A DNA stretch of 64,000 bases, from assembly GCA_048938855.1 (NCBI GenBank), contig JBHLLT010000002.1, positions 396,780 to 460,779 of the forward strand. Reading direction: 5' to 3'. Made by a program: the position numbers and the translations under genes. Origin of the DNA: Promethearchaeota archaeon. Its GTDB lineage: Archaea; Asgardarchaeota; Lokiarchaeia; Sigyniarchaeales; SOKP01. Below the pieces are notes generated by a model. That model was not told the DNA's origin, did not search any database, and saw nothing but the letters and a program-made list of their open reading frames with translations. This document shows, in pieces, positions 1-64,000 of the stretch. The first letter of the stretch is position 1; every line of letters starts with the position of its first letter.

Positions 1-31
1 TTAAATTTTTAACTTCTAAAATAACTCCCAT
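1..31 (-). CDS. N-terminus of a branched-chain amino acid-type ABC ATPase (partial, runs off the window)
   Basis: ATG at 31 reads MGVILEVKNL, a typical ABC ATPase start, directly downstream of the LivM-like gene. Confidence 0.7.
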   Translation of the reverse strand, partial: MGVILEVKNL

Positions 32-67
32 TCTTTAACTCATCTTATGTTAAATTTTTATAAAATC

Positions 68-1090
68 TTATCTACCTAGCAATACATCCCATAAATCTTT
101 CAAACGCTCCAATATAGGCTTTAATATACCATGTTCAGCAAACCTGACAACGATAATTAATATTAATGCAAAAATTAAAAATACATAATTTTCAAAACCA
201 ATTTGTATAAGAGAATATTCAAGAAAAATGAAGAAAAAAGCCCCCAATGCTGATCCAGAAATTGATGTTAACCCCCCTAAAGATGCCATCAAAATAGCAA
301 AAAATGAAATAGTAGAACCAAAGTTTCCAGTAGGATTTACCGCTCCAACATATAAAGCGTAAAAAGAACCTGCAATTCCAGCGAATAAAGCACTTAACAT
401 GAAAGCATAAACTTTATATCTAGTTGTATTGACTCCCGAAGCATCTGCTCCTGTCTCATCATCTCGAATAGCTTTTAAGATAGTTCCAAATTTAGATTTA
501 GCGATTTGGAAAATTATAATAAAAATTGCTACCATTGAAATTAAAATAATAAAATATTCAATAATTGGATTTGGACCTATACTGGGAAGTCCAGAAATTC
601 CCTCTGAACCAAAAAAAATATACGATAACGATCCCATCAAAAACAATTTTAGTAGAATTAAGCTGAATGCAAGTGTTCCTAAAGCTAAATAAGGACCTTT
701 TAAACGCAAACAGGGAATTCCAATGATTAATCCAAAAAAGACAGCTCCTATGGGGCCAATAATAACTGCTGCCCAAATAGGAAAATACCGGTAACTAATT
801 AGATAAGCACAAATATAACCTGCAATTCCAAAAAAAATAGAATGACCAAAACTAATTTGACCAGATATTCCAGTTAATAGATCCCAACTTGCAGCAAAAA
901 TTGAATAAATCATTGCTAAAGTAAATTGTCGTAAAAAAACATACAAAAAATTCTGATTTGGAGAAAAAAAGGGAAGCATAATAAGAGCAATTAAAGTAAA
1001 AAGAGTTAACCCCCCAGTAAATGTTTTAGCCCAAGATTTTAAATAATGTGGTACTTCTGAAACTTTATTCTTAATATTTTTTTTAGTCAA
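68..1090 (-). CDS. livM: Branched-chain amino acid ABC permease (LivM-type)
   Basis: GQISFGHS, LRLKGPYLALGTL and AIRDDETGADASGVN motifs; hydrophobic; operon context. Confidence 0.9.
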   Translation of the reverse strand: MTKKNIKNKVSEVPHYLKSWAKTFTGGLTLFTLIALIMLPFFSPNQNFLYVFLRQFTLAMIYSIFAASWDLLTGISGQISFGHSIFFGIAGYICAYLISYRYFPIWAAVIIGPIGAVFFGLIIGIPCLRLKGPYLALGTLAFSLILLKLFLMGSLSYIFFGSEGISGLPSIGPNPIIEYFIILISMVAIFIIIFQIAKSKFGTILKAIRDDETGADASGVNTTRYKVYAFMLSALFAGIAGSFYALYVGAVNPTGNFGSTISFFAILMASLGGLTSISGSALGAFFFIFLEYSLIQIGFENYVFLIFALILIIVVRFAEHGILKPILERLKDLWDVLLGR

Positions 1091-1094
1091 TATA

Positions 1095-1982
1095 TTATCT
1101 CACCTCTTTTTTTCCAAATAATCCTTGTGGTCTTATTAAAAGCACGATTACAATAACAATTATAGGTACTAAATGAGCCCAAGAAGGTCCATTGGGTATA
1201 AAAACTGATGTAAAACTAGTAATATATCCAACAATAAAAGATCCAATAATACTTCCAATAAGACTTCCCATTCCACCAAGAATAACTACTGCAAATGAGC
1301 TCGTTAAATATTCCCATCCCATATGCGGACCGTTTATAGAAGCTCCTGGTAAATAAAGGAATGCTCCAATTCCAGCAAGGAATGCAGAGATCATTACAGT
1401 ATATAAAAGTATCCTATTTGCATTTATGCCCATAAGTGTTGCAGCTTCACGATCTTGCGAAACAGCACGAATCGATTTACCTATTTTTGTCTTATTAATA
1501 AATAATGCGAAGGTTAATACTATAATCAAAGAAATAATAATAAGTAATATGTATTGATTTATCATCGTATATCCTAAAACATCCACTGAACCTGGTATTA
1601 ATCTTAATTGTGGAAGTGACCAAGATTCTGTACCTGAAATTATTAAAACTAATTGTTCTATGAAGAAAGCTAGAGCAAAAGTAATTAGAACAACTCCTAC
1701 ACTAGTATCTTGAAGTGGTTTAATTAATAATAAATAAGTTAACCCTCCAATGATTGTTATGACCACTAGTGCTATAACAACTATAAGCCAATTAAGCCCT
1801 GCAAGTATTGGCCACGATAACATCCATAAAAGAAGATATCCCGTTAACATAAAATAAGCACCATGAGCTAAATTCATAATGCCACCTACTCCATAAACCA
1901 AGGAATATCCTAAAGAAATTAATGCAAGAACAGCGCCCTGTAAGGCACCATTAAATAACATATTAATTATATCGCTAATCAT
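1095..1982 (-). CDS. livH: Branched-chain amino acid ABC permease (LivH-type)
   Basis: GIMNLAHG, GKSIRAVSQDREAATLMGIN, VILGGMGS and RPQGLFG motifs. Confidence 0.92.
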   Translation of the reverse strand: MISDIINMLFNGALQGAVLALISLGYSLVYGVGGIMNLAHGAYFMLTGYLLLWMLSWPILAGLNWLIVVIALVVITIIGGLTYLLLIKPLQDTSVGVVLITFALAFFIEQLVLIISGTESWSLPQLRLIPGSVDVLGYTMINQYILLIIISLIIVLTFALFINKTKIGKSIRAVSQDREAATLMGINANRILLYTVMISAFLAGIGAFLYLPGASINGPHMGWEYLTSSFAVVILGGMGSLIGSIIGSFIVGYITSFTSVFIPNGPSWAHLVPIIVIVIVLLIRPQGLFGKKEVR

Positions 1983-2139
1983 AATAATTAACTCTGAAAA
2001 TAATTACAACAGACTCTTATATTTATTGTTCAATCTCATCTTTTATAAAACTAATCTTTATTCCATTTTTAGACAAATATATACAATTCATTGATTTTAT
2101 ATAATAAAAAAAAGAAATTAATTAAATTTTTAAATTATT

Positions 2140-3570
2140 TTATGGGGTACTCCAAGCGGTATGAACCCATGGTGGTACTTGATATGTACCTAACGGAGTA
2201 ATCCTATCATTTGGATATTCATTACCGTAAGCAGGCACAACCACCTTAGTACTATTTGCTTGCCATTGAGTCCACAACGTATATGAAAATGGATATCCTT
2301 CAACTAGATCATGAGTGTCAGGCCACCATGCACCTCCTCCACTTACTCCTGGATGGGGGTTGGATCTTGTCCAAGTTTCCATTTCTGCTATAAGATCAAG
2401 AGCATCTAGTGAATCTTGTGCGACTGCTGCATCTATAATCCCCATTACAGCATCATATGCACCACATGCTATATAAAGTGGTTCATGTCCGAATTCTGCC
2501 TTAAAAGCATTCCAAAATGTGATAGTAGTAGCACTTTTGTTAACTGCATATGCTGTTTGCATTAACGTCTCATATATGCAATCACCACCGCTTTGTGTCC
2601 AAAATGTATCTAATTGAGATTGTACATCTATTCCTATTATAACATAGTTTGGGTGTAAACTTGCATATTGTTGCATCATCATAATACCTCCTTGAGCAGA
2701 AATAACTGGGATCAAAATATCAACACCTTGATTACTCATTGTTTGTAAATGAGTATTCATATCTGCTGCACTTAACGTCACATCATATCTAATCACTGCT
2801 GCTGGAGGAACTGATATTTTACCACCGGAGTAATAGGGTAATGCAACTGGCATGTTAGTTGTCATACCTTCACTCCAAGTCAAATCTTCAGCAAGAATAC
2901 CAATAGTATCAATCTCTTCACCGCCATAGTACCCTGCATATGTTCCATTTAAAACAGCTTGATAAGTAAGAAGAAATGCGACGATTTCACTCCCTAATGC
3001 GGATGTGTTTATTGGCATAAATCTCCAGAAATATTTATATCGATCATAATAGTTTTTAACATTTAAACAGAATATATCTGTAGCTGCTCCTGTATCAATA
3101 AACAAAATCTTATTATCCATAAATACTTCTTGGTATGCTAGTAATGCTTCAGATCTAAATCCACCAAGTGCAAAATCAACATTTTTTTTATAAACTAACC
3201 TTTCTGCTGCAGCTATTCCCCTTGAGGTCACTAAATTTGGATTAGATTCATCAGTATCTTCTCTTGTTACCCCAATATAATAGGTGGTACTGTTAATAAC
3301 AACTCCTCCTCCTTGATTTATAGTTTTTGCTGCGAACCATGCTCCTTCATAATTAGCATCTCCTTGTATCTCCCCCGTATCACCAGCGCAACCAATTTTA
3401 ATAATTTGATCGGCACTCAATCCTGCTGGCGCACCGGGGCAATCAGCAGAGCTCCATTGATATTCACCAGCTCCTGGTGCTAAAAGAAAAAACCAAGCCC
3501 CAACGCCTATCCCAGTACCAATAACAGCGATAAGTACAATAGCTAGAATTCTTTTTGCCATTTGTTCCAT
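2140..3570 (-). CDS. Liv-type ABC substrate-binding protein with N-terminal membrane anchor
   Basis: N-terminal TM; IKIG...G, GGFRSE and YDAV features of periplasmic binding protein type 1; heads the livHM operon. Confidence 0.85.
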   Translation of the reverse strand: MEQMAKRILAIVLIAVIGTGIGVGAWFFLLAPGAGEYQWSSADCPGAPAGLSADQIIKIGCAGDTGEIQGDANYEGAWFAAKTINQGGGVVINSTTYYIGVTREDTDESNPNLVTSRGIAAAERLVYKKNVDFALGGFRSEALLAYQEVFMDNKILFIDTGAATDIFCLNVKNYYDRYKYFWRFMPINTSALGSEIVAFLLTYQAVLNGTYAGYYGGEEIDTIGILAEDLTWSEGMTTNMPVALPYYSGGKISVPPAAVIRYDVTLSAADMNTHLQTMSNQGVDILIPVISAQGGIMMMQQYASLHPNYVIIGIDVQSQLDTFWTQSGGDCIYETLMQTAYAVNKSATTITFWNAFKAEFGHEPLYIACGAYDAVMGIIDAAVAQDSLDALDLIAEMETWTRSNPHPGVSGGGAWWPDTHDLVEGYPFSYTLWTQWQANSTKVVVPAYGNEYPNDRITPLGTYQVPPWVHTAWSTP

Positions 3571-3766
3571 TTATTAGATCACTTCTTTAAAAAATTTTAA
3601 TATATCATGTATGTTTATTTTTAGATTAACAAATATTAGTTCATTTTAACATATATTTAAAGTTTTCAACTTTTCATATTTGAAATCGGCTGATGTCAAC
3701 AAAAATGTTTTAAAAAATAAAAAAAAAGATGTAAAATCTTGGACTTTTTGTAAAATCTTAGGCCTT

Positions 3767-6700
3767 TTATAGAACAATGTTCACAAAAATTTGAATTCCC
3801 ACGATAATCCCTACAACTATAACCAGTACTATGAATATTATAAGCGTGTAAAATCTCCACTTAATTGAGATATTTTCACTTCGTTCCTTAAATCTTATAT
3901 AGGGCAATAATATCACCCCTATAATCCAAATAGATATCCAAAAAGTAAATACATACCAAACAGGCGTTATAATCGCAAATAAAAGTACAATGATGCTTCC
4001 CCAACTAATTATTAACCGAATAATACGACGTCTGAACCTTACATCAACATCATCAGTTTTTTTGGAGGGTAGAATAGCGTACATCATACCAAATATCGGA
4101 AAAATTAAAAGGATTGAATGTGTCCACCCTAAAAGATTTCCTACTGCTGGTGATATAGAGATACCGATTAAACTGGATATGAATACACTAAAAATTATCC
4201 AAAGAGTTTTATAATTTACTTTAATAAAATGGAAAATTTTAATAAACATATTCTTGATTGCTAACTGTATAGCTTTGAAGAATTTTGAGAGATACTCTAC
4301 AATATTATTAATAAATCTTTTTAATTCCTCTAAAAGAAAGATAAATGGATAAAGTATAATACCAAAAATAATAAAAGTTATGCCTAAACCTAAGGATGAA
4401 GCACGATATACTATTATACACAATAATGTGAATATCACTAACCAAAATATAAATGCCTTGGATACGAATTTTGAATGCTTTTTAAATGGTCTTACCTGGA
4501 TTGTTAAAAATATAACAAAAATAAGTAGACTGCTACTTATGTTTAAAGCTAAATCAAAATTTGGAACTCCTAAAAAACCTAAAAACAAATCAACTGACAG
4601 TAATGCCCCAATTACTAGAAATGAGATAGATCTCAAAGATTTACGTAATTTCTCATTAACAATTTTATCTATAAGAGTTATTACAAACAATATAGATAAC
4701 GATGCTAAGAATAAATTAAGGTTAGCAAAATGATTTGAACCAAGGAAATACAGGGGCCATGTAATAAAATTCAGATATGATATTATTATTAAACCTGACT
4801 TGATTTTCTTTTTATACGTAGCAACAACCTTCCAAAAACTCAATAATTTAAATAGATACGCGAACTCAAGAATTTGAATTATTACTATAATAGGAATTAC
4901 TGTAAAAAAGAAACCACTAAAAAGTGTACTGTAAATCCAGATTAAGTATGTTGATGTAAAGATCATTATCATAATCCAAGAGAAGGATTTGACATAATCA
5001 GTTAGTTTTCCTAAGAATTTGAATAAAACACTATCTATTATCATTAAGATGTGAATTATAATACTCAAAATCAATAATATCAATTGTAAATTCAAGCCTA
5101 CCAATATTAATGGTTGTACTATAGAAAAACACAATGTAGCATAGAAGCCAATACCTAAAAGCCGGTGGATGTATTTTTGAGCCTTATCATAAGCTTCTTT
5201 TTTAACAGGGGAAGAGAGTTTTAACACTTTAAAGAAAGAATAATTTGTATAAAATTGCATTATCAAAAAGAAGAAGATTTCTAGACTAAGCAAGAAAAGA
5301 AATTGAGATACAAAGCTGTGTAAAAAGAGAAATAGATTTAACGATAATGCAAAATAACTAATTGTATGAACTAAACCCGCATAAATTATCTTTACTTTCT
5401 TTATAGAATAAATGTCTAATAGTGTTAAGACAAATAATATTGATAATGCCACCAATATACTTTCATAAACTCCTAAAAATGCACTTACTAAACCGTATAC
5501 CATAATACTTATTTCAAAATATAATATCAAAACCATAAATGAATGTATCTTTGATGAAAAGTCCGGATATTTTTGTTTTCCCCATATAATATCATAATAT
5601 TTTATAGATACAAATGAAAGGCATATTTCTATAAAAATAATTAAATTAATAGAAATGAAGTTCAAAGAACCAAACAGTATGAATATATATGCCAAATTTA
5701 CTGCAATTAATCCTTGAAATACGATAAAAAGAATAAATTCGACTCTGTACTTTATATTTTTTTCGATTCTAACGAATAATAGACTGAAGAAATATAAAAA
5801 AAGAGAGGAATTCTGAAATAATAAAGATAAGTATCCAAATCCCCTTAATTGGTCAAAAATAAGTACAAGTCCATTAGATATTAAAGATGCTATAAAAAAT
5901 GAACTCCAGATGAAGGAATTATAAATAAGTAATATCCTGAGCTTTGAAATTGTCTCTTTTGAAATCTTTAAGCGAGACATGAAATGAAGTGTAAGTAGAT
6001 TTAGAACTGAAAATGTTAAAACTAAGAGAAAAGGGTTCAAATGAAATAAATATATAAATAAAGAAAATGTATTACAGAAAATAAACCAACTCCATAGTGT
6101 AAATCTGTTTCGGGTTGAATCTATTAAAAATTTAAAAATACTCTTATCCATGAAAGCGACTTCAATAAATAGCATAATAGTTGACGATAATAGAACCAAA
6201 TAGATTATAATTACTAAATTAAGATTGATAAAAACAAGATATAGGAAGATATTCATTCCGACGGCTATAGTAATAAAAAGATATAAAACACAGCTTAAGA
6301 TGCTAAAATTACGTAATAAACCTTTTAATTTTATATCCAGCTCTGACTTTATTATATATTTCATACAAATTAGGAATAAAAATGGCCATATGAATAGAAA
6401 ATCAAAAATTTGATAAATAATTATGATATCCGTAAATATTATTGACATAAATAGATTTGGTAAAATAATCGTGAGAAATAATGATATACATACTGAGTTT
6501 GTTAAGAAACATGTAAAATTAAGCCATTTTAATTGAGTTTTATCTTTGTAAATCTTAAATATACTATTTTTTATTTCTTCCGTATCATCTTCTACAGACC
6601 GCTTGAAAAGATTAATTAAAATCTGAAAGGTAATAAGGTAAAGCATCGGCCATGATAAAAATGCAAAAATCCAATTAGAATAAATTAAATCAAGTGTCAA

Positions 6701-9700
6701 TAACCATTCAATAATAGGAGAAATTATAGGTATTGGAATGACAAACCAAAGAATATATCGATATTCAACAAATATTTTGTAGAGAAAAATAATGAACACA
6801 GCAGAAAAGACAGTTATTAATATTCCAATTGGAGCATGAAATAAAATTGAGCTGAGAGAAGTTATTGATAAGGATGACCCAAGTGCTACAGCTAAATAGG
6901 GATATATTTTATTAAGACGTAATCTCATCTTATAACGGTTAAATATAAAATAGGAGCATCCAAATACAGTAAGTCCTAATGATAACGCTAAAATTATAAA
7001 TCCTAGAAAGAAATAAAAAGTGTTGAATGTCAGCCATGAGAAATTTATAATCAATATCCAAGAAAGGCATAAATCTATTATTCTTTTTGGCAACTTCAAG
7101 TATTTAGAAGAAAAGAGCGTAACCCCAAATACCAATAGACTTAAGTTTACTGCAAAAATTATATGATGAATTACAGCATAGAGAATAAAATAGATTGTTA
7201 AGAAAATTCCTAATAAGGATATGCTATATGCTGTTATCAAGACCAAGCCAATAGATCTAATATTTGGGAAGAAGGAGTATACTATTAAAAATATTCCAAT
7301 AACTAAAATATCAAGAGAAATCGTAATTTCTAAGGGGAGACCAATCGAAGTTAAATAAAACAATAAAAATGAAACATTCATAAATGTCATTGGAAATAAC
7401 CAAAAGATTGAAACTATTTTCCAAAATTTAAATAACATTAATAAAGGCATCAAAAGAGTGGCTGAAAACATAATAAAAAACAAATTTCTTAGAACAAGAT
7501 CCGCTACAAATAAATTCTGACTAAACCAATAAAGTAAAAATAAACTTTCACCCCAAATTGTAAAAACAATTATAGAAAAGTATTTCTTAATTTTACTATA
7601 CACCACTGGTATGAAAAATAAAGAGCAAATTATGAGAGATAAAAAGAAAGAACCCCCAAATTCAAGAGTTCCAATACTCCATAGTTCTGTGGTAAAGATA
7701 TCTATTCCTGTTAAACTTTGGTAGATTATATACCAATTTATTATAGGTAGAATGTTCCACATGTACCACCCTGATTTCCAAATCGCCCAAGATACTTTCC
7801 ATTGGTAAATTCCAATAGATAGATAAAATAGAAAGACGCCAAAATTAATAGAAACTATTAAGGGAACTATAGACAATAGCGGCATTGATAGAGCTGCAAT
7901 TATTAGAAAATATATAAATGTTGGAAAAGAAATAACAATTGAGATTAATACAATATAAAATGATTTCTTTCTAAATCTTGCAGGAGCGTTATTATATAAA
8001 AGAACAAACGCAAATCCTGTCATACTCAAAGTTAATGTAAACGTTAAAATTGGGTTGAATTCACTAAATATAGGGCCACTAAATAGCACAAAATACGACA
8101 TAAAGCTGATGAAATCAAATACAAATAGAATTACACATGGATTTATAAACCATTTATAGCGTTCATCCTCTTTACGATAAAATGAGATTCCCAAAAATAG
8201 CAAAAACAAGAAAAGAGATATTGTTATGTTATAAAGAAGTAAAATATTTGTAAATAAGCTTAGATAGATAAAAGATAGGGTTGAGATGAGAAAATATAAT
8301 GAAAATTTTTCAAAAGTATTATTTCTTTTTATATTTAATAATATCGAGAAAAATAAAACTCCACTTAGGGATAGAGGATAATTTATAGCAAATAAACCTA
8401 TTAGATCAATATTATAAGCAGTTATAACCTCATAAAAGGTTAAAACAACAAGAACATCAACAATAATAACATAACTCAATAAGAAATAAGTTATAAACCT
8501 ATAAATGGGAAAAATATTTCTTTTAGTAAGAATAAATATGGCTACTATTACAATAAGAATTGGTGAGAAAAATAAACCAAAATAAAGAAGGCTTGTTGAC
8601 AATATGATTGATAAAATATAAAAACCAAACAATCTTAAATTAGCTTCTTCTTCGACTATTTTATTAAATTTTGAAAAGAAATAAAATATAATCAAGATCG
8701 GAGTAATTATAAGAGTGGATATATGAAGACTAGGGTTAAAAGAGAAAATAGGGATTTGAGGTGTCAAATTAAAAAGAATTTCAAGGTATATGCTCAATAA
8801 TGATATCATAAATACTATTACTGTTACTTTTTTCAATGCTAGTTGATTTTTAACTGAGATATATTTCAAATTCTTTAAAACATAAAGACTAAGAGGAGTA
8901 AAGAAGGCAAACGTTAAACAAAATAATGTAATTACGTTCAAAATAAAGAATTGATATATAAAATAATTGAGTATCGAAGTTAACAAAATGCAAATTACAC
9001 TCTTAACCATTAGCCATGTACATAACTGAATAATTGTCTTAAGTTGTGTAAATCTCATTTCACTTAGACTATTCAAGAAAATAAGTGATAAAAGAATAAT
9101 GATGAAAAAAAATCCAATCCAAGTTGATCCACTAATTAAAACTGGTAACGTGTTCAGAAAAGTAAAAAGATTAAGAGAGATGATTAAAAATGTAAAAATA
9201 GAGGATATTGAGATAATTAAACCATAAATTGGTATATCTATAAATTTACTTAAATTTGGTAATTTAGTAATTACTTTTGAGGCGAAACTTATCGTATATA
9301 TACTTAGAGTAAAAAAGACAAAAAAACAGCAGCTCAATATTAAATAAGTAAATGGAGTCAATTCAATCGTAGTGATAAAGATTGAAGCAATATAATAAGA
9401 TACAAATAATGTGAAAGAAAACCAAGTGATTAATCCCACTGTTTTGAAACTCTTGATGTAAATACTTTTTAATTTAATTTTTGTACTAATAAATTCAGAA
9501 ACCCTCAAAAAACAAAATAGTAAAAATAATGTTATTGTAATTATTAGGATATAATTTGGTAATAATCCAATTCTTACTAGCTCTAATCCAATTATTGTAG
9601 GTATAGAGATAATTAAGGCAGATAGAGCAAGAAAGTTATAGATTGTTAACTTTTTAATTAAATCTAAGTTGAAATATTCTCTTTTATAAGAATAATAGAA

Positions 9701-12328
9701 TAGTAAAAACCATGAAATAAGTAAAGTGATTAACGGTAAGACATACGCATATAAAGTTCCACTTAATAGGAACCATGGGTAGTAGAATACTGTTGTAAAG
9801 CTTATACAAAATCCAACAATCACACGTGATTTCAGAAAGAAATTAACAGTTTTTTCTTTACATTCTAATTTTTTTAATGAATAATAGTAAACACTTAAAA
9901 TTATAAAAAGAATATATAAAGTAAAATTAATTACTGTCATTATTAAGAGAATTAAATCAAAATATAGGCCTAAATTATATATATCTAACCCTATAAAAGT
10001 GGGAATCACTGTTAATGTTGCAGATAATATTACACTGTTTACTTTAATTGCGCTAATTGCAAAGGTAGGATATATCTGTTTCTTTCTTAGATAGATAACA
10101 GGCAAAAAGAAGACTAAAGTAGAGACCAAAAGTGGGAGATTAAAAACAAATATTGTATTCAATGTTAGCCTTAAAAATAAGTAAAATACTATTAATACGC
10201 TATATAGCAAAACAAAAACATTTATTTTAATGTAAAAGTCTTCAGAAAAAATCCATCTTTTTGAGATAAGGTTAATTAATACGCAAACTGAAGCTAATGA
10301 TGAAAATATTGAATATAGTGCATTATCAAACAAAGGGAGACTATGAAATACTGAAAAAAATAATGTATAGAATAAATATAAAAGTTCGATGGTTATCAAA
10401 TATGAATTTATTTTAACATATTTCTTAAACCTGGATTCTTTCACGCGATCTAAATTCACGCCAAATTTTATAATAAAATAATAGAAAACTGAGGTAATAA
10501 GGAAATCAAATGCTAATAGAATAAAAATTGCAGAAAGCAAAGAGATAATAAGTAGAGATATGAATAAATCACTTAATAGTATCCAAAGAGCAAAATAAGT
10601 ATATTTTAAGAAATATTCTTTAGGAAAAATATGTAGAACATTATTTAAATAGAGAAAAGCAATAAAAACGATTGGAAAGCAAATTAACGAGATACATAAT
10701 ACTTGTAAAAACGGAATGAACTCGATTAAGTAGTAGAATCTAAAATTAACAAATACAAATAGAATTAGTTCGATTAATAAACTATTCACTAATACAATCC
10801 TTCTAAATAATTTAGGACTCTTTACATTGAAATATCTAATACCAAGTATATAGTTGGAAATTAGTAAGGTTATTAGAATAAATATTGAGTGTAAGAGAAT
10901 GTTTGAAACTAAAATCACAACGGGAGGATCTGAGGGAAATGTAGTAGATTCAATGATCATTGGAAAGAATATATATAATACTAAGCAAAAACTTGCGACA
11001 GCAAGTAAATTTTGGAAAATGATAACTTCATCTTTAGCAAAATATTTTAGTTTAACGAAAATTTGTAAAACAAAATATAGAGCGATTGTAAGTATTAGGA
11101 AATTTATTAATATCGTCTGTATGGATGATGGAATTATTCCAAATGAGATAGCGACTAAAATTGCTATCGAATTTAATAAGCCTGCAAATTTATTATACTT
11201 TTTTGAACATAGACCTGCCTTCTGTTCATAATGAAGCAGAAAATAGATGAATGGTAGAACTATTAAAATTATTAGAGGAACTCTTGTTGAAAAGGAATAT
11301 AAAGAAATTAATATAATCAAAATGCTAGAGAGAACTGAATTGTATTTTTGATATTTTACATATCCTAATTGAGTTTTTTCATTGGAAGTTTCTTCCCTTT
11401 CAGAATTATTATATATCGATAACTTTGAAGTGAAATGAAAACCAATATAAAACCTGGATTTAAAATAAAACAAAACAAAAATTATAACCAAGAAAAGATT
11501 ATTTATTACTTCTAAACTCAAAAATGGAATTCCCGAAATAACTCGTGCAGAAATTGTAATAAGAGGTATTTCGATTAAAAGAATAAAAATTAAGCCTATT
11601 TGAGTGTCTACTAATCGCCGTTTAAAGATTGTCAGGGATTTAAGTATAACTTTTTTTTCTTTTATAGATTCGCGAATAGATTTTACCTGAGTCTTTGTAC
11701 TTGTAAAGGTAATAATATAGAAAATTATATTTGTTAAAAGAGCAAAAAGCCAAGCAAAATTAGTAGGTGCTAGAAAGGATAAAAAGAAAATATGGATCAC
11801 ATAATTTAGGAAAACAAGGAAATTGTAAGGTTGTTTAATCATCAATTCGGTACTCTTAGCATGTTTAAACTCGCTTTCTTTTAAATCAAAATAATCTATA
11901 GGTTGGAAATGATAATAATAATAAACGATATTATAGAGAAACGCATAACTAATAAGTGGAAGGTAAATAAATGAGTCATATGGTGAAATAAGGATAAATA
12001 TGGGAGTTGTGATAAATGATACAACGGAAATCAGATATAATACATGAATTCGTGCCCCTAGATTATTTGTTTTATTTAGAAAAAAGGGATTATCTCTATA
12101 TTTGTCATAAGCTTTATAAAAAAATAGCAACGAAAACATAAACCCGACAATTGAGAAAGATAATGAAATGAATAATCCAACACTGGCAAAATTAAAAATA
12201 GCAAAAATTGCGATTGCTACTATTAATGGAGCAATAATTAAAAAGAAGGCAAACCACCATGATTTATGGAGCACTTCAGTTGCCTTTCTAATTCTCTCTT
12301 GCGAGTTATCACTACTTTTTGATTTCAT
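3767..12328 (-). CDS. Giant (2853 aa) polytopic membrane protein of unknown function
   Basis: Uninterrupted 8.5-kb ORF of consecutive hydrophobic segments separated by short Lys/Arg-rich loops. Confidence 0.85.
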   Translation of the reverse strand: MKSKSSDNSQERIRKATEVLHKSWWFAFFLIIAPLIVAIAIFAIFNFASVGLFISLSFSIVGFMFSLLFFYKAYDKYRDNPFFLNKTNNLGARIHVLYLISVVSFITTPIFILISPYDSFIYLPLISYAFLYNIVYYYYHFQPIDYFDLKESEFKHAKSTELMIKQPYNFLVFLNYVIHIFFLSFLAPTNFAWLFALLTNIIFYIITFTSTKTQVKSIRESIKEKKVILKSLTIFKRRLVDTQIGLIFILLIEIPLITISARVISGIPFLSLEVINNLFLVIIFVLFYFKSRFYIGFHFTSKLSIYNNSEREETSNEKTQLGYVKYQKYNSVLSSILIILISLYSFSTRVPLIILIVLPFIYFLLHYEQKAGLCSKKYNKFAGLLNSIAILVAISFGIIPSSIQTILINFLILTIALYFVLQIFVKLKYFAKDEVIIFQNLLAVASFCLVLYIFFPMIIESTTFPSDPPVVILVSNILLHSIFILITLLISNYILGIRYFNVKSPKLFRRIVLVNSLLIELILFVFVNFRFYYLIEFIPFLQVLCISLICFPIVFIAFLYLNNVLHIFPKEYFLKYTYFALWILLSDLFISLLIISLLSAIFILLAFDFLITSVFYYFIIKFGVNLDRVKESRFKKYVKINSYLITIELLYLFYTLFFSVFHSLPLFDNALYSIFSSLASVCVLINLISKRWIFSEDFYIKINVFVLLYSVLIVFYLFLRLTLNTIFVFNLPLLVSTLVFFLPVIYLRKKQIYPTFAISAIKVNSVILSATLTVIPTFIGLDIYNLGLYFDLILLIMTVINFTLYILFIILSVYYYSLKKLECKEKTVNFFLKSRVIVGFCISFTTVFYYPWFLLSGTLYAYVLPLITLLISWFLLFYYSYKREYFNLDLIKKLTIYNFLALSALIISIPTIIGLELVRIGLLPNYILIITITLFLLFCFLRVSEFISTKIKLKSIYIKSFKTVGLITWFSFTLFVSYYIASIFITTIELTPFTYLILSCCFFVFFTLSIYTISFASKVITKLPNLSKFIDIPIYGLIISISSIFTFLIISLNLFTFLNTLPVLISGSTWIGFFFIIILLSLIFLNSLSEMRFTQLKTIIQLCTWLMVKSVICILLTSILNYFIYQFFILNVITLFCLTFAFFTPLSLYVLKNLKYISVKNQLALKKVTVIVFMISLLSIYLEILFNLTPQIPIFSFNPSLHISTLIITPILIIFYFFSKFNKIVEEEANLRLFGFYILSIILSTSLLYFGLFFSPILIVIVAIFILTKRNIFPIYRFITYFLLSYVIIVDVLVVLTFYEVITAYNIDLIGLFAINYPLSLSGVLFFSILLNIKRNNTFEKFSLYFLISTLSFIYLSLFTNILLLYNITISLFLFLLFLGISFYRKEDERYKWFINPCVILFVFDFISFMSYFVLFSGPIFSEFNPILTFTLTLSMTGFAFVLLYNNAPARFRKKSFYIVLISIVISFPTFIYFLIIAALSMPLLSIVPLIVSINFGVFLFYLSIGIYQWKVSWAIWKSGWYMWNILPIINWYIIYQSLTGIDIFTTELWSIGTLEFGGSFFLSLIICSLFFIPVVYSKIKKYFSIIVFTIWGESLFLLYWFSQNLFVADLVLRNLFFIMFSATLLMPLLMLFKFWKIVSIFWLFPMTFMNVSFLLFYLTSIGLPLEITISLDILVIGIFLIVYSFFPNIRSIGLVLITAYSISLLGIFLTIYFILYAVIHHIIFAVNLSLLVFGVTLFSSKYLKLPKRIIDLCLSWILIINFSWLTFNTFYFFLGFIILALSLGLTVFGCSYFIFNRYKMRLRLNKIYPYLAVALGSSLSITSLSSILFHAPIGILITVFSAVFIIFLYKIFVEYRYILWFVIPIPIISPIIEWLLTLDLIYSNWIFAFLSWPMLYLITFQILINLFKRSVEDDTEEIKNSIFKIYKDKTQLKWLNFTCFLTNSVCISLFLTIILPNLFMSIIFTDIIIIYQIFDFLFIWPFLFLICMKYIIKSELDIKLKGLLRNFSILSCVLYLFITIAVGMNIFLYLVFINLNLVIIIYLVLLSSTIMLFIEVAFMDKSIFKFLIDSTRNRFTLWSWFIFCNTFSLFIYLFHLNPFLLVLTFSVLNLLTLHFMSRLKISKETISKLRILLIYNSFIWSSFFIASLISNGLVLIFDQLRGFGYLSLLFQNSSLFLYFFSLLFVRIEKNIKYRVEFILFIVFQGLIAVNLAYIFILFGSLNFISINLIIFIEICLSFVSIKYYDIIWGKQKYPDFSSKIHSFMVLILYFEISIMVYGLVSAFLGVYESILVALSILFVLTLLDIYSIKKVKIIYAGLVHTISYFALSLNLFLFLHSFVSQFLFLLSLEIFFFLIMQFYTNYSFFKVLKLSSPVKKEAYDKAQKYIHRLLGIGFYATLCFSIVQPLILVGLNLQLILLILSIIIHILMIIDSVLFKFLGKLTDYVKSFSWIMIMIFTSTYLIWIYSTLFSGFFFTVIPIIVIIQILEFAYLFKLLSFWKVVATYKKKIKSGLIIISYLNFITWPLYFLGSNHFANLNLFLASLSILFVITLIDKIVNEKLRKSLRSISFLVIGALLSVDLFLGFLGVPNFDLALNISSSLLIFVIFLTIQVRPFKKHSKFVSKAFIFWLVIFTLLCIIVYRASSLGLGITFIIFGIILYPFIFLLEELKRFINNIVEYLSKFFKAIQLAIKNMFIKIFHFIKVNYKTLWIIFSVFISSLIGISISPAVGNLLGWTHSILLIFPIFGMMYAILPSKKTDDVDVRFRRRIIRLIISWGSIIVLLFAIITPVWYVFTFWISIWIIGVILLPYIRFKERSENISIKWRFYTLIIFIVLVIVVGIIVGIQIFVNIVL

Positions 12329-12523
12329 CGCCCACCACGATTTTTATTATACGTTGAGATTAATAATAATTTTGGTTTATAAATTTTTCAGAATTATCTT
12401 TACAAATATATTTTACTAATGTGTTAAGACCACTTAAAAGGTTTTGTCACTTATGCTAGTAGAACCTATAAAAATAGTAGTAAATCGTTTATTAAGGTGG
12501 TAGTAAATTTAAAATTAGTTTAA

Positions 12524-13846
12524 TTATCTAAAATTTGGTAAATAATTTTTTTGAACTTCCATCATATCATTAAATATCTTTTCTGCCATTTCAAAATTAC
12601 CTACATTAGGATCAATAGCCAAACTTGCAATTGCTAATTCTTTCGATTCTTTTAGAACTGCTTCAACACATAAATCTTGAACTGATGCTTCGATACGAAG
12701 TAAAGCAGCAATATTTTTAGGTAATGATCCTACTCTGATGCCACTAATCCCATTTCTATTGACAATCGCTGAGCATTCTAAAATTAAATCATTTGGCAAA
12801 TTATCAACTATATTATCATTAGGGATGTTTACTGCCGTCTCATACGAATTCGTATCATTAATTAAAGCTTCAATAATTGGAATAGCGCGTTCTCCTGAGG
12901 GGACACTATATAAGATTCCTTTTTTCGGAAATCTTCCTTCTTTTAGTTTTTTATAATATATAAGATACCTTTTATATCGCAGATCTCCTTCTTTTTCAAT
13001 AAAATTTAGCCAATCTAACATATCTTGAGTCTTAGTGAATTCTTCTCCAAATTGGAGATATTCTCCTAAATGATTATCACCTACATAGGGAAAAAATCCA
13101 AATCTTTTATAAACTTCAAATGTAAGCTTGGAAAACTCAAATTTATGTTCTGTAGTACTGAAATAATTCATAGCTTTATTATTAAATTCAGGCATCAAAT
13201 CTTTACCAGTTATTAAGTCTTCAAGACTAATCAAAAATGCAAAATGATTTAATCCATTTGTTTTCATCTTTAATTCATCTATAGATTTATTAAATAATAT
13301 AGGTAAATGCCGTACCATAAATCCAATTTGATGGCATAATCCAACAAATTTTAGAATTTCTGTACTTCTTTTAATTGCTAAGCAAACTCGAGACACTGGA
13401 TTAGAAAAATTAATAAAAAATGCATTAGGACAAATTTTTTCAACATCTTTAACAATCTCTATAATGGGGGGAATTATTCTCCAGGAATGAAATGTACCCC
13501 CTGGTCCCCCACACTCACCCAGAATCTGGGTGGATCCATATTTTCTTGGGACCTCATAATCTTGACGCCATAATTTCATTCTATCTCCAATTTCTATTGA
13601 ATTAATTATGAAATTGGCATCCTTTAGTGCTTTAACTCTGTTAGTTGTCCTTTCAAGAAACATTTTATTTTTATGAAGTTCATTTTCAGCGACTAAAAGA
13701 TCATAAATCATTTCCAATTTATCTTTATTAATATCATGAAGAACGACTGTAGACCCTTCCAAAACATCACTTAAATATATATCATTGAACATATGTCTTC
13801 CAAATGATGCCGAACCCGCTCCAATCAACACTATCTTTTTATTCAT
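12524..13846 (-). CDS. Glycoside hydrolase family 4 (NAD+-dependent alpha-galactosidase/glucosidase)
   Basis: KIVLIGAGS Rossmann start, GECGGPGG, INFSNP, GLCH, GLNH, DNHLGEY. Confidence 0.92.
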   Translation of the reverse strand: MNKKIVLIGAGSASFGRHMFNDIYLSDVLEGSTVVLHDINKDKLEMIYDLLVAENELHKNKMFLERTTNRVKALKDANFIINSIEIGDRMKLWRQDYEVPRKYGSTQILGECGGPGGTFHSWRIIPPIIEIVKDVEKICPNAFFINFSNPVSRVCLAIKRSTEILKFVGLCHQIGFMVRHLPILFNKSIDELKMKTNGLNHFAFLISLEDLITGKDLMPEFNNKAMNYFSTTEHKFEFSKLTFEVYKRFGFFPYVGDNHLGEYLQFGEEFTKTQDMLDWLNFIEKEGDLRYKRYLIYYKKLKEGRFPKKGILYSVPSGERAIPIIEALINDTNSYETAVNIPNDNIVDNLPNDLILECSAIVNRNGISGIRVGSLPKNIAALLRIEASVQDLCVEAVLKESKELAIASLAIDPNVGNFEMAEKIFNDMMEVQKNYLPNFR

Positions 13847-14261
13847 ATAATATTCCCCATTATATTAGGCAAATATTTTATGTTTAGTTAAAAGTATAAT
13901 CACCTTAATATGTTCTTCTGGATGTTCCATTATACTTACTTGTCAAATTTCTTAATAGTTTGACAAATGGGAAGGAAATGGGAAAGTTTATAAGGTGTCT
14001 CTATCTAATTTTATATAATGAGTTTTTCACAAAATAATAATACTACAGATAATAATTGCGGCTTACATGCATACGTAAAGCCAATCTTTATTCGTAGTAT
14101 TATTAAGAGAGAATAAATCAAACCTCTTAACCTTTTTCCTTTAATTTTTACTGATTTGTTCTCTTTTATAACTACATAACAATAAAGATTATTTGAAATA
14201 GGTTAATATTAGATTTGTTCCTCCTAAAGAAGGACTCAATTAAAAAAGGAGGTGAAATAGA

Positions 14262-14441
14262 CTGAAAGAAAAATCAGATAATATGGATCTGATATTAGAA
14301 TATTATCAAGATTGGGATTCTTATAAGAGCCCAGTCATGATGTCATTCGATGCCCCAAATGAGTTTTCCGAAAGTCTTGAAGCTGAAGACGAACGAAGGA
14401 TGAAATCTTTAAGGCAAAAAATGAGTAGAAGACTGGGTTGA
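14262..14441 (+). CDS. Small hypothetical protein (59 aa), probable CTG start (alternative ATG at 14283)
   Basis: Strong SD GGAGGTGA (14248-14255) 6 nt before CTG; reads (M)KEKSDNMDLILEYYQDWDSYKSPVMMSFDAPNEFSESLEAEDERRMKSLRQKMSRRLG*; T-tract downstream. Confidence 0.65.
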   Translation: MKEKSDNMDLILEYYQDWDSYKSPVMMSFDAPNEFSESLEAEDERRMKSLRQKMSRRLG

Positions 14442-14489
14442 TAAAATTAAAACTTAATTATAAATTTTAAACAATTTTTTTTATTATTT

Positions 14490-15671
14490 TTATTTTAATA
14501 GTGGCTTTATACGATTTATTGCTTCAATTAACCTGTTTTCTGGTTGTGTTAAAGCAAATCTTACATATCCCTCTCCATATTGACCAAACCCAATTCCTGG
14601 CGTTGTTATTACCCCAATATCAATTAATTTCTTTACGAACTCCATACAACTAATATTTTTATAACTTTCAGGAATTTGAGTCCAAACATAAAATGTAGCT
14701 TGAGGTGTGTCAGTTATCCAACCATTATCATTTAATCCTTTCACTAGGACATCTCTCCGCCGTTGATAAGTCTCCACTATCTTCTCCACTATTTCCGGTT
14801 TTTTTTCTGATTTATATTCATTTAACCCTATTGCAACTGCTTTTTGAATAAATGTAGGACAACCAGAATCGATTTGAGATTTAACTTTTCTTAAACCTTT
14901 AACGATATCTTTATTACCCGCAACCCAACCACACCTGAATCCTGTCATATTAAACATTTTAGATGCACTATTAATTTCGATATGGTTAGGATCAATCTCT
15001 AATATTGATGGTGCAATGTATTCTCCAAATGTAAACTCCGAATATGGATTGTCATGAACTATAATAAAATTGTAGTCTTCAGCATAATCCACAACTTTTT
15101 TAAGATAGACCTTAGGTATTGTTGCTCCTGTTGGATTATTAGGGTAATTTAAATACATTAATTTGGCTTTTCTAAGAACTTCTGTATCAATGGCATCTAA
15201 ATCAGGTAAAAAATGATTCTCTTTTAATAAAGGCATTAAATAAGGTTCTGCATCACATAGTTTTGTGGCTCCATTCTCATAAACCGGATATCCTGGATTT
15301 GGGCATAGCACAATATCTCCTGGATTTATAAAGGCTCTAGCAATATTAGCAACACCTTCCTTACCTCCAATGACATTTGATACTTCATCTTTAGGTCTTA
15401 AATCCACATTAAACCTAATTTTATACCATTTTGCAACAGCTTCTCTAAAACTTTCTTCTCCCATACTAGCAGGATATTTCTGATTCTCGAGAATTTTAAC
15501 TTGTTTTATTATCTCATTAATGATCAATTCAGGAGTAGGTAAATCAGGGTCTCCTATTCCTAAAGGGATTAGATCAATTCCCTTCCTTTTCTTTTCTGCT
15601 ATTATCTGTTCAATCTCAACAAAGACGTATATTGGTAGTCTTTTTATTCTCTCAGAATATTCTATTCTAAT
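14490..15671 (-). CDS. PLP-dependent class I/II aminotransferase, LL-diaminopimelate aminotransferase-like; probable ATT start at 15671
   Basis: YLNYPNNPTG, HDNPY and SASKMFNMTGFRCG. The frame is open 48 codons upstream of the called ORF with conserved YSERIKRLPIYVF and LGIGDPDLPTP. Confidence 0.88.
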   Translation of the reverse strand: MRIEYSERIKRLPIYVFVEIEQIIAEKKRKGIDLIPLGIGDPDLPTPELIINEIIKQVKILENQKYPASMGEESFREAVAKWYKIRFNVDLRPKDEVSNVIGGKEGVANIARAFINPGDIVLCPNPGYPVYENGATKLCDAEPYLMPLLKENHFLPDLDAIDTEVLRKAKLMYLNYPNNPTGATIPKVYLKKVVDYAEDYNFIIVHDNPYSEFTFGEYIAPSILEIDPNHIEINSASKMFNMTGFRCGWVAGNKDIVKGLRKVKSQIDSGCPTFIQKAVAIGLNEYKSEKKPEIVEKIVETYQRRRDVLVKGLNDNGWITDTPQATFYVWTQIPESYKNISCMEFVKKLIDIGVITTPGIGFGQYGEGYVRFALTQPENRLIEAINRIKPLLK

Positions 15672-15790
15672 TTAAAACACCTTCAATATAAAATTTGCTT
15701 TAGAAATATGTTAAATTATTCAATTAAAATGAAAAAATTTTCTTTATCAATTAAGAAAAATAAATGAAAAAAAAAATATTTAAGATTCTC

Positions 15791-17104
15791 CTAGGTGGTT
15801 CTTTCGAGATTAACTTCATAATCTTTGGGATTCAAAGTAAAGAAAACACCCAAACCGATATTCATAATTATCGCCATAGTTAAGAAAAGAATAGCATAAA
15901 TGAAGAATGCCTCTAGTCCTGCTAACACCCCGATTAAAATACTTGTTAATTGTAATCCGATTGTTGATCCAATATTTGTGAACGAATTACATGTAGCATA
16001 ATAGGTACTATCCATTTCAGGATATTGCTGTGATTCTTGACCTATGACAGCAGAAAATGCGGAATTTCTCCAACCAGCAGAAGATCCTAGTAGTAAGGAA
16101 AATATGAGTAATACAGGCCAAACTATTGGTATTATAAATATCAAGAAAGAAATGGTGGTTAATATAAATGATGTGTAAACAGCTCGTTTTCTAGATTGTA
16201 AATCGGCTATTCTCCCTCCAATTATAGCACCAGTAATTACCCCTAAACCAATAATTAAAGCTATTAGGGCTTGAGGAGCATATAAATCTTGGTGAGCTGG
16301 ATCACCAATAAGATCCAATGATGCCCCACTAGCAGAGACTAGACCCCATTGAATTAGAATAAAAAGAGGTACGACTACGAAAACAATTCCATCACAAAAT
16401 GCGTTAAATAAAGAGAATGCATATACTTTCCAATTTTTTCTTTTGCCAAAAATTATTTTAAGATTTCTTATGGCATTTATTTCTATTTTTTTTATTGATT
16501 CTTTAACTAGTAATATAGTAAATGAAAAAATCATCATAGCAATACCTAGTCCTATAAATACTAACTCTACGAATCCTCCCGTCAATAATATTAAAATTAC
16601 CAACAATGGACCACCAGCGATTATACCAACAGACCTAAATCCCCAACAAATTCCTTGTACTCGTCCAAGCTTTTCTTTGGGGTATATATCTAAAATTAAT
16701 CCATCTATGGCAGTATCACCCATCGCAACTCCAATTACAATTAAGACTCCCAGAAATGTAACCAAAAATATTGCATTATTTGCTGTTAACAAAAATGGAA
16801 ACATTACCCAAACTATACCTGAGAGTATAGATGGACCAATTATCCAGGGTTTTCTTCTTCCAAGGTTTCCCAAACCTATTTTATCGGACAAAATACCATA
16901 AATAAATTTTACCCCAAAGGGAAGAAGAACAATTGACATCATAGAAGCAATTTGACTTGAAGTTAAGGTTCCAGGAGGTAATACATAGAATAGAAAAATA
17001 GGAATAATTGTTGTAAACATCGATTGATTGATTCCTTGAACAAAGTAATTAAGTGAAAAAACTCCAATATTCAATTTTTTTAATTCTACCCCACTTTCTT
17101 CCAT
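15791..17104 (-). CDS. MFS transporter (AmpG/BT1-like)
   Basis: ~12 TM; LSDK..LGRRKPW, DTAIDGL, GGRIAD. Confidence 0.85.
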   Translation of the reverse strand: MEESGVELKKLNIGVFSLNYFVQGINQSMFTTIIPIFLFYVLPPGTLTSSQIASMMSIVLLPFGVKFIYGILSDKIGLGNLGRRKPWIIGPSILSGIVWVMFPFLLTANNAIFLVTFLGVLIVIGVAMGDTAIDGLILDIYPKEKLGRVQGICWGFRSVGIIAGGPLLVILILLTGGFVELVFIGLGIAMMIFSFTILLVKESIKKIEINAIRNLKIIFGKRKNWKVYAFSLFNAFCDGIVFVVVPLFILIQWGLVSASGASLDLIGDPAHQDLYAPQALIALIIGLGVITGAIIGGRIADLQSRKRAVYTSFILTTISFLIFIIPIVWPVLLIFSLLLGSSAGWRNSAFSAVIGQESQQYPEMDSTYYATCNSFTNIGSTIGLQLTSILIGVLAGLEAFFIYAILFLTMAIIMNIGLGVFFTLNPKDYEVNLERTT

Positions 17105-17274
17105 ATTAATAACCTAAATTAATCTATTTTTTATTAAAATTATAATTTAAAAAGTAATTTGTTTTTATGATTAATAATATTAATGGATTTTTATGGTGTA
17201 AATCTGAATTCTTTACCCCCAAATAGAGTCTTCTAATACTATGAAGAAGAGCGAAAAAAGTAAAAATTAGTATT

Positions 17275-17448
17275 TTATCTCGAAAAATCTCTCTGTATTT
17301 GGAGTTCCCGTTTGTAGAATTTAATTTGACTCTTTATAAACCTAAGCGGTCTTGGCTGTATTAGATGTTCATATTTCTGTAGATGATCTTCCAAAAGGTT
17401 AATGGCAAGCTCTAACTTACTAATTCTTTTTTGAGTTTGACTCATCAT
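17275..17448 (-). CDS. Small hypothetical protein (57 aa), predicted helical hairpin
   Basis: MMSQTQKRISKLELAINLLEDHLQKYEHLIQPRPLRFIKSQIKFYKRELQIQRDFSR*; fills an intergenic gap; below the ORF-track cutoff. Confidence 0.6.
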   Translation of the reverse strand: MMSQTQKRISKLELAINLLEDHLQKYEHLIQPRPLRFIKSQIKFYKRELQIQRDFSR

Positions 17449-17649
17449 AATTTTATCTTACAACAAACACTTAAATTTATATTAATCGGGATTTAAGATG
17501 CATCAATTAAAAATTATTAGGGGCTTTAAATTTTATGGATTTTTACTAAGACTTTCGCTTCTTCTTATAAAATCTTCTCATAATATAATTAAATCATGAA
17601 TTTTTTTATTTATTAAAAACTATTTAAGGAACTTTCAAATTAGGGGACT

Positions 17650-18549
17650 ATGGTTGTTCAAATAACTTACCACTATAATAATGAAATTCTAGAGTGGCAA
17701 TGGGCATCTGATAATGATTTGATGCCATATCCTTATTTTACTTCTTGCTATTTAGTGGATGGTCTCCTAATTGATTCAGGTGCTCCTGGAGGAGCAAATG
17801 ATCTTAAGCTATTCCTTGAATCACTTAAACCTAATCAAATGATTGATAAATGTTTTATAACACATGCACATGAAGATCATGCTGGTGGTGCTCATATGAT
17901 TCAAACTGAATTCGGAATACCAATATTTACCAGCAAAGAAACAGTAGATCTCTTAAAAAAGGGAAATACTTATCCTGAATATCGTCAATTAGCATGGGGT
18001 CCGAAATTATTACCAGTTGATGCTAAAGAAATTAATGAACCAATAATAACTAAGGCAAAGAAATATAAGTTTGAATTATTCCCAATGATCGGCCATGCTT
18101 CAGAATTAGTTGCTTTAATTGAAAAAGAACAAAAATGGGCTTTTGTAGCTGATGCTGTGCAACCTAAATACAAGATGATTTTTGGTCGGAATAGCGACAT
18201 CCAAGAAGATATATCTTTAATATATCAATCTCTTTCTAAGTTATATGAATTTACAGTGGGTATGGACAAATTACTAATCTTCTCTGCAGGAAATGGTGTA
18301 CTCCAAGGAAGAAACATGATAAAAGAAAAGATGGAGGAGATTGAAAATTTATATACTAGAGTTCATCAGGAGCATAGTAAACTTCAGAAGGAAGGATTTA
18401 AAGAAAAAAAAATTACAAAAAAAATAGTTAAGAAAATATTCAAAAGAGAGAGTATTATTGGTCAATTAACTCTAGGTGACCTTTCTAGAGAAAATCTAAT
18501 CCTTTCCCTATTAAAATGGGAAAAAAAAGAGGATTTAATTATTTTATAA
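17650..18549 (+). CDS. Metallo-beta-lactamase fold hydrolase
   Basis: LIDSG, THAHEDHAGG, GH and D motifs. Confidence 0.88.
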   Translation: MVVQITYHYNNEILEWQWASDNDLMPYPYFTSCYLVDGLLIDSGAPGGANDLKLFLESLKPNQMIDKCFITHAHEDHAGGAHMIQTEFGIPIFTSKETVDLLKKGNTYPEYRQLAWGPKLLPVDAKEINEPIITKAKKYKFELFPMIGHASELVALIEKEQKWAFVADAVQPKYKMIFGRNSDIQEDISLIYQSLSKLYEFTVGMDKLLIFSAGNGVLQGRNMIKEKMEEIENLYTRVHQEHSKLQKEGFKEKKITKKIVKKIFKRESIIGQLTLGDLSRENLILSLLKWEKKEDLIIL

Positions 18550-19773
18550 GTGTCTTGGAACGTTTATCTCAAGATCCGATATTGGATATGAGTAGCAAGG
18601 ATGGAAATAATTAAATTTCTTATCTGCAGCCTTTCTCCAATCACTAATTGGACTTATATATATATTTCCTGATATGAGAAGAGAACGACAGAATCCACAT
18701 TCACCAGATCGACATTTTGATGGAGGGGCAAGATTTGCTCTTTCCATCGCAACAAGAATTGATTCAGTAGCATTTGCAGGGATTTCTTGTATTTTATCTC
18801 CAATTTGAACTTTAATTCTAAATGTTTTTTCAGCCAATTCTTTGGGATATCCAGAATAACTAATAATATCTTTTATTTCACCAAATGCCTCTCTACGAAT
18901 TCGTTTTCTAGATACATCAAATCTCTTCAATTCTTTTTCTACAAACTCATACATTACTTGGGGGCCACAGATGAAAACCGTACTATTCTTTACATCACAA
19001 TATTTTTCAATAATATCACCAGTTATAAAACCAGATTCGCACCCTTTTAAAGAAACTACTTCACAACTTAGTATATGAATTATTTTTATTTTATCAGGGT
19101 ATTCCTCCATGAGCTTATTAAACTCCTCATAAAAGATAATATCATCTTCTTCACTACTGCCATAGAAAATAGTTAAATTAGCATCTATTTTACCTTCTAT
19201 AATTGATTTAGCGATTGAACGAAAAGGTGTTATGCCAGAGCCTCCTGCAATCCCTATTACATTCTTTAAGTCTCGCAATGGCTCAAAATAAAAGAAACCT
19301 TCAGGTCCTGAACTTAAAACTTTTGTTCCAACTTTCCAATTATCCCAAATATGACTTGTTAAAAATCCTTGTTCTTCTTTTCTGATTGTTATTTCATAAA
19401 ACCCTTCTAATACTTCCGACGGTGAGGAGGATATTGAATATGGTCTTGTGATTTCTACACCATTTACATTAACTTTTAAACTTAAATATTGTCCCGCTCT
19501 GAAATAAGCTAGACTCCTTGTGATTGAATTTGGATCTGGAACCAATTTAAAAGTTTTTGCTGATTTTGTTTCGTCTATTATATCACTTATAATCAAGTAT
19601 TGTCTTTCTGGATGCAATGCTTTAGCAAGCGTGTTTATAGCATCTGATTCTATTGGCTCATTGGAAGCATTTTCTATTCTTTTCTTTCTATTAGGTACGA
19701 GTTTCATAAAGTTATATAGATCTTTTGTATTACTCTTTACAGTAATATTAAATTTTTTTTTATCTTCCGTCAT
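18544..19773 (-). CDS. FNR-like FAD/NAD(P) oxidoreductase with C-terminal 2Fe-2S ferredoxin
   Basis: RPYSISS, AGGSGITP, ICGP, CRSGECGFC...C. Confidence 0.9.
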   Translation of the reverse strand: MTEDKKKFNITVKSNTKDLYNFMKLVPNRKKRIENASNEPIESDAINTLAKALHPERQYLIISDIIDETKSAKTFKLVPDPNSITRSLAYFRAGQYLSLKVNVNGVEITRPYSISSSPSEVLEGFYEITIRKEEQGFLTSHIWDNWKVGTKVLSSGPEGFFYFEPLRDLKNVIGIAGGSGITPFRSIAKSIIEGKIDANLTIFYGSSEEDDIIFYEEFNKLMEEYPDKIKIIHILSCEVVSLKGCESGFITGDIIEKYCDVKNSTVFICGPQVMYEFVEKELKRFDVSRKRIRREAFGEIKDIISYSGYPKELAEKTFRIKVQIGDKIQEIPANATESILVAMERANLAPPSKCRSGECGFCRSLLISGNIYISPISDWRKAADKKFNYFHPCYSYPISDLEINVPRHL

Positions 19774-21325
19774 TTTGAACCCTCACCTTTATACTTAATT
19801 CATTTAAAACAAATAATGCAGCAATTTCACCATCTTTTAATGCACTACTATATCCATGACATCGTCTCCCAAAACCTCCTGCGAATTCTAAACCTTTTAT
19901 ATAATTATGATCTCCCATCATCATTAATCGAGGTACTAAGGAGTCCCAAGATTCTGGTTCATATCCATATATTATTCCATTATATGAACGTGTAAATCTT
20001 GCAAATGTTTCAGGTGTTGCAATTTCAATTTCCTCAATATGTTCTCTGATAGAAATATCCAAAGCATTTTCAAAATCAGTTATAAGCCCATCAGCAATTC
20101 TATTTTTTGCTTCTACATAATCTTCTGGTTTCACATCCTTCCATGCTTCTGGCTTAAATAACGTAGTAATGTATAGGATTGATGTTCCTGGAGGTGAACA
20201 ATCTGGGATTGCAACATTCAAACAAACAGTTGCTTGACCTTTTGGTACTCCTAATTTATTCCACTGATCATAGAGATTTACTGTATCCATATCATCCATA
20301 ATGAAATAACTATACTCATTTATCCCTAATTCTTCAACAGATGCGTCAAGTCCTAAATAAACCACAAAAGCAGAAAGTCCATGAATTCTAGAGTTTACTT
20401 CTTTATAAGCAATTTCCGGGACTTCAGATTTAGGATATATTAAATTATTATATACTAATGTTTGTGAAGCATTAGAAATTACTTGGTTTGTTTTGATTTT
20501 ATCTCCATTTGAAGTTTCTACTCCTATAACTTTACCATTTTCTACAAGAATTTTCTCAACTCGAGTATTATACATGATTTCTCCTCCCAATTCTCTAATT
20601 CTTTTATCAAGAGCTACAGTAAATTCAGTAGAACGGTATTTTGGAATATATGCACCCCTCTTTATGTAAGTGTTAATCATGGCAACAAATAAAGTAAAAT
20701 TTATCCTACTTATAGGAAGACCTAAATATGCCCAATATGCATTTAAAATATCTCGAGCTTTTTTTGGTATACCTAATGCTTCTTCTACTTCTAATGCAGA
20801 ATAAGATGCAGTTCTAAGGAAATTAGAATGTTCCTTAATTAATAATTTCTCATCTGGATTACCCCTTGATTTTCCAATATATGCGAAAGCAGTGGAAATA
20901 TCTTCACCAAGCTTGAAAAAATTCTCTACAGATTCTCTGCAACCTGGAACTTGTTTTTCAATCTCATCTAAAAAATTCTCTATTCCAAAAGGCATTATCA
21001 CATCAAGATCTTTTGTAATAATTCTATATGCTTCAGGAACTTCTAAAAATTCAGCATCAATTCCAAGTTTATCAAATAGAACTCTTATGGCTCCAGGGTT
21101 TGAAACTGAGCCAAAATCCGCCATTTCATGTAAAGAAGTTTCAAATTCAAATCTTCCTCTAACAAAACTTGAAGCAAAACCACCAGGCAAGTTATGTTGT
21201 TCAATTAATAATACCTTAATGCCTGCTAATGCCAATCTTGCAGCTGCAACAAGTCCACCATTTCCAGCACCTATGATTACTACTTTATAATCTTCATTTT
21301 CTTGTTCATTCATATTTAAAACCAA
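19760..21325 (-). CDS. Phytoene desaturase (CrtI)/retinol saturase-like FAD oxidoreductase
   Basis: IIGAGNGG, EQHNLPGG, FETSLH, TPETFARF..S.NG.IYG; overlaps the downstream reductase. Confidence 0.85.
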   Translation of the reverse strand: MVLNMNEQENEDYKVVIIGAGNGGLVAAARLALAGIKVLLIEQHNLPGGFASSFVRGRFEFETSLHEMADFGSVSNPGAIRVLFDKLGIDAEFLEVPEAYRIITKDLDVIMPFGIENFLDEIEKQVPGCRESVENFFKLGEDISTAFAYIGKSRGNPDEKLLIKEHSNFLRTASYSALEVEEALGIPKKARDILNAYWAYLGLPISRINFTLFVAMINTYIKRGAYIPKYRSTEFTVALDKRIRELGGEIMYNTRVEKILVENGKVIGVETSNGDKIKTNQVISNASQTLVYNNLIYPKSEVPEIAYKEVNSRIHGLSAFVVYLGLDASVEELGINEYSYFIMDDMDTVNLYDQWNKLGVPKGQATVCLNVAIPDCSPPGTSILYITTLFKPEAWKDVKPEDYVEAKNRIADGLITDFENALDISIREHIEEIEIATPETFARFTRSYNGIIYGYEPESWDSLVPRLMMMGDHNYIKGLEFAGGFGRRCHGYSSALKDGEIAALFVLNELSIKVRVQNDGR

Positions 21326-21447
21326 GTTTTCAAATTAAAATTAAGATAATTAATAATAATTTAAATTGGTTGGAATTTAAGAATTTTAACTAGATTAATG
21401 TAAATCTAACTAAATGATAAAAATTAGGATTTTTTTTCTAATACTTA

Positions 21448-22452
21448 TTAGACAAGATTATTGATTATAATTTCGGAAATATCACCACTATATTCTGAAG
21501 TACGTCTAATACTTTCAATTATATATCCTACTGCAATTGACACTTCAGCTTTACCAATTGTAGTTAAATTTACTTTTTCAGTAGCTGCAATTAATTCTTT
21601 AATATCTTCAATATTTTCATTTGCGAGAACTAAACTCTTTTGAAGCCATGCATCTAAACTTTTATTCAACAACTCTAATGATAATTTACTTAAAGATTTA
21701 AGTTGCCCTTTCAAACTATCATCCACTTGATGGTTAATAAGGATTAAAACATTTTTCGCAATTTTTGAGGCATGATCTCCTATTCGTTCTAAGAACCTTG
21801 ACATTTGTTGATAATGACTCGCTTGTTCTAAGGTAATTCCCATTTTTTGACATAAAATAATATCTCTTAATACAATGTGGGACTGGCGACCGATTAGCCA
21901 ATGTAATCTGTCAACATCATTATCCCTTTTGATGATTTCATCTGCTAATTCACTATTTTCTGTCTCAAGAGCAACGATTGAATCTTCATGCATACCTTGT
22001 ACAAGTATATACATTCTTTTTATAGTTTTCTCAAAAGGCATTTCTTTTGGATTCAGAAGATCTTTGATTACAATGATGTTATTGGATTCTTCTACAATTT
22101 CAGGGCCAATGGCTATTTGTGTAAAATTAGTAATTGTCTCCCTGATTATTGGTTCGAATTTTCTGCTAGATTTTATAACAATTCTAGAAAATCCCATTAT
22201 ATACGCTCCAATTAAAACTCGAAAAAGAAAATTTTCATCTCCATAATCATCTACAATAATTTCCTTGGTTTTAATCGTTGTTTCATTATCAATTTGGGGT
22301 GTAATTAATAGATTACCATCAGGCTGGGAGAGGATCCCCAAAGTATCATTCTTTTCAACGCCATGTTTATCTATCCACACTTTGGGCAAAGATATTATAT
22401 AAGAACTGCCCCCTGTTTTCTGGACTTTTCTAGTTTCAATATGAAAACTCAT
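21448..22452 (-). CDS. phoU: Phosphate uptake regulator, AbrB-PhoU fusion
   Basis: RKVQKTGGSSYIISLPK (AbrB) plus DNDVDRL and LERIGDHA PhoU motifs. Confidence 0.92.
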   Translation of the reverse strand: MSFHIETRKVQKTGGSSYIISLPKVWIDKHGVEKNDTLGILSQPDGNLLITPQIDNETTIKTKEIIVDDYGDENFLFRVLIGAYIMGFSRIVIKSSRKFEPIIRETITNFTQIAIGPEIVEESNNIIVIKDLLNPKEMPFEKTIKRMYILVQGMHEDSIVALETENSELADEIIKRDNDVDRLHWLIGRQSHIVLRDIILCQKMGITLEQASHYQQMSRFLERIGDHASKIAKNVLILINHQVDDSLKGQLKSLSKLSLELLNKSLDAWLQKSLVLANENIEDIKELIAATEKVNLTTIGKAEVSIAVGYIIESIRRTSEYSGDISEIIINNLV

Positions 22453-22495
22453 TTTTATACCCTCTTAATTAATCTAAATTAGTTCAGGATAATTT

Positions 22496-22776
22496 TTCTA
22501 TATAGAATAAAAAATATCATTATTAACTCAATTTAGTTATATAGAATAAATAATAGGATTATTTTATACATAAACTATATACTATATATACTTTCTATAT
22601 TCTATATATATAACAATATTACATTGATTATAAATCTTTACAATAGAGTATAATCATTTCAGTATCCTCTATATAGTTTGATATTTTTATTAAAAAACAA
22701 CAAGATAATTAATGTGATAATTATACCCATTTGCCTTTGCGATGATAAATATAGTCTATCTCTATAGAATATATAG
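22496..22776. promoter_or_regulatory. Cluster of CTATAT(A/AG) repeats upstream of phoU, candidate Pho-box
   Basis: Palindrome TTCTATATAGAA at 22496-22507; CTATAT at 22575, 22582, 22595, 22602; CTATATAG at 22669. Confidence 0.5.
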
Positions 22777-23159
22777 TGTAAATAACTCCACATATATTAT
22801 GGCGAGATTCCTCATATATAATAAGTAAATCCTTTGCATAATCAAATTTAGACAGAAGTTTTAGTATTATAGTAAAAGGGTTTAAAATGCGAGAACTACC
22901 AATAATATATATTTTAGCAATTACCTTAGTTGGAACGATGAGCAGATCACGTCTGTAAAATAGCTGAGAAAGTTTATTATATAGTGAAGGAGATGCATAA
23001 AGAAATTAGTTAAGATTACCTTAATTAATATTTAGTACGTTAAATTTATGCGAATTAGGAAAATAATCATATATTTCTTATAAAAGTTTAAAAAAGACTT
23101 TATAAATAATAATTAAACAATAAAATTAAACACTAATCAGAAAATTTGAGGGGATTTTT

Positions 23160-23792
23160 ATGGACTCATATGAAAAATTACCTGATAGAGAAATTAAACC
23201 TGGAGGTCAAATGTCGGATAAGTTTTTACAGCTAGGAATCAAAACTTTCAAGGAGGCTTGTGAATATGTGCATAATGAAGAATATGGTTATAATACTAAT
23301 TACGATGATAGATTGATTTTTTTTAAGGAAAATAAAGGAACTTGTACTACTAAACATGCTGTAATTGCAGGATTAGCTGAAGAACTCGAAATACCGCTTT
23401 ACAAACATGTTGGAGTCTATAGATTTACAGAAAGAACCTCGACTGGAACAGATGGAATTATGAGAAAATACAAGGTTCCTTATATACCAATGGTACACTG
23501 TTTTTTGGTATATAAAGATTTTAAATTTGATCTAACAGAGGATAATTGTCATGGCAAAAATACCAATATAGAGGAATTTATTCACGAGGAGCAAGTTGAA
23601 CCCTTCATTAGCAGAAAAGATGAATATTTACTTCTTAAAAAAGTGATAAAGGAAAAAATTTTACCATCTAAGGAAATGGATGGGATTAAGGAAAGATCAC
23701 TATTAAAAGCAAGAGAAGAAGCAATTATACTTTTAAAAGAAAATATTGAACGGCAAAAGAAGTCAAAATTAGCTATCAACTCAGCAATTTAA
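23160..23792 (+). CDS. Conserved hypothetical protein, possibly transglutaminase-like fold
   Basis: GTCTTKHA (Cys), HCFL (His) and FDLT (Asp) arranged like a Cys-His-Asp triad. Confidence 0.7.
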   Translation: MDSYEKLPDREIKPGGQMSDKFLQLGIKTFKEACEYVHNEEYGYNTNYDDRLIFFKENKGTCTTKHAVIAGLAEELEIPLYKHVGVYRFTERTSTGTDGIMRKYKVPYIPMVHCFLVYKDFKFDLTEDNCHGKNTNIEEFIHEEQVEPFISRKDEYLLLKKVIKEKILPSKEMDGIKERSLLKAREEAIILLKENIERQKKSKLAINSAI

Positions 23793-24478
23793 GTAGTCTC
23801 TGAACTTGTTAATAAAACCATAATATAATCAGCTACTGATTCAATTGCATCTGAAATTGCTTCAATAATGTTCATAGTCATTCCAACTGTAAAGATTGTA
23901 AAAGTATTAACCTTATAATCAGTTTGTTGCAAACTTTTTCTTAGCTTAATGTTAAGAACATCAACTTGATGCTCAAGGTTATTAATTTTAGTCGCGATTT
24001 CTTTAACTTGAGCTCTGTTTCCTAATAAATCAATTAAAATTTTATCTAAATATTCAACACATACTACAGATTTATTCATCATTTCACTTATTAGACTGAC
24101 AGTTTCTTCACTACTTTGTTCCCAAAATGTATTTGGAATCGTATCTATTCGTCGAGCCACACCAGTTGCACAGTTTGCAACATCATCCATTCTCTTAACC
24201 AAATGTGATAAATCAGTACGTACACTAGGATTCAATTCTCCTCTTGAAACATCCTTCATGATCTCTCTCCTCATAGTATCCGCTTCTCTTTCAAAAGCAT
24301 CGACCATCAGAAAAATGTCATGGGAATTTTCAACTTTTTTAGTTTTTAAGAGAAGTTGTACTCCTTCATCTAGTTTCTTTACGCATTTTTGAACTTGTTG
24401 AGCATGTTTTATGGATTTTTCTAATACACTTTCAGCTGTTCTTCGTTTCACAAATTCAATCAAGGACCCCATATTCAT
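23789..24478 (-). CDS. DUF47 (PhoU-like) phosphate transport regulator
   Basis: EREADTMRR, MDDVAN, LEHQVD, EAISDAIESVAD; adjacent to Pit. Confidence 0.88.
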   Translation of the reverse strand: MNMGSLIEFVKRRTAESVLEKSIKHAQQVQKCVKKLDEGVQLLLKTKKVENSHDIFLMVDAFEREADTMRREIMKDVSRGELNPSVRTDLSHLVKRMDDVANCATGVARRIDTIPNTFWEQSSEETVSLISEMMNKSVVCVEYLDKILIDLLGNRAQVKEIATKINNLEHQVDVLNIKLRKSLQQTDYKVNTFTIFTVGMTMNIIEAISDAIESVADYIMVLLTSSETT

Positions 24479-24555
24479 CCTATAAGATTATTGTTTAGTA
24501 AGTATATACAATTTATCTATGATATGACTATATAAATGACTCTGGTATAAATATT

Positions 24556-25617
24556 TTAGGGTAATCCAAAAGAAATGAATCCATAATAGATAAACCCTGC
24601 TAAAAAAGCAGCAATAGGAAATGTTAGAAACCAAAATATTGCCATCTTCCCCAATGCTTTTAAATCTACTTCTTTTTTTTGTGCTACACTTAATCCTATT
24701 ATAGAAAATACAATCACATGACTATGAGATATTGGTAATCCAAATATTGTAGCAACCATTAAAATTATTGCTGAACTTGTTTGTAGAATGATGCCTTCAC
24801 TGGGTCGAGTGTCAATCATTTGGGAAGCCAAATTTTTAATAACATAACGAGCAGCTATATATATTCCTAAACCTGAAAAAACTCCACATATTATAGCAAA
24901 GAATAAATACTGACTTATATTTAAAGATCCACTATTAAATAATCCATAAAGAATCCCTAATGCTTCCCCAGAATTAGCACCAACCCATATTTCAGCAAAT
25001 ATAACGGCAACCAATAAGATCCATTTGAAATATCGTTCAGATTTCTCTATTTGATTTAAACCTTTTAAACGAGAAAGATAAAATTTAGCAATTACCTTGA
25101 ATAGAATATATGTTACAACAAGACCAAAAATAGGAGATAAAAACCAGCTTAAAACAACATTTCCTAATTTTGTCCAATTTAAAGCAGTTTCAGGGTTTAT
25201 TGTGCCTTGAACTAATGCATATGTTATTAATACACCAAATATACTTCCAATTAATGAATGAGTACTACTTAAAGGAATTCCTGCAAAACTTCCAATCACC
25301 AACCAAATTATACTGCTAATTAGAACAGTTAATAACATAAACGTTGTATATGTTATACCTTCCCCCAAAATATCAGCTCCTACGGTTTTAGCTACAAATC
25401 CACTACTAAAAAAAATCATACCAGCACCAATTGCTAAACCACCAATTATTAAGGCAATTTTAAATTTGAGAACTCCTGCCCCCACTAATGCAGAAAGAGT
25501 TTCATCATTGGCTCCAATTGAAAAAGCAAGAGATATTGCCATTATTATTAAAACTATAACTAAAATTGAAGTTAAATCTGCAGCCATAATAACTCTTAAT
25601 TTTAAATTCTTAATCAA
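24556..25617 (-). CDS. pit: PiT-family inorganic phosphate transporter (divergent); start may be 25587
   Basis: GAND, PLSSTHS, GANS and GLPISHSH repeats; multiple TMs. Confidence 0.88.
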   Translation of the reverse strand: MIKNLKLRVIMAADLTSILVIVLIIMAISLAFSIGANDETLSALVGAGVLKFKIALIIGGLAIGAGMIFFSSGFVAKTVGADILGEGITYTTFMLLTVLISSIIWLVIGSFAGIPLSSTHSLIGSIFGVLITYALVQGTINPETALNWTKLGNVVLSWFLSPIFGLVVTYILFKVIAKFYLSRLKGLNQIEKSERYFKWILLVAVIFAEIWVGANSGEALGILYGLFNSGSLNISQYLFFAIICGVFSGLGIYIAARYVIKNLASQMIDTRPSEGIILQTSSAIILMVATIFGLPISHSHVIVFSIIGLSVAQKKEVDLKALGKMAIFWFLTFPIAAFLAGFIYYGFISFGLP

Positions 25618-26287
25618 AAATTAGATATTTAATAGCAAGAAATTGTATGTATTCAGAGAAATTTTTAATGTGGTCTGCTAGCATCATTACAGTTTCTATC
25701 AATTCTTTGAGATATAAGAAAGTTCTTGACAAGTAATCCATTTCATAATTATATAAACGATTGATTAATTTCCATTCTTTTTTTCTCATCGTTCTTCTTT
25801 CCTCCTTTATATCTTCACATATATTATGTGCTTTCTTAAGATCAGTTCCAATTGATTTCACTGCTTCGCATATTCCATTAGAAATTGTTTTTAAAGATGA
25901 AAGAATATCTAACATTTGTAGTTTAAATGCATCATCCGGAAAGACTACCCTATAGAGGAGCATTTTATTAGCTAAGAATTCCCCTATATTTTTTATATCA
26001 TTAATTTTATTGAATAATTTTAATCTATCTGCTTTAGAAAACATCAATTTTGACTTAAAAATCTTTGATTCAAATACTTTCTTGATATGAACTTCTGTAT
26101 TCGTTTTAATGACATATTTCATATTTTCCATAAATTTCTCGAAATTTTCCTCAACTAGAAATTCAATTCCTTCAATTAACTTTAAAGTTTGGCTATTAAT
26201 GTTTTCCGAGAATAAATGAGTTAATTCATCGATACTTAATTTTACCAGCTTTTTTTCATCTAGTTCGTTAATATCGAGATCTTCCAT
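25610..26287 (-). CDS. Divergent DUF47/PhoU-like helical protein
   Basis: ADRLKL...INDI and LADHIKNFSEYI resemble the DUF47 repeats; immediately upstream of pit. Confidence 0.7.
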   Translation of the reverse strand: MEDLDINELDEKKLVKLSIDELTHLFSENINSQTLKLIEGIEFLVEENFEKFMENMKYVIKTNTEVHIKKVFESKIFKSKLMFSKADRLKLFNKINDIKNIGEFLANKMLLYRVVFPDDAFKLQMLDILSSLKTISNGICEAVKSIGTDLKKAHNICEDIKEERRTMRKKEWKLINRLYNYEMDYLSRTFLYLKELIETVMMLADHIKNFSEYIQFLAIKYLIFD

Positions 26288-26538
26288 CTTTATTCAAAAA
26301 TATTTATAATTAATTTTTATAGAGATTTGTTTTAAATCTCTAATTTGTTATATTTGATTTATTAAATTTATAGTTTCATTATTAGGCTCTGGATATTTAT
26401 AATTAATTTTTATTAAATAAATAGAATTTAAACGCTATTAATAGTAAGAACAAAATTTTTAATGGGATATAAATAATACTTTCTATATAAATACTCTTTA
26501 TAAATGAATCTAGAAATTAAAATGCTAATTTCCAGAAC

Positions 26539-27225
26539 TTATTTTAATCTTTTTGCTAGAGTTAACATTATAATATAATCCGCTACATCTTCAGCATTAT
26601 CACTAATTGCTTCCATCGTTGATATACAATTATAAATTACTATGGCACTGAAAGGATTTATTTGAAGATGATTTGATACTAGCATTCTACTTATTGTGTA
26701 ATGTTTTTCATCACATTGATGTTCTAATTTATTAACTTCTTCCCCTAAACTTTGAATATTTGTATCTTTTGCCTTCAACAATTGATCTACCATTAGATTT
26801 ATTTTTTTAATAGCCTCTACCGTAATTCTTGAAATATCTAAAATATTCTTGTGAATATCCTCTCCTAAATTTAAAAAATCCATATGATTCATAGAGATGA
26901 GTATTCTTGCGCTAGCATTAGCTGCATTTGCAATGTCATCAATTCTCTTAACAAGGTTCATTAAATTTTCTCGAATTTTGGATGGTAATTTTGCCTGTGA
27001 TAACATATTCAGAATATTTCTACGAATGCCATCTGCTTGGTGTTCTAATTCATCAACTCGGAAAAAAACTTTTAATGCAAGGTCAATATTTTTTTCCTCA
27101 AGAAAAAACGATAAACCTTTATCAAATTCAACTATACATTCAAGTACTTTTTGAGTATGAATTAAGGTTAAATTCATTGCGTTTTCTTCATTACGAGATT
27201 TAAACCAGTCCATTAAAGAACTCAT
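26539..27225 (-). CDS. DUF47 (PhoU-like) phosphate transport regulator
   Basis: LEHQADGIRR, IDDIAN, LEHQCD, EAISDNAEDVAD. Confidence 0.9.
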   Translation of the reverse strand: MSSLMDWFKSRNEENAMNLTLIHTQKVLECIVEFDKGLSFFLEEKNIDLALKVFFRVDELEHQADGIRRNILNMLSQAKLPSKIRENLMNLVKRIDDIANAANASARILISMNHMDFLNLGEDIHKNILDISRITVEAIKKINLMVDQLLKAKDTNIQSLGEEVNKLEHQCDEKHYTISRMLVSNHLQINPFSAIVIYNCISTMEAISDNAEDVADYIIMLTLAKRLK

Positions 27226-27272
27226 AAATTATTCCTCATTTTTTTTCTTAATATAAATGTTATTATTTATTT

Positions 27273-28496
27273 TTATTCTAATTTTAATACTTCTTTTATA
27301 ATTTCATCACCAGGATACTTGAAAATTATTCCTAATTCCTTTGGAAAATATACAGTTACTATAGAATTCTCTAAAAATGATTCATGTATTTCAAAAGTAG
27401 CGGGTCTGGTGACTATAATGAGCTTATCTTTATGATTTACTTCCACTAATATTTCGAATCGGTAAAATACTCCCATAAATTTACGACGGAGTATTTTTCC
27501 TAATATTGCATTTCTCTTTTCTTTAACACGATTACCAAGTCGAATTTTCATATGATTAGCTCGAACAACTAGTAATATTTTATCATCATGCTGGATTTCA
27601 TTATATAATGATTTTTCCAAATAGCCGGCAAATTTATCCTCAAGACCGATGTCTATTAAAATTGGTATTGAATCTTCTTGAAGTTTATTAAAGAGTTTAT
27701 CACCTTGTTTTGATTTACTGTAAATATCCCATTTAGGTTCTTCATTTTTAATAGAAATTCCATCAAAATAATTAATTTCGCTCAGAAAATTAGCTGCAAA
27801 AAGATTAATAGGATGATAATAAATTTCATGGGGTGTCCCAACCTGAACAAGTCTACCTTGGTTAATCACTGCTATTCTATCAGCAGCCATCATTGCTTCT
27901 TCTTCATCATTCGTGACATGAATAACTGTTAAGCTTAATTCTTTTGATTTTGCCATAAGGAGCAATTCTCTTCGAAGACTCATTCTAAGTCCAGCATCAA
28001 GAGCTTTTAATGGCTCATCTAATATCAATAACTTTGTCTGTTCTAAATTTAGCAAGGATCGGCACAAAGCGACTCTTTGTTTCATTCCGCCACTTAATTG
28101 ATCTGGAAAAGCATCATTTCTTCCTGTTAAGAGAGTCATCATTAAGACTTGATCAACTAGAGTTTGAGTAATTTGAGGATCCCTCGCATTTACCCTACCA
28201 CTGTAAGAAATATTATCAACAATATTCATATGAGGAAATAATGCATAGTTTTCAAACATGAAACCTATGTTTCGTTCCCCTGATGTTTTTTTGGTAACAT
28301 CTTGTCCATCAAAAAATATTGTTCCAGAATCAGAGTTAATAAGTCCTGCAATAATTTTAAGTAATGTAGTTTTACCTGCTCCCGTAGGGCCTAAAATAAT
28401 AAAATATTCATTATCTTTAATTTCCAAGGAAATATCATCTAAAGCAGTGAAATTTCTAAATTTCTTTGAAATATTAGTTAACTTTATATCTACCAC
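27273..28496 (-). CDS. ABC importer ATPase (PotA/CysA/MalK-like), H-loop His replaced by Asn
   Basis: GPTGAGKT, LSGGMKQR, LILDEP, HVTND; C-terminal TOBE-like region. Confidence 0.9.
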   Translation of the reverse strand: MVDIKLTNISKKFRNFTALDDISLEIKDNEYFIILGPTGAGKTTLLKIIAGLINSDSGTIFFDGQDVTKKTSGERNIGFMFENYALFPHMNIVDNISYSGRVNARDPQITQTLVDQVLMMTLLTGRNDAFPDQLSGGMKQRVALCRSLLNLEQTKLLILDEPLKALDAGLRMSLRRELLLMAKSKELSLTVIHVTNDEEEAMMAADRIAVINQGRLVQVGTPHEIYYHPINLFAANFLSEINYFDGISIKNEEPKWDIYSKSKQGDKLFNKLQEDSIPILIDIGLEDKFAGYLEKSLYNEIQHDDKILLVVRANHMKIRLGNRVKEKRNAILGKILRRKFMGVFYRFEILVEVNHKDKLIIVTRPATFEIHESFLENSIVTVYFPKELGIIFKYPGDEIIKEVLKLE

Positions 28497-28507
28497 TAGT
28501 CTTTCAC

Positions 28508-29653
28508 CTACGATAAAGAGAGTTCATAAAGAAGGTTATCTGGTGATTTGAATACATGTATATCATCTTTATGAATTCCAATTATTAATTTTTGTCCAGA
28601 GATAAAATTCTCCTCAAAATTTCCTGGTTTCACTGAAATAAATTTATCACCATTATCTAAAAATAAGTAGAATCTTTTTGTTGCCCCAATAAACCTTGAG
28701 TTTTCTAAATTTGCTTCAAATAATTGCATTTTTGACCAATCATATTGACTACTTTTAAAATCATAATCTTCGGGAAATAAATAAACATCTTCAAAACGGA
28801 AAGCGATTACAATATTATCATCTAAATCAAATTCATTATTATAATTATTTGTTTCAAATTTGGGACCACCTAACCTTATCCATATTTTCATTTCTTCATT
28901 TTCAAGTAATTTCAGTACAAAACCTTGAAGAAAATTTGTCTCCCCTAAAAAATTCGCTACAAATATACTATTTGGACTTTCATATAATTCATAAGGAGAT
29001 CCCATTTGAAGGAGTTTTCCTCCTCTCATGATAATTATTTTATCTGCTATGGCCATAGCTTCCTCTTGATTATGGGTCACATGTATAGCAGTGAGATCTA
29101 AATCTTTTATTAAATTTCTTAATTGATGTCGAAAAACTTTTGAAATTTTTGGATCAAGAGAGCCCAATGGTTCATCCATTATTAAAATTTTAGCTCCCGT
29201 TGCAATAGCTCTTGCTATACCTAATTTTTGTAACCCAGGATTTCCAAACATTGATGGATACTCATCAGCGTATTGCAATAAATCAACAGTCTTTAGAGCT
29301 TTTTCAGTTTCTTTAAGAATATACTCGTCATCATAACCTCGCATTTCTAAGCCAAATGTTACATTTTCCCAAACTGTTAAATGTTCAAAAATTTCAAAGT
29401 GTTGAAAAATAAAACCCATATCTCTATCTTCAGGTGGGATGCCTTTTACATCTTTTCCATCTATTAAAACTTGTCCTTTTGTTGGTTCTTCGAGCCCAGC
29501 TATCATTCTAAGTGTTGTAGTTTTCCCACAACCAGTAGGTCCTATCAAAAAGACATACTCTCCATGTTCAATTTTTACAGAAATGTTGTCCACAGCAAGA
29601 ACCTTTCCTTCATTAAAAGTTTTGATAATATCTACTAACTCAATAGTTGGCAT
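28508..29653 (-). CDS. ABC importer ATPase (PotA/CysA-like), degenerate signature motif
   Basis: GPTGCGKT, FGNPG in place of LSGGQ, LIMDEP, HVTHNQ. Confidence 0.9.
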   Translation of the reverse strand: MPTIELVDIIKTFNEGKVLAVDNISVKIEHGEYVFLIGPTGCGKTTTLRMIAGLEEPTKGQVLIDGKDVKGIPPEDRDMGFIFQHFEIFEHLTVWENVTFGLEMRGYDDEYILKETEKALKTVDLLQYADEYPSMFGNPGLQKLGIARAIATGAKILIMDEPLGSLDPKISKVFRHQLRNLIKDLDLTAIHVTHNQEEAMAIADKIIIMRGGKLLQMGSPYELYESPNSIFVANFLGETNFLQGFVLKLLENEEMKIWIRLGGPKFETNNYNNEFDLDDNIVIAFRFEDVYLFPEDYDFKSSQYDWSKMQLFEANLENSRFIGATKRFYLFLDNGDKFISVKPGNFEENFISGQKLIIGIHKDDIHVFKSPDNLLYELSLS

Positions 29654-29657
29654 TAAG

Positions 29658-31334
29658 TTATCCCCTCTTTTTTGTTACTACTCTCAAAGCAAAAATTAAG
29701 AATGCACTAAAAATTATAACAATTACACTTGCAAATATACCTGATGCATAAGCATTTGCTTCAACGAAATCAACAATAAGTACTGGAACCGTTCGTATAC
29801 CACCCATAACAACAATCGTAGCACCTGTTTCTCCTAATGAACGTGTAAATGTCATTATACATCCTGCAATGATCCCTTGCTTTATATTAGGAAGTGTAAT
29901 TTTTCTGAATACAGTCATATTAGATGCCCCTAAAGTTCGAGCAGCTTCTTCTACTCCTTTATTTGAAGTCTCCAAAACACCAATAATAGGCCGAACCATA
30001 TAAGGAAATGTAAATGCAATATGCACAAATAAAATCATAAAAAATCCGGATTGAAATAATCCTAAACCAGCAGGTCCCCAAAACATGAATGTTGCGAATC
30101 CCAAAGCAGCTGATGGTATTGCTATTGGGATATCTAAAATAGTATCTAAAAATGTGATAACCCTCCCCCAATTTCTTTTTGTTATAATAAACGCAAATGG
30201 GATCCCAAAAATAATATTCACAAATACTGCCAACGCGCCAATTTCAATTGAATAAATGAAACTAGTATATAAAAAGGCCCATTTATAATCTCCTCCTAAA
30301 AATACTTCGCCTACAAAATCTTCTCCAATAATTTGTGTTACAATATAAAAAGCGGGGATAAGAATTATAACAAAAAGGATTCCTAAAGCCAGAATGTCCC
30401 TTAAATATCTTAAATTCTTTTTACTTAAAAATCTTTCAAACTTAGGCCATACAGATTTAACTGGAATTCCTACTTTACGAGTTAAAAACTTAATTGAAAA
30501 TAATAATAAAATAGATACTGCAATTAATATTCCAGCTAACAATGAAGCAGATGGCAATTGTAATTGCCTTCTAAATCCAACAATCAAAATAGGGGCAGTT
30601 TCAACTAATCCTGAAAGTATAATAGTCGCTCCAGTCTCGCCTAAACTCCTCGTAAATGCAAGAACAGCACCAGCTATTAAACCTTCTTTCATCAATGGAA
30701 CTGTAATAGTTCGAAAAACTGTAATGCCTGAAGCACCAAGCGTTCGGGCGGCATCTTCATAGAGTGTCGCAGTTTTTTCTAATACAATTTTCATATTCCT
30801 TACAATATATGGAAATGTAAAAACAACATGTCCCAATAAAATTAAACTAAAGCCCGGTGTGATGCCAAAAATACCCCAAAATAACATTATGGAAAACCCT
30901 AATGCACTTGTAGGTACTGCCATTGGTAAATCCACCATAGCATCAAGGATTTTCTTTCCTCTAAAATTATAACGAGTTAATATTATTGAAATTGGAAAAG
31001 CGATTACAATATCAATTCCAACCGCAATAGATGCAATTGAGAATGAAGTACCAAGAGCCTTCAGTATATTAATCCATTGTAGATTACCTAAAAGTGAGTC
31101 ATTAAAAACATCCTCATTAATTGCAGCAATATTAAAAAAAATGGTAGAAAAAATGTTAATTATAGGACCGATAATAACCAAAATAAAAAATATTATTACA
31201 ATGGTATCTAGACTTTTCCTGTAAATTGATTTGGAGAAGAACCTGTCTAATTTAAGACTAAGAGGTAATTTTAACTCCTCTACACCATATTCCTGTTTTA
31301 AATTCTGTTGCTTTTTAACGATTTTTTTAAACAT
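29658..31334 (-). CDS. Fused two-domain ABC permease (CysT/W, ModB, FbpB-like)
   Basis: Two repeats with E(D/E)AARTLGAS and FTRSLGETGAT. Confidence 0.9.
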   Translation of the reverse strand: MFKKIVKKQQNLKQEYGVEELKLPLSLKLDRFFSKSIYRKSLDTIVIIFFILVIIGPIINIFSTIFFNIAAINEDVFNDSLLGNLQWINILKALGTSFSIASIAVGIDIVIAFPISIILTRYNFRGKKILDAMVDLPMAVPTSALGFSIMLFWGIFGITPGFSLILLGHVVFTFPYIVRNMKIVLEKTATLYEDAARTLGASGITVFRTITVPLMKEGLIAGAVLAFTRSLGETGATIILSGLVETAPILIVGFRRQLQLPSASLLAGILIAVSILLLFSIKFLTRKVGIPVKSVWPKFERFLSKKNLRYLRDILALGILFVIILIPAFYIVTQIIGEDFVGEVFLGGDYKWAFLYTSFIYSIEIGALAVFVNIIFGIPFAFIITKRNWGRVITFLDTILDIPIAIPSAALGFATFMFWGPAGLGLFQSGFFMILFVHIAFTFPYMVRPIIGVLETSNKGVEEAARTLGASNMTVFRKITLPNIKQGIIAGCIMTFTRSLGETGATIVVMGGIRTVPVLIVDFVEANAYASGIFASVIVIIFSAFLIFALRVVTKKRG

Positions 31335-31351
31335 ATTTCTTCTTTTTTCTC

Positions 31352-32476
31352 TTAAGCTGTTGCTTTACATAATAACCATAAATCAGGGATCTTTAATAAC
31401 ACATCACCATCCACAGGAGTATGTAATTCAGGAATGGTTAAATTAAAGGCAATTCCATTGGTCTCATAATTAAAGACATCTGGATCCAAAGGAATTGAGG
31501 GATCAATTGGTCTAAATCCATACTCTAAGGCGGTGACGACTGTTTCATTTTTATTTAAAAAATCAAGAAATGCTTTAGCTACTACTCTTTGCTGAGGACT
31601 TATCCAATCTGCGTTTAATATACAAAATGGATGGTCACTATATAAAGTGCCTTCGTCTGGATAGATAGCAATGATTTTTCCTCCTGTAGCTGTGCTTGAA
31701 ATATCTCTAATTAAATTTTCATATAAAAAAGCAATATTCAAACCAGTTGGACCCTCATTTTTCATATAACGTGCCAAGAAACCGGTAGAAGTGCCATAAA
31801 CCACAGCACTAGACTCAAATTCCCTTAGCCATTGTTGATTTCCTAGATTTGTTAGATCGGACATAGTCAAATTCTCTGAAGATATACCAGATGCAGCTGA
31901 TAATGCCATTATTACACTCATAAATCCCGAATTTGATAAACGAGGGTCGGTATGAGCCATTCTGATATGTACATTTGGGTTTAAAGTTAGATTATGTACA
32001 TCTCTAAACCCATGAATATTATAAGTTTGATTAAATGATTCCCAAGTAGCAATTACTATGGGTGAGTATATTATTTTAACTGCACCGCTAATATTTACTA
32101 TTGGTATGGTACTTTGAGTTAACTCTGCCCATTTAGAATTTAAAAATGTCATCCATATCGAGCTAGCAGGACTCCAAATTGTGGGTTTGATCTCACCATT
32201 GAGTATGCTAATAACACTATCCGAACTCCCATAAGGATGGAGATCTATTGAAATTGGATCATCTGGATTATTGTTTTGCCAATAAACGATAAAATCTGAA
32301 TAAGCTCTTGCCATCCAGCTAGCTTTCTCTGAGCTGTAAATTATTGTTATATGCACATTTCTTTTTTCATTTGAAAGTGTTAAGTTAGTCAGAGAGAATC
32401 CGAAAATGAAACCAATAATAAAAGTGAATACGAATACATTTTGATTTCGTTTTCGTGCCTTATGTCGAACGCTCAT
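31352..32476 (-). CDS. ABC substrate-binding protein (family often fused to vWA; no vWA here)
   Basis: N-terminal TM; YSSEK, IWSPASS, SPIVIA, HTDPRLSNSG, YENL, IYPDEGTLYSDHP. Confidence 0.82.
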   Translation of the reverse strand: MSVRHKARKRNQNVFVFTFIIGFIFGFSLTNLTLSNEKRNVHITIIYSSEKASWMARAYSDFIVYWQNNNPDDPISIDLHPYGSSDSVISILNGEIKPTIWSPASSIWMTFLNSKWAELTQSTIPIVNISGAVKIIYSPIVIATWESFNQTYNIHGFRDVHNLTLNPNVHIRMAHTDPRLSNSGFMSVIMALSAASGISSENLTMSDLTNLGNQQWLREFESSAVVYGTSTGFLARYMKNEGPTGLNIAFLYENLIRDISSTATGGKIIAIYPDEGTLYSDHPFCILNADWISPQQRVVAKAFLDFLNKNETVVTALEYGFRPIDPSIPLDPDVFNYETNGIAFNLTIPELHTPVDGDVLLKIPDLWLLCKATA

Positions 32477-32503
32477 CCTCTAATATCACGTCATTCTTAG
32501 ACG

Positions 32504-32602
32504 TTATATGAATGATCTAATATAATTATCTATAATTGCAAATATGATCCCACTAAAAATCCCAATCATCAATACTATGATTATCCAAATTCGTCTTTTC
32601 AT
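32504..32602 (-). CDS. 32-aa single-TM peptide heading the ABC operon
   Basis: MKRRIWIIIVLMIGIFSGIIFAIIDNYIRSFI*; same strand, ends 27 nt before the SBP start. Confidence 0.6.
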   Translation of the reverse strand: MKRRIWIIIVLMIGIFSGIIFAIIDNYIRSFI

Positions 32603-32659
32603 TATTAATATATAATGGTCGATTTATTATATTTGTTTAATAAATCCCAAATAAGCTCA

Positions 32660-32702
32660 CTATATACACTATATATTCTATATAGCCCTTGTTTTTATAT
32701 AG
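32660..32702. promoter_or_regulatory. Tandem CTATATA repeats upstream of the ABC operon, candidate Pho-box
   Basis: CTATATA at 32660, 32669 and 32678 (9-bp period), plus TATATAG at ~32696. Confidence 0.55.
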
Positions 32703-32720
32703 TCAGAGATCATAACAATG

Positions 32721-34292
32721 CTATATCAGACTTGATCCTACAACACTATTATGTGGCTTTGTTCCCATAAGTTCTAGTAAGGTTGGAACTATATCAGTAA
32801 TTTTACAAACTTTTATTTCTTTTTTCGGAATTTCTAAAGAACCTCCGATAATTAATGGGACTTTCATACAACTTCTTAGACCGAGATCATGATCAAAGAG
32901 ATTTTTACTTTTCTGCTTTCCATGGTGAATACTAAATTTTATTTTCCCATCATTACATAGTATTATATCGGCGCTTCTTGGATTTTTTAAATGGCGTGGT
33001 ATTAGATCTGGATGCATTGAGTAATCTAAATGGTTTGTTGCTTCTAACCACTCTTGAGTTGAGTGAAATTTATTATCCATCAGTTTGCTTGCTCCGCTAT
33101 CGTTTAAAAAATTGAACATATCTATTTCACTACTTTCTGAGCTATATCGTGTTTTGTAATCTTTACCAATCCCTTCATATTCGATCTTACCTGAAATGAT
33201 TGTACCATTCTTATTTATTTTTCTTTTAAGATGGATAATGCCCTTTTTATACGTATTTTTATCATCTCCATAAAACATTAACCGACTACCTTTAATCTTA
33301 AACAGTTCTTTGAATAAATTCACTCCCTTTGGGCCATATTTCTCTAGTTCTTTATTTGTAGGGCATCTCCAGCCATTATTATCTGAATTTTTATTTCCCT
33401 TAAAGTAGAAAAAACCTACACCCGCATAATAAGCAAGATCTATATTTCCTTTTGTATATTTAAAAGGATGATAGTTCATTAGACCATTCTTCTTTAGAAA
33501 GGGATTTAAATCTCCAACATGTTCTGCTTTATAATTTCCATGATCTGAAGTAATGGCAATAGCTGTTTCATCTAAATAACCTAATTTATCTAAATTATCA
33601 ATTAAAACTCCAATTACCTTATCGATGTGGAGCAAATTTATTTTGTAAAGATAAGAATCGAAGCCAAACCTATGCATTAATAGATCTGAAGACATAAACC
33701 ACATAGAAGAGGCAATTGGAGGTTCTGGATTATCAAAATATCTTCTCGGTGATTCAAAAATCTTAATTAACTTTTGAGTTATAACAGAATTCGATCGAAT
33801 AAATCTTCTTTTTACTCCGGGAAAGTATTTTAGAAAAAGGTAAAACATTGCAAGTTTTGATTTTCTTTCGGGAAAAATATAGTCTGAACCTCTATTAATA
33901 AATTGAGCTATACTTGCTTTATTCCCGTCTCCCACCATCTCTAAGATTGTTTTACATCTATCACCCATATCCTCATTAATTTTGTAAATTTGTAAGTTTT
34001 TTGAAGCATATTCTCTTAAAATAGGTGGAGCTACATTACGTCCCATCCAATTTAAAAGAGGAACTCCGTGAGATGGTTCTTTCCTGAAATCTCCAGTATA
34101 TGATCCAGTAATAATAGATACTTGGGTTGGATAAGTCACTGGTGGAAAATCAGTGATACAATTCTTTGAATGTATTCCATTATCCATTAATTTTTTAAGA
34201 TTAGGAAGTAAGCCCTTGTCTATATAATCAAAGAGATGATCTGCTCTTACATCATCGACAATGCAGAGAATTATTCTATTAACTTTATTAAT
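32721..34292 (-). CDS. Alkaline phosphatase superfamily (type I phosphodiesterase/NPP-like); probable ATT start at 34292
   Basis: Upstream extension supplies the metal-binding strand IILCIVDDVRAD; FPPVTYP nucleophile, DLLMH, TSDHG, DH. Confidence 0.88.
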   Translation of the reverse strand: MNKVNRIILCIVDDVRADHLFDYIDKGLLPNLKKLMDNGIHSKNCITDFPPVTYPTQVSIITGSYTGDFRKEPSHGVPLLNWMGRNVAPPILREYASKNLQIYKINEDMGDRCKTILEMVGDGNKASIAQFINRGSDYIFPERKSKLAMFYLFLKYFPGVKRRFIRSNSVITQKLIKIFESPRRYFDNPEPPIASSMWFMSSDLLMHRFGFDSYLYKINLLHIDKVIGVLIDNLDKLGYLDETAIAITSDHGNYKAEHVGDLNPFLKKNGLMNYHPFKYTKGNIDLAYYAGVGFFYFKGNKNSDNNGWRCPTNKELEKYGPKGVNLFKELFKIKGSRLMFYGDDKNTYKKGIIHLKRKINKNGTIISGKIEYEGIGKDYKTRYSSESSEIDMFNFLNDSGASKLMDNKFHSTQEWLEATNHLDYSMHPDLIPRHLKNPRSADIILCNDGKIKFSIHHGKQKSKNLFDHDLGLRSCMKVPLIIGGSLEIPKKEIKVCKITDIVPTLLELMGTKPHNSVVGSSLI

Positions 34293-34397
34293 TAAAGATC
34301 ACCAGACAATTATACTTTCAAATTCTTTGAAATTAATAAATTTTAATGATTGCATGGATTTTCGTGGTAATAATAAGATAAGAATAAGATATCTAGG

Positions 34398-35165
34398 TTA
34401 TAACTTCAAACTGATGAGTGCTTGGATCTCCTTTATGATCATTGTTACCATTTCTTCTTCAATCAGCTTTCCTTTCTCTTTTGTAGCTAGTGTAGGGTTA
34501 CCCCATATGCCAGTTGGTGAGTAATGACTAGTTTTATTATATATCCTTGAGAGACCACGTAAATTAGGTCTATTATCATAATCTTCCACGGCTTGCTTCA
34601 TATTAACTGTTTCAGTGGCTATATATAACATAAAAGATGTTTCACCTTCATCTGCGTGAGTTCCTCCTTCCTGAGACAAAAGATTTTCAGGTAGGCGTTC
34701 ATCTATCTCAAGAAGATTTGAGTACTTCAAGATTATTCCTTTGGTTTGTAGTTTAACCGAGGCTAATCTTAAAGGCTCCAATGTAGATACACCAGTATTT
34801 AGAATATAGAATTTTTTTATTCCATATCCATGCATTGATTCACAAATATCAATAATTACATTCTGAAAAGTCTCTGATTTTAAAGAGACTGAACCAGGAT
34901 ATTCTAAAAAAGCGGGATAATAACCATACTGTAAAGTTGGAAGAATAATTACTGACACCTGTTCGCAAACACGATTCCTGAGGTGTTCAGCTATTAAGTA
35001 ATCGTTTTTCAATAATAAATGAGGACCATGCTCTTTAGTACGAGCTCCTAATGCTATTAACACTACCTCCTTCTCTTTGATTATTTCTTCTGCCCGAATC
35101 CAATTCATATTTTCTATTAAATACGATTTTCCTTGAGTTTCAGCTTTAGATGACTTTATCTCCAT
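34398..35165 (-). CDS. Creatininase family amidohydrolase
   Basis: EHGPHL..ND, YPGSV, HADEGETS, GIWGNP. Confidence 0.9.
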   Translation of the reverse strand: MEIKSSKAETQGKSYLIENMNWIRAEEIIKEKEVVLIALGARTKEHGPHLLLKNDYLIAEHLRNRVCEQVSVIILPTLQYGYYPAFLEYPGSVSLKSETFQNVIIDICESMHGYGIKKFYILNTGVSTLEPLRLASVKLQTKGIILKYSNLLEIDERLPENLLSQEGGTHADEGETSFMLYIATETVNMKQAVEDYDNRPNLRGLSRIYNKTSHYSPTGIWGNPTLATKEKGKLIEEEMVTMIIKEIQALISLKL

Positions 35166-35382
35166 AATATTTCACTTCTAGAGTTAATATATAATGTAAT
35201 GAAATTCCTTATAGATATTTACTATAAGCTTATCAATTATATAATTACAAATTCTTCGAACGTAATAAATCATTTTGTAGAATCGTTACTTTAATGATGT
35301 TTAAATATCTTAGAACTTGAATAATCAAATAATTAAAGAAGTTTGAAATATTAATGATTTTATTAGGAAACTAAAATGAAAA

Positions 35383-36483
35383 ATGATGAATAGAAAGGAA
35401 ATTTTTAGAATAATTAAAACACTCTCGTCTGCTCGTTCACCATCTGGTTTAGAAAAGGCTCGTGGGGAACTCTTTAAAGCGGAATTAGAGAAAATTATAA
35501 CTAATAAAAATGTTGAAATTAGCAATGATTCATTGAATAACTATTATATTAAATTTAATGGTAAAAACAGCAAAAAAACTCTAGCAATATTCGCTCATAT
35601 GGATGAGATTGGAGGAACGATAAGAAGAATAAAAAAGAATGGAACTCTAGAGTTTTCTCAAAGAGGAAGTTATGAAAGTAGGTGGCTCGTTTCAAGAAAA
35701 GTTTTAATCTTAAATAAAGAAGGGAAGTGGATTAACGGTGTTATCGGTGGAAGATCAGCTCATGCTACTCCTCCAAAATTAAGAAGTGAAGAAAAACTAA
35801 ATAATCTTGAAATGGAGATATTTATTGGAGCTGATAACAAAGAGGAAGCCATAAATAAATATAAAATTCATATTGGAGCACCATTCGTATTCTCCGGGGA
35901 ATTCGAAATACTAAATGAGGAAATTAATAATAACGTTATTTGTGGGTATTCTATGGATAACTTAGTAGCATTAACTGGATTGGTGCTATTAGTAAAAAAA
36001 ATATCAGAACATTTATTAAACGATTTAGGAAATTTAACTTTACCTCTAGACCTTTATATCGTAGGAACTGCTCGAGAAGAGGTTGGAACTGAAGGTTCTT
36101 TATTTTTTGCTAGAAATAATAACATTGATGAAATTATAGCGTTGGATATAGGGCTTGTTGAAAATTTTCCAGGAACCGTAAGTTCGGATACAAAATTGAA
36201 TGAAGGACCTGTTATAGTGTGGCAAGAAGCAGGTGGTTCGGGTGTTTTCGATTATCAAATATGTAAGTCTCTAGTTGAGGTTGCTGAACAAAATAATATA
36301 AAATACCAGAATGGAGTTTTGGAATTCTATGGTTCTGATGCGGGAAAAGCTCAAAAATGGCTTGGTATCCCATCCGCCTTAGTTGGCATACCAGCTATGT
36401 TTGCTCATAATGTACCCGAAATAAGCACTTTGGAATGTATCGAACAAGCAGCTGAACTGATATACCAGTACTTAAGAAGGTAA
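35383..36483 (+). CDS. M42 family (TET-like) aminopeptidase
   Basis: SPSG.E, AHMDEIG, MDN, EEVG, LD, GSDA, H. Confidence 0.88.
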   Translation: MMNRKEIFRIIKTLSSARSPSGLEKARGELFKAELEKIITNKNVEISNDSLNNYYIKFNGKNSKKTLAIFAHMDEIGGTIRRIKKNGTLEFSQRGSYESRWLVSRKVLILNKEGKWINGVIGGRSAHATPPKLRSEEKLNNLEMEIFIGADNKEEAINKYKIHIGAPFVFSGEFEILNEEINNNVICGYSMDNLVALTGLVLLVKKISEHLLNDLGNLTLPLDLYIVGTAREEVGTEGSLFFARNNNIDEIIALDIGLVENFPGTVSSDTKLNEGPVIVWQEAGGSGVFDYQICKSLVEVAEQNNIKYQNGVLEFYGSDAGKAQKWLGIPSALVGIPAMFAHNVPEISTLECIEQAAELIYQYLRR

Positions 36484-36519
36484 AATTAAGAAGAAATTCT
36501 TGATTATTAATAATAATGA

Positions 36520-36621
36520 AGCCCCCGGTGGGACTTGAACCCACGACCGGCAGATTTTACAGAGTTTCTTATTAAGAGACGCTTTTACAAGTCTGCTGCT
36601 CTACCACTAAGCCACGGAGGC
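36520..36621 (-). tRNA. tRNA-Thr(UGU) with 30-nt anticodon-loop intron (~36556-36585); CCA not encoded
   Basis: Acceptor GCCTCCG/CGGGGGC, U73, anticodon stem GCAGA/TCTGC, loop CT-TGT-A, T arm GTGGGTTCAAGTCCCAC. Confidence 0.93.
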
Positions 36622-36769
36622 AATATATTATAATGTCTATTTTATATGAAAGGATTATAAATTTTTAATTTTGCGGTTTTACACGCCTTTTAAAATCAAC
36701 AGTAATAATTAAAAATTAATGTATCTTTTTGTTAATCAATTATCATATTATTGATTGATTTCGAGAAAA

Positions 36770-37111
36770 ATGTTCACCAAAGAAGATGTAACAAAACTTG
36801 CTTTTAAGATATATAAGAAAGGAGAGCCGTTAGAAAAGTCGATATGGCGTTTAGCAGAGCTCTGTGTGGTGATTAACAAAAACATCAAAAATGGGTATGA
36901 CATCAAACCATTAGAAACCGATAATTTGGTATTATTAATAAGAGAAAATGTAGATGGACAATTAATTAAACCTTCTGAAAATGAAATTAGAGATGTTGCA
37001 GAAATTATATACCATGAAAATCCAAGTCGTAGTCAGCTAGATTGGTATATCGCTGAAAAGCAACTTCTTTTAGAGGAACTACAGAAATTAATTGGTAACA
37101 ACAGATCATAG
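36770..37111 (+). CDS. Small protein with two DUF2934-like repeats
   Basis: Internal repeat: LAFKIY...IWRLAEL and VAEIIY...DWYIAEKQL. Confidence 0.7.
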   Translation: MFTKEDVTKLAFKIYKKGEPLEKSIWRLAELCVVINKNIKNGYDIKPLETDNLVLLIRENVDGQLIKPSENEIRDVAEIIYHENPSRSQLDWYIAEKQLLLEELQKLIGNNRS

Positions 37112-37282
37112 CATCTTTAGAATATCATTTGTCTTAATAACTCTTTTTAACTGATTTATTTACTATAATAAATAAGCTTATTTTTTCGATATTGTTGTCT
37201 TGAATTGTAATTTTTAATCTAAATCAAAATTTTAAATCTAAAATCTTAAAGTTTAAGTGAAATAATTTTGAAATCATATATA

Positions 37283-38548
37283 ATGTCAGAGAAAAAAATT
37301 TATGATGTATGTATAATTGGTGCTGGTCCAGCTGGATCAACATGTGCTTATTATTTAGCCCAAAAAAGACTAAATCCATTAGTATTGGAAAAAAAAGAAT
37401 TTCCCAGAGATAAGATATGTGGTGATGCATTTCCTCAACGTGCTCAGATTCATCTTGAAAGGATGGGAATATTACAAAAGTTAGTAGAAGAAAATAAAGG
37501 TCGATGGGCTGCTCAAGGAGGAATAGTCAGCCCTAGTGGAATTGTGTATACAGGAGATTCATATGTCCAAACTAAATCACATTTAGTCATATCAGTCAAA
37601 AGAAAAATCATGGACGAGATGCTTATAAAAACAGCAGTTCAGGCAGGGACGACCTTAGTAGAGAATTATGCTGTCAAGGAAGTAGTTTTTGATGAAAATG
37701 AGGGACATTGGACTATACATCAGAAAGAAGGAGCAAACCAGACTTATCATGCTAAAAGCCTAATTCTGGCTGATGGTGCATCTTCCCGTATTGCTCAATC
37801 ATTAGGAATCATAAAAGATCCACCACAAGCAGTCTGTAGTCGAGCTTATGTGAAAGCAGGAACCTATAGGTTTGATCAAGATGGTGTGTGCGTGATTACT
37901 AAAGATCTTGTTCCAGGTTACTGTGCATTAATGAAAGAAGCAGATGATGATTTAGTATTTTGTTGCTACATTATTCCTTTTGGAAAAACTCGAACTGATA
38001 ATTTATATCAAATACACCACGACATACTTCAAAATGATCCATTCATAAGTGAAGCCTTAGGCCCTAATGCAGAACTTGAGGATATGAAAGCCGCTCCTAT
38101 TCGATTTGGTGGAGTACCTCAAAGTTATGATAATCATTTACTCATTGTTGGAGATGCTGCAGGGATGATTGATCCCTTAACGGGAGAGGGATTACAGTAT
38201 GCGATGGATGCTGCTGAAATCGCAGCTAATACTATTTTTGAAGCATTTCAAAAGAAAAACTTTACTAAAAAATTTCTTAAACGGTATCAAAAAAGATGGA
38301 TGAAGAGTTTTGGTAAAGATTTTAAGTGGTCGACTCGCATGGCTCGTTTCTGTGCAAAACACCCAATATTTTTTGATGCTTTTGCTTCTTTAAGTCAAAA
38401 AAAGGGAGATAAATTCATGGTTGAGTGGGGAAAAATTATGACGGGTTCAAAGAAAAAACTAAATTTCTTTCTTCCAAAGCTCGCATTCCCCTTACTTTTT
38501 GAAACTATACGACTGAAACGCAAGTTCAAGAAAGAGAAGATAAATTGA
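37283..38548 (+). CDS. Geranylgeranyl reductase family FAD oxidoreductase
   Basis: IIGAGPAG, FPRDKICGD, ADG, VGDAAGMIDPLTGEGL. Confidence 0.88.
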   Translation: MSEKKIYDVCIIGAGPAGSTCAYYLAQKRLNPLVLEKKEFPRDKICGDAFPQRAQIHLERMGILQKLVEENKGRWAAQGGIVSPSGIVYTGDSYVQTKSHLVISVKRKIMDEMLIKTAVQAGTTLVENYAVKEVVFDENEGHWTIHQKEGANQTYHAKSLILADGASSRIAQSLGIIKDPPQAVCSRAYVKAGTYRFDQDGVCVITKDLVPGYCALMKEADDDLVFCCYIIPFGKTRTDNLYQIHHDILQNDPFISEALGPNAELEDMKAAPIRFGGVPQSYDNHLLIVGDAAGMIDPLTGEGLQYAMDAAEIAANTIFEAFQKKNFTKKFLKRYQKRWMKSFGKDFKWSTRMARFCAKHPIFFDAFASLSQKKGDKFMVEWGKIMTGSKKKLNFFLPKLAFPLLFETIRLKRKFKKEKIN

Positions 38549-38722
38549 AAGTAGTTAATCTCCTTTATTCCGGTAATTTTCCTTTAATCTATTCCGCAAG
38601 TTATGCGGATTCTCCTGAGTAATATAGAAATTCAAATTATTAAAAATGAACTAGTCGGTATTAAAATAGATATTATACTAAATAATTATAATAGTGATTA
38701 AAATTATTTTTTATTGATCTTT

Positions 38723-41629
38723 ATGCCTCCAGCAAAAAAGAAAAAACTAGATGATAAGGAACAGACTTCACTTTTTTCCTTTGTTGATAAGAAAGACGAA
38801 AAAAAAGAAGAAACTCCAAAAACCGCTAAAGAGCCTAAAACTGAAAAGTTTAAGGAAGAAAAAATTACTAAAAAAGAACCAACTAGAGTGAAGGAAAAAA
38901 CAAAAGAAGTGCCATCCACCTTATATTTCAAAGGAAACGATGAACCTTTTGGTTTAAAAGAAGGAAATATTAAACTAACTAAAGTCTTAAGGGAGAGTTT
39001 TTCTTCAAAATACATCCGATATCTTATTGAGAAAATGGAAATCAATGAAGATTTGGAACGAGGTCTTTTATTAGATGTAGATTATGATGGCGGGCAAAAT
39101 AAAGCATATTGCAAATTTTATGATTTAGATTCCAATGATATAAAGATCTGGATCGATACAACTGACCATGAACCTTATTGCTTAAGCAAAGAATCAATTT
39201 CCGAACTGAAAAAACTAACTTACACAGAAACTACTGGTCAGAAAAAAAATCTGAGAGAGTATGAAGGATTTAATAGATTTGAAGAAATACATCGCTTCGA
39301 TTTATTGAGTGATCAAGAAATTGATATGACTAAGATATATGGAAAAACTCCAACAAATATTGGAGGTTCTGGAATAAATATACGTAATATTTTAGGTAGT
39401 AATGAAAAAAAAGCGTGGGAGGCAGACATCAGGTATCATTTGAACTATATATTTGATAGACAATTAATTCCTGGGCTTATTTATAAAGTTAAAAACGGGA
39501 AGCTACACAAATTAAATTTTAAAGAAATTGATGACAATTCTAGAAGCATGGCTAATGAGCTTCGAGAATTATTTAAAAATGAGTCTCAAGAAATTCAAGA
39601 ATTTAGTGAAGAGTTTTCAGATATATTTATCACTCCAATTCCAGAAGTTAAACGTATGGCTATGGATATTGAGGTAATGGTTGGTGAAAGAGATTATAAA
39701 ATACCAGATCCGCGTTTAGCAAGAGAAGAAGTTATTAGTATATCATTTGTAGCAACAGATGGCTTAAAAAAAGTCTATATGCTAGAAAGGGAGGGATATA
39801 AATTTGAGAAATTTCATGAAGACTTTCCTCCTGATGCTACGGTAATTTTTTTCAAATCTGAAAAAGATTTATTAACTGAAACTTTTCGTCTTATTTGGGA
39901 CTATCCCATTCTACTTACATTTAATGGTGATAATTTTGATTTAAATTATTTATTTCACAGAGCTGAAAAATTGAAGATCGATAAAGACTTAAACCCAATC
40001 CATGTAAAACGTGGTTTTGGAATTTTATCTAAAGCTGAATGTGATTTACGTAGAGGAATACATATAGATTTATTCAATCTCTTTTTCAATAGAAGTATCT
40101 CCGGATATGCATTTGGAGGTGCTTATGAAAGCGCATCTCTTAATGCCATTAGTGCTGCTTTATTAGGTGAAGAAAAATATCAGCATGATGAGATAATTCA
40201 TGAAATGGAATATGATATTCTTTCATGGTATAATCTTAAAGATTCAATCTTAACCTTAGATTTAACGCGATTTAATAATTCGTTGGTTTGGAATCTGATA
40301 ATCCTTTTGTGCAGAATAACAAAAATGCCCATTCATGATATGATCCGAAGGCAAATTTCAACATGGATTCAAAATATCTTTTACTTTGAACATCGCCGAA
40401 AGCAAGCCCTTATTCCGCGTCGATCAGAAATCAAGGAAGTTAAACCAGGAGGAATTTTATCATCTAAATTCGACGATGAAAAGTTTCTTGGCGCCTATGT
40501 TGTTCAACCAATTCCAGGAATCCATTTTGATGTAGTTGTTATGGATTTTGCCTCACTATATCCTTCAATTATTAAGGAATATAACCTATCGTATGAGACA
40601 GTACTATGTCCGCATAAAGATGATAAAGATAATATGGTGAGGGGAACTCCTTATCATATTTGTACTCATAAAATGGGAATATTTGCGTATGTTGTGGGTT
40701 TCTTCAGAGATATAAGAGTAAAATATTTCAAACCGAAATCAAGTGATAAATCTTTGTCAGAAAAACAACGGAGTTATTATCTAACAATTCAACAAGCACT
40801 TAAAGTGTTCATTAATGGTTCTTATGGGGTTTTTGGCTCTCAAAATTTTCCACTATTTTGCTTACCTGTAGCAGAAAGTACAACTGGAATAGGTCAATAT
40901 TCAATAAAACAAACGATAAATAAAGCGCAAGAGTTAGGAGTAGAAGTACTGTATGGTGATACAGATTCTGTTTTTCTTAAAAACCCTTCAAAATCTCAAA
41001 TGAAAGAAATATCGGAATGGAGTAAAAAGGAGCTTGATCTTGATTTAGAAGAAGAAAAAACTTATCAATTTTTAGCACTTTCAGAAAGAAAAAAGAATTA
41101 TGTTGGAATTTATAAAGATACCAAATACACTGATATAAAAGGTTTGGTAGCCAAGAAAAAAAATACTCCAGAATTTATTAAAACTGTATTTAGTGAATTA
41201 ATTGACATCTTGAAAACTATAACCAATAATAGTGAATTTTTGAAAGCTAAAGATAAGATCATTGAAATTGTGAGAACCAATATAAAAAAGATTGGAAAAC
41301 CAGACACATTCAGTCTGGAAGAATATGCCATCAATATCGCTTTACAAAAAGATCTTAGAAGTTACACTAAAGTAGTACCTCAACATGTAAGAGCTGCATT
41401 AGAATTACGCGATGTAACCGGAAAGGAATTTCAGAAAGGTGAAACTATAAGTTTTATTAAAAGTAAAGGAAATATTGGAGCAAAAGCATTGGAATTGGCT
41501 AAACTCCAAGATATCGATACCAAAAAATATAAAGAGCTTTTAATTTCAGCATTAGAACAAGTATTAGATGCATTGGGTATTACTTATGATGATATTAAGG
41601 GAATAAAGAAGATGGATGCTTTTTTCTAA
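38723..41629 (+). CDS. polB: Family B DNA polymerase, archaeal PolB1-like
   Basis: Exo motifs DIE, FNGDNFD, YNLKD; pol motifs DFASLYPSII..YNLSYETV, KVFINGSYG, YGDTDS; no intein. Confidence 0.95.
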   Translation: MPPAKKKKLDDKEQTSLFSFVDKKDEKKEETPKTAKEPKTEKFKEEKITKKEPTRVKEKTKEVPSTLYFKGNDEPFGLKEGNIKLTKVLRESFSSKYIRYLIEKMEINEDLERGLLLDVDYDGGQNKAYCKFYDLDSNDIKIWIDTTDHEPYCLSKESISELKKLTYTETTGQKKNLREYEGFNRFEEIHRFDLLSDQEIDMTKIYGKTPTNIGGSGINIRNILGSNEKKAWEADIRYHLNYIFDRQLIPGLIYKVKNGKLHKLNFKEIDDNSRSMANELRELFKNESQEIQEFSEEFSDIFITPIPEVKRMAMDIEVMVGERDYKIPDPRLAREEVISISFVATDGLKKVYMLEREGYKFEKFHEDFPPDATVIFFKSEKDLLTETFRLIWDYPILLTFNGDNFDLNYLFHRAEKLKIDKDLNPIHVKRGFGILSKAECDLRRGIHIDLFNLFFNRSISGYAFGGAYESASLNAISAALLGEEKYQHDEIIHEMEYDILSWYNLKDSILTLDLTRFNNSLVWNLIILLCRITKMPIHDMIRRQISTWIQNIFYFEHRRKQALIPRRSEIKEVKPGGILSSKFDDEKFLGAYVVQPIPGIHFDVVVMDFASLYPSIIKEYNLSYETVLCPHKDDKDNMVRGTPYHICTHKMGIFAYVVGFFRDIRVKYFKPKSSDKSLSEKQRSYYLTIQQALKVFINGSYGVFGSQNFPLFCLPVAESTTGIGQYSIKQTINKAQELGVEVLYGDTDSVFLKNPSKSQMKEISEWSKKELDLDLEEEKTYQFLALSERKKNYVGIYKDTKYTDIKGLVAKKKNTPEFIKTVFSELIDILKTITNNSEFLKAKDKIIEIVRTNIKKIGKPDTFSLEEYAINIALQKDLRSYTKVVPQHVRAALELRDVTGKEFQKGETISFIKSKGNIGAKALELAKLQDIDTKKYKELLISALEQVLDALGITYDDIKGIKKMDAFF

Positions 41630-41676
41630 ATTCTTCAATTTCTATCGTTTTAGGAGCAATTTCACAATAAAAAAAG

Positions 41677-42162
41677 TCAAGCTTCAAAATTGGCTATTTC
41701 CGCTCCACAAGCATCGCAATATTTAGCTGATTCATTTATAGGAGTTCTACAGTTTGGACACAATTTTCTTTTAACTATTTGATTACTTTCTGTTTCCTCA
41801 GGATGTGGGGGTGGAATATCTTTATTAGATATATCAACATATATTGTACTCCAAATTCTTTGGAGTGGTAATTTATTTCCATGAGTTGGACAAATTGTTC
41901 TAACCAACATCCAAGGTCCAGATGTTTTGATACTTCGAGTAGTAGTTTCTCGCCCGCATTTATAACATGTAAAAAATCCCTTGCGAATACTAGGAATAAA
42001 TTGATTTTTTTGCAATAAAGGAATTTTAATTAGCTTTTCTCCATGTTTAAGACACCTATGTTTAATGTAAATATTATTTCCTTCAACTTTTAAGAAAAAG
42101 ATAGCACCAGGGACACCGCATTTAGGGCAGTTAAAAAGTTTTTCATCAACAGATAGAGCCAT
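41677..42162 (-). CDS. Multi metal-finger protein: two CxxC..CxxHG units plus a C-terminal zinc ribbon
   Basis: CPKC..CLKHG, CYKC..CPTHG, CPNC..CDACG. Confidence 0.8.
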   Translation of the reverse strand: MALSVDEKLFNCPKCGVPGAIFFLKVEGNNIYIKHRCLKHGEKLIKIPLLQKNQFIPSIRKGFFTCYKCGRETTTRSIKTSGPWMLVRTICPTHGNKLPLQRIWSTIYVDISNKDIPPPHPEETESNQIVKRKLCPNCRTPINESAKYCDACGAEIANFEA

Positions 42163-42270
42163 TATATTTACTCATTATTCTTGATTAATTAAAAACAAAA
42201 AAATACCCCCTTAAATTTTTGTTGGATTCAAAAGAAGATATATGTAATATATGGTAGGATAAGATTAATC

Positions 42271-43353
42271 TCATAGTGTATAATATAAAATTCCCATAAA
42301 TAAAGCACAAAATAATGGATTCAAAATGTTATCATCCACTTTAAGATTTAAAAAATCAACTATAAAAAAAACAGTCGCTCCTACAAGTGATATTATTAGT
42401 ATTTTTGAAAGATTTAGAATATTTTGCTCAAATATGGTTAAAACTATAACACATATTCCAAGAGATACTAAGAATCCAGATACATATCCAACTAATGTTT
42501 TATTTGAAGATTTTGGAATATGAAATCTGCCAAATCTAAGTCCAAATATTGATGCCGCACCATCTCCTAAGGTTGAAATTAATGCCACAGCGGTAAATAT
42601 TCCAAAGGGTAGGAAAAGTGTAGGTACAAGAGATAAAACTAGGGCCACAGGTCTTGTAAACTCATAGATTTCATTTTTCTTTAAAGTTTTTCCTAGAAGA
42701 TTAGAGATGCAGGTAGGTAGTAAATGATAGATATTCTTTTTATTGAAAATATGAGATAAACGAATATAATCTAAAGCAGCAAATATGATCACACCTGTAT
42801 AACCAACTGTTAATATTAAAAAGATACCATATTCTGTCCCTGAAATCCCCCAAAATGAGTCAACATCCCACATCGCATCCCAAATATAAACTGCAAATAA
42901 CCATAAAAAAATAATGATCACTGCAGGTAATAAATGAAATGCTTTTCTGTGAATATCCGTCTTTAAAGCGATATTTCTATTATTAAGATTCTTTACATCC
43001 ATTAACGTAAATCGATTTACAAACTTATCTATAGTTCGATCATCTCTAATGTTTGGTTTCTTCTTTAATATAAATTGATATTGAAAGAACAAAATAGACA
43101 AAACTAACAAGGGTGCATAAATACATATGATTTGAAGAGCTAGCCCTTCAAACCATTTTACTTGACTCGTATCTCTCACAAAAAAGAACGGAAAAACAAC
43201 ACCAGCAACTACCCACAAGATTGATATCAAAATTGAATTTGTAAGATTATGGTCAGGATACTTTTTTCTCAATTTTAAAGCATAACATAGATGAGTAATC
43301 CCATTACCTATATAAAAAATCGTAACTGGGAAAGTAAGATAATTATAAACCAT
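42271..43353 (-). CDS. CTP-dependent polyprenol/DAG kinase-like membrane protein (dolichol/phytol kinase family)
   Basis: RKAFH, LGDGAASIFG, NKTLVG, DDNILNP. Confidence 0.82.
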   Translation of the reverse strand: MVYNYLTFPVTIFYIGNGITHLCYALKLRKKYPDHNLTNSILISILWVVAGVVFPFFFVRDTSQVKWFEGLALQIICIYAPLLVLSILFFQYQFILKKKPNIRDDRTIDKFVNRFTLMDVKNLNNRNIALKTDIHRKAFHLLPAVIIIFLWLFAVYIWDAMWDVDSFWGISGTEYGIFLILTVGYTGVIIFAALDYIRLSHIFNKKNIYHLLPTCISNLLGKTLKKNEIYEFTRPVALVLSLVPTLFLPFGIFTAVALISTLGDGAASIFGLRFGRFHIPKSSNKTLVGYVSGFLVSLGICVIVLTIFEQNILNLSKILIISLVGATVFFIVDFLNLKVDDNILNPLFCALFMGILYYTL

Positions 43354-43438
43354 AGTATTACTAAAACATGATTTTAAAAATACGTTATGAAAAAAGGAAA
43401 AATAAATTATATGTAAAAATAATTGAAAAATAATATTA

Positions 43439-43726
43439 CTAAAGCCCTAAAAGCAAAATATCATCAATCGTTTTATGGAGTTTTTTTACATTTTCTTCGC
43501 CAAGGGTTTTTTCCACTTCAGTCTTTACTCCAAGAAATAAGCCAATTCCAGAGATCAGAGCATTTTGGATCAAGTTATTAAATCCGCTCTTATCTCCCTT
43601 TACATCTTTAAACTCCTCAACACGCTTAAGCATCGCCTCTTCATACTCTTTAGCAGTGTTTGTTCGAAGCTCTGCGAGTTTTCTTATCCTCATTTCGTCT
43701 TTATCTTTAATGATTTCTTCTGGCAT
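43439..43726 (-). CDS. Small helical hypothetical protein abutting tes
   Basis: ATG immediately follows the tes stop (TAG ATG). Confidence 0.75.
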   Translation of the reverse strand: MPEEIIKDKDEMRIRKLAELRTNTAKEYEEAMLKRVEEFKDVKGDKSGFNNLIQNALISGIGLFLGVKTEVEKTLGEENVKKLHKTIDDILLLGL

Positions 43727-45466
43727 CTAAGTATCATCACCCTTTTTAATTCCGCCATTACGGGCTACTTCATGTTCAATTTCTGCTACTGCTTGACCCG
43801 TAGAAGTGTCAAACTCGTTTTTAATCTTAGCAGTAACTTGTTTTGCAATTTGCTTTTCGATAATAGGTCTGTGAAGCGTGTTCATCGTGCAGAATGATAC
43901 TTCCTTGACGCTTCCATCTGGCATTGCTATTCCGAAGTGCACTATACATCTTTTCGTCCTTTCAATGTCCATATTATATGCATCTTGAAAATGCATGCTT
44001 GACAATAATAGCGCACCATAACTGAATGAACTAACACTCTCCCAATCACCTCGCATTAACAAACGACTAAACATTTCCATTAACTTTCCAGGTTTCTTGG
44101 TATATTGTAAAACCCCAAGCAAAAAACGAGCACGAAGTTGAGTTTTATCCAAGAAGTTTAATCCTTTATCCAAAGTCTCTCCGATCCCTCCTCCTAAAAG
44201 ATCAGTAAAAAGTTTAAGCGGTTTCTTTTCTTTATGCCTAATTTTTTCCCAAAATCTATTAGCGAAATCGATAACTTTTAATGGGTCAAAATACTCCATG
44301 ATTGGCATCATCTCGCCAGAATCAGGATCTACTATCATATATGAGGCGAATCCACAATCTGGATGGCAGGTAAACTCGATAGGTTCAACATCTGCTAAGT
44401 AAGCAATGACTCTGCCTAGCTCTACAATGGTTGTTAAGGGATACCATGCATTTTCCATGCTAATCTTTCCCCCTGTTTGCTGTTCTATGATCTTAAGTAC
44501 ATCAGCGTTTGTTATCCTTAAATCCTGTCGTTCTTCAAAAGCAATTCGACCACATAAGGACACGGGTTGAAAAGTAATACCCCGCACTACATCAACATTA
44601 TCAATTGCATATTGAATAATATTTCCAACTTCAATATCAGTTACACCTTTGGCAATTGTAGCTACAAGTACAATAGAGTCAAGTCCAGCTTTTCTACAAT
44701 TGTCTATAACTCTTTGTTTATAAGCCATCAGATTCTTGATTCCACGAGTTTTTTCATAGGTCACATCATTAATTCCATCAAATTGGAAATATAATGTATC
44801 TAAACCGGCTTCTTTTACTTTTTTAGTCCATTCGAGACCACCGTTTTTACGACTAAATCCATATCCATTTGTAGCAACAATAACTTCTTTAAATCCATTA
44901 TCTTTAGCCATTCTACAGATTTCAGGAAAATCCTTTCGAACTGTTGGCTCACCACCAGTAAACATAATAGCAACAGCGGGCATAGGTTTACTTCTAAAAT
45001 GTTTCATAATCCTATCAATTTCTTCTAATGTGGGTTCAACAAGGTATCCACTCTGAAGAACGTTTGCATAGCAAAAGTTACAGTTAAAATTACAACGATT
45101 TGTAAGATCTATTAATGCTAATGAGCATGTTGAGAGGTGTTGGTCGCATAATCCACAATTATAGGGACATCCTCTTGGATCTTCCCCTACACAATCAGGG
45201 GGATTTGCTTCGCCATCTTTATCAAATTTCCATACAACATTTCCATCTTTATCTTTTATTGCCCAGTGAGTCCACTTATAATATTTAGCACTCGAACTCA
45301 ACTTATCTTTAAACTCTCCGTGTTCTTCGCAAGACTTTTTCATCCAAATTTGATCATTTTCTTCATATACTTCCGCATCAATAGGTTCTAAACATTCTGG
45401 GCAAATACTACGTGTTTTTCTATAATAAGGTACGTTTATATACTCATCATCATCTAAATGGTACAT
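43727..45466 (-). CDS. tes: Tetraether lipid synthase (Tes/GDGT-MAS, MJ0619 family radical SAM)
   Basis: TRSICPEC..CEEHG, CPYNCGLC..H, DLTNRCNFNCNFC, CHPDCG, HFQDAYNMDIERTKRC, FCTMN. Confidence 0.88.
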   Translation of the reverse strand: MYHLDDDEYINVPYYRKTRSICPECLEPIDAEVYEENDQIWMKKSCEEHGEFKDKLSSSAKYYKWTHWAIKDKDGNVVWKFDKDGEANPPDCVGEDPRGCPYNCGLCDQHLSTCSLALIDLTNRCNFNCNFCYANVLQSGYLVEPTLEEIDRIMKHFRSKPMPAVAIMFTGGEPTVRKDFPEICRMAKDNGFKEVIVATNGYGFSRKNGGLEWTKKVKEAGLDTLYFQFDGINDVTYEKTRGIKNLMAYKQRVIDNCRKAGLDSIVLVATIAKGVTDIEVGNIIQYAIDNVDVVRGITFQPVSLCGRIAFEERQDLRITNADVLKIIEQQTGGKISMENAWYPLTTIVELGRVIAYLADVEPIEFTCHPDCGFASYMIVDPDSGEMMPIMEYFDPLKVIDFANRFWEKIRHKEKKPLKLFTDLLGGGIGETLDKGLNFLDKTQLRARFLLGVLQYTKKPGKLMEMFSRLLMRGDWESVSSFSYGALLLSSMHFQDAYNMDIERTKRCIVHFGIAMPDGSVKEVSFCTMNTLHRPIIEKQIAKQVTAKIKNEFDTSTGQAVAEIEHEVARNGGIKKGDDT

Positions 45467-45725
45467 CTTTTGTGTTCTCCAAATTTTAATATTTTATTAA
45501 AATAAGTGTTTATACAAAGATGCAATTGATAATTTATAAAGAAAATCCAACAATTGATATTATTACAAATAATATTAGGAAAGTTCGTAAAGATCAGAAA
45601 TTAAAGATTTCTCTCATTCTAATCCTTAATTCTGAAGACTTTTAAATTTTCTAAATTGTTATAGTTTTAAGTAAATCTTTATTTTAAAACAAACTAGTAA
45701 ATAATAAAGTAAAATAGGAAATGCG

Positions 45726-47114
45726 ATGAGAAAATTGAATAATATAAATTCGGGCTTTATAAACGATCTTAATATGATTTTAGCTACAGATTTCTACCAA
45801 CTTACAATGGGGGCGGCATATTACCAATATAATCTTGAAAATGAAATTGATGAGAATACAGAAATCGCAACCTTTGAGTTATTTATTAGAAAACTTCCAA
45901 GAAATCGAAATTTCTTAATTTTTGCAGGATTGGAGCAAATAATCCAATATATAATTAATGCTAGATTTAATGAGCGAACAATTGAGTTTTTAAGAAAGAA
46001 AGAAGTCTTTGGAAATATTGATCCAAGTTTTTTTGATGAGTATCTACCAAATTTTAAATTTAAATTGGATGTATGGGCTATGAAAGAAGGAAACTTCTTT
46101 TTCCCAAACGAGCCAATAGTCAGAGTACAAGGTCCAATGTTTCATGCTCAACTCGTTGAAACTTACTTACTTAATGTAATTAATTTCCAGACATTAATTG
46201 CCTCTAAAGCATCCAGAATAAAGAATGTAGCTCCAGACAAAGTACTCCTTGAATTTGGAACGAGAAGATCTCATAGTCCACTTGCAGGGGTGTATGCTGC
46301 TAGAGCAAGTTATATTGCTGGATTTAATGGTACTAGCAATGTGTTGGCAGACCTTGAATTAGGTATAAATTCGTCCGGAACTATGGCTCATAGTTTTATT
46401 CAGAAGTTTGATAATGAGTTAGATAGTTTTAATTCATATTATAAAATCTATGGTAAGAATTCTATACTTTTAATAGATACATATGATACTGAGAAGGCTG
46501 CTCAAAAGTCAACCAAATTTGGAAATAATATAAGAGGGGTTAGAATAGATTCTGGTGATTTAATCGAGCATGCCAAAAACGTTCGAAGTATTTTAGATAG
46601 TAATGGCTGTGAAGAAGTCATAATTGTAGCAAGTTCCGATTTAAATGAATATAAAATAAAAGAAATTATTGATAAGGACGCACCTATAGACGCGTTTGGA
46701 ATAGGGACAGAATTAGCAACATCAAGAGATGATCCTTCCATTGCGGGTGTATATAAATTGATGGAATACAATGGAATTCCAAAAATTAAAATTAGTGAAG
46801 AAAAAGTCACCTATCCCGGAGTAAAACAAATTCATAGAATATATGATGAAGATGGCTTTTTTAAAAATGACAAATTATGTCTTAAAAATGAAAAATCTCC
46901 TCCCAATTCTGAGTTACTTCTCATTCCTATTATGAAAGATGGAGAAATAATAAAAAAATTACCAAATTTAGAAGAAATTCAACAATTTTACTTAGATAAT
47001 ATTAAGAAATTACCAGTCTCTTATAAGAAATTAGAAGTAGTCGACATATTCGAATTAAAAATTTCAGATAAGCTACAAAATCTTTCAAAATCTCTAAAAC
47101 TCAATTATCGTTAA
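45726..47114 (+). CDS. pncB: Nicotinate phosphoribosyltransferase
   Basis: TDFYQLTM, EFGTRR, GTSN, GTMAHS, LIDTYD, RIDSGD, FGIGT, VYKL. Confidence 0.95.
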   Translation: MRKLNNINSGFINDLNMILATDFYQLTMGAAYYQYNLENEIDENTEIATFELFIRKLPRNRNFLIFAGLEQIIQYIINARFNERTIEFLRKKEVFGNIDPSFFDEYLPNFKFKLDVWAMKEGNFFFPNEPIVRVQGPMFHAQLVETYLLNVINFQTLIASKASRIKNVAPDKVLLEFGTRRSHSPLAGVYAARASYIAGFNGTSNVLADLELGINSSGTMAHSFIQKFDNELDSFNSYYKIYGKNSILLIDTYDTEKAAQKSTKFGNNIRGVRIDSGDLIEHAKNVRSILDSNGCEEVIIVASSDLNEYKIKEIIDKDAPIDAFGIGTELATSRDDPSIAGVYKLMEYNGIPKIKISEEKVTYPGVKQIHRIYDEDGFFKNDKLCLKNEKSPPNSELLLIPIMKDGEIIKKLPNLEEIQQFYLDNIKKLPVSYKKLEVVDIFELKISDKLQNLSKSLKLNYR

Positions 47115-48010
47115 TTTTTGAAATCAATATTTGTTAATTTAACACTTACATCCCAGAGTTGTTTAGCAACATCCGTATCATATGATATTTTCACAGATCT
47201 CTTTTCTTTTCTCTTTTTGAAATATTTTCCACTTATTCCATCAATTTCTGGAGATGAAGCAAGGTATACTGGTGTTTTTGCGCCTTTTTTTGGGGTTAAC
47301 ATAAATAAACCAATTAAATGATAGAAATATTTGACAAAGGGGCGATATTTACGTATCATATTTGTTTTAACATATCCTGGGTGAAGGCAATTTACTGAGA
47401 CCCCTGAACCTTCGACTTTTTTAGCAAATTCATATGTAAAAAGGACAACTGCTAACTTTGATTGAGAATATGCTCTCCATTGACTATAATGATGGTCTCC
47501 ATATAAGTCCTCAAAATCGATAGATTTTGCTTGAACACTTGAAGCTACATTTACAATCCGAGCGTGTTTACTTTTCTTTAGTTTTTCAAATAATAAATTA
47601 CAGAGCATAAAATGTGCTAAATAATTTACGGCAAAAGTTGTTTCAATTCCGTCTTCTGTAAAAGTTTGCTTATGTAAATTAACACCAGCATTATTAATTA
47701 AAACGTGTAATTCATCATACTTATTATTGATTTCTGATACAAGTTTATGAATGCTCTTTTGAGATGATAAATCCGCTAAAATTAAATCAATAGACTCATT
47801 TCCAGTTTCTTTTTTAATTTCTGCTATTGCGTTTTCTGCTCGAGCTTTGTCTCGGCATACCAACACTAATGAAGCACCTAATTTTGCTAGACCGATCGCA
47901 GTTGCCTTACCAATTCCCGAATTAGCACCCGTAATCATACAAACTTTTCCTTTCATTATTTTGGCTTTGTCATTATACATTATAGCCATTACCAATCGTT
48001 CAAAATACAC
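47111..48010 (-). CDS. Short-chain dehydrogenase/reductase (retinol dehydrogenase-like); true start likely a downstream ATG
   Basis: TGANSGIG, NNAG, YSQSK, HPG. Confidence 0.92.
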   Translation of the reverse strand: MYFERLVMAIMYNDKAKIMKGKVCMITGANSGIGKATAIGLAKLGASLVLVCRDKARAENAIAEIKKETGNESIDLILADLSSQKSIHKLVSEINNKYDELHVLINNAGVNLHKQTFTEDGIETTFAVNYLAHFMLCNLLFEKLKKSKHARIVNVASSVQAKSIDFEDLYGDHHYSQWRAYSQSKLAVVLFTYEFAKKVEGSGVSVNCLHPGYVKTNMIRKYRPFVKYFYHLIGLFMLTPKKGAKTPVYLASSPEIDGISGKYFKKRKEKRSVKISYDTDVAKQLWDVSVKLTNIDFKN

Positions 48011-48076
48011 TTAATTTCCTAATTATAAAGAATAGAATAAGTAGGAAAATAATGTAAAACTAATAAAACCTACTTC

Positions 48077-48288
48077 TTAACTGTTGAAATTCGTGAGATC
48101 AACACATACATCCCAATTTTTTTTGCAGGCGACATTGCATAAGTAATATTACTTGGTTTACTCTTCTTTTATTAAATAAAATATTTTTCAGTTTTATTTT
48201 CTACTTCTGGTGATAGTGGTAAATATATTGAAGGTTTTACTCCTACATCAGGACTTTTATTAAAACGAAAAAAGATTTTTGTAAGCAA
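48077..48288 (-). pseudogene. Decayed C-terminal fragment of an SDR paralogue
   Basis: KSPDVGVKPSIYLPLSPEVENKTEKYF** ... (frameshift) WDVCVDLTNF aligns with the neighbour's [26 protein letters not shown]...LWDVSVKLTNI. Confidence 0.75.
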
Positions 48289-48357
48289 TTTTAAAAACCT
48301 TCTCTATCAAAGTATGGATCTCTTAACTCGAAAAAGATTAGAAATCAAGAATTCAAA

Positions 48358-49305
48358 TTATTTTTTTGTAACCTTCCTAACATTTTTAACTAAATAGCCC
48401 CAAAAAGTATCTTTTACAAGTCTTCCACTAAAACTGATTTTATCGCCTTTTTTAAAATTATTTTCATTCTGTAATTTTGCACTTAACCGTAATTTTAAAC
48501 TTTCAATATTCTCGATATCTTCTTCCCGATAATCACTTGCTTTTTTTAATTTGGAGCCAATTTTCAGATTTTCAAGTGATATCATATAGAAAATTGTTAT
48601 ATTTCCTTGAAATTCAGATTCTCGTTCAACTATCTCAACAATTTCTCCTTCATATATGGTAATTGAAGTATCAAGATATTTCATAAGTGTTCCACCTGAA
48701 GAGGTCTCATCAATTAATACTGCTGATTTTTGTTTCCCTTTCACATTTTCTCCTACTTGAACTTCCGCAAGTTTAATCGTTTTAACTTTCTTTTCAAAAT
48801 CATCAGGCAGAGCTGTTAGAGTCCAGTCAGAAAGATTAAACCAATTTTGTTTTAAAGAATAGATGAATCCAATCCAAAAATGACTACAAAACCCCATATT
48901 TGCCCCAATTTTGCAATCACAGTCACGTTCAGGATTTTTTATATTATTTGGGTTAATGGACAGATAAGATTCTGTTTCCCAGTTCCATCCTTTAAATTTT
49001 AATTCGATTTCATGTTTACTAGGGTTTATAATCCTAATTTCAGCTACACTTTCTCTGTCTTCGCCATTAATCTTTTTTATTGCTAAATCAATTCCACTTG
49101 AGATAATCTCAACTTCTCTCTGTTTTAAAAGATCTTTCAATTCTTCTTCTGCTAACGAATCAAGAATATAATCAATTAATTCTGATTTTTTTAATTTTGA
49201 AAAACCTTTTATTTCAAAATCTCGACAAATTTGCTTCAAAGCATCATTGTTTAAGTACTGTAAAAGGTATTTCGAATATGTTTTATCATCAAGCTCTCTA
49301 TTCAT
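48358..49305 (-). CDS. Hypothetical protein: Rho-N/SAP-like helical motif, SWIM-type zinc finger, possible C-terminal OB fold
   Basis: LKQICRDFEIKGFSKLKKSELI; CDC...FCSH; beta-rich C-terminus (KGDKISFSG). Confidence 0.75.
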   Translation of the reverse strand: MNRELDDKTYSKYLLQYLNNDALKQICRDFEIKGFSKLKKSELIDYILDSLAEEELKDLLKQREVEIISSGIDLAIKKINGEDRESVAEIRIINPSKHEIELKFKGWNWETESYLSINPNNIKNPERDCDCKIGANMGFCSHFWIGFIYSLKQNWFNLSDWTLTALPDDFEKKVKTIKLAEVQVGENVKGKQKSAVLIDETSSGGTLMKYLDTSITIYEGEIVEIVERESEFQGNITIFYMISLENLKIGSKLKKASDYREEDIENIESLKLRLSAKLQNENNFKKGDKISFSGRLVKDTFWGYLVKNVRKVTKK

Positions 49306-49454
49306 TATATCTTATAATCCACATTTTTAAATTATGAATTCTCCAAATATATTTTTGTTATATTGCTTATATTTCTAACTATTATAACAATCCTAGAAAA
49401 CCGTTATAATTTGTAAATAATACTTAAAATTAATGTCTATTATAGAAATAAGAC

Positions 49455-50069
49455 CTATTTGGTCATTGTTCCTCTAACGAGAAATGCTGTTAAATTATTT
49501 ACAAGTTCTTCTTCATCTAATTCAAAACCACTACGAATCCACCAAATAAACACTCCAAGTACCGTAGATGTCCAAATTCTAGCTGAGATCTTAGGGTCTT
49601 GGTCTCGAGCACCGTATTCTGATAACTTTATTATGATTTTTTCAACTTCCTGTGTAAAATTATCCATTATTTCATTTCTTTTTATGCGATATTTTTGGTC
49701 CATTCCCCCCATTTGCTCAAAGAAAATTAGAAAAGTTTCTTTTTTTTCCTTAAACATTTTCGCGTATCCCCGAAAAAGTTTCTTAACTGCAGAGATTGGG
49801 GGAATTCTATTTTCTCTGAAATAAATGAATAATTCTCTAAATTTGCTTATCATAAGTTCAGCTAACCCACTAATTAACACTTCTATCACATCCTCTTTTG
49901 AATTAAAGTAATTATAGAAGTTCCCTACGCTCGTATTAGCCTTGTTTGTTATATCTTTTATTCGGGTATTATTAAATCCCTTTTTTTCAAAGACAGTGAG
50001 AGCTGATATTATAAAAAGATTTCTTTTTTCCTTTTTAATTCTCTCACTTTTTTTTTTTCTTAAAGACAA
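49455..50069 (-). CDS. TetR/AcrR family transcriptional regulator
   Basis: VFEKKGFNNTRIKDITNKANTSVGNFYNYFNSKE HTH. Confidence 0.92.
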   Translation of the reverse strand: MSLRKKKSERIKKEKRNLFIISALTVFEKKGFNNTRIKDITNKANTSVGNFYNYFNSKEDVIEVLISGLAELMISKFRELFIYFRENRIPPISAVKKLFRGYAKMFKEKKETFLIFFEQMGGMDQKYRIKRNEIMDNFTQEVEKIIIKLSEYGARDQDPKISARIWTSTVLGVFIWWIRSGFELDEEELVNNLTAFLVRGTMTK

Positions 50070-50346
50070 GTATAATCAACTCAAAAAATTAATTTAAACA
50101 TTTACAAACTTCATTAAAAATATTATAAATCTTAAGAAATCATGCTATAATTTATTACTTTTTAATCTTCAAACCAATGAATTTTCAATAAATTTTTAAA
50201 AATTGAAAAATTGGGCAAATATCACAATTTAAGTAGGACAATAAAGACAAATAATAAGAAGAGGGAAATTAATGGGAAAAGTTTAATAATATTTATTTCA
50301 TATTTTTTCAATACTATAAGCTAAATTAAAAAAGATATAAAAAAAA

Positions 50347-50371
50347 GAATGAACCTTCATTCACTGAATGA
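50347..50371. promoter_or_regulatory. Overlapping palindromes, candidate TetR operator
   Basis: GAATGAA-CC-TTCATTC (50347-50362) overlapping TCATTCA-C-TGAATGA, in the divergent region upstream of the TetR gene. Confidence 0.5.
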
Positions 50372-50505
50372 TGATTCGGTAAATTACAAGAAATTTACAC
50401 TGTTGCATGTGTAGGAAAATATTTATATACTAGACTTGTTTATTTAATTAAAAAAACATTTGAATAAAATAAGAATTGGTGATTACGATACTCAAAGAGG
50501 ATATA

Positions 50506-50691
50506 ATGAAGTATTTTGGTGAAATTAAATTTGCTGAACATAATAGTCTTGCTATTAATGATTTCGAACGTGCCTTCAAGAAACATTTTTCTGGGAAAAC
50601 TAAATTACCCCGTGGCCGCTATAAATTCGGTGAAATTGACAATTCTTCAGTAAAGGATTTTACTAAATCGTTTATAAGTTATTTCGAATAA
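50506..50691 (+). CDS. Small hypothetical protein
   Basis: ORF with AGAGG SD-like motif before the ATG of MKYFGEIKF (at ~50506). Confidence 0.55.
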   Translation: MKYFGEIKFAEHNSLAINDFERAFKKHFSGKTKLPRGRYKFGEIDNSSVKDFTKSFISYFE

Positions 50692-50805
50692 GCAAAAGCT
50701 TATTTTGTTATATATTTATATTTATTTTCATCTTATTTTTCTAAAATTACTTACTGTCAATCATATTTGATTAAAAAATAAATAGCTTTTTGCATTTCCA
50801 AAAAT

Positions 50806-51636
50806 ATGGAAGCTATAAAAAAAGTATTTATTGAAACAAATGGGATAAAGCTTCATACTATAATCGTCGGATCTGGAGAGCCCTTGATATTATTACATGG
50901 GTTTCCAGAATTTTGGTATTGTTGGTCAAAAGTGATTCCGCTTCTTAAAGATGATTTCAAATTGATTATCCCGGATATGAGAGGTTACAATTTATCTGAT
51001 AAACCTAAAGGTATAGAAAACTATACAGTAGAAATTTTAGTAGATGATATTAAAGGATTATCTGAAGAACTAGGATTGGGAAAATTCAGCCTTATAGGTC
51101 ATGATTGGGGGGGAGCAGTAGCCTGGATTTGTGCTGAAAAATATCCAGAGCTATTAAATAAACTGGTAATACTAAATTCTCCTCATCCAAAAATTTTTTC
51201 TCAAAAGCTAAGAACTGATAGGGAACAGCAACAAGCGAGTTTCTATATTTTTGAGTTTTATAAACCTGACGGAGAAAAATTCATTATTGAAAACGATTAT
51301 GAACAACTAAAAAAATTTGTGTTTACATCAAGCTTTAGTGAATTAGATAGAAAAAAATATGTTGAAGCTTGGTCTCAACCAGGGGCAATAGAAGGAGGAG
51401 TGAATTATTATCGAGCAAATCAAAGTTTTAAAAAATGGACAGGCTCTATTGAAGTCCCTACCTTAGTGATATGGGGAATAAAGGACAAATTTTTAACCCC
51501 TCAATTGTTAGATGGATTAACTGAATATGTTAAAGATTTACAAATTGAAAAGAATGAAGAAGCTTCTCATTGGATCACTCATGATGCACCTGATTTTGTA
51601 TCTTCTAAAATTCGAAAATTCATTCACAATAATTGA
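50806..51636 (+). CDS. Alpha/beta hydrolase, epoxide hydrolase-like
   Basis: HGFPE, DMRGY, GHDWGG, NYYRA, SHW. Confidence 0.92.
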   Translation: MEAIKKVFIETNGIKLHTIIVGSGEPLILLHGFPEFWYCWSKVIPLLKDDFKLIIPDMRGYNLSDKPKGIENYTVEILVDDIKGLSEELGLGKFSLIGHDWGGAVAWICAEKYPELLNKLVILNSPHPKIFSQKLRTDREQQQASFYIFEFYKPDGEKFIIENDYEQLKKFVFTSSFSELDRKKYVEAWSQPGAIEGGVNYYRANQSFKKWTGSIEVPTLVIWGIKDKFLTPQLLDGLTEYVKDLQIEKNEEASHWITHDAPDFVSSKIRKFIHNN

Positions 51637-51853
51637 TCTTAAAGGAAAACTTTAAAATCCAAAGTTTTAACATTTTTTTTATAAGTATTTCTCCAAATTG
51701 TCAAATACCTCGATATATTACCTTATTTTGAATATTATAGATTGAAATAAATAAATTTATAAAGCTCATTAGTTGGATATATTATAAGAAACTTAGAAAA
51801 AAGTTTATTTCCTATCTAAAATTTCTAAAATTATAAAACAAAACCTTTAAAAG

Positions 51854-52321
51854 ATGGAAGAAGATAAAAACCTTTTATCTTGGGCTGTAAAACTCGACTG
51901 GTTAAATATTTTATCAAAACTAAATCTTGAAAGTATAAGCCAGATTCCCAAATTTAAAAAGGAAAAAGCTCTTAAAAGGATTACAAAGTTCTATGGTCTA
52001 GAAGCACTTTTAGAATTTGATCCAGATTACTTAGATAATTTAGTAATAAATGAATTGAAAGAATTAATGAAAAAAGAACTGCTTCTAAATGAAAGAAAAC
52101 AAGAGAGAATGGAGAAAGAACTACGCGATAAAATTATACCATTTAAAAGAGGCAGTATAATAAAGATTGATCCTAGGGATTTCAAAGATTTTAAGGATGA
52201 TCCAGAGGATCCAGACAAAATCTTTAAATATTTCTATAAAAAATTACTTGGAAAGGATGATGATGACAGCGACGATGATAATGATAACTATAAAGAGGAT
52301 AACACCCACTACTACATTTAA
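51854..52321 (+). CDS. Hypothetical protein with acidic tail
   Basis: 155-aa ORF ending DDDDSDDDNDN...YYI. Confidence 0.7.
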   Translation: MEEDKNLLSWAVKLDWLNILSKLNLESISQIPKFKKEKALKRITKFYGLEALLEFDPDYLDNLVINELKELMKKELLLNERKQERMEKELRDKIIPFKRGSIIKIDPRDFKDFKDDPEDPDKIFKYFYKKLLGKDDDDSDDDNDNYKEDNTHYYI

Positions 52322-52401
52322 GAGATAATTATAAGATTTACTCTTTACCTTATATTGAATTGTCAAATATATCTTCGTAAGGATATTATCTATTTGTTTT
52401 C

Positions 52402-54003
52402 TTAAATTATCTTATTCTTTAAGAATTTTAAATCTGTCTTTTTGATTTTTCGATATATTAAAAATAAAAGAATATATCCTATAGTAGACCATAATAACCA
52501 CGATAAAGATTGGTAGAAATCCATATTTGAAATATAGTTAATAAAGCCTTCTAGTATGTAAAAGCCGAAATCATTTAGTTCTCCAGGGAAATCTACTATT
52601 TTTGGAGTAAGATCAACAGCAATAATTTGATGGGTATTATTTTTAAGAGTATTAAATACATTAGTAATGGTTAAATTCGTTGGGTCATCAAGTCTCATTC
52701 TAATGAATGTATTTAAATCTTCGTTTGTATGAATATCTGATCCACCTATGCACGTAAGGCTATTATTTAGGCAGAATTGCCGTATGTATAAATATTTTTC
52801 CGAATAACTACCTCCATTAACAATCTCAAATCCATCAACGCCCCAATCTCTTAACTGAGTCAATGTATACGGAACACCAAAACCACCTTTGGGGTTGGGA
52901 TCATAATTATAATGATTGACAGTAATAAAACCACCATTTAATTTTACATAATTTATTGTATCAGATGCATTCATAGCGAGAGGACCTCCAGGAGTGTAGG
53001 ATTGAAGCGGTACAATTTCCTCAGAAAGCCCAAAAATATTCATATGAATATCATTTTCATTATCCGTCCATTCTTCTGCCATAAAAACAGTAAAATTTAA
53101 ACTATTTTCCATTACATAACTTGAAGCTGCTATTGCGCCTCTTAAATTATCATGATCAGAAAAAGCAGCACCAGATATCCCATGCTGGAGATACCAATTA
53201 ACTCTTTCTTCTGCTGTAAGCCATCCATCACTAAATGTAGTATGAGCATGAAAATCGAATAAAAATTCGTCATCTTCAAGTGGTACAATTGGTATGATTT
53301 CATGAGGGGGAAAGGGTATAGAGATTAAGACAATACTGCTTGACAGAAGTAGAGCTCCAATTCCAACGTACAATTTTGACTCTTTTTTTATTCTTATTAA
53401 TTTGCTTTTTCTTTTTGTTTTTTGTATCTTTTTAAAAAGGTTTAACTTTAATTTTGGATGAAAAAGTTTAAGTAGGGAATAAGCAACTTTAACAATGATT
53501 AGTATAAGACCAAGATGGATCGCAATTTGAATTGGTATCATAAAATATCTACTCACGAAGAAGTAACCTTGTATCAAAAATCCAATTAAAATATATAAAC
53601 CCACTATCAAAATTGAGATAGTTAGGACTTGGAATGAAAAAGATATTATGTCAGCTATCGGATATGTCAAGTATCTATATTTTTGTGATTTAAAAAAACC
53701 TTTTTTCTTAAAAAGTAAATAAAATCCTCTGAAGATTGGATAAAATATTAAAAATATAAACATCCACGTAAATTCATCCTTTAATATAAAAGCAAGAGCC
53801 ACAAAAGGCTCTAGAATGTACCTAAATACCGGATAACTACTTTTAAATTCAGATGATACATCAACTTGTCCAAGAGCATCATAAAATATCACTGTTCTGT
53901 GTCCAGTTAAAGCAAGGATGAGAAGAAATATAAGCCATACTATGAATAAGGAGGATAAAACGGTAAATAATTTGTTATTCTTCATTAAAGAATGAATCTT
54001 CAT
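52402..54003 (-). CDS. Membrane-anchored PHP-domain phosphoesterase
   Basis: N-terminal TMs; DFHAHT..SDG, SDHD, EE, NH, GGSDIH; C-terminal TM. Confidence 0.85.
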   Translation of the reverse strand: MKIHSLMKNNKLFTVLSSLFIVWLIFLLILALTGHRTVIFYDALGQVDVSSEFKSSYPVFRYILEPFVALAFILKDEFTWMFIFLIFYPIFRGFYLLFKKKGFFKSQKYRYLTYPIADIISFSFQVLTISILIVGLYILIGFLIQGYFFVSRYFMIPIQIAIHLGLILIIVKVAYSLLKLFHPKLKLNLFKKIQKTKRKSKLIRIKKESKLYVGIGALLLSSSIVLISIPFPPHEIIPIVPLEDDEFLFDFHAHTTFSDGWLTAEERVNWYLQHGISGAAFSDHDNLRGAIAASSYVMENSLNFTVFMAEEWTDNENDIHMNIFGLSEEIVPLQSYTPGGPLAMNASDTINYVKLNGGFITVNHYNYDPNPKGGFGVPYTLTQLRDWGVDGFEIVNGGSYSEKYLYIRQFCLNNSLTCIGGSDIHTNEDLNTFIRMRLDDPTNLTITNVFNTLKNNTHQIIAVDLTPKIVDFPGELNDFGFYILEGFINYISNMDFYQSLSWLLWSTIGYILLFLIYRKIKKTDLKFLKNKII

Positions 54004-54065
54004 AATAGATAGATGAATCTAAATTACTAATAAACTTTTAAAATTCTATATTAAAGAAAAAATTG

Positions 54066-55262
54066 TTAAGTTAGAATGTAATTATCTATTGTTTTTAATG
54101 ATTTTACATATTTTTGATAAATTTTTACATCTACAACAGGAAAAGTATTACAAATTTTTGTTCTTAGTTCTTTTTCTTTAATTTTACATGATTTTAATGG
54201 TTTAATCCCTTTCAATATCAGATATAATATTGGCATCTTAGGTGTAGATGGATGATATTTATAATTTAGATCTTGTAATGAATTATCTAACTTATTTAAT
54301 ATATAATATTCAATTTCTTGATTATTCCTCATTTCAAAATTGAAATAAACCGACTTCCACAGATAATTCCTGTTAGCTAATTGTACATTTTTTACACTTT
54401 TTTCAAATTTCTCATTTATTTTTCTGACTTGTACTAAAAATACCCCCCGTTTAAAAGAATTGTCCACTGAACAAACAGCTTCTGATGAGCCCGGATTATA
54501 AATCCAATCTTCAAGAATAAATTGTTTATGAAAATGCCCTAAAGCTAAATAGTCTACTCGATGATGTAATGGTTGTGTATCTTCAATTTTTACTCCTGGA
54601 ATATTTTCCATTTGACCTTCAATTCCAAAATGTTGTATAAGTATGTTAAATAAACTACTTTCTTTGATAATTGCTTTTCTTATTTTTGAGAGTGCTGAAA
54701 TTGGCTGTTCCCCAAGATATTGGGTACCATAGATGACTACATTCTTGATCTGAATTTTTCCACCCTTTTTTGTTTTAAAATTATAGGGCACAAAAATTTT
54801 TTCTATAGGCGCTTCTAAATCAACACCAAGAAGAATTATCAATCCTAAACTATTCAAAAGTTTTAGCCATGACTGACCTCGCTTTTCAAATCTAATTCCT
54901 CTTGAAAATTTTCGAATATCATGGTTACCTTCTATTGCTATTATTAAAATTGAACCCTTTGTAAATTCTTTGAAATCTTTTAATATTTCAACGATTTTTA
55001 TCAGTTTTCCAGGAAGCATTTCTAAAGATGTAAAAACATCGCCTCCCAATATAATAAAATCAACATTGCGTTTAATCGCTAATTCTAAGATTTCTTGAAA
55101 TGCTCGAATGAAATCATCTGAACGATACTTATTTGAATATTGATGACTGCCCAAATGAATATCACTGGCATGAATGAATCGGGTAATAGTAGGATCATTT
55201 ATAGATTTGTTGTAAAAATTTTCAAATTTAGATTTAAAAATGTTGTCTGGAAGCATTACCAT
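54066..55262 (-). CDS. Mre11/SbcD-like metallophosphoesterase nuclease
   Basis: SDIHLG, GGDVF, GNHD, YLALGHFH, YNPGS. Confidence 0.88.
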   Translation of the reverse strand: MVMLPDNIFKSKFENFYNKSINDPTITRFIHASDIHLGSHQYSNKYRSDDFIRAFQEILELAIKRNVDFIILGGDVFTSLEMLPGKLIKIVEILKDFKEFTKGSILIIAIEGNHDIRKFSRGIRFEKRGQSWLKLLNSLGLIILLGVDLEAPIEKIFVPYNFKTKKGGKIQIKNVVIYGTQYLGEQPISALSKIRKAIIKESSLFNILIQHFGIEGQMENIPGVKIEDTQPLHHRVDYLALGHFHKQFILEDWIYNPGSSEAVCSVDNSFKRGVFLVQVRKINEKFEKSVKNVQLANRNYLWKSVYFNFEMRNNQEIEYYILNKLDNSLQDLNYKYHPSTPKMPILYLILKGIKPLKSCKIKEKELRTKICNTFPVVDVKIYQKYVKSLKTIDNYILT

Positions 55263-55408
55263 ACCATTTTTAGATTGAAAATCAAAATGATATTGTAATT
55301 ATTTTTTTCAAATTTTTAAATAATAAAAGCCCTATGATATAGTAAATAAATTATATATGAATAAAATTAGTTAAAAATATAATAATGCATAAATAACCTA
55401 CATTAATA

Positions 55409-55987
55409 ATGCAAGAGAAAAAAGTTCAATATGATCTAGGAGTAATACATGGTAGATTTCAAGTATTACATAATGATCATATAAAATACTTGTTAGCTGG
55501 TAAAAGATTATGCAAATGTCTCGTAGTAGGTATTACTAATCCTGATCCATCCTTAACAAGAGATTCGGAAGCAAATCCCCATAGAAGCTCTCCAATAGCC
55601 AATCCATTAACTTACTACGAACGCTATATAATGGTTCAAGCGGCGTTATTAGAGCAAGGACTAAAATATTCGGAATTTTCAATTGTTCCTTTTCCAATAA
55701 ATGTTCCTGAATTACTTAAGTATTATATACCTCTTGATGCTGTCTTCTTTTTAACAATTTATGATGATTGGGGGAGGCAAAAAAAGGAATATCTTAAGTC
55801 TTTGGGTTTAAAAATCCACGTTCTATGGGAAGTCACTCTTGAGAATAAAGGACTTAGCTCAAGTGATATCCGTGAAGATATGATCAAGGGTAGACAATGG
55901 GAACAATATGTACCTTCAAGTGTTGCACGCCTCATGAGAGATTGGGGTATAATTAAGAGGCTTAAAAAATTAAGTCGAGTTAATTAA
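55409..55987 (+). CDS. Nicotinamide/nicotinate mononucleotide adenylyltransferase-like
   Basis: HGRFQVLHNDH, NPLTYYER, SSSDIR, W..YVP. Confidence 0.85.
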   Translation: MQEKKVQYDLGVIHGRFQVLHNDHIKYLLAGKRLCKCLVVGITNPDPSLTRDSEANPHRSSPIANPLTYYERYIMVQAALLEQGLKYSEFSIVPFPINVPELLKYYIPLDAVFFLTIYDDWGRQKKEYLKSLGLKIHVLWEVTLENKGLSSSDIREDMIKGRQWEQYVPSSVARLMRDWGIIKRLKKLSRVN

Positions 55988-56205
55988 TATAAATAATTCT
56001 GTAATTTTTCTCTCTATTATAGGTCAAATTAAGTTCACAATAAATAACTATTAATATAACTCTGACCATATAACTATTAAATTATGAGTTTATCCAATTT
56101 TTTTTAATGATATACTAATAATTATTATCCCAGATCGAGTAATAATGTATAGTTATTTATTGATTAGCAAACATTACACTATATGAATAACAAACAATAG
56201 TAAAA

Positions 56206-56967
56206 TTGGTGAAAAAAACGTTTCAAATTAACCCCACGCTCAGTAGACTCATAGTAATATTAGCACTTGGAATTTTAGCACTCGATTTTTTTATAATTGC
56301 TTTTCAGATTTTGAGGAGAAAAAGACAACGTTTCCATTTTATTACCAGTGGGTTTTATATTAGTTTATCTATTGGTTTTGTATTAAATTTGATATATGCT
56401 GCAATAAATAATACTGTAGCCATTTTGATTCTTAATTTTTTAACAAATTTTTTCATATTTTTTGGTGTAGTTTTTCTTTTTATTGTAAACATGATAATCT
56501 TAGAATCTGCTCTTATTTATTCAATCAAAAGGCAAAATCGATACATTATATTGTATGGAAGTTTGCTTTTCATAGGTATGCTATTCTTAGTAATAATGTC
56601 ATATATAATTCCTGATTATGAACCGTTTTTCGGAATATTAATTAACGTAAATGGTATACCACAATGGGGAGCGATTTTTTTTACTTATATTTTATTAATG
56701 GTGACCGGCTTTTGTATCGTTCCAATTATTTATACTAATTTTAAAATATATTTTCGTTTAGAAACAAAAGCATTAAAGAGAAAATGGATAGCACATTTAG
56801 TAGGTTTCTTGGGATTATCTGTTGATTTTTATTTAATAATTATATATAATCTACTAGATCCTGATATTTTTTCCACTATTAGATCTATAATTAGCATATC
56901 ATTCATTTCAGTAGTCCTTTGGGGGTATTTAATGTATCGGGGTATTGGTATTAGACTAAGAGCATGA
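56206..56967 (+). CDS. Stand-alone ~7-TM membrane protein
   Basis: Seven hydrophobic segments with no soluble output domain. Confidence 0.75.
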   Translation: MVKKTFQINPTLSRLIVILALGILALDFFIIAFQILRRKRQRFHFITSGFYISLSIGFVLNLIYAAINNTVAILILNFLTNFFIFFGVVFLFIVNMIILESALIYSIKRQNRYIILYGSLLFIGMLFLVIMSYIIPDYEPFFGILINVNGIPQWGAIFFTYILLMVTGFCIVPIIYTNFKIYFRLETKALKRKWIAHLVGFLGLSVDFYLIIIYNLLDPDIFSTIRSIISISFISVVLWGYLMYRGIGIRLRA

Positions 56968-57086
56968 ATTAGTTTTTAGACTTATTTTCCTTTTTTTCAT
57001 GGGAGAAGAATAGAAAATTTTATATATGGTTTTGAGAAGAATAAATTAGGATATCAAAAAAAAATAAGAAGGATTAGGGAACTAAA

Positions 57087-58181
57087 TTGGCATCTTTAAG
57101 TGAAAGTCAATTAAAGCATCAAAAAGAGGATGCTTACTTTCAAAAACTTGTATTTCAAAATGGACAAGAATATGGATTAAGATTTGCAACTCCTAAAGAT
57201 GCTAAAAATATTTCTCATATGTTTAAAGAAATTTATAATTATAAATATATTAATCCAACAGTGTATGATATTGAGCTTTTAAAAAAAGAAATCTCAAAAC
57301 CTAACAAGTTATGGGTCCTAAGCGATTTATTGGAAAAAAAGATGACTGTTGGTTGCGCTTTAGTTGAAAAAGAAAGATATATTGCCCATGCTGGTAGTTT
57401 AATCGTAAAGAAAGATTTTCAGGGTAGAGGAATTACTACCAAAATGGCGGCAGCCGGGCTTATAACAGTAACAAAAATGCCTCAATTTAATAACGTATTA
57501 AGACTTAATATTGAAGTTCGCGGTCCAAAGACTAGAGTACAAACTGCTGCTCAAAATGCAGGAGGAATACCTTATAGTATTATCCCCGATTATATTAATT
57601 TTGGTGATAAAAGAAATCTTGAATTTACTGATAATAACCCTTGTCCCCCCCAACAAGAGGAATCAGCAATACTTTTTTCAATGATATTTAGAAATCTATG
57701 GAAGAAAAGAGATAAAGACGTTTATCTTTTAGATAATGAAGACCTTCTTTTCTTATATAAATATATTCGAAGCCAAACCAAAAAAATGGCAGATGATACA
57801 GTAATTCTCAAAGACGCGAAAAAAGGTAAGGGATATGAACTTTACGGTGTTTCTAAAGATTATTATATGGCAAATGTAAAATTATTTGGCTATATTAAAG
57901 AAAAGTCTCTTAAGAATTTATTAAACACATATAAGAATTGGCGAATAATCCTTTGGAAAATTCCTACGACAGAAAATGGAATTTCTTCAATGTCTCTTGC
58001 ATTAAAGAAAGGATTTAAAGTAGTCGGCTATGATATAGGTTTTAATAACATAAATTGGACTTTATTTGATTCAGTAATACTAGTTTATTACCCAAATAAT
58101 AATTACATATTGTCAGATGTTAATTGTATCGACTCAATAAAACCTCTTTTTAACTTGATAAAGAAGCAATTTAAGAATTAA
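57087..58181 (+). CDS. GNAT-domain protein
   Basis: LRFATPKDA; VKKDFQGRGIT acetyl-CoA binding motif. Confidence 0.75.
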   Translation: MASLSESQLKHQKEDAYFQKLVFQNGQEYGLRFATPKDAKNISHMFKEIYNYKYINPTVYDIELLKKEISKPNKLWVLSDLLEKKMTVGCALVEKERYIAHAGSLIVKKDFQGRGITTKMAAAGLITVTKMPQFNNVLRLNIEVRGPKTRVQTAAQNAGGIPYSIIPDYINFGDKRNLEFTDNNPCPPQQEESAILFSMIFRNLWKKRDKDVYLLDNEDLLFLYKYIRSQTKKMADDTVILKDAKKGKGYELYGVSKDYYMANVKLFGYIKEKSLKNLLNTYKNWRIILWKIPTTENGISSMSLALKKGFKVVGYDIGFNNINWTLFDSVILVYYPNNNYILSDVNCIDSIKPLFNLIKKQFKN

Positions 58182-58246
58182 AATTATATCAAAATTATAT
58201 TTAATTACTCAAAAACACAATATTTCATTAATTTTATTTTTTTTAA

Positions 58247-58702
58247 TTATGTAAAAAGAGAAATTACTTTTTCTTCAAAAGTTTGAGTACCAGTTCCGAA
58301 AATTTTATTAATTTCTCTTGTAAAAGGTTCAAATTGCCCAACTTTTGTAAGATTACAACCATTAAAATGAGAAATAAAACTTTTTAATAATTTTTCTAAT
58401 AAGGGTAAAATTGTTTTTTTGAGATATTTCTCAAGTCTATAATCCTTGTCCAACACTATAAAAGCAACAATTTCCTGAACATCCCTAAATAGATCTTTTA
58501 TTGTCCCTTTCTTAAAAATTATTGAATATTTATCGCTTTCAAAGTATTCTACTGGCTCCATCAAGCATTCGGCAAAACTCAAAAGTCCACTCATCAATCC
58601 ACTCGAACAAATTAAATTGGTTTGATCTTTACTAGCCCTATGATAGCTAGTGAATATAATGGGAATTCCGTGGAAGAGTATTCCAGCTTCTCGAATTAAC
58701 AT
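58247..58702 (-). CDS. Longin-like small alpha/beta protein
   Basis: Pattern of beta-beta (GIPI), helix SGLMSGLLSFA, three beta strands, helix ...F...F; inferred fold. Confidence 0.6.
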   Translation of the reverse strand: MLIREAGILFHGIPIIFTSYHRASKDQTNLICSSGLMSGLLSFAECLMEPVEYFESDKYSIIFKKGTIKDLFRDVQEIVAFIVLDKDYRLEKYLKKTILPLLEKLLKSFISHFNGCNLTKVGQFEPFTREINKIFGTGTQTFEEKVISLFT

Positions 58703-59050
58703 GATGATTGACGGGAGATAGGGGGTTTAATTAAACCAAATTGCTATTTAACGATATTCTTATAAGGATACCACTAATTATCGACAAAATTTTCATATTT
58801 AAATATAATGATTTAAAATAATAATCCGTCTCGATAGAACGACAATAGTGTAAAGGAACCTTTTTGTCGTTATTTTGGGTCTAGAGCATATGATCTTTTA
58901 GAAACTAATAGCATAAAATGAAAAATTTTTAAATTCCAGAATATGATTAGGGAGATAAATCAATTTTTCAGAAAAAATTAAAATTGAGTTTGTAATTATT
59001 TAAATAATAAATTTCTTTCTTTTATTATATATTCTGAATTATATGTTGAT

Positions 59051-60688
59051 ATGAAAGAATTCAGAGTTAATGATTTCATAACTCTCAGATTGGAGAGAAA
59101 TCATACAGTTATCTATATTGAAGGAAAGAAATTTCTAAAGTGTAAAAGATTACTAATAAATATTCCTTTTGATAAAGAATCCCCATTAAATTCAATTGAT
59201 TCTATTGATGATTTATCTGAATTTTTCGAAAATGAAATTTCTAATGAACAAAGAATTCAAAAATTTGAAATTCCACCAGAGGTTGAATTTTGGGGACATT
59301 GTAGTAATCTTCAAGCATGGTATCAACATGATTATAATACAAGAATCTTAAAATCCGATTTAGCTTTTCCTTTACTCAAGAAATTAGTTGATTTAGGCGA
59401 TCCATTAGCTAAAAGAGTTTTTAAGGAAGAATTGACCTCCCGTCTGTTAAATGGTAATTTCAATGTCATACTTTTCCTTTTGAATCAGAATTATTTGCAA
59501 TATTTCAAGGATGAGGAAAAGGAAATACTGCTAGACTATCTTGATACTAATATTAAAAGAATAACCGACGATTTTTTAGCAGATGATAAGAAATTGACAT
59601 TTTTAGGATTTAAAAAGGTCAGAGAGTTTGCTACAGTCTATCCTTCAAAGTTGTCAGAAAATCTTTATTTGTATAAATTAATCAGCATTATTAAGAGTCA
59701 AAATGTGAGAGAATTTGAATATTTATTAAAGAGACAAGCTTATAATTATTTTTTATATAAGAAAGAAGGGTTTAATGAGATCTTTTCTAATGTCTCAGCT
59801 AGTATATTAGAACATTTAATCAAATTGTTGTTAGCCAGATATCCACTAGTTGTTGAGACTAAATATGGAGAAGAAATAAATTTGGTATACTTAGCTGATG
59901 AATTCTTTCATTATATTAGAGATCTTCCCCCTTCCTTTCTCAATAAGTGGTTAATTGACGTAATACCCGATCTTAGTTTTAAGACTATCAGATTTATGCT
60001 AAGAAAAGGATTCTTTAGATATTTAACATATGAAGATATAAGATATTTAAATAAGAGACCTGATTTTATTTTAGCGAATTTTTATGTCGAATTCAATAAT
60101 GAGGTCTTCTTCATTGATGAATATACATATGGAGAGAAAGATTATTTAGCCCCACATTCATCAAGATCGATGGAATGGCTTTACAATCTTGAACTCGAAC
60201 GCCTTTATCTATCTATTGTAGGAAGAGGTATTAAAGATATTAAGCAGATTAAAGGATTAGAGAAAATGAAAAATTTGGAGTATTTAGATTTGAAAGGTAA
60301 TAAAATAGAAAATATTGATGGTTTTGATTATTTAACTAATCTAAGATTCTTAGATCTCTCTAAAAATAATATCTCAGATTTAAAAGGTTTAAATATTTTT
60401 CATAATCTTAGAATTTTGAATTTAAGCAAAAATAATCTTAATTCTTTGCCCGATTCAGTAGGAATGTTAGAAGAGCTACGGAAGTTAAAATTAGCTAATA
60501 ATAATTTACAAGAACTTCCTAAAACACTTAATAATCTGAAAAAATTAGAAATTATAGATTTAAGTTTTAACAATTTTAATAGTTTCCCATCAATCTTGTG
60601 TGAATTAAAATCACTTAAAGAAATACATTTAAAAGGGAGCAATCTAAAAGATTTACCAGAAGGAAAAATAGATATTATTTTAAATTAA
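59051..60688 (+). CDS. Leucine-rich repeat protein with Lokiarchaeia-type N-terminal domain
   Basis: C-terminal LxxLxLxxN repeats; N-terminal FRVNDFITLRLE...EFWGHCSNLQAW. Confidence 0.88.
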   Translation: MKEFRVNDFITLRLERNHTVIYIEGKKFLKCKRLLINIPFDKESPLNSIDSIDDLSEFFENEISNEQRIQKFEIPPEVEFWGHCSNLQAWYQHDYNTRILKSDLAFPLLKKLVDLGDPLAKRVFKEELTSRLLNGNFNVILFLLNQNYLQYFKDEEKEILLDYLDTNIKRITDDFLADDKKLTFLGFKKVREFATVYPSKLSENLYLYKLISIIKSQNVREFEYLLKRQAYNYFLYKKEGFNEIFSNVSASILEHLIKLLLARYPLVVETKYGEEINLVYLADEFFHYIRDLPPSFLNKWLIDVIPDLSFKTIRFMLRKGFFRYLTYEDIRYLNKRPDFILANFYVEFNNEVFFIDEYTYGEKDYLAPHSSRSMEWLYNLELERLYLSIVGRGIKDIKQIKGLEKMKNLEYLDLKGNKIENIDGFDYLTNLRFLDLSKNNISDLKGLNIFHNLRILNLSKNNLNSLPDSVGMLEELRKLKLANNNLQELPKTLNNLKKLEIIDLSFNNFNSFPSILCELKSLKEIHLKGSNLKDLPEGKIDIILN

Positions 60689-60717
60689 AAAATTAAAAAT
60701 AAAATAAAAAAAAAATA

Positions 60718-62184
60718 TTACTTTTTACGTTTAGGTTCAATTTTCTTTATTATAATTGATTCGGCGTGGATTTTACAGTTCTTAAGAATTACTTTGAAGC
60801 CACCAGCTCCACCAACACCTGGGATTGTCATACCAACAGTTCCCATAGGGACCATTGCACCTTCTTCTTCCCATTCTTCTTCCTCTTCTTCTACTCCACC
60901 CACAGCAGCTTTGAATTCTTCAGTTTCTATAATAGGATGACCAACTTTCTCCAACCAAGCAGGAAGCTGACTTAGATCGTCGACATCTTCTTCGGTAGCA
61001 ATTTTATCTCTTAAATCTTCTGGAAGGTACTCATAAACGCGATCTTTAACAGTTTTTCCCATCCATACGATTGTATAAATCCCTTCCTTTAAACCTACAT
61101 TTATACCGTCATATTTTTGGTATTTAGGTGATATAATGTATTGAATGCTGATTCCATTAAAACCGGGCATTTGTATCGGCTCTTTAACCTAATGGGTTAA
61201 AGAATTTCCGCCCCCGGTTTGATTGGCCATTGCTGAGAATGGTAATCCATTGATTGCTACACCATCAAAACTTCTATCAATAATTCCATGACCTGCACCA
61301 GTCTCGGGAATAAAGAAATCAATTGCCTCAAAACAACCGCAAGAGGTATGTGGAAATTCCATTCCTGAGTAGAGATAAATTCTATCGATTTCTCCTAATG
61401 ATCGCTTTTTTATCATTTCATTAACTCCAGTAAATTCACCTGCTAATTCATTTAAGCACTCTCCCATAGGAACTTCGAAAAGCGGGCCTTTCGGATCAAC
61501 TCTAGCAGCAGCTCTTGCGTCAAACCATGAAATAGAACCACATAAACTCATACGATTAGGTGTTATACAACAAGCGTGAGTGGGAGCAAAACTCTGGCAT
61601 AAAACACAACCATAAAACATATCTACATCTTCATCATTTATACTCCGTGCTCGTATATCTCTCTTTTCATAGATATCCATCGCATAATCATATGGATCTT
61701 TTATTTTATTTGGATCTGTATAAATTGTCACCTGTGCTTTCTTAATGATTGGCAGTTCAGCTTTATATAATCTTATAAGAACTGTTCCAAGCATATTGAA
61801 TGAATTAAACCCTTTTTCAAAAGCAGATTTAGAAATACGCATCCAATTGGTATATCTCTGGTTCAAATGCATTATTCCATTTACGAAATTACAAAATTCA
61901 TGAACTCTTCTTTCAAATACGGCTTCTAAATCTTCTTCAAGTTCAGGACCACTAACCTCAACCAAAATACCTATTGGATGTCTAGATCCTTCTTCCATAT
62001 CCTTAAGATCGGGACCAATAATTTTTACTTTTCCATCCTCAATTTCTTTGTCCGATTTAACTCTAACGAGTTCAAAATGCTTTTCAATCTTAGGTCCACC
62101 GAGTTCAACATACATTTGATTTCCCCGAATTCGCTCACCTTCATACACAGGTCCAACATCTACAGGCATGTCAGCAAAACTCAT
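60718..62184 (-). CDS. cdhC: Acetyl-CoA decarbonylase/synthase beta subunit, join(62184..61205, 61174..60718), 478 aa after removing the 30-nt insert
   Basis: YEGERIR, HLNQR, CVLCQSFAPTH, LCG, HTSCGCFE; second part PGF.GIS, IVW, IATE, acidic linker; the two called ORFs are in one frame, separated by a TAG. Confidence 0.9.
61175..61204 (-). other. Putative bulge-helix-bulge mRNA intron (30 nt) in cdhC
   Basis: TTCTTTAACCCATTAGGTTAAAGAGCCGAT: 9-bp perfect hairpin, in-frame TAG, 3-nt bulges AA^T and AT^A, flanking 8-bp exon stem AAACCGGG/CCCGGTTT. Confidence 0.75.
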
Positions 62185-62219
62185 ATTTAATTACTCCTCT
62201 TACATTTTTTTATATTCTT

Positions 62220-62759
62220 TTATAATTTTCCAATTAAATTTTCTAAAAATAATTTCCAATCTTCATCGCTCAGATTTGGTAAACTAAATCTGGCATTTGG
62301 ATGAGAATATTTATCTAATTCTACTGTTTTAACCCAGTTTGTAAAATTTTTGATCCTAGATAATGTTTGTGAGACATAAAATACTAAATGTCCACCGAAA
62401 ATTGCCATAGAATACTGACCTTCTCCGTCTAAACCAGTCCAATTTCTATCACATAATCGATTTGTGATATTAATTAACGACATATCATATAGCTTTCCAT
62501 CTGTGATTTTATCCTTGAGATAACTATAAGTATGGCCAGTGCTAACAACATGGCAATCAATTTTATTCGCAATATCTATTAAATAATCTGCAACCTTTCT
62601 CTCTCCGAGTTCCCAGTTTAAAGATTCCGCACCAATTACAATGACTTTCTTTTTAGGTGTTTTAAGAATATTAGCCATCACTGTAGGGTCTGAAACAGAA
62701 GTACCCATCTCAGGGCCAGGAATGTTTGCTTTTTGATATGGACGTGCCATTTCACTCAA
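62220..62759 (-). CDS. cdhB: CO dehydrogenase/acetyl-CoA synthase epsilon subunit
   Basis: PYQKANIPGP, W.GLDGEGQY, YVSQTLS, HPNARFSLPNL; directly upstream of cdhC. Confidence 0.88.
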   Translation of the reverse strand: MSEMARPYQKANIPGPEMGTSVSDPTVMANILKTPKKKVIVIGAESLNWELGERKVADYLIDIANKIDCHVVSTGHTYSYLKDKITDGKLYDMSLINITNRLCDRNWTGLDGEGQYSMAIFGGHLVFYVSQTLSRIKNFTNWVKTVELDKYSHPNARFSLPNLSDEDWKLFLENLIGKL

Positions 62760-62905
62760 TTTCCTCTGTTTTTATTTTTAGCTGTAAATTTTAAAATAAT
62801 TGTTATACTTAGAATTATTAAAGACAATTTAAAAAAATTGTTTTTATAAAGTTTAACCTAAAAAGGAGCTAAAAAAATAGAAATAAAAAAAGAATTTTTC
62901 AAAAA

Positions 62906-64000
62906 TTACAAATTCGGTTTTTTATCTTGCCAAGGAGCAACTTCTTCAAATGCTTGTGATACTTGAAGCACAGTTAATTCATCAAACCTTTTTCCAACGA
63001 TTTGCATACCAATCGGCATACCATCTCTAGACCAACCACACGGAATTGATGCTGCTGGATGACCACTCATATTAAAAGGATATGTAAATGGTAACCATCC
63101 AAGTTCAGTCATATTTTTTCCATTAATAATAATGTTGGTTTTTCTGTTTTCTTTATCAATAACGTTTGATCCACCAATTTTAAAAGCAGGACAAGCAAGA
63201 GTGGGCGTTATCAATATATCAATGTTCTTAAAGGTCTTACATATATTTTCATATATCATTTCTCTTTGAACTTCGGCAAGCTTTAATTCACTTGTAGAAA
63301 AGCTATATCCAAGGTTTATAAGTTCCAGAAGATATGGATCTATTTTATCTTTCCCTGATTCTAAATATGATCCTAAGGTATAAGCAAATCCAGCACACCA
63401 AATTTTTATAAAAACAGATTCAGGATTCTTCAGCCTGATTCTGGTTTTTTCTGCTGACCACCCAAATTCTTCAAATTTTTGAATCCCAGATAATACAGAT
63501 TTTTCAACTTCAGGGTCAAGAGCTTCAGCAAATCCTAAATCCAGAGAATAACCAATCTTTAGATTAGTTGGTTTTTCATCAAGTTTTTCTAAATAACTAT
63601 AATTCGGCTTTGGAACAGAATATCTATCAGAGTCATCTTGACCTGCTATAACATCTAAAACCAATGCAGCATCCTTTACATATCTTACAAGAGGACCTTT
63701 ATGGACAACTGTACCAAGATAACCAAATAATTTCATAGCGTTTTGAGGAACTCGTCCAAAAGTTGATTTAAGCCCATATACTCCACAGAAGCAACTAGGA
63801 ATTCTTATTGAGCCTCCACCATCTGATCCTATAGCGATAGGACTTAATCCTGAAGTTACCGCACTAGCAGCACCACCACTGGATCCTCCTGTAGTTCTTT
63901 CCAAGTCCCATGGATTTTTTGTTACTCCAAACATCAAATTATCTGTTTCTGCTTTATAGCCAAATTCAGGTGTATTTGTTTTTCCCAATATCACAACACC
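62906..64000 (-). CDS. Amidase signature family protein (5' end outside the window)
   Basis: GKTNTPEFG, GGSSGG, GSDGGGSIRIP, PIGMQIVG. Confidence 0.92.
   Translation of the reverse strand, partial: GVVILGKTNTPEFGYKAETDNLMFGVTKNPWDLERTTGGSSGGAASAVTSGLSPIAIGSDGGGSIRIPSCFCGVYGLKSTFGRVPQNAMKLFGYLGTVVHKGPLVRYVKDAALVLDVIAGQDDSDRYSVPKPNYSYLEKLDEKPTNLKIGYSLDLGFAEALDPEVEKSVLSGIQKFEEFGWSAEKTRIRLKNPESVFIKIWCAGFAYTLGSYLESGKDKIDPYLLELINLGYSFSTSELKLAEVQREMIYENICKTFKNIDILITPTLACPAFKIGGSNVIDKENRKTNIIINGKNMTELGWLPFTYPFNMSGHPAASIPCGWSRDGMPIGMQIVGKRFDELTVLQVSQAFEEVAPWQDKKPNL

What the first reader, a model, noticed from the sequence alone, without database searches (positions are those of the whole stretch)
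61160..61220. Candidate bulge-helix-bulge mRNA intron in cdhC (acetyl-CoA synthase)
Seen: the mRNA strand reads AAACCGGG-GG-CGGA-AA^T-TCTTTAACC-CATTA-GGTTAAAGA-GCCG-AT^A-C-AAATG-CCCGGTTT. It has a perfect 9-bp inner hairpin carrying an in-frame TAG and a central helix CGGA/GCCG (3 WC pairs plus an A.G mismatch). Two 3-nt bulges flank that helix on opposite strands, and an 8-bp exon-exon stem is built from GC-rich synonymous codons (ACC GGG, CCC GGT) unusual in this AT-rich DNA. Known: archaeal splicing endonuclease cuts after the 2nd nt of each bulge. Applying this rule removes exactly 30 nt (61175-61204) and gives T-G-G-G-K-Q-M-P-G-F, matching the GG-K/T-Q-x-x-GF motif I recall for ACS beta subunits with no gap. 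The well-established archaeal mRNA intron is in crenarchaeal cbf5. Inference: EndA/RtcB-dependent mRNA splicing gates a Wood-Ljungdahl enzyme in an Asgard archaeon; unspliced mRNA gives a 331-aa truncated ACS. This is relevant to the origin of unconventional mRNA splicing such as Ire1-Xbp1/HAC1.
Basis: partly seen in the sequence, partly recalled or inferred. Interest (0 to 1): 0.96.

Follow-up and report, generated by a model that had tools for sequence, protein, structure and literature searches.

The report
tRNA-type mini-intron splits Asgard acetyl-CoA synthase
The only acetyl-CoA synthase gene of this Asgard archaeon is broken by a 30-base, stop-containing insert shaped exactly like a tRNA intron. 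Relatives carry such inserts at four different spots in the same gene, so the messenger RNA very probably has to be cut and rejoined by the tRNA-splicing enzymes, which the papers I could search show inside an archaeal coding sequence for only one gene (cbf5).

Summary
Observation confirmed. The insert at 61175-61204 (minus strand) carries an in-frame TAG and forms a bulge-helix-bulge (BHB). Of nine registers tested, only the BHB cut restores GGGKQ, the junction in 118 of 120 homologues. A non-sister relative has an insert at the same site with three compensatory pair changes and no broken pair. Among 124 genomes with cdhC, 7 carry 8 BHB inserts of 29-30 nt at 4 sites, one of them frameshifting. 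Exon 2 is under purifying selection (dN/dS about 0.03). The genome encodes two EndA paralogues and RtcB but no PylS, and at least five unrelated genes carry similar inserts. Best reading (about 0.9): a real EndA/RtcB-spliced mRNA intron, one of a patchy family of mini-introns. No spliced RNA was seen. Gating of the Wood-Ljungdahl pathway is unsupported: the closest relatives lack the intron, and a ribosomal protein gene has one too. The Ire1 link is only the ligase. The scan already noted this class on other DNA (43 notes, at least 28 genomes, and other genes of this genome); I found no paper reporting it.

The parts
61205..62184 (-). cdhC exon 1 (acetyl-CoA synthase beta subunit, up to the first two bases of the Lys codon of GGGKQ); holds the A-cluster cysteine motifs
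   Evidence: PF03598, PF19436
61175..61204 (-). 30-nt BHB intron with in-frame TAG
60718..61174 (-). cdhC exon 2 (rest of the C-terminal domain and acidic tail), under purifying selection
61207..61210 (-). 5' (exonic) strand of the 4-bp central helix
61204..61206 (-). 5' splice-site bulge; predicted cut between 61205 and 61204
61181..61203 (-). inner intron hairpin: 9-bp stem and 5-nt loop; TAG at 61191-61189
61177..61180 (-). 3' (intronic) strand of the central helix
61174..61176 (-). 3' splice-site bulge; predicted cut between 61175 and 61174
61213..61220 (-). 5' arm of the 8-bp exon-exon outer stem
61160..61167 (-). 3' arm of the 8-bp exon-exon outer stem
62220..62759 (-). cdhB (CODH/ACS epsilon subunit), directly upstream and co-oriented
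   Evidence: PF02552

Best explanation
The 30 bases are a true intron of the cdhC pre-mRNA. The transcript folds into a bulge-helix-bulge whose central helix pairs four exon bases with four intron bases. The two-subunit tRNA-splicing endonuclease EndA cuts after the second base of each bulge and RtcB joins the exons. This rebuilds the Lys codon of GGGKQ and gives the full 478-aa acetyl-CoA synthase. The intron is one of a patchy family of roughly 30-nt mini-introns in conserved motifs of many protein genes of this Asgard family. It is most likely tolerated and spliced routinely rather than being a dedicated switch. Shown: insert, fold, exact restoration of the motif, covariation, selection on both exons, presence of the enzymes. 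Inferred: cleavage, ligation, routine efficiency, and how the introns arrive.
For: (1) Of nine registers only the BHB register restores the conserved residue, and it has the best central helix. (2) 118 of 120 homologous proteins have GGGKQ with no insertion. (3) G016 has an insert at the same site: of 8 substitutions, 6 form 3 compensatory pairs, 1 turns the A.G into C-G, 1 is in the loop, and none breaks a pair. (4) Six more cdhC inserts at three other sites all fit the same geometry and restore the consensus. One is 29 nt and shifts the frame; one lies inside the YGCVLC cysteine motif, where the BHB register alone gives the invariant Leu. (5) Exon 2 dN/dS is 0.028-0.029, like exon 1 and like intronless pairs. 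(6) This is the only cdhC match in the genome. (7) Two EndA paralogues, one with the Tyr/His/Lys catalytic residues, and an intact RtcB are present. (8) Four more genes of this genome have 30-31-nt BHB inserts absent from relatives, and uL11 has a 37-nt insert with a perfect central helix.
Against: No spliced transcript, excised circle or peptide was seen. The central helix has an A.G mismatch, the helix next to the 3' bulge is a single G-C pair, and the strict BHB fold is about 5 kcal/mol above the minimum-energy fold. An in-frame ATG lies two codons after the intron, so a two-chain product is formally possible at this site. The covariation rests on two sequences only (70 of 500 shuffles reach it).
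Confidence: 0.9

Rival explanations
1. Regulated splicing: the intron is spliced, and its splicing rate is used to switch acetyl-CoA synthase on or off according to conditions.
For: An unspliced mRNA gives a 331-aa product that lacks about two thirds of the C-terminal domain, so activity would depend on splicing. The imperfect helix could make splicing tunable. In Haloferax, EndA depletion lowers a transcript with a BHB intron in its 5' UTR (PMC7714728).
Against: Only 7 of 124 genomes show an insert, at four positions. The closest relatives lack it. The same kind of insert occurs in unrelated genes, including uL11. No sensor or regulatory feature was seen. This is an add-on to the best explanation, not an alternative to splicing.
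Confidence: 0.12
2. Split gene: the insert stops translation and the ribosome restarts at the ATG at 61170, giving a two-chain enzyme without splicing.
For: A 150-aa ORF starts two codons after the insert, and both parts are under purifying selection.
Against: It would drop the invariant Lys-Gln and add five foreign residues. It does not explain the conserved BHB geometry and compensatory changes. At the two upstream cdhC sites the next in-frame start is 8-33 codons away and A-cluster cysteines or domain cores would be lost.
Confidence: 0.04
3. Recoding: the TAG is read through (pyrrolysine or suppression), or the ribosome hops over the hairpin, giving a protein with or without a 10-residue insertion.
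For: The insert is a multiple of three, and a hairpin surrounds the stop.
Against: No PylS reaches the family cut-off. The cdhC inserts carry TAG, TGA or TAA, sometimes two stops, and some are 29 or 31 nt. No homologue has a loop here. Ribosome hopping would not need exon-intron helices with 3-nt bulges.
Confidence: 0.03
4. Assembly artefact or a dead gene hit by a small insertion.
For: The genome is an assembly with 7% estimated contamination. I could not see raw reads or an independent assembly of this allele.
Against: A diverged, covarying insert occupies the same site in another species. Exon 2 has no further lesion and dN/dS is 0.03. cdhB and CdhD/E-family genes are intact.
Confidence: 0.03

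Closest known systems
cbf5 pre-mRNA intron of Desulfurococcales and Sulfolobales (Watanabe 2002; Yokobori 2009, PMC2738675)
   Same: Short intron inside a protein-coding sequence, bounded by a BHB-like motif and cut by EndA; size 16-44 nt there, 29-31 nt here; lost or absent in some relatives.
   Different: cbf5 is one RNA-modification gene with an intron inferred to be ancestral, and splicing was shown. Here it is a central metabolic enzyme of an Asgard archaeon, with four occupied sites, carriers that are not sister lineages, several other intron-bearing genes in the same genome, and no RNA evidence yet.
Archaeal tRNA introns with the hBHBh' motif, abundant in some Asgard classes (PMC11291895; bioRxiv 10.64898/2026.10.13.758758)
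   Same: Same geometry (4-bp helix, two 3-nt bulges, part exon and part intron), same predicted enzymes, repeated independent gains with an unknown route of arrival.
   Different: The host is an mRNA. The preprint deals with tRNA genes only (no occurrence of 'mRNA').
BHB intron in the 5' UTR of Haloferax volcanii HVO_1309 (PMC7714728)
   Same: An mRNA substrate of the splicing endonuclease, seen as a circle and cut in vitro.
   Different: It lies in the UTR (46 nt) and does not interrupt a reading frame.
Ire1-dependent splicing of XBP1/HAC1 (PMC13149111)
   Same: Short mRNA intron removed by a protein endonuclease and a tRNA-type ligase.
   Different: Ire1 cuts two separate stem-loops, is a stress-regulated kinase-RNase unrelated to EndA (own knowledge), and is a proven switch. 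Neither feature is shown here.

Membership tests
Archaeal BHB (EndA-type) intron | 4-bp central helix between exon and intron | tested here: met
   3 pairs plus A.G in the window; 4 of 4 in the same-site relative
Archaeal BHB (EndA-type) intron | Two 3-nt bulges on opposite strands, closed by an inner and an outer helix | tested here: met
   9-bp inner stem; the outer side is one G-C pair plus an 8-bp stem after an internal loop, so slightly relaxed
Archaeal BHB (EndA-type) intron | Cutting after the second base of each bulge restores the host molecule exactly | tested here: met
   Only this register gives GGGKQ, as in 118 of 120 homologues
Archaeal BHB (EndA-type) intron | Structure kept while sequence changes; intronless alleles exist | tested here: met
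   3 compensatory pairs and none broken in 2 sequences; 26 intronless alleles read at this junction; more covarying sets in other genes
Archaeal BHB (EndA-type) intron | EndA and RtcB encoded in the genome | tested here: met
Archaeal BHB (EndA-type) intron | Spliced RNA or excised circle in vivo; cleavage by EndA in vitro | not testable with these tools
Pyrrolysine (TAG) readthrough | PylS in the genome | tested here: not met
   Best TIGR02367 score 23.8 bits against a cut-off of 178
Ire1-type regulated mRNA splicing | Two separate cleavage stem-loops at the intron ends | tested here: not met
   The two splice sites lie in bulges of one shared helix
Ire1-type regulated mRNA splicing | Condition-dependent splicing | not testable with these tools
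   Needs transcript data; the patchy distribution argues against a conserved switch

The most novel reading that the evidence does not exclude
This Asgard family hosts a spreading family of roughly 30-nt EndA-spliced mini-introns that repeatedly enter conserved motifs of protein genes, at least four times in cdhC alone and at the same site in non-sister lineages. Many of its genes therefore have an exon-intron structure resolved by the tRNA-splicing machinery: a genome-wide, spliceosome-free mRNA splicing system in close relatives of eukaryotes.
Probability: 0.65. Interest if true: 0.92.

Novelty: new variant of a known kind. Interest (0 to 1): 0.82.

Why it matters
In the literature I could search, splicing inside an archaeal coding sequence is shown for one gene, cbf5. 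Here a central carbon-metabolism enzyme of an Asgard archaeon needs it, and the same gene has been hit at four places. First, genes called truncated or pseudogenes in these genomes may be intact, so metabolic reconstructions can be wrong. Second, cdhC gives a clean natural experiment on intron gain: present and absent alleles, different sites 19 bases apart, and a two-intron allele. Third, it shows that intron-laden mRNAs can be handled without a spliceosome in the lineage closest to eukaryotes. All of this can be tested with existing metatranscriptomes and a simple in vitro assay.

Tried and rejected
Look-up of the 331-aa product in public assemblies: not on record. Two pattern scans of metagenome contigs for the spliced or intron-bearing junction: no hits; the genome-contig scan returned only G016. 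No copy of the insert elsewhere in the genome, so it is not a high-copy repeat. De novo BHB scans were noisy, so I accepted candidates only after comparison with relatives; one candidate (C70 +107386) failed, because relatives keep the same bases. A search for matching tRNA introns in this genome gave no clear donor (ARAGORN intron calls were unreliable). The test for co-converted exon flanks was weak at the window's site (8 of 155 comparable pairs as similar) and suggestive for one pair at the neighbouring site (0 of 125); rows with L035 were out of register and are discarded. Promoter and terminator scans showed nothing above shuffles and no terminator-like site. Literature searches for Asgard mRNA introns found no paper.

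Full report
Observation. The minus strand carries cdhB (62759-62220) followed by cdhC, identified by Pfam and by solved structures. The cdhC frame stops at a TAG at 61191-61189 and continues in the same frame to 60718. Removing 61175-61204 gives 478 aa with GGGKQMPGF; other registers give N, I or a stop. No shuffle of the insert in 100000 matched its pairing, and it ranked first among short frame-restoring BHB folds in the genome. The minimum-energy fold is a slipped form about 5 kcal/mol below the strict BHB. This is the only cdhC match in the genome. Homologue names point to Asgard archaea (Promethearchaeota/Lokiarchaeia-type), though submitters' names conflict: the same-genus genome G016 is titled Hermodarchaeota.

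Intronless alleles. Twenty-six related loci read GGGKQM at this junction with no insert, as do 118 of 120 homologous proteins. The Methanosarcina-type structure entry 9c0s has the same motif without a loop. The insert falls about 47 residues into the C-terminal domain, after all A-cluster cysteine motifs, so the unspliced product would lack most of that domain.

Same-site relative. G016 has a 30-nt insert at the identical position. Of eight differences, six form three compensatory pairs (one in the central helix, two in the inner stem), one turns the A.G mismatch into a C-G pair, and one is in the loop. With two sequences this is not significant by shuffle (70 of 500), but no pair is broken. 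The two carriers are 79% identical in exon DNA and are not sisters: the AU test rejects one clade (p = 6.6e-06), and the window's closest relative lacks the insert.

Other sites in cdhC. Of 154 genomes of the order, 124 have a cdhC match and seven show stop-containing inserts. Site A lies inside YGCVLC (G101). Site B follows KGP (G018, 30 nt; G101, 29 nt, frameshifting). Site C lies in AMANQ, 19 bases upstream of the window's site (G004, G019, G123). Site D is the window's (G000, G016). All eight have a 3-4-pair central helix, A-rich bulges and an inner hairpin at a register that restores the consensus; in four of them that register is the only one that does. G101 carries two inserts. The site C carriers are not one clade either. 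Stop-free in-frame inserts would have escaped this survey, so the count is a minimum.

The gene is alive. dN/dS after the stop is 0.028-0.029 against three relatives, compared with 0.038-0.042 before it and 0.026-0.052 between intronless relatives. CdhD/E-family genes are intact elsewhere in the genome.

Machinery. The genome has two EndA paralogues, one with the Tyr/His/Lys catalytic residues and one without the His, which fits the two-subunit type, and one intact RtcB (residue roles from own knowledge). PylS was not found above the cut-off.

Not specific to this pathway. A blind scan followed by comparison with relatives confirmed four more inserts in this genome: AMP phosphorylase (30 nt, in DKHSTGG; present and covarying in 6 of the top 12 loci), a metallo-beta-lactamase-fold gene (30 nt), a family III CoA-transferase (31 nt, frameshifting) and a LOR-domain gene (30 nt, covarying). 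An interrupted ribosomal protein gene implies routine splicing, which argues against a special switch on cdhC.

Mechanism. Most likely the pre-mRNA folds into the BHB, EndA cuts both bulges and RtcB joins the exons (inferred from PMC2738675 and PMC7714728, where this is shown for cbf5 and for a Haloferax UTR). How the introns arrive is open. The same site in non-sister lineages needs repeated gain, lateral conversion or many precise losses. One lead: the site C insert of G123 and the window's site D insert share the same seven-pair inner stem, and G016 has the same exonic helix strand at sites C and D, so one intron may have moved between the neighbouring sites (inference).

Rivals. Readthrough fails on the mixed stop codons, the frameshifting inserts and the lack of PylS. 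A split gene is possible at this site because an ATG follows the insert, but it fails at sites A and B and does not explain the covariation. Artefact or pseudogene fails on G016 and on dN/dS.

Comparison and novelty. It works like, and on every testable feature is, an archaeal BHB intron. The known coding-sequence case is cbf5; a 2020 paper calls it the only other mRNA example. A 2026 preprint covers Asgard tRNA introns only. My searches found no paper on Asgard mRNA introns, though the library is incomplete and an earlier check in this scan mentions older predictions for other genes that I did not read. The scan noted this class before in other genomes and other genes; those notes are unchecked leads, not support. 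Verdict: new variant of a known kind, real with probability about 0.9, with regulation unsupported.

Noticed in passing
L040 (G000 C74, minus, about 52205): AMP phosphorylase with a 30-nt BHB insert in DKHSTGG; many family members show stops or split matches there.
   Followed up: yes
L041 (G000 C70, plus, 92320): Metallo-beta-lactamase-fold gene with a 30-nt BHB insert after IPMH, absent in four relatives.
   Followed up: yes
L046 (G000 C55, minus, 34930): Family III CoA-transferase with a 31-nt frameshifting BHB insert, present in one of four relatives read at that site.
   Followed up: yes
L045 (G000 C6, minus, 135358): Zinc-ribbon/LOR-domain gene with a 30-nt BHB insert; two relatives carry covarying versions and three lack it.
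   Followed up: yes
G000 C49 minus, about 57340-57460 (outside the window): uL11 gene interrupted by two stop-containing inserts; the first has a perfect central helix, the second was seen but not scored.
   Followed up: partly
G000 C81 plus, about 88130: RNase HII gene with a stop-containing insert right after DEAG.
   Followed up: partly
G000 C34 minus 443685; C34 minus 528521; C64 plus 8308: Further 29-31-nt BHB-like candidates from the scan, not compared with relatives.
   Followed up: no
L036 (G101 cdhC): One cdhC gene with two inserts (30 and 29 nt), one between A-cluster cysteines.
   Followed up: yes
window about 36520-36621, minus: tRNA-Thr(UGU) gene with a predicted 30-nt intron, found only with intron search on; its BHB was not resolved.
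   Followed up: partly
window 60718-62759: cdhB-cdhC stand alone, between an amidase gene and a leucine-rich-repeat gene; CdhD/E-family genes lie elsewhere in the genome.
   Followed up: partly
L062: The record of G016, grouped in the same genus as the window's genome, is titled Hermodarchaeota; submitter names for close cdhC homologues also range over Odin, Hodar, Thor and Heimdall, suggesting mislabelled assemblies.
   Followed up: no
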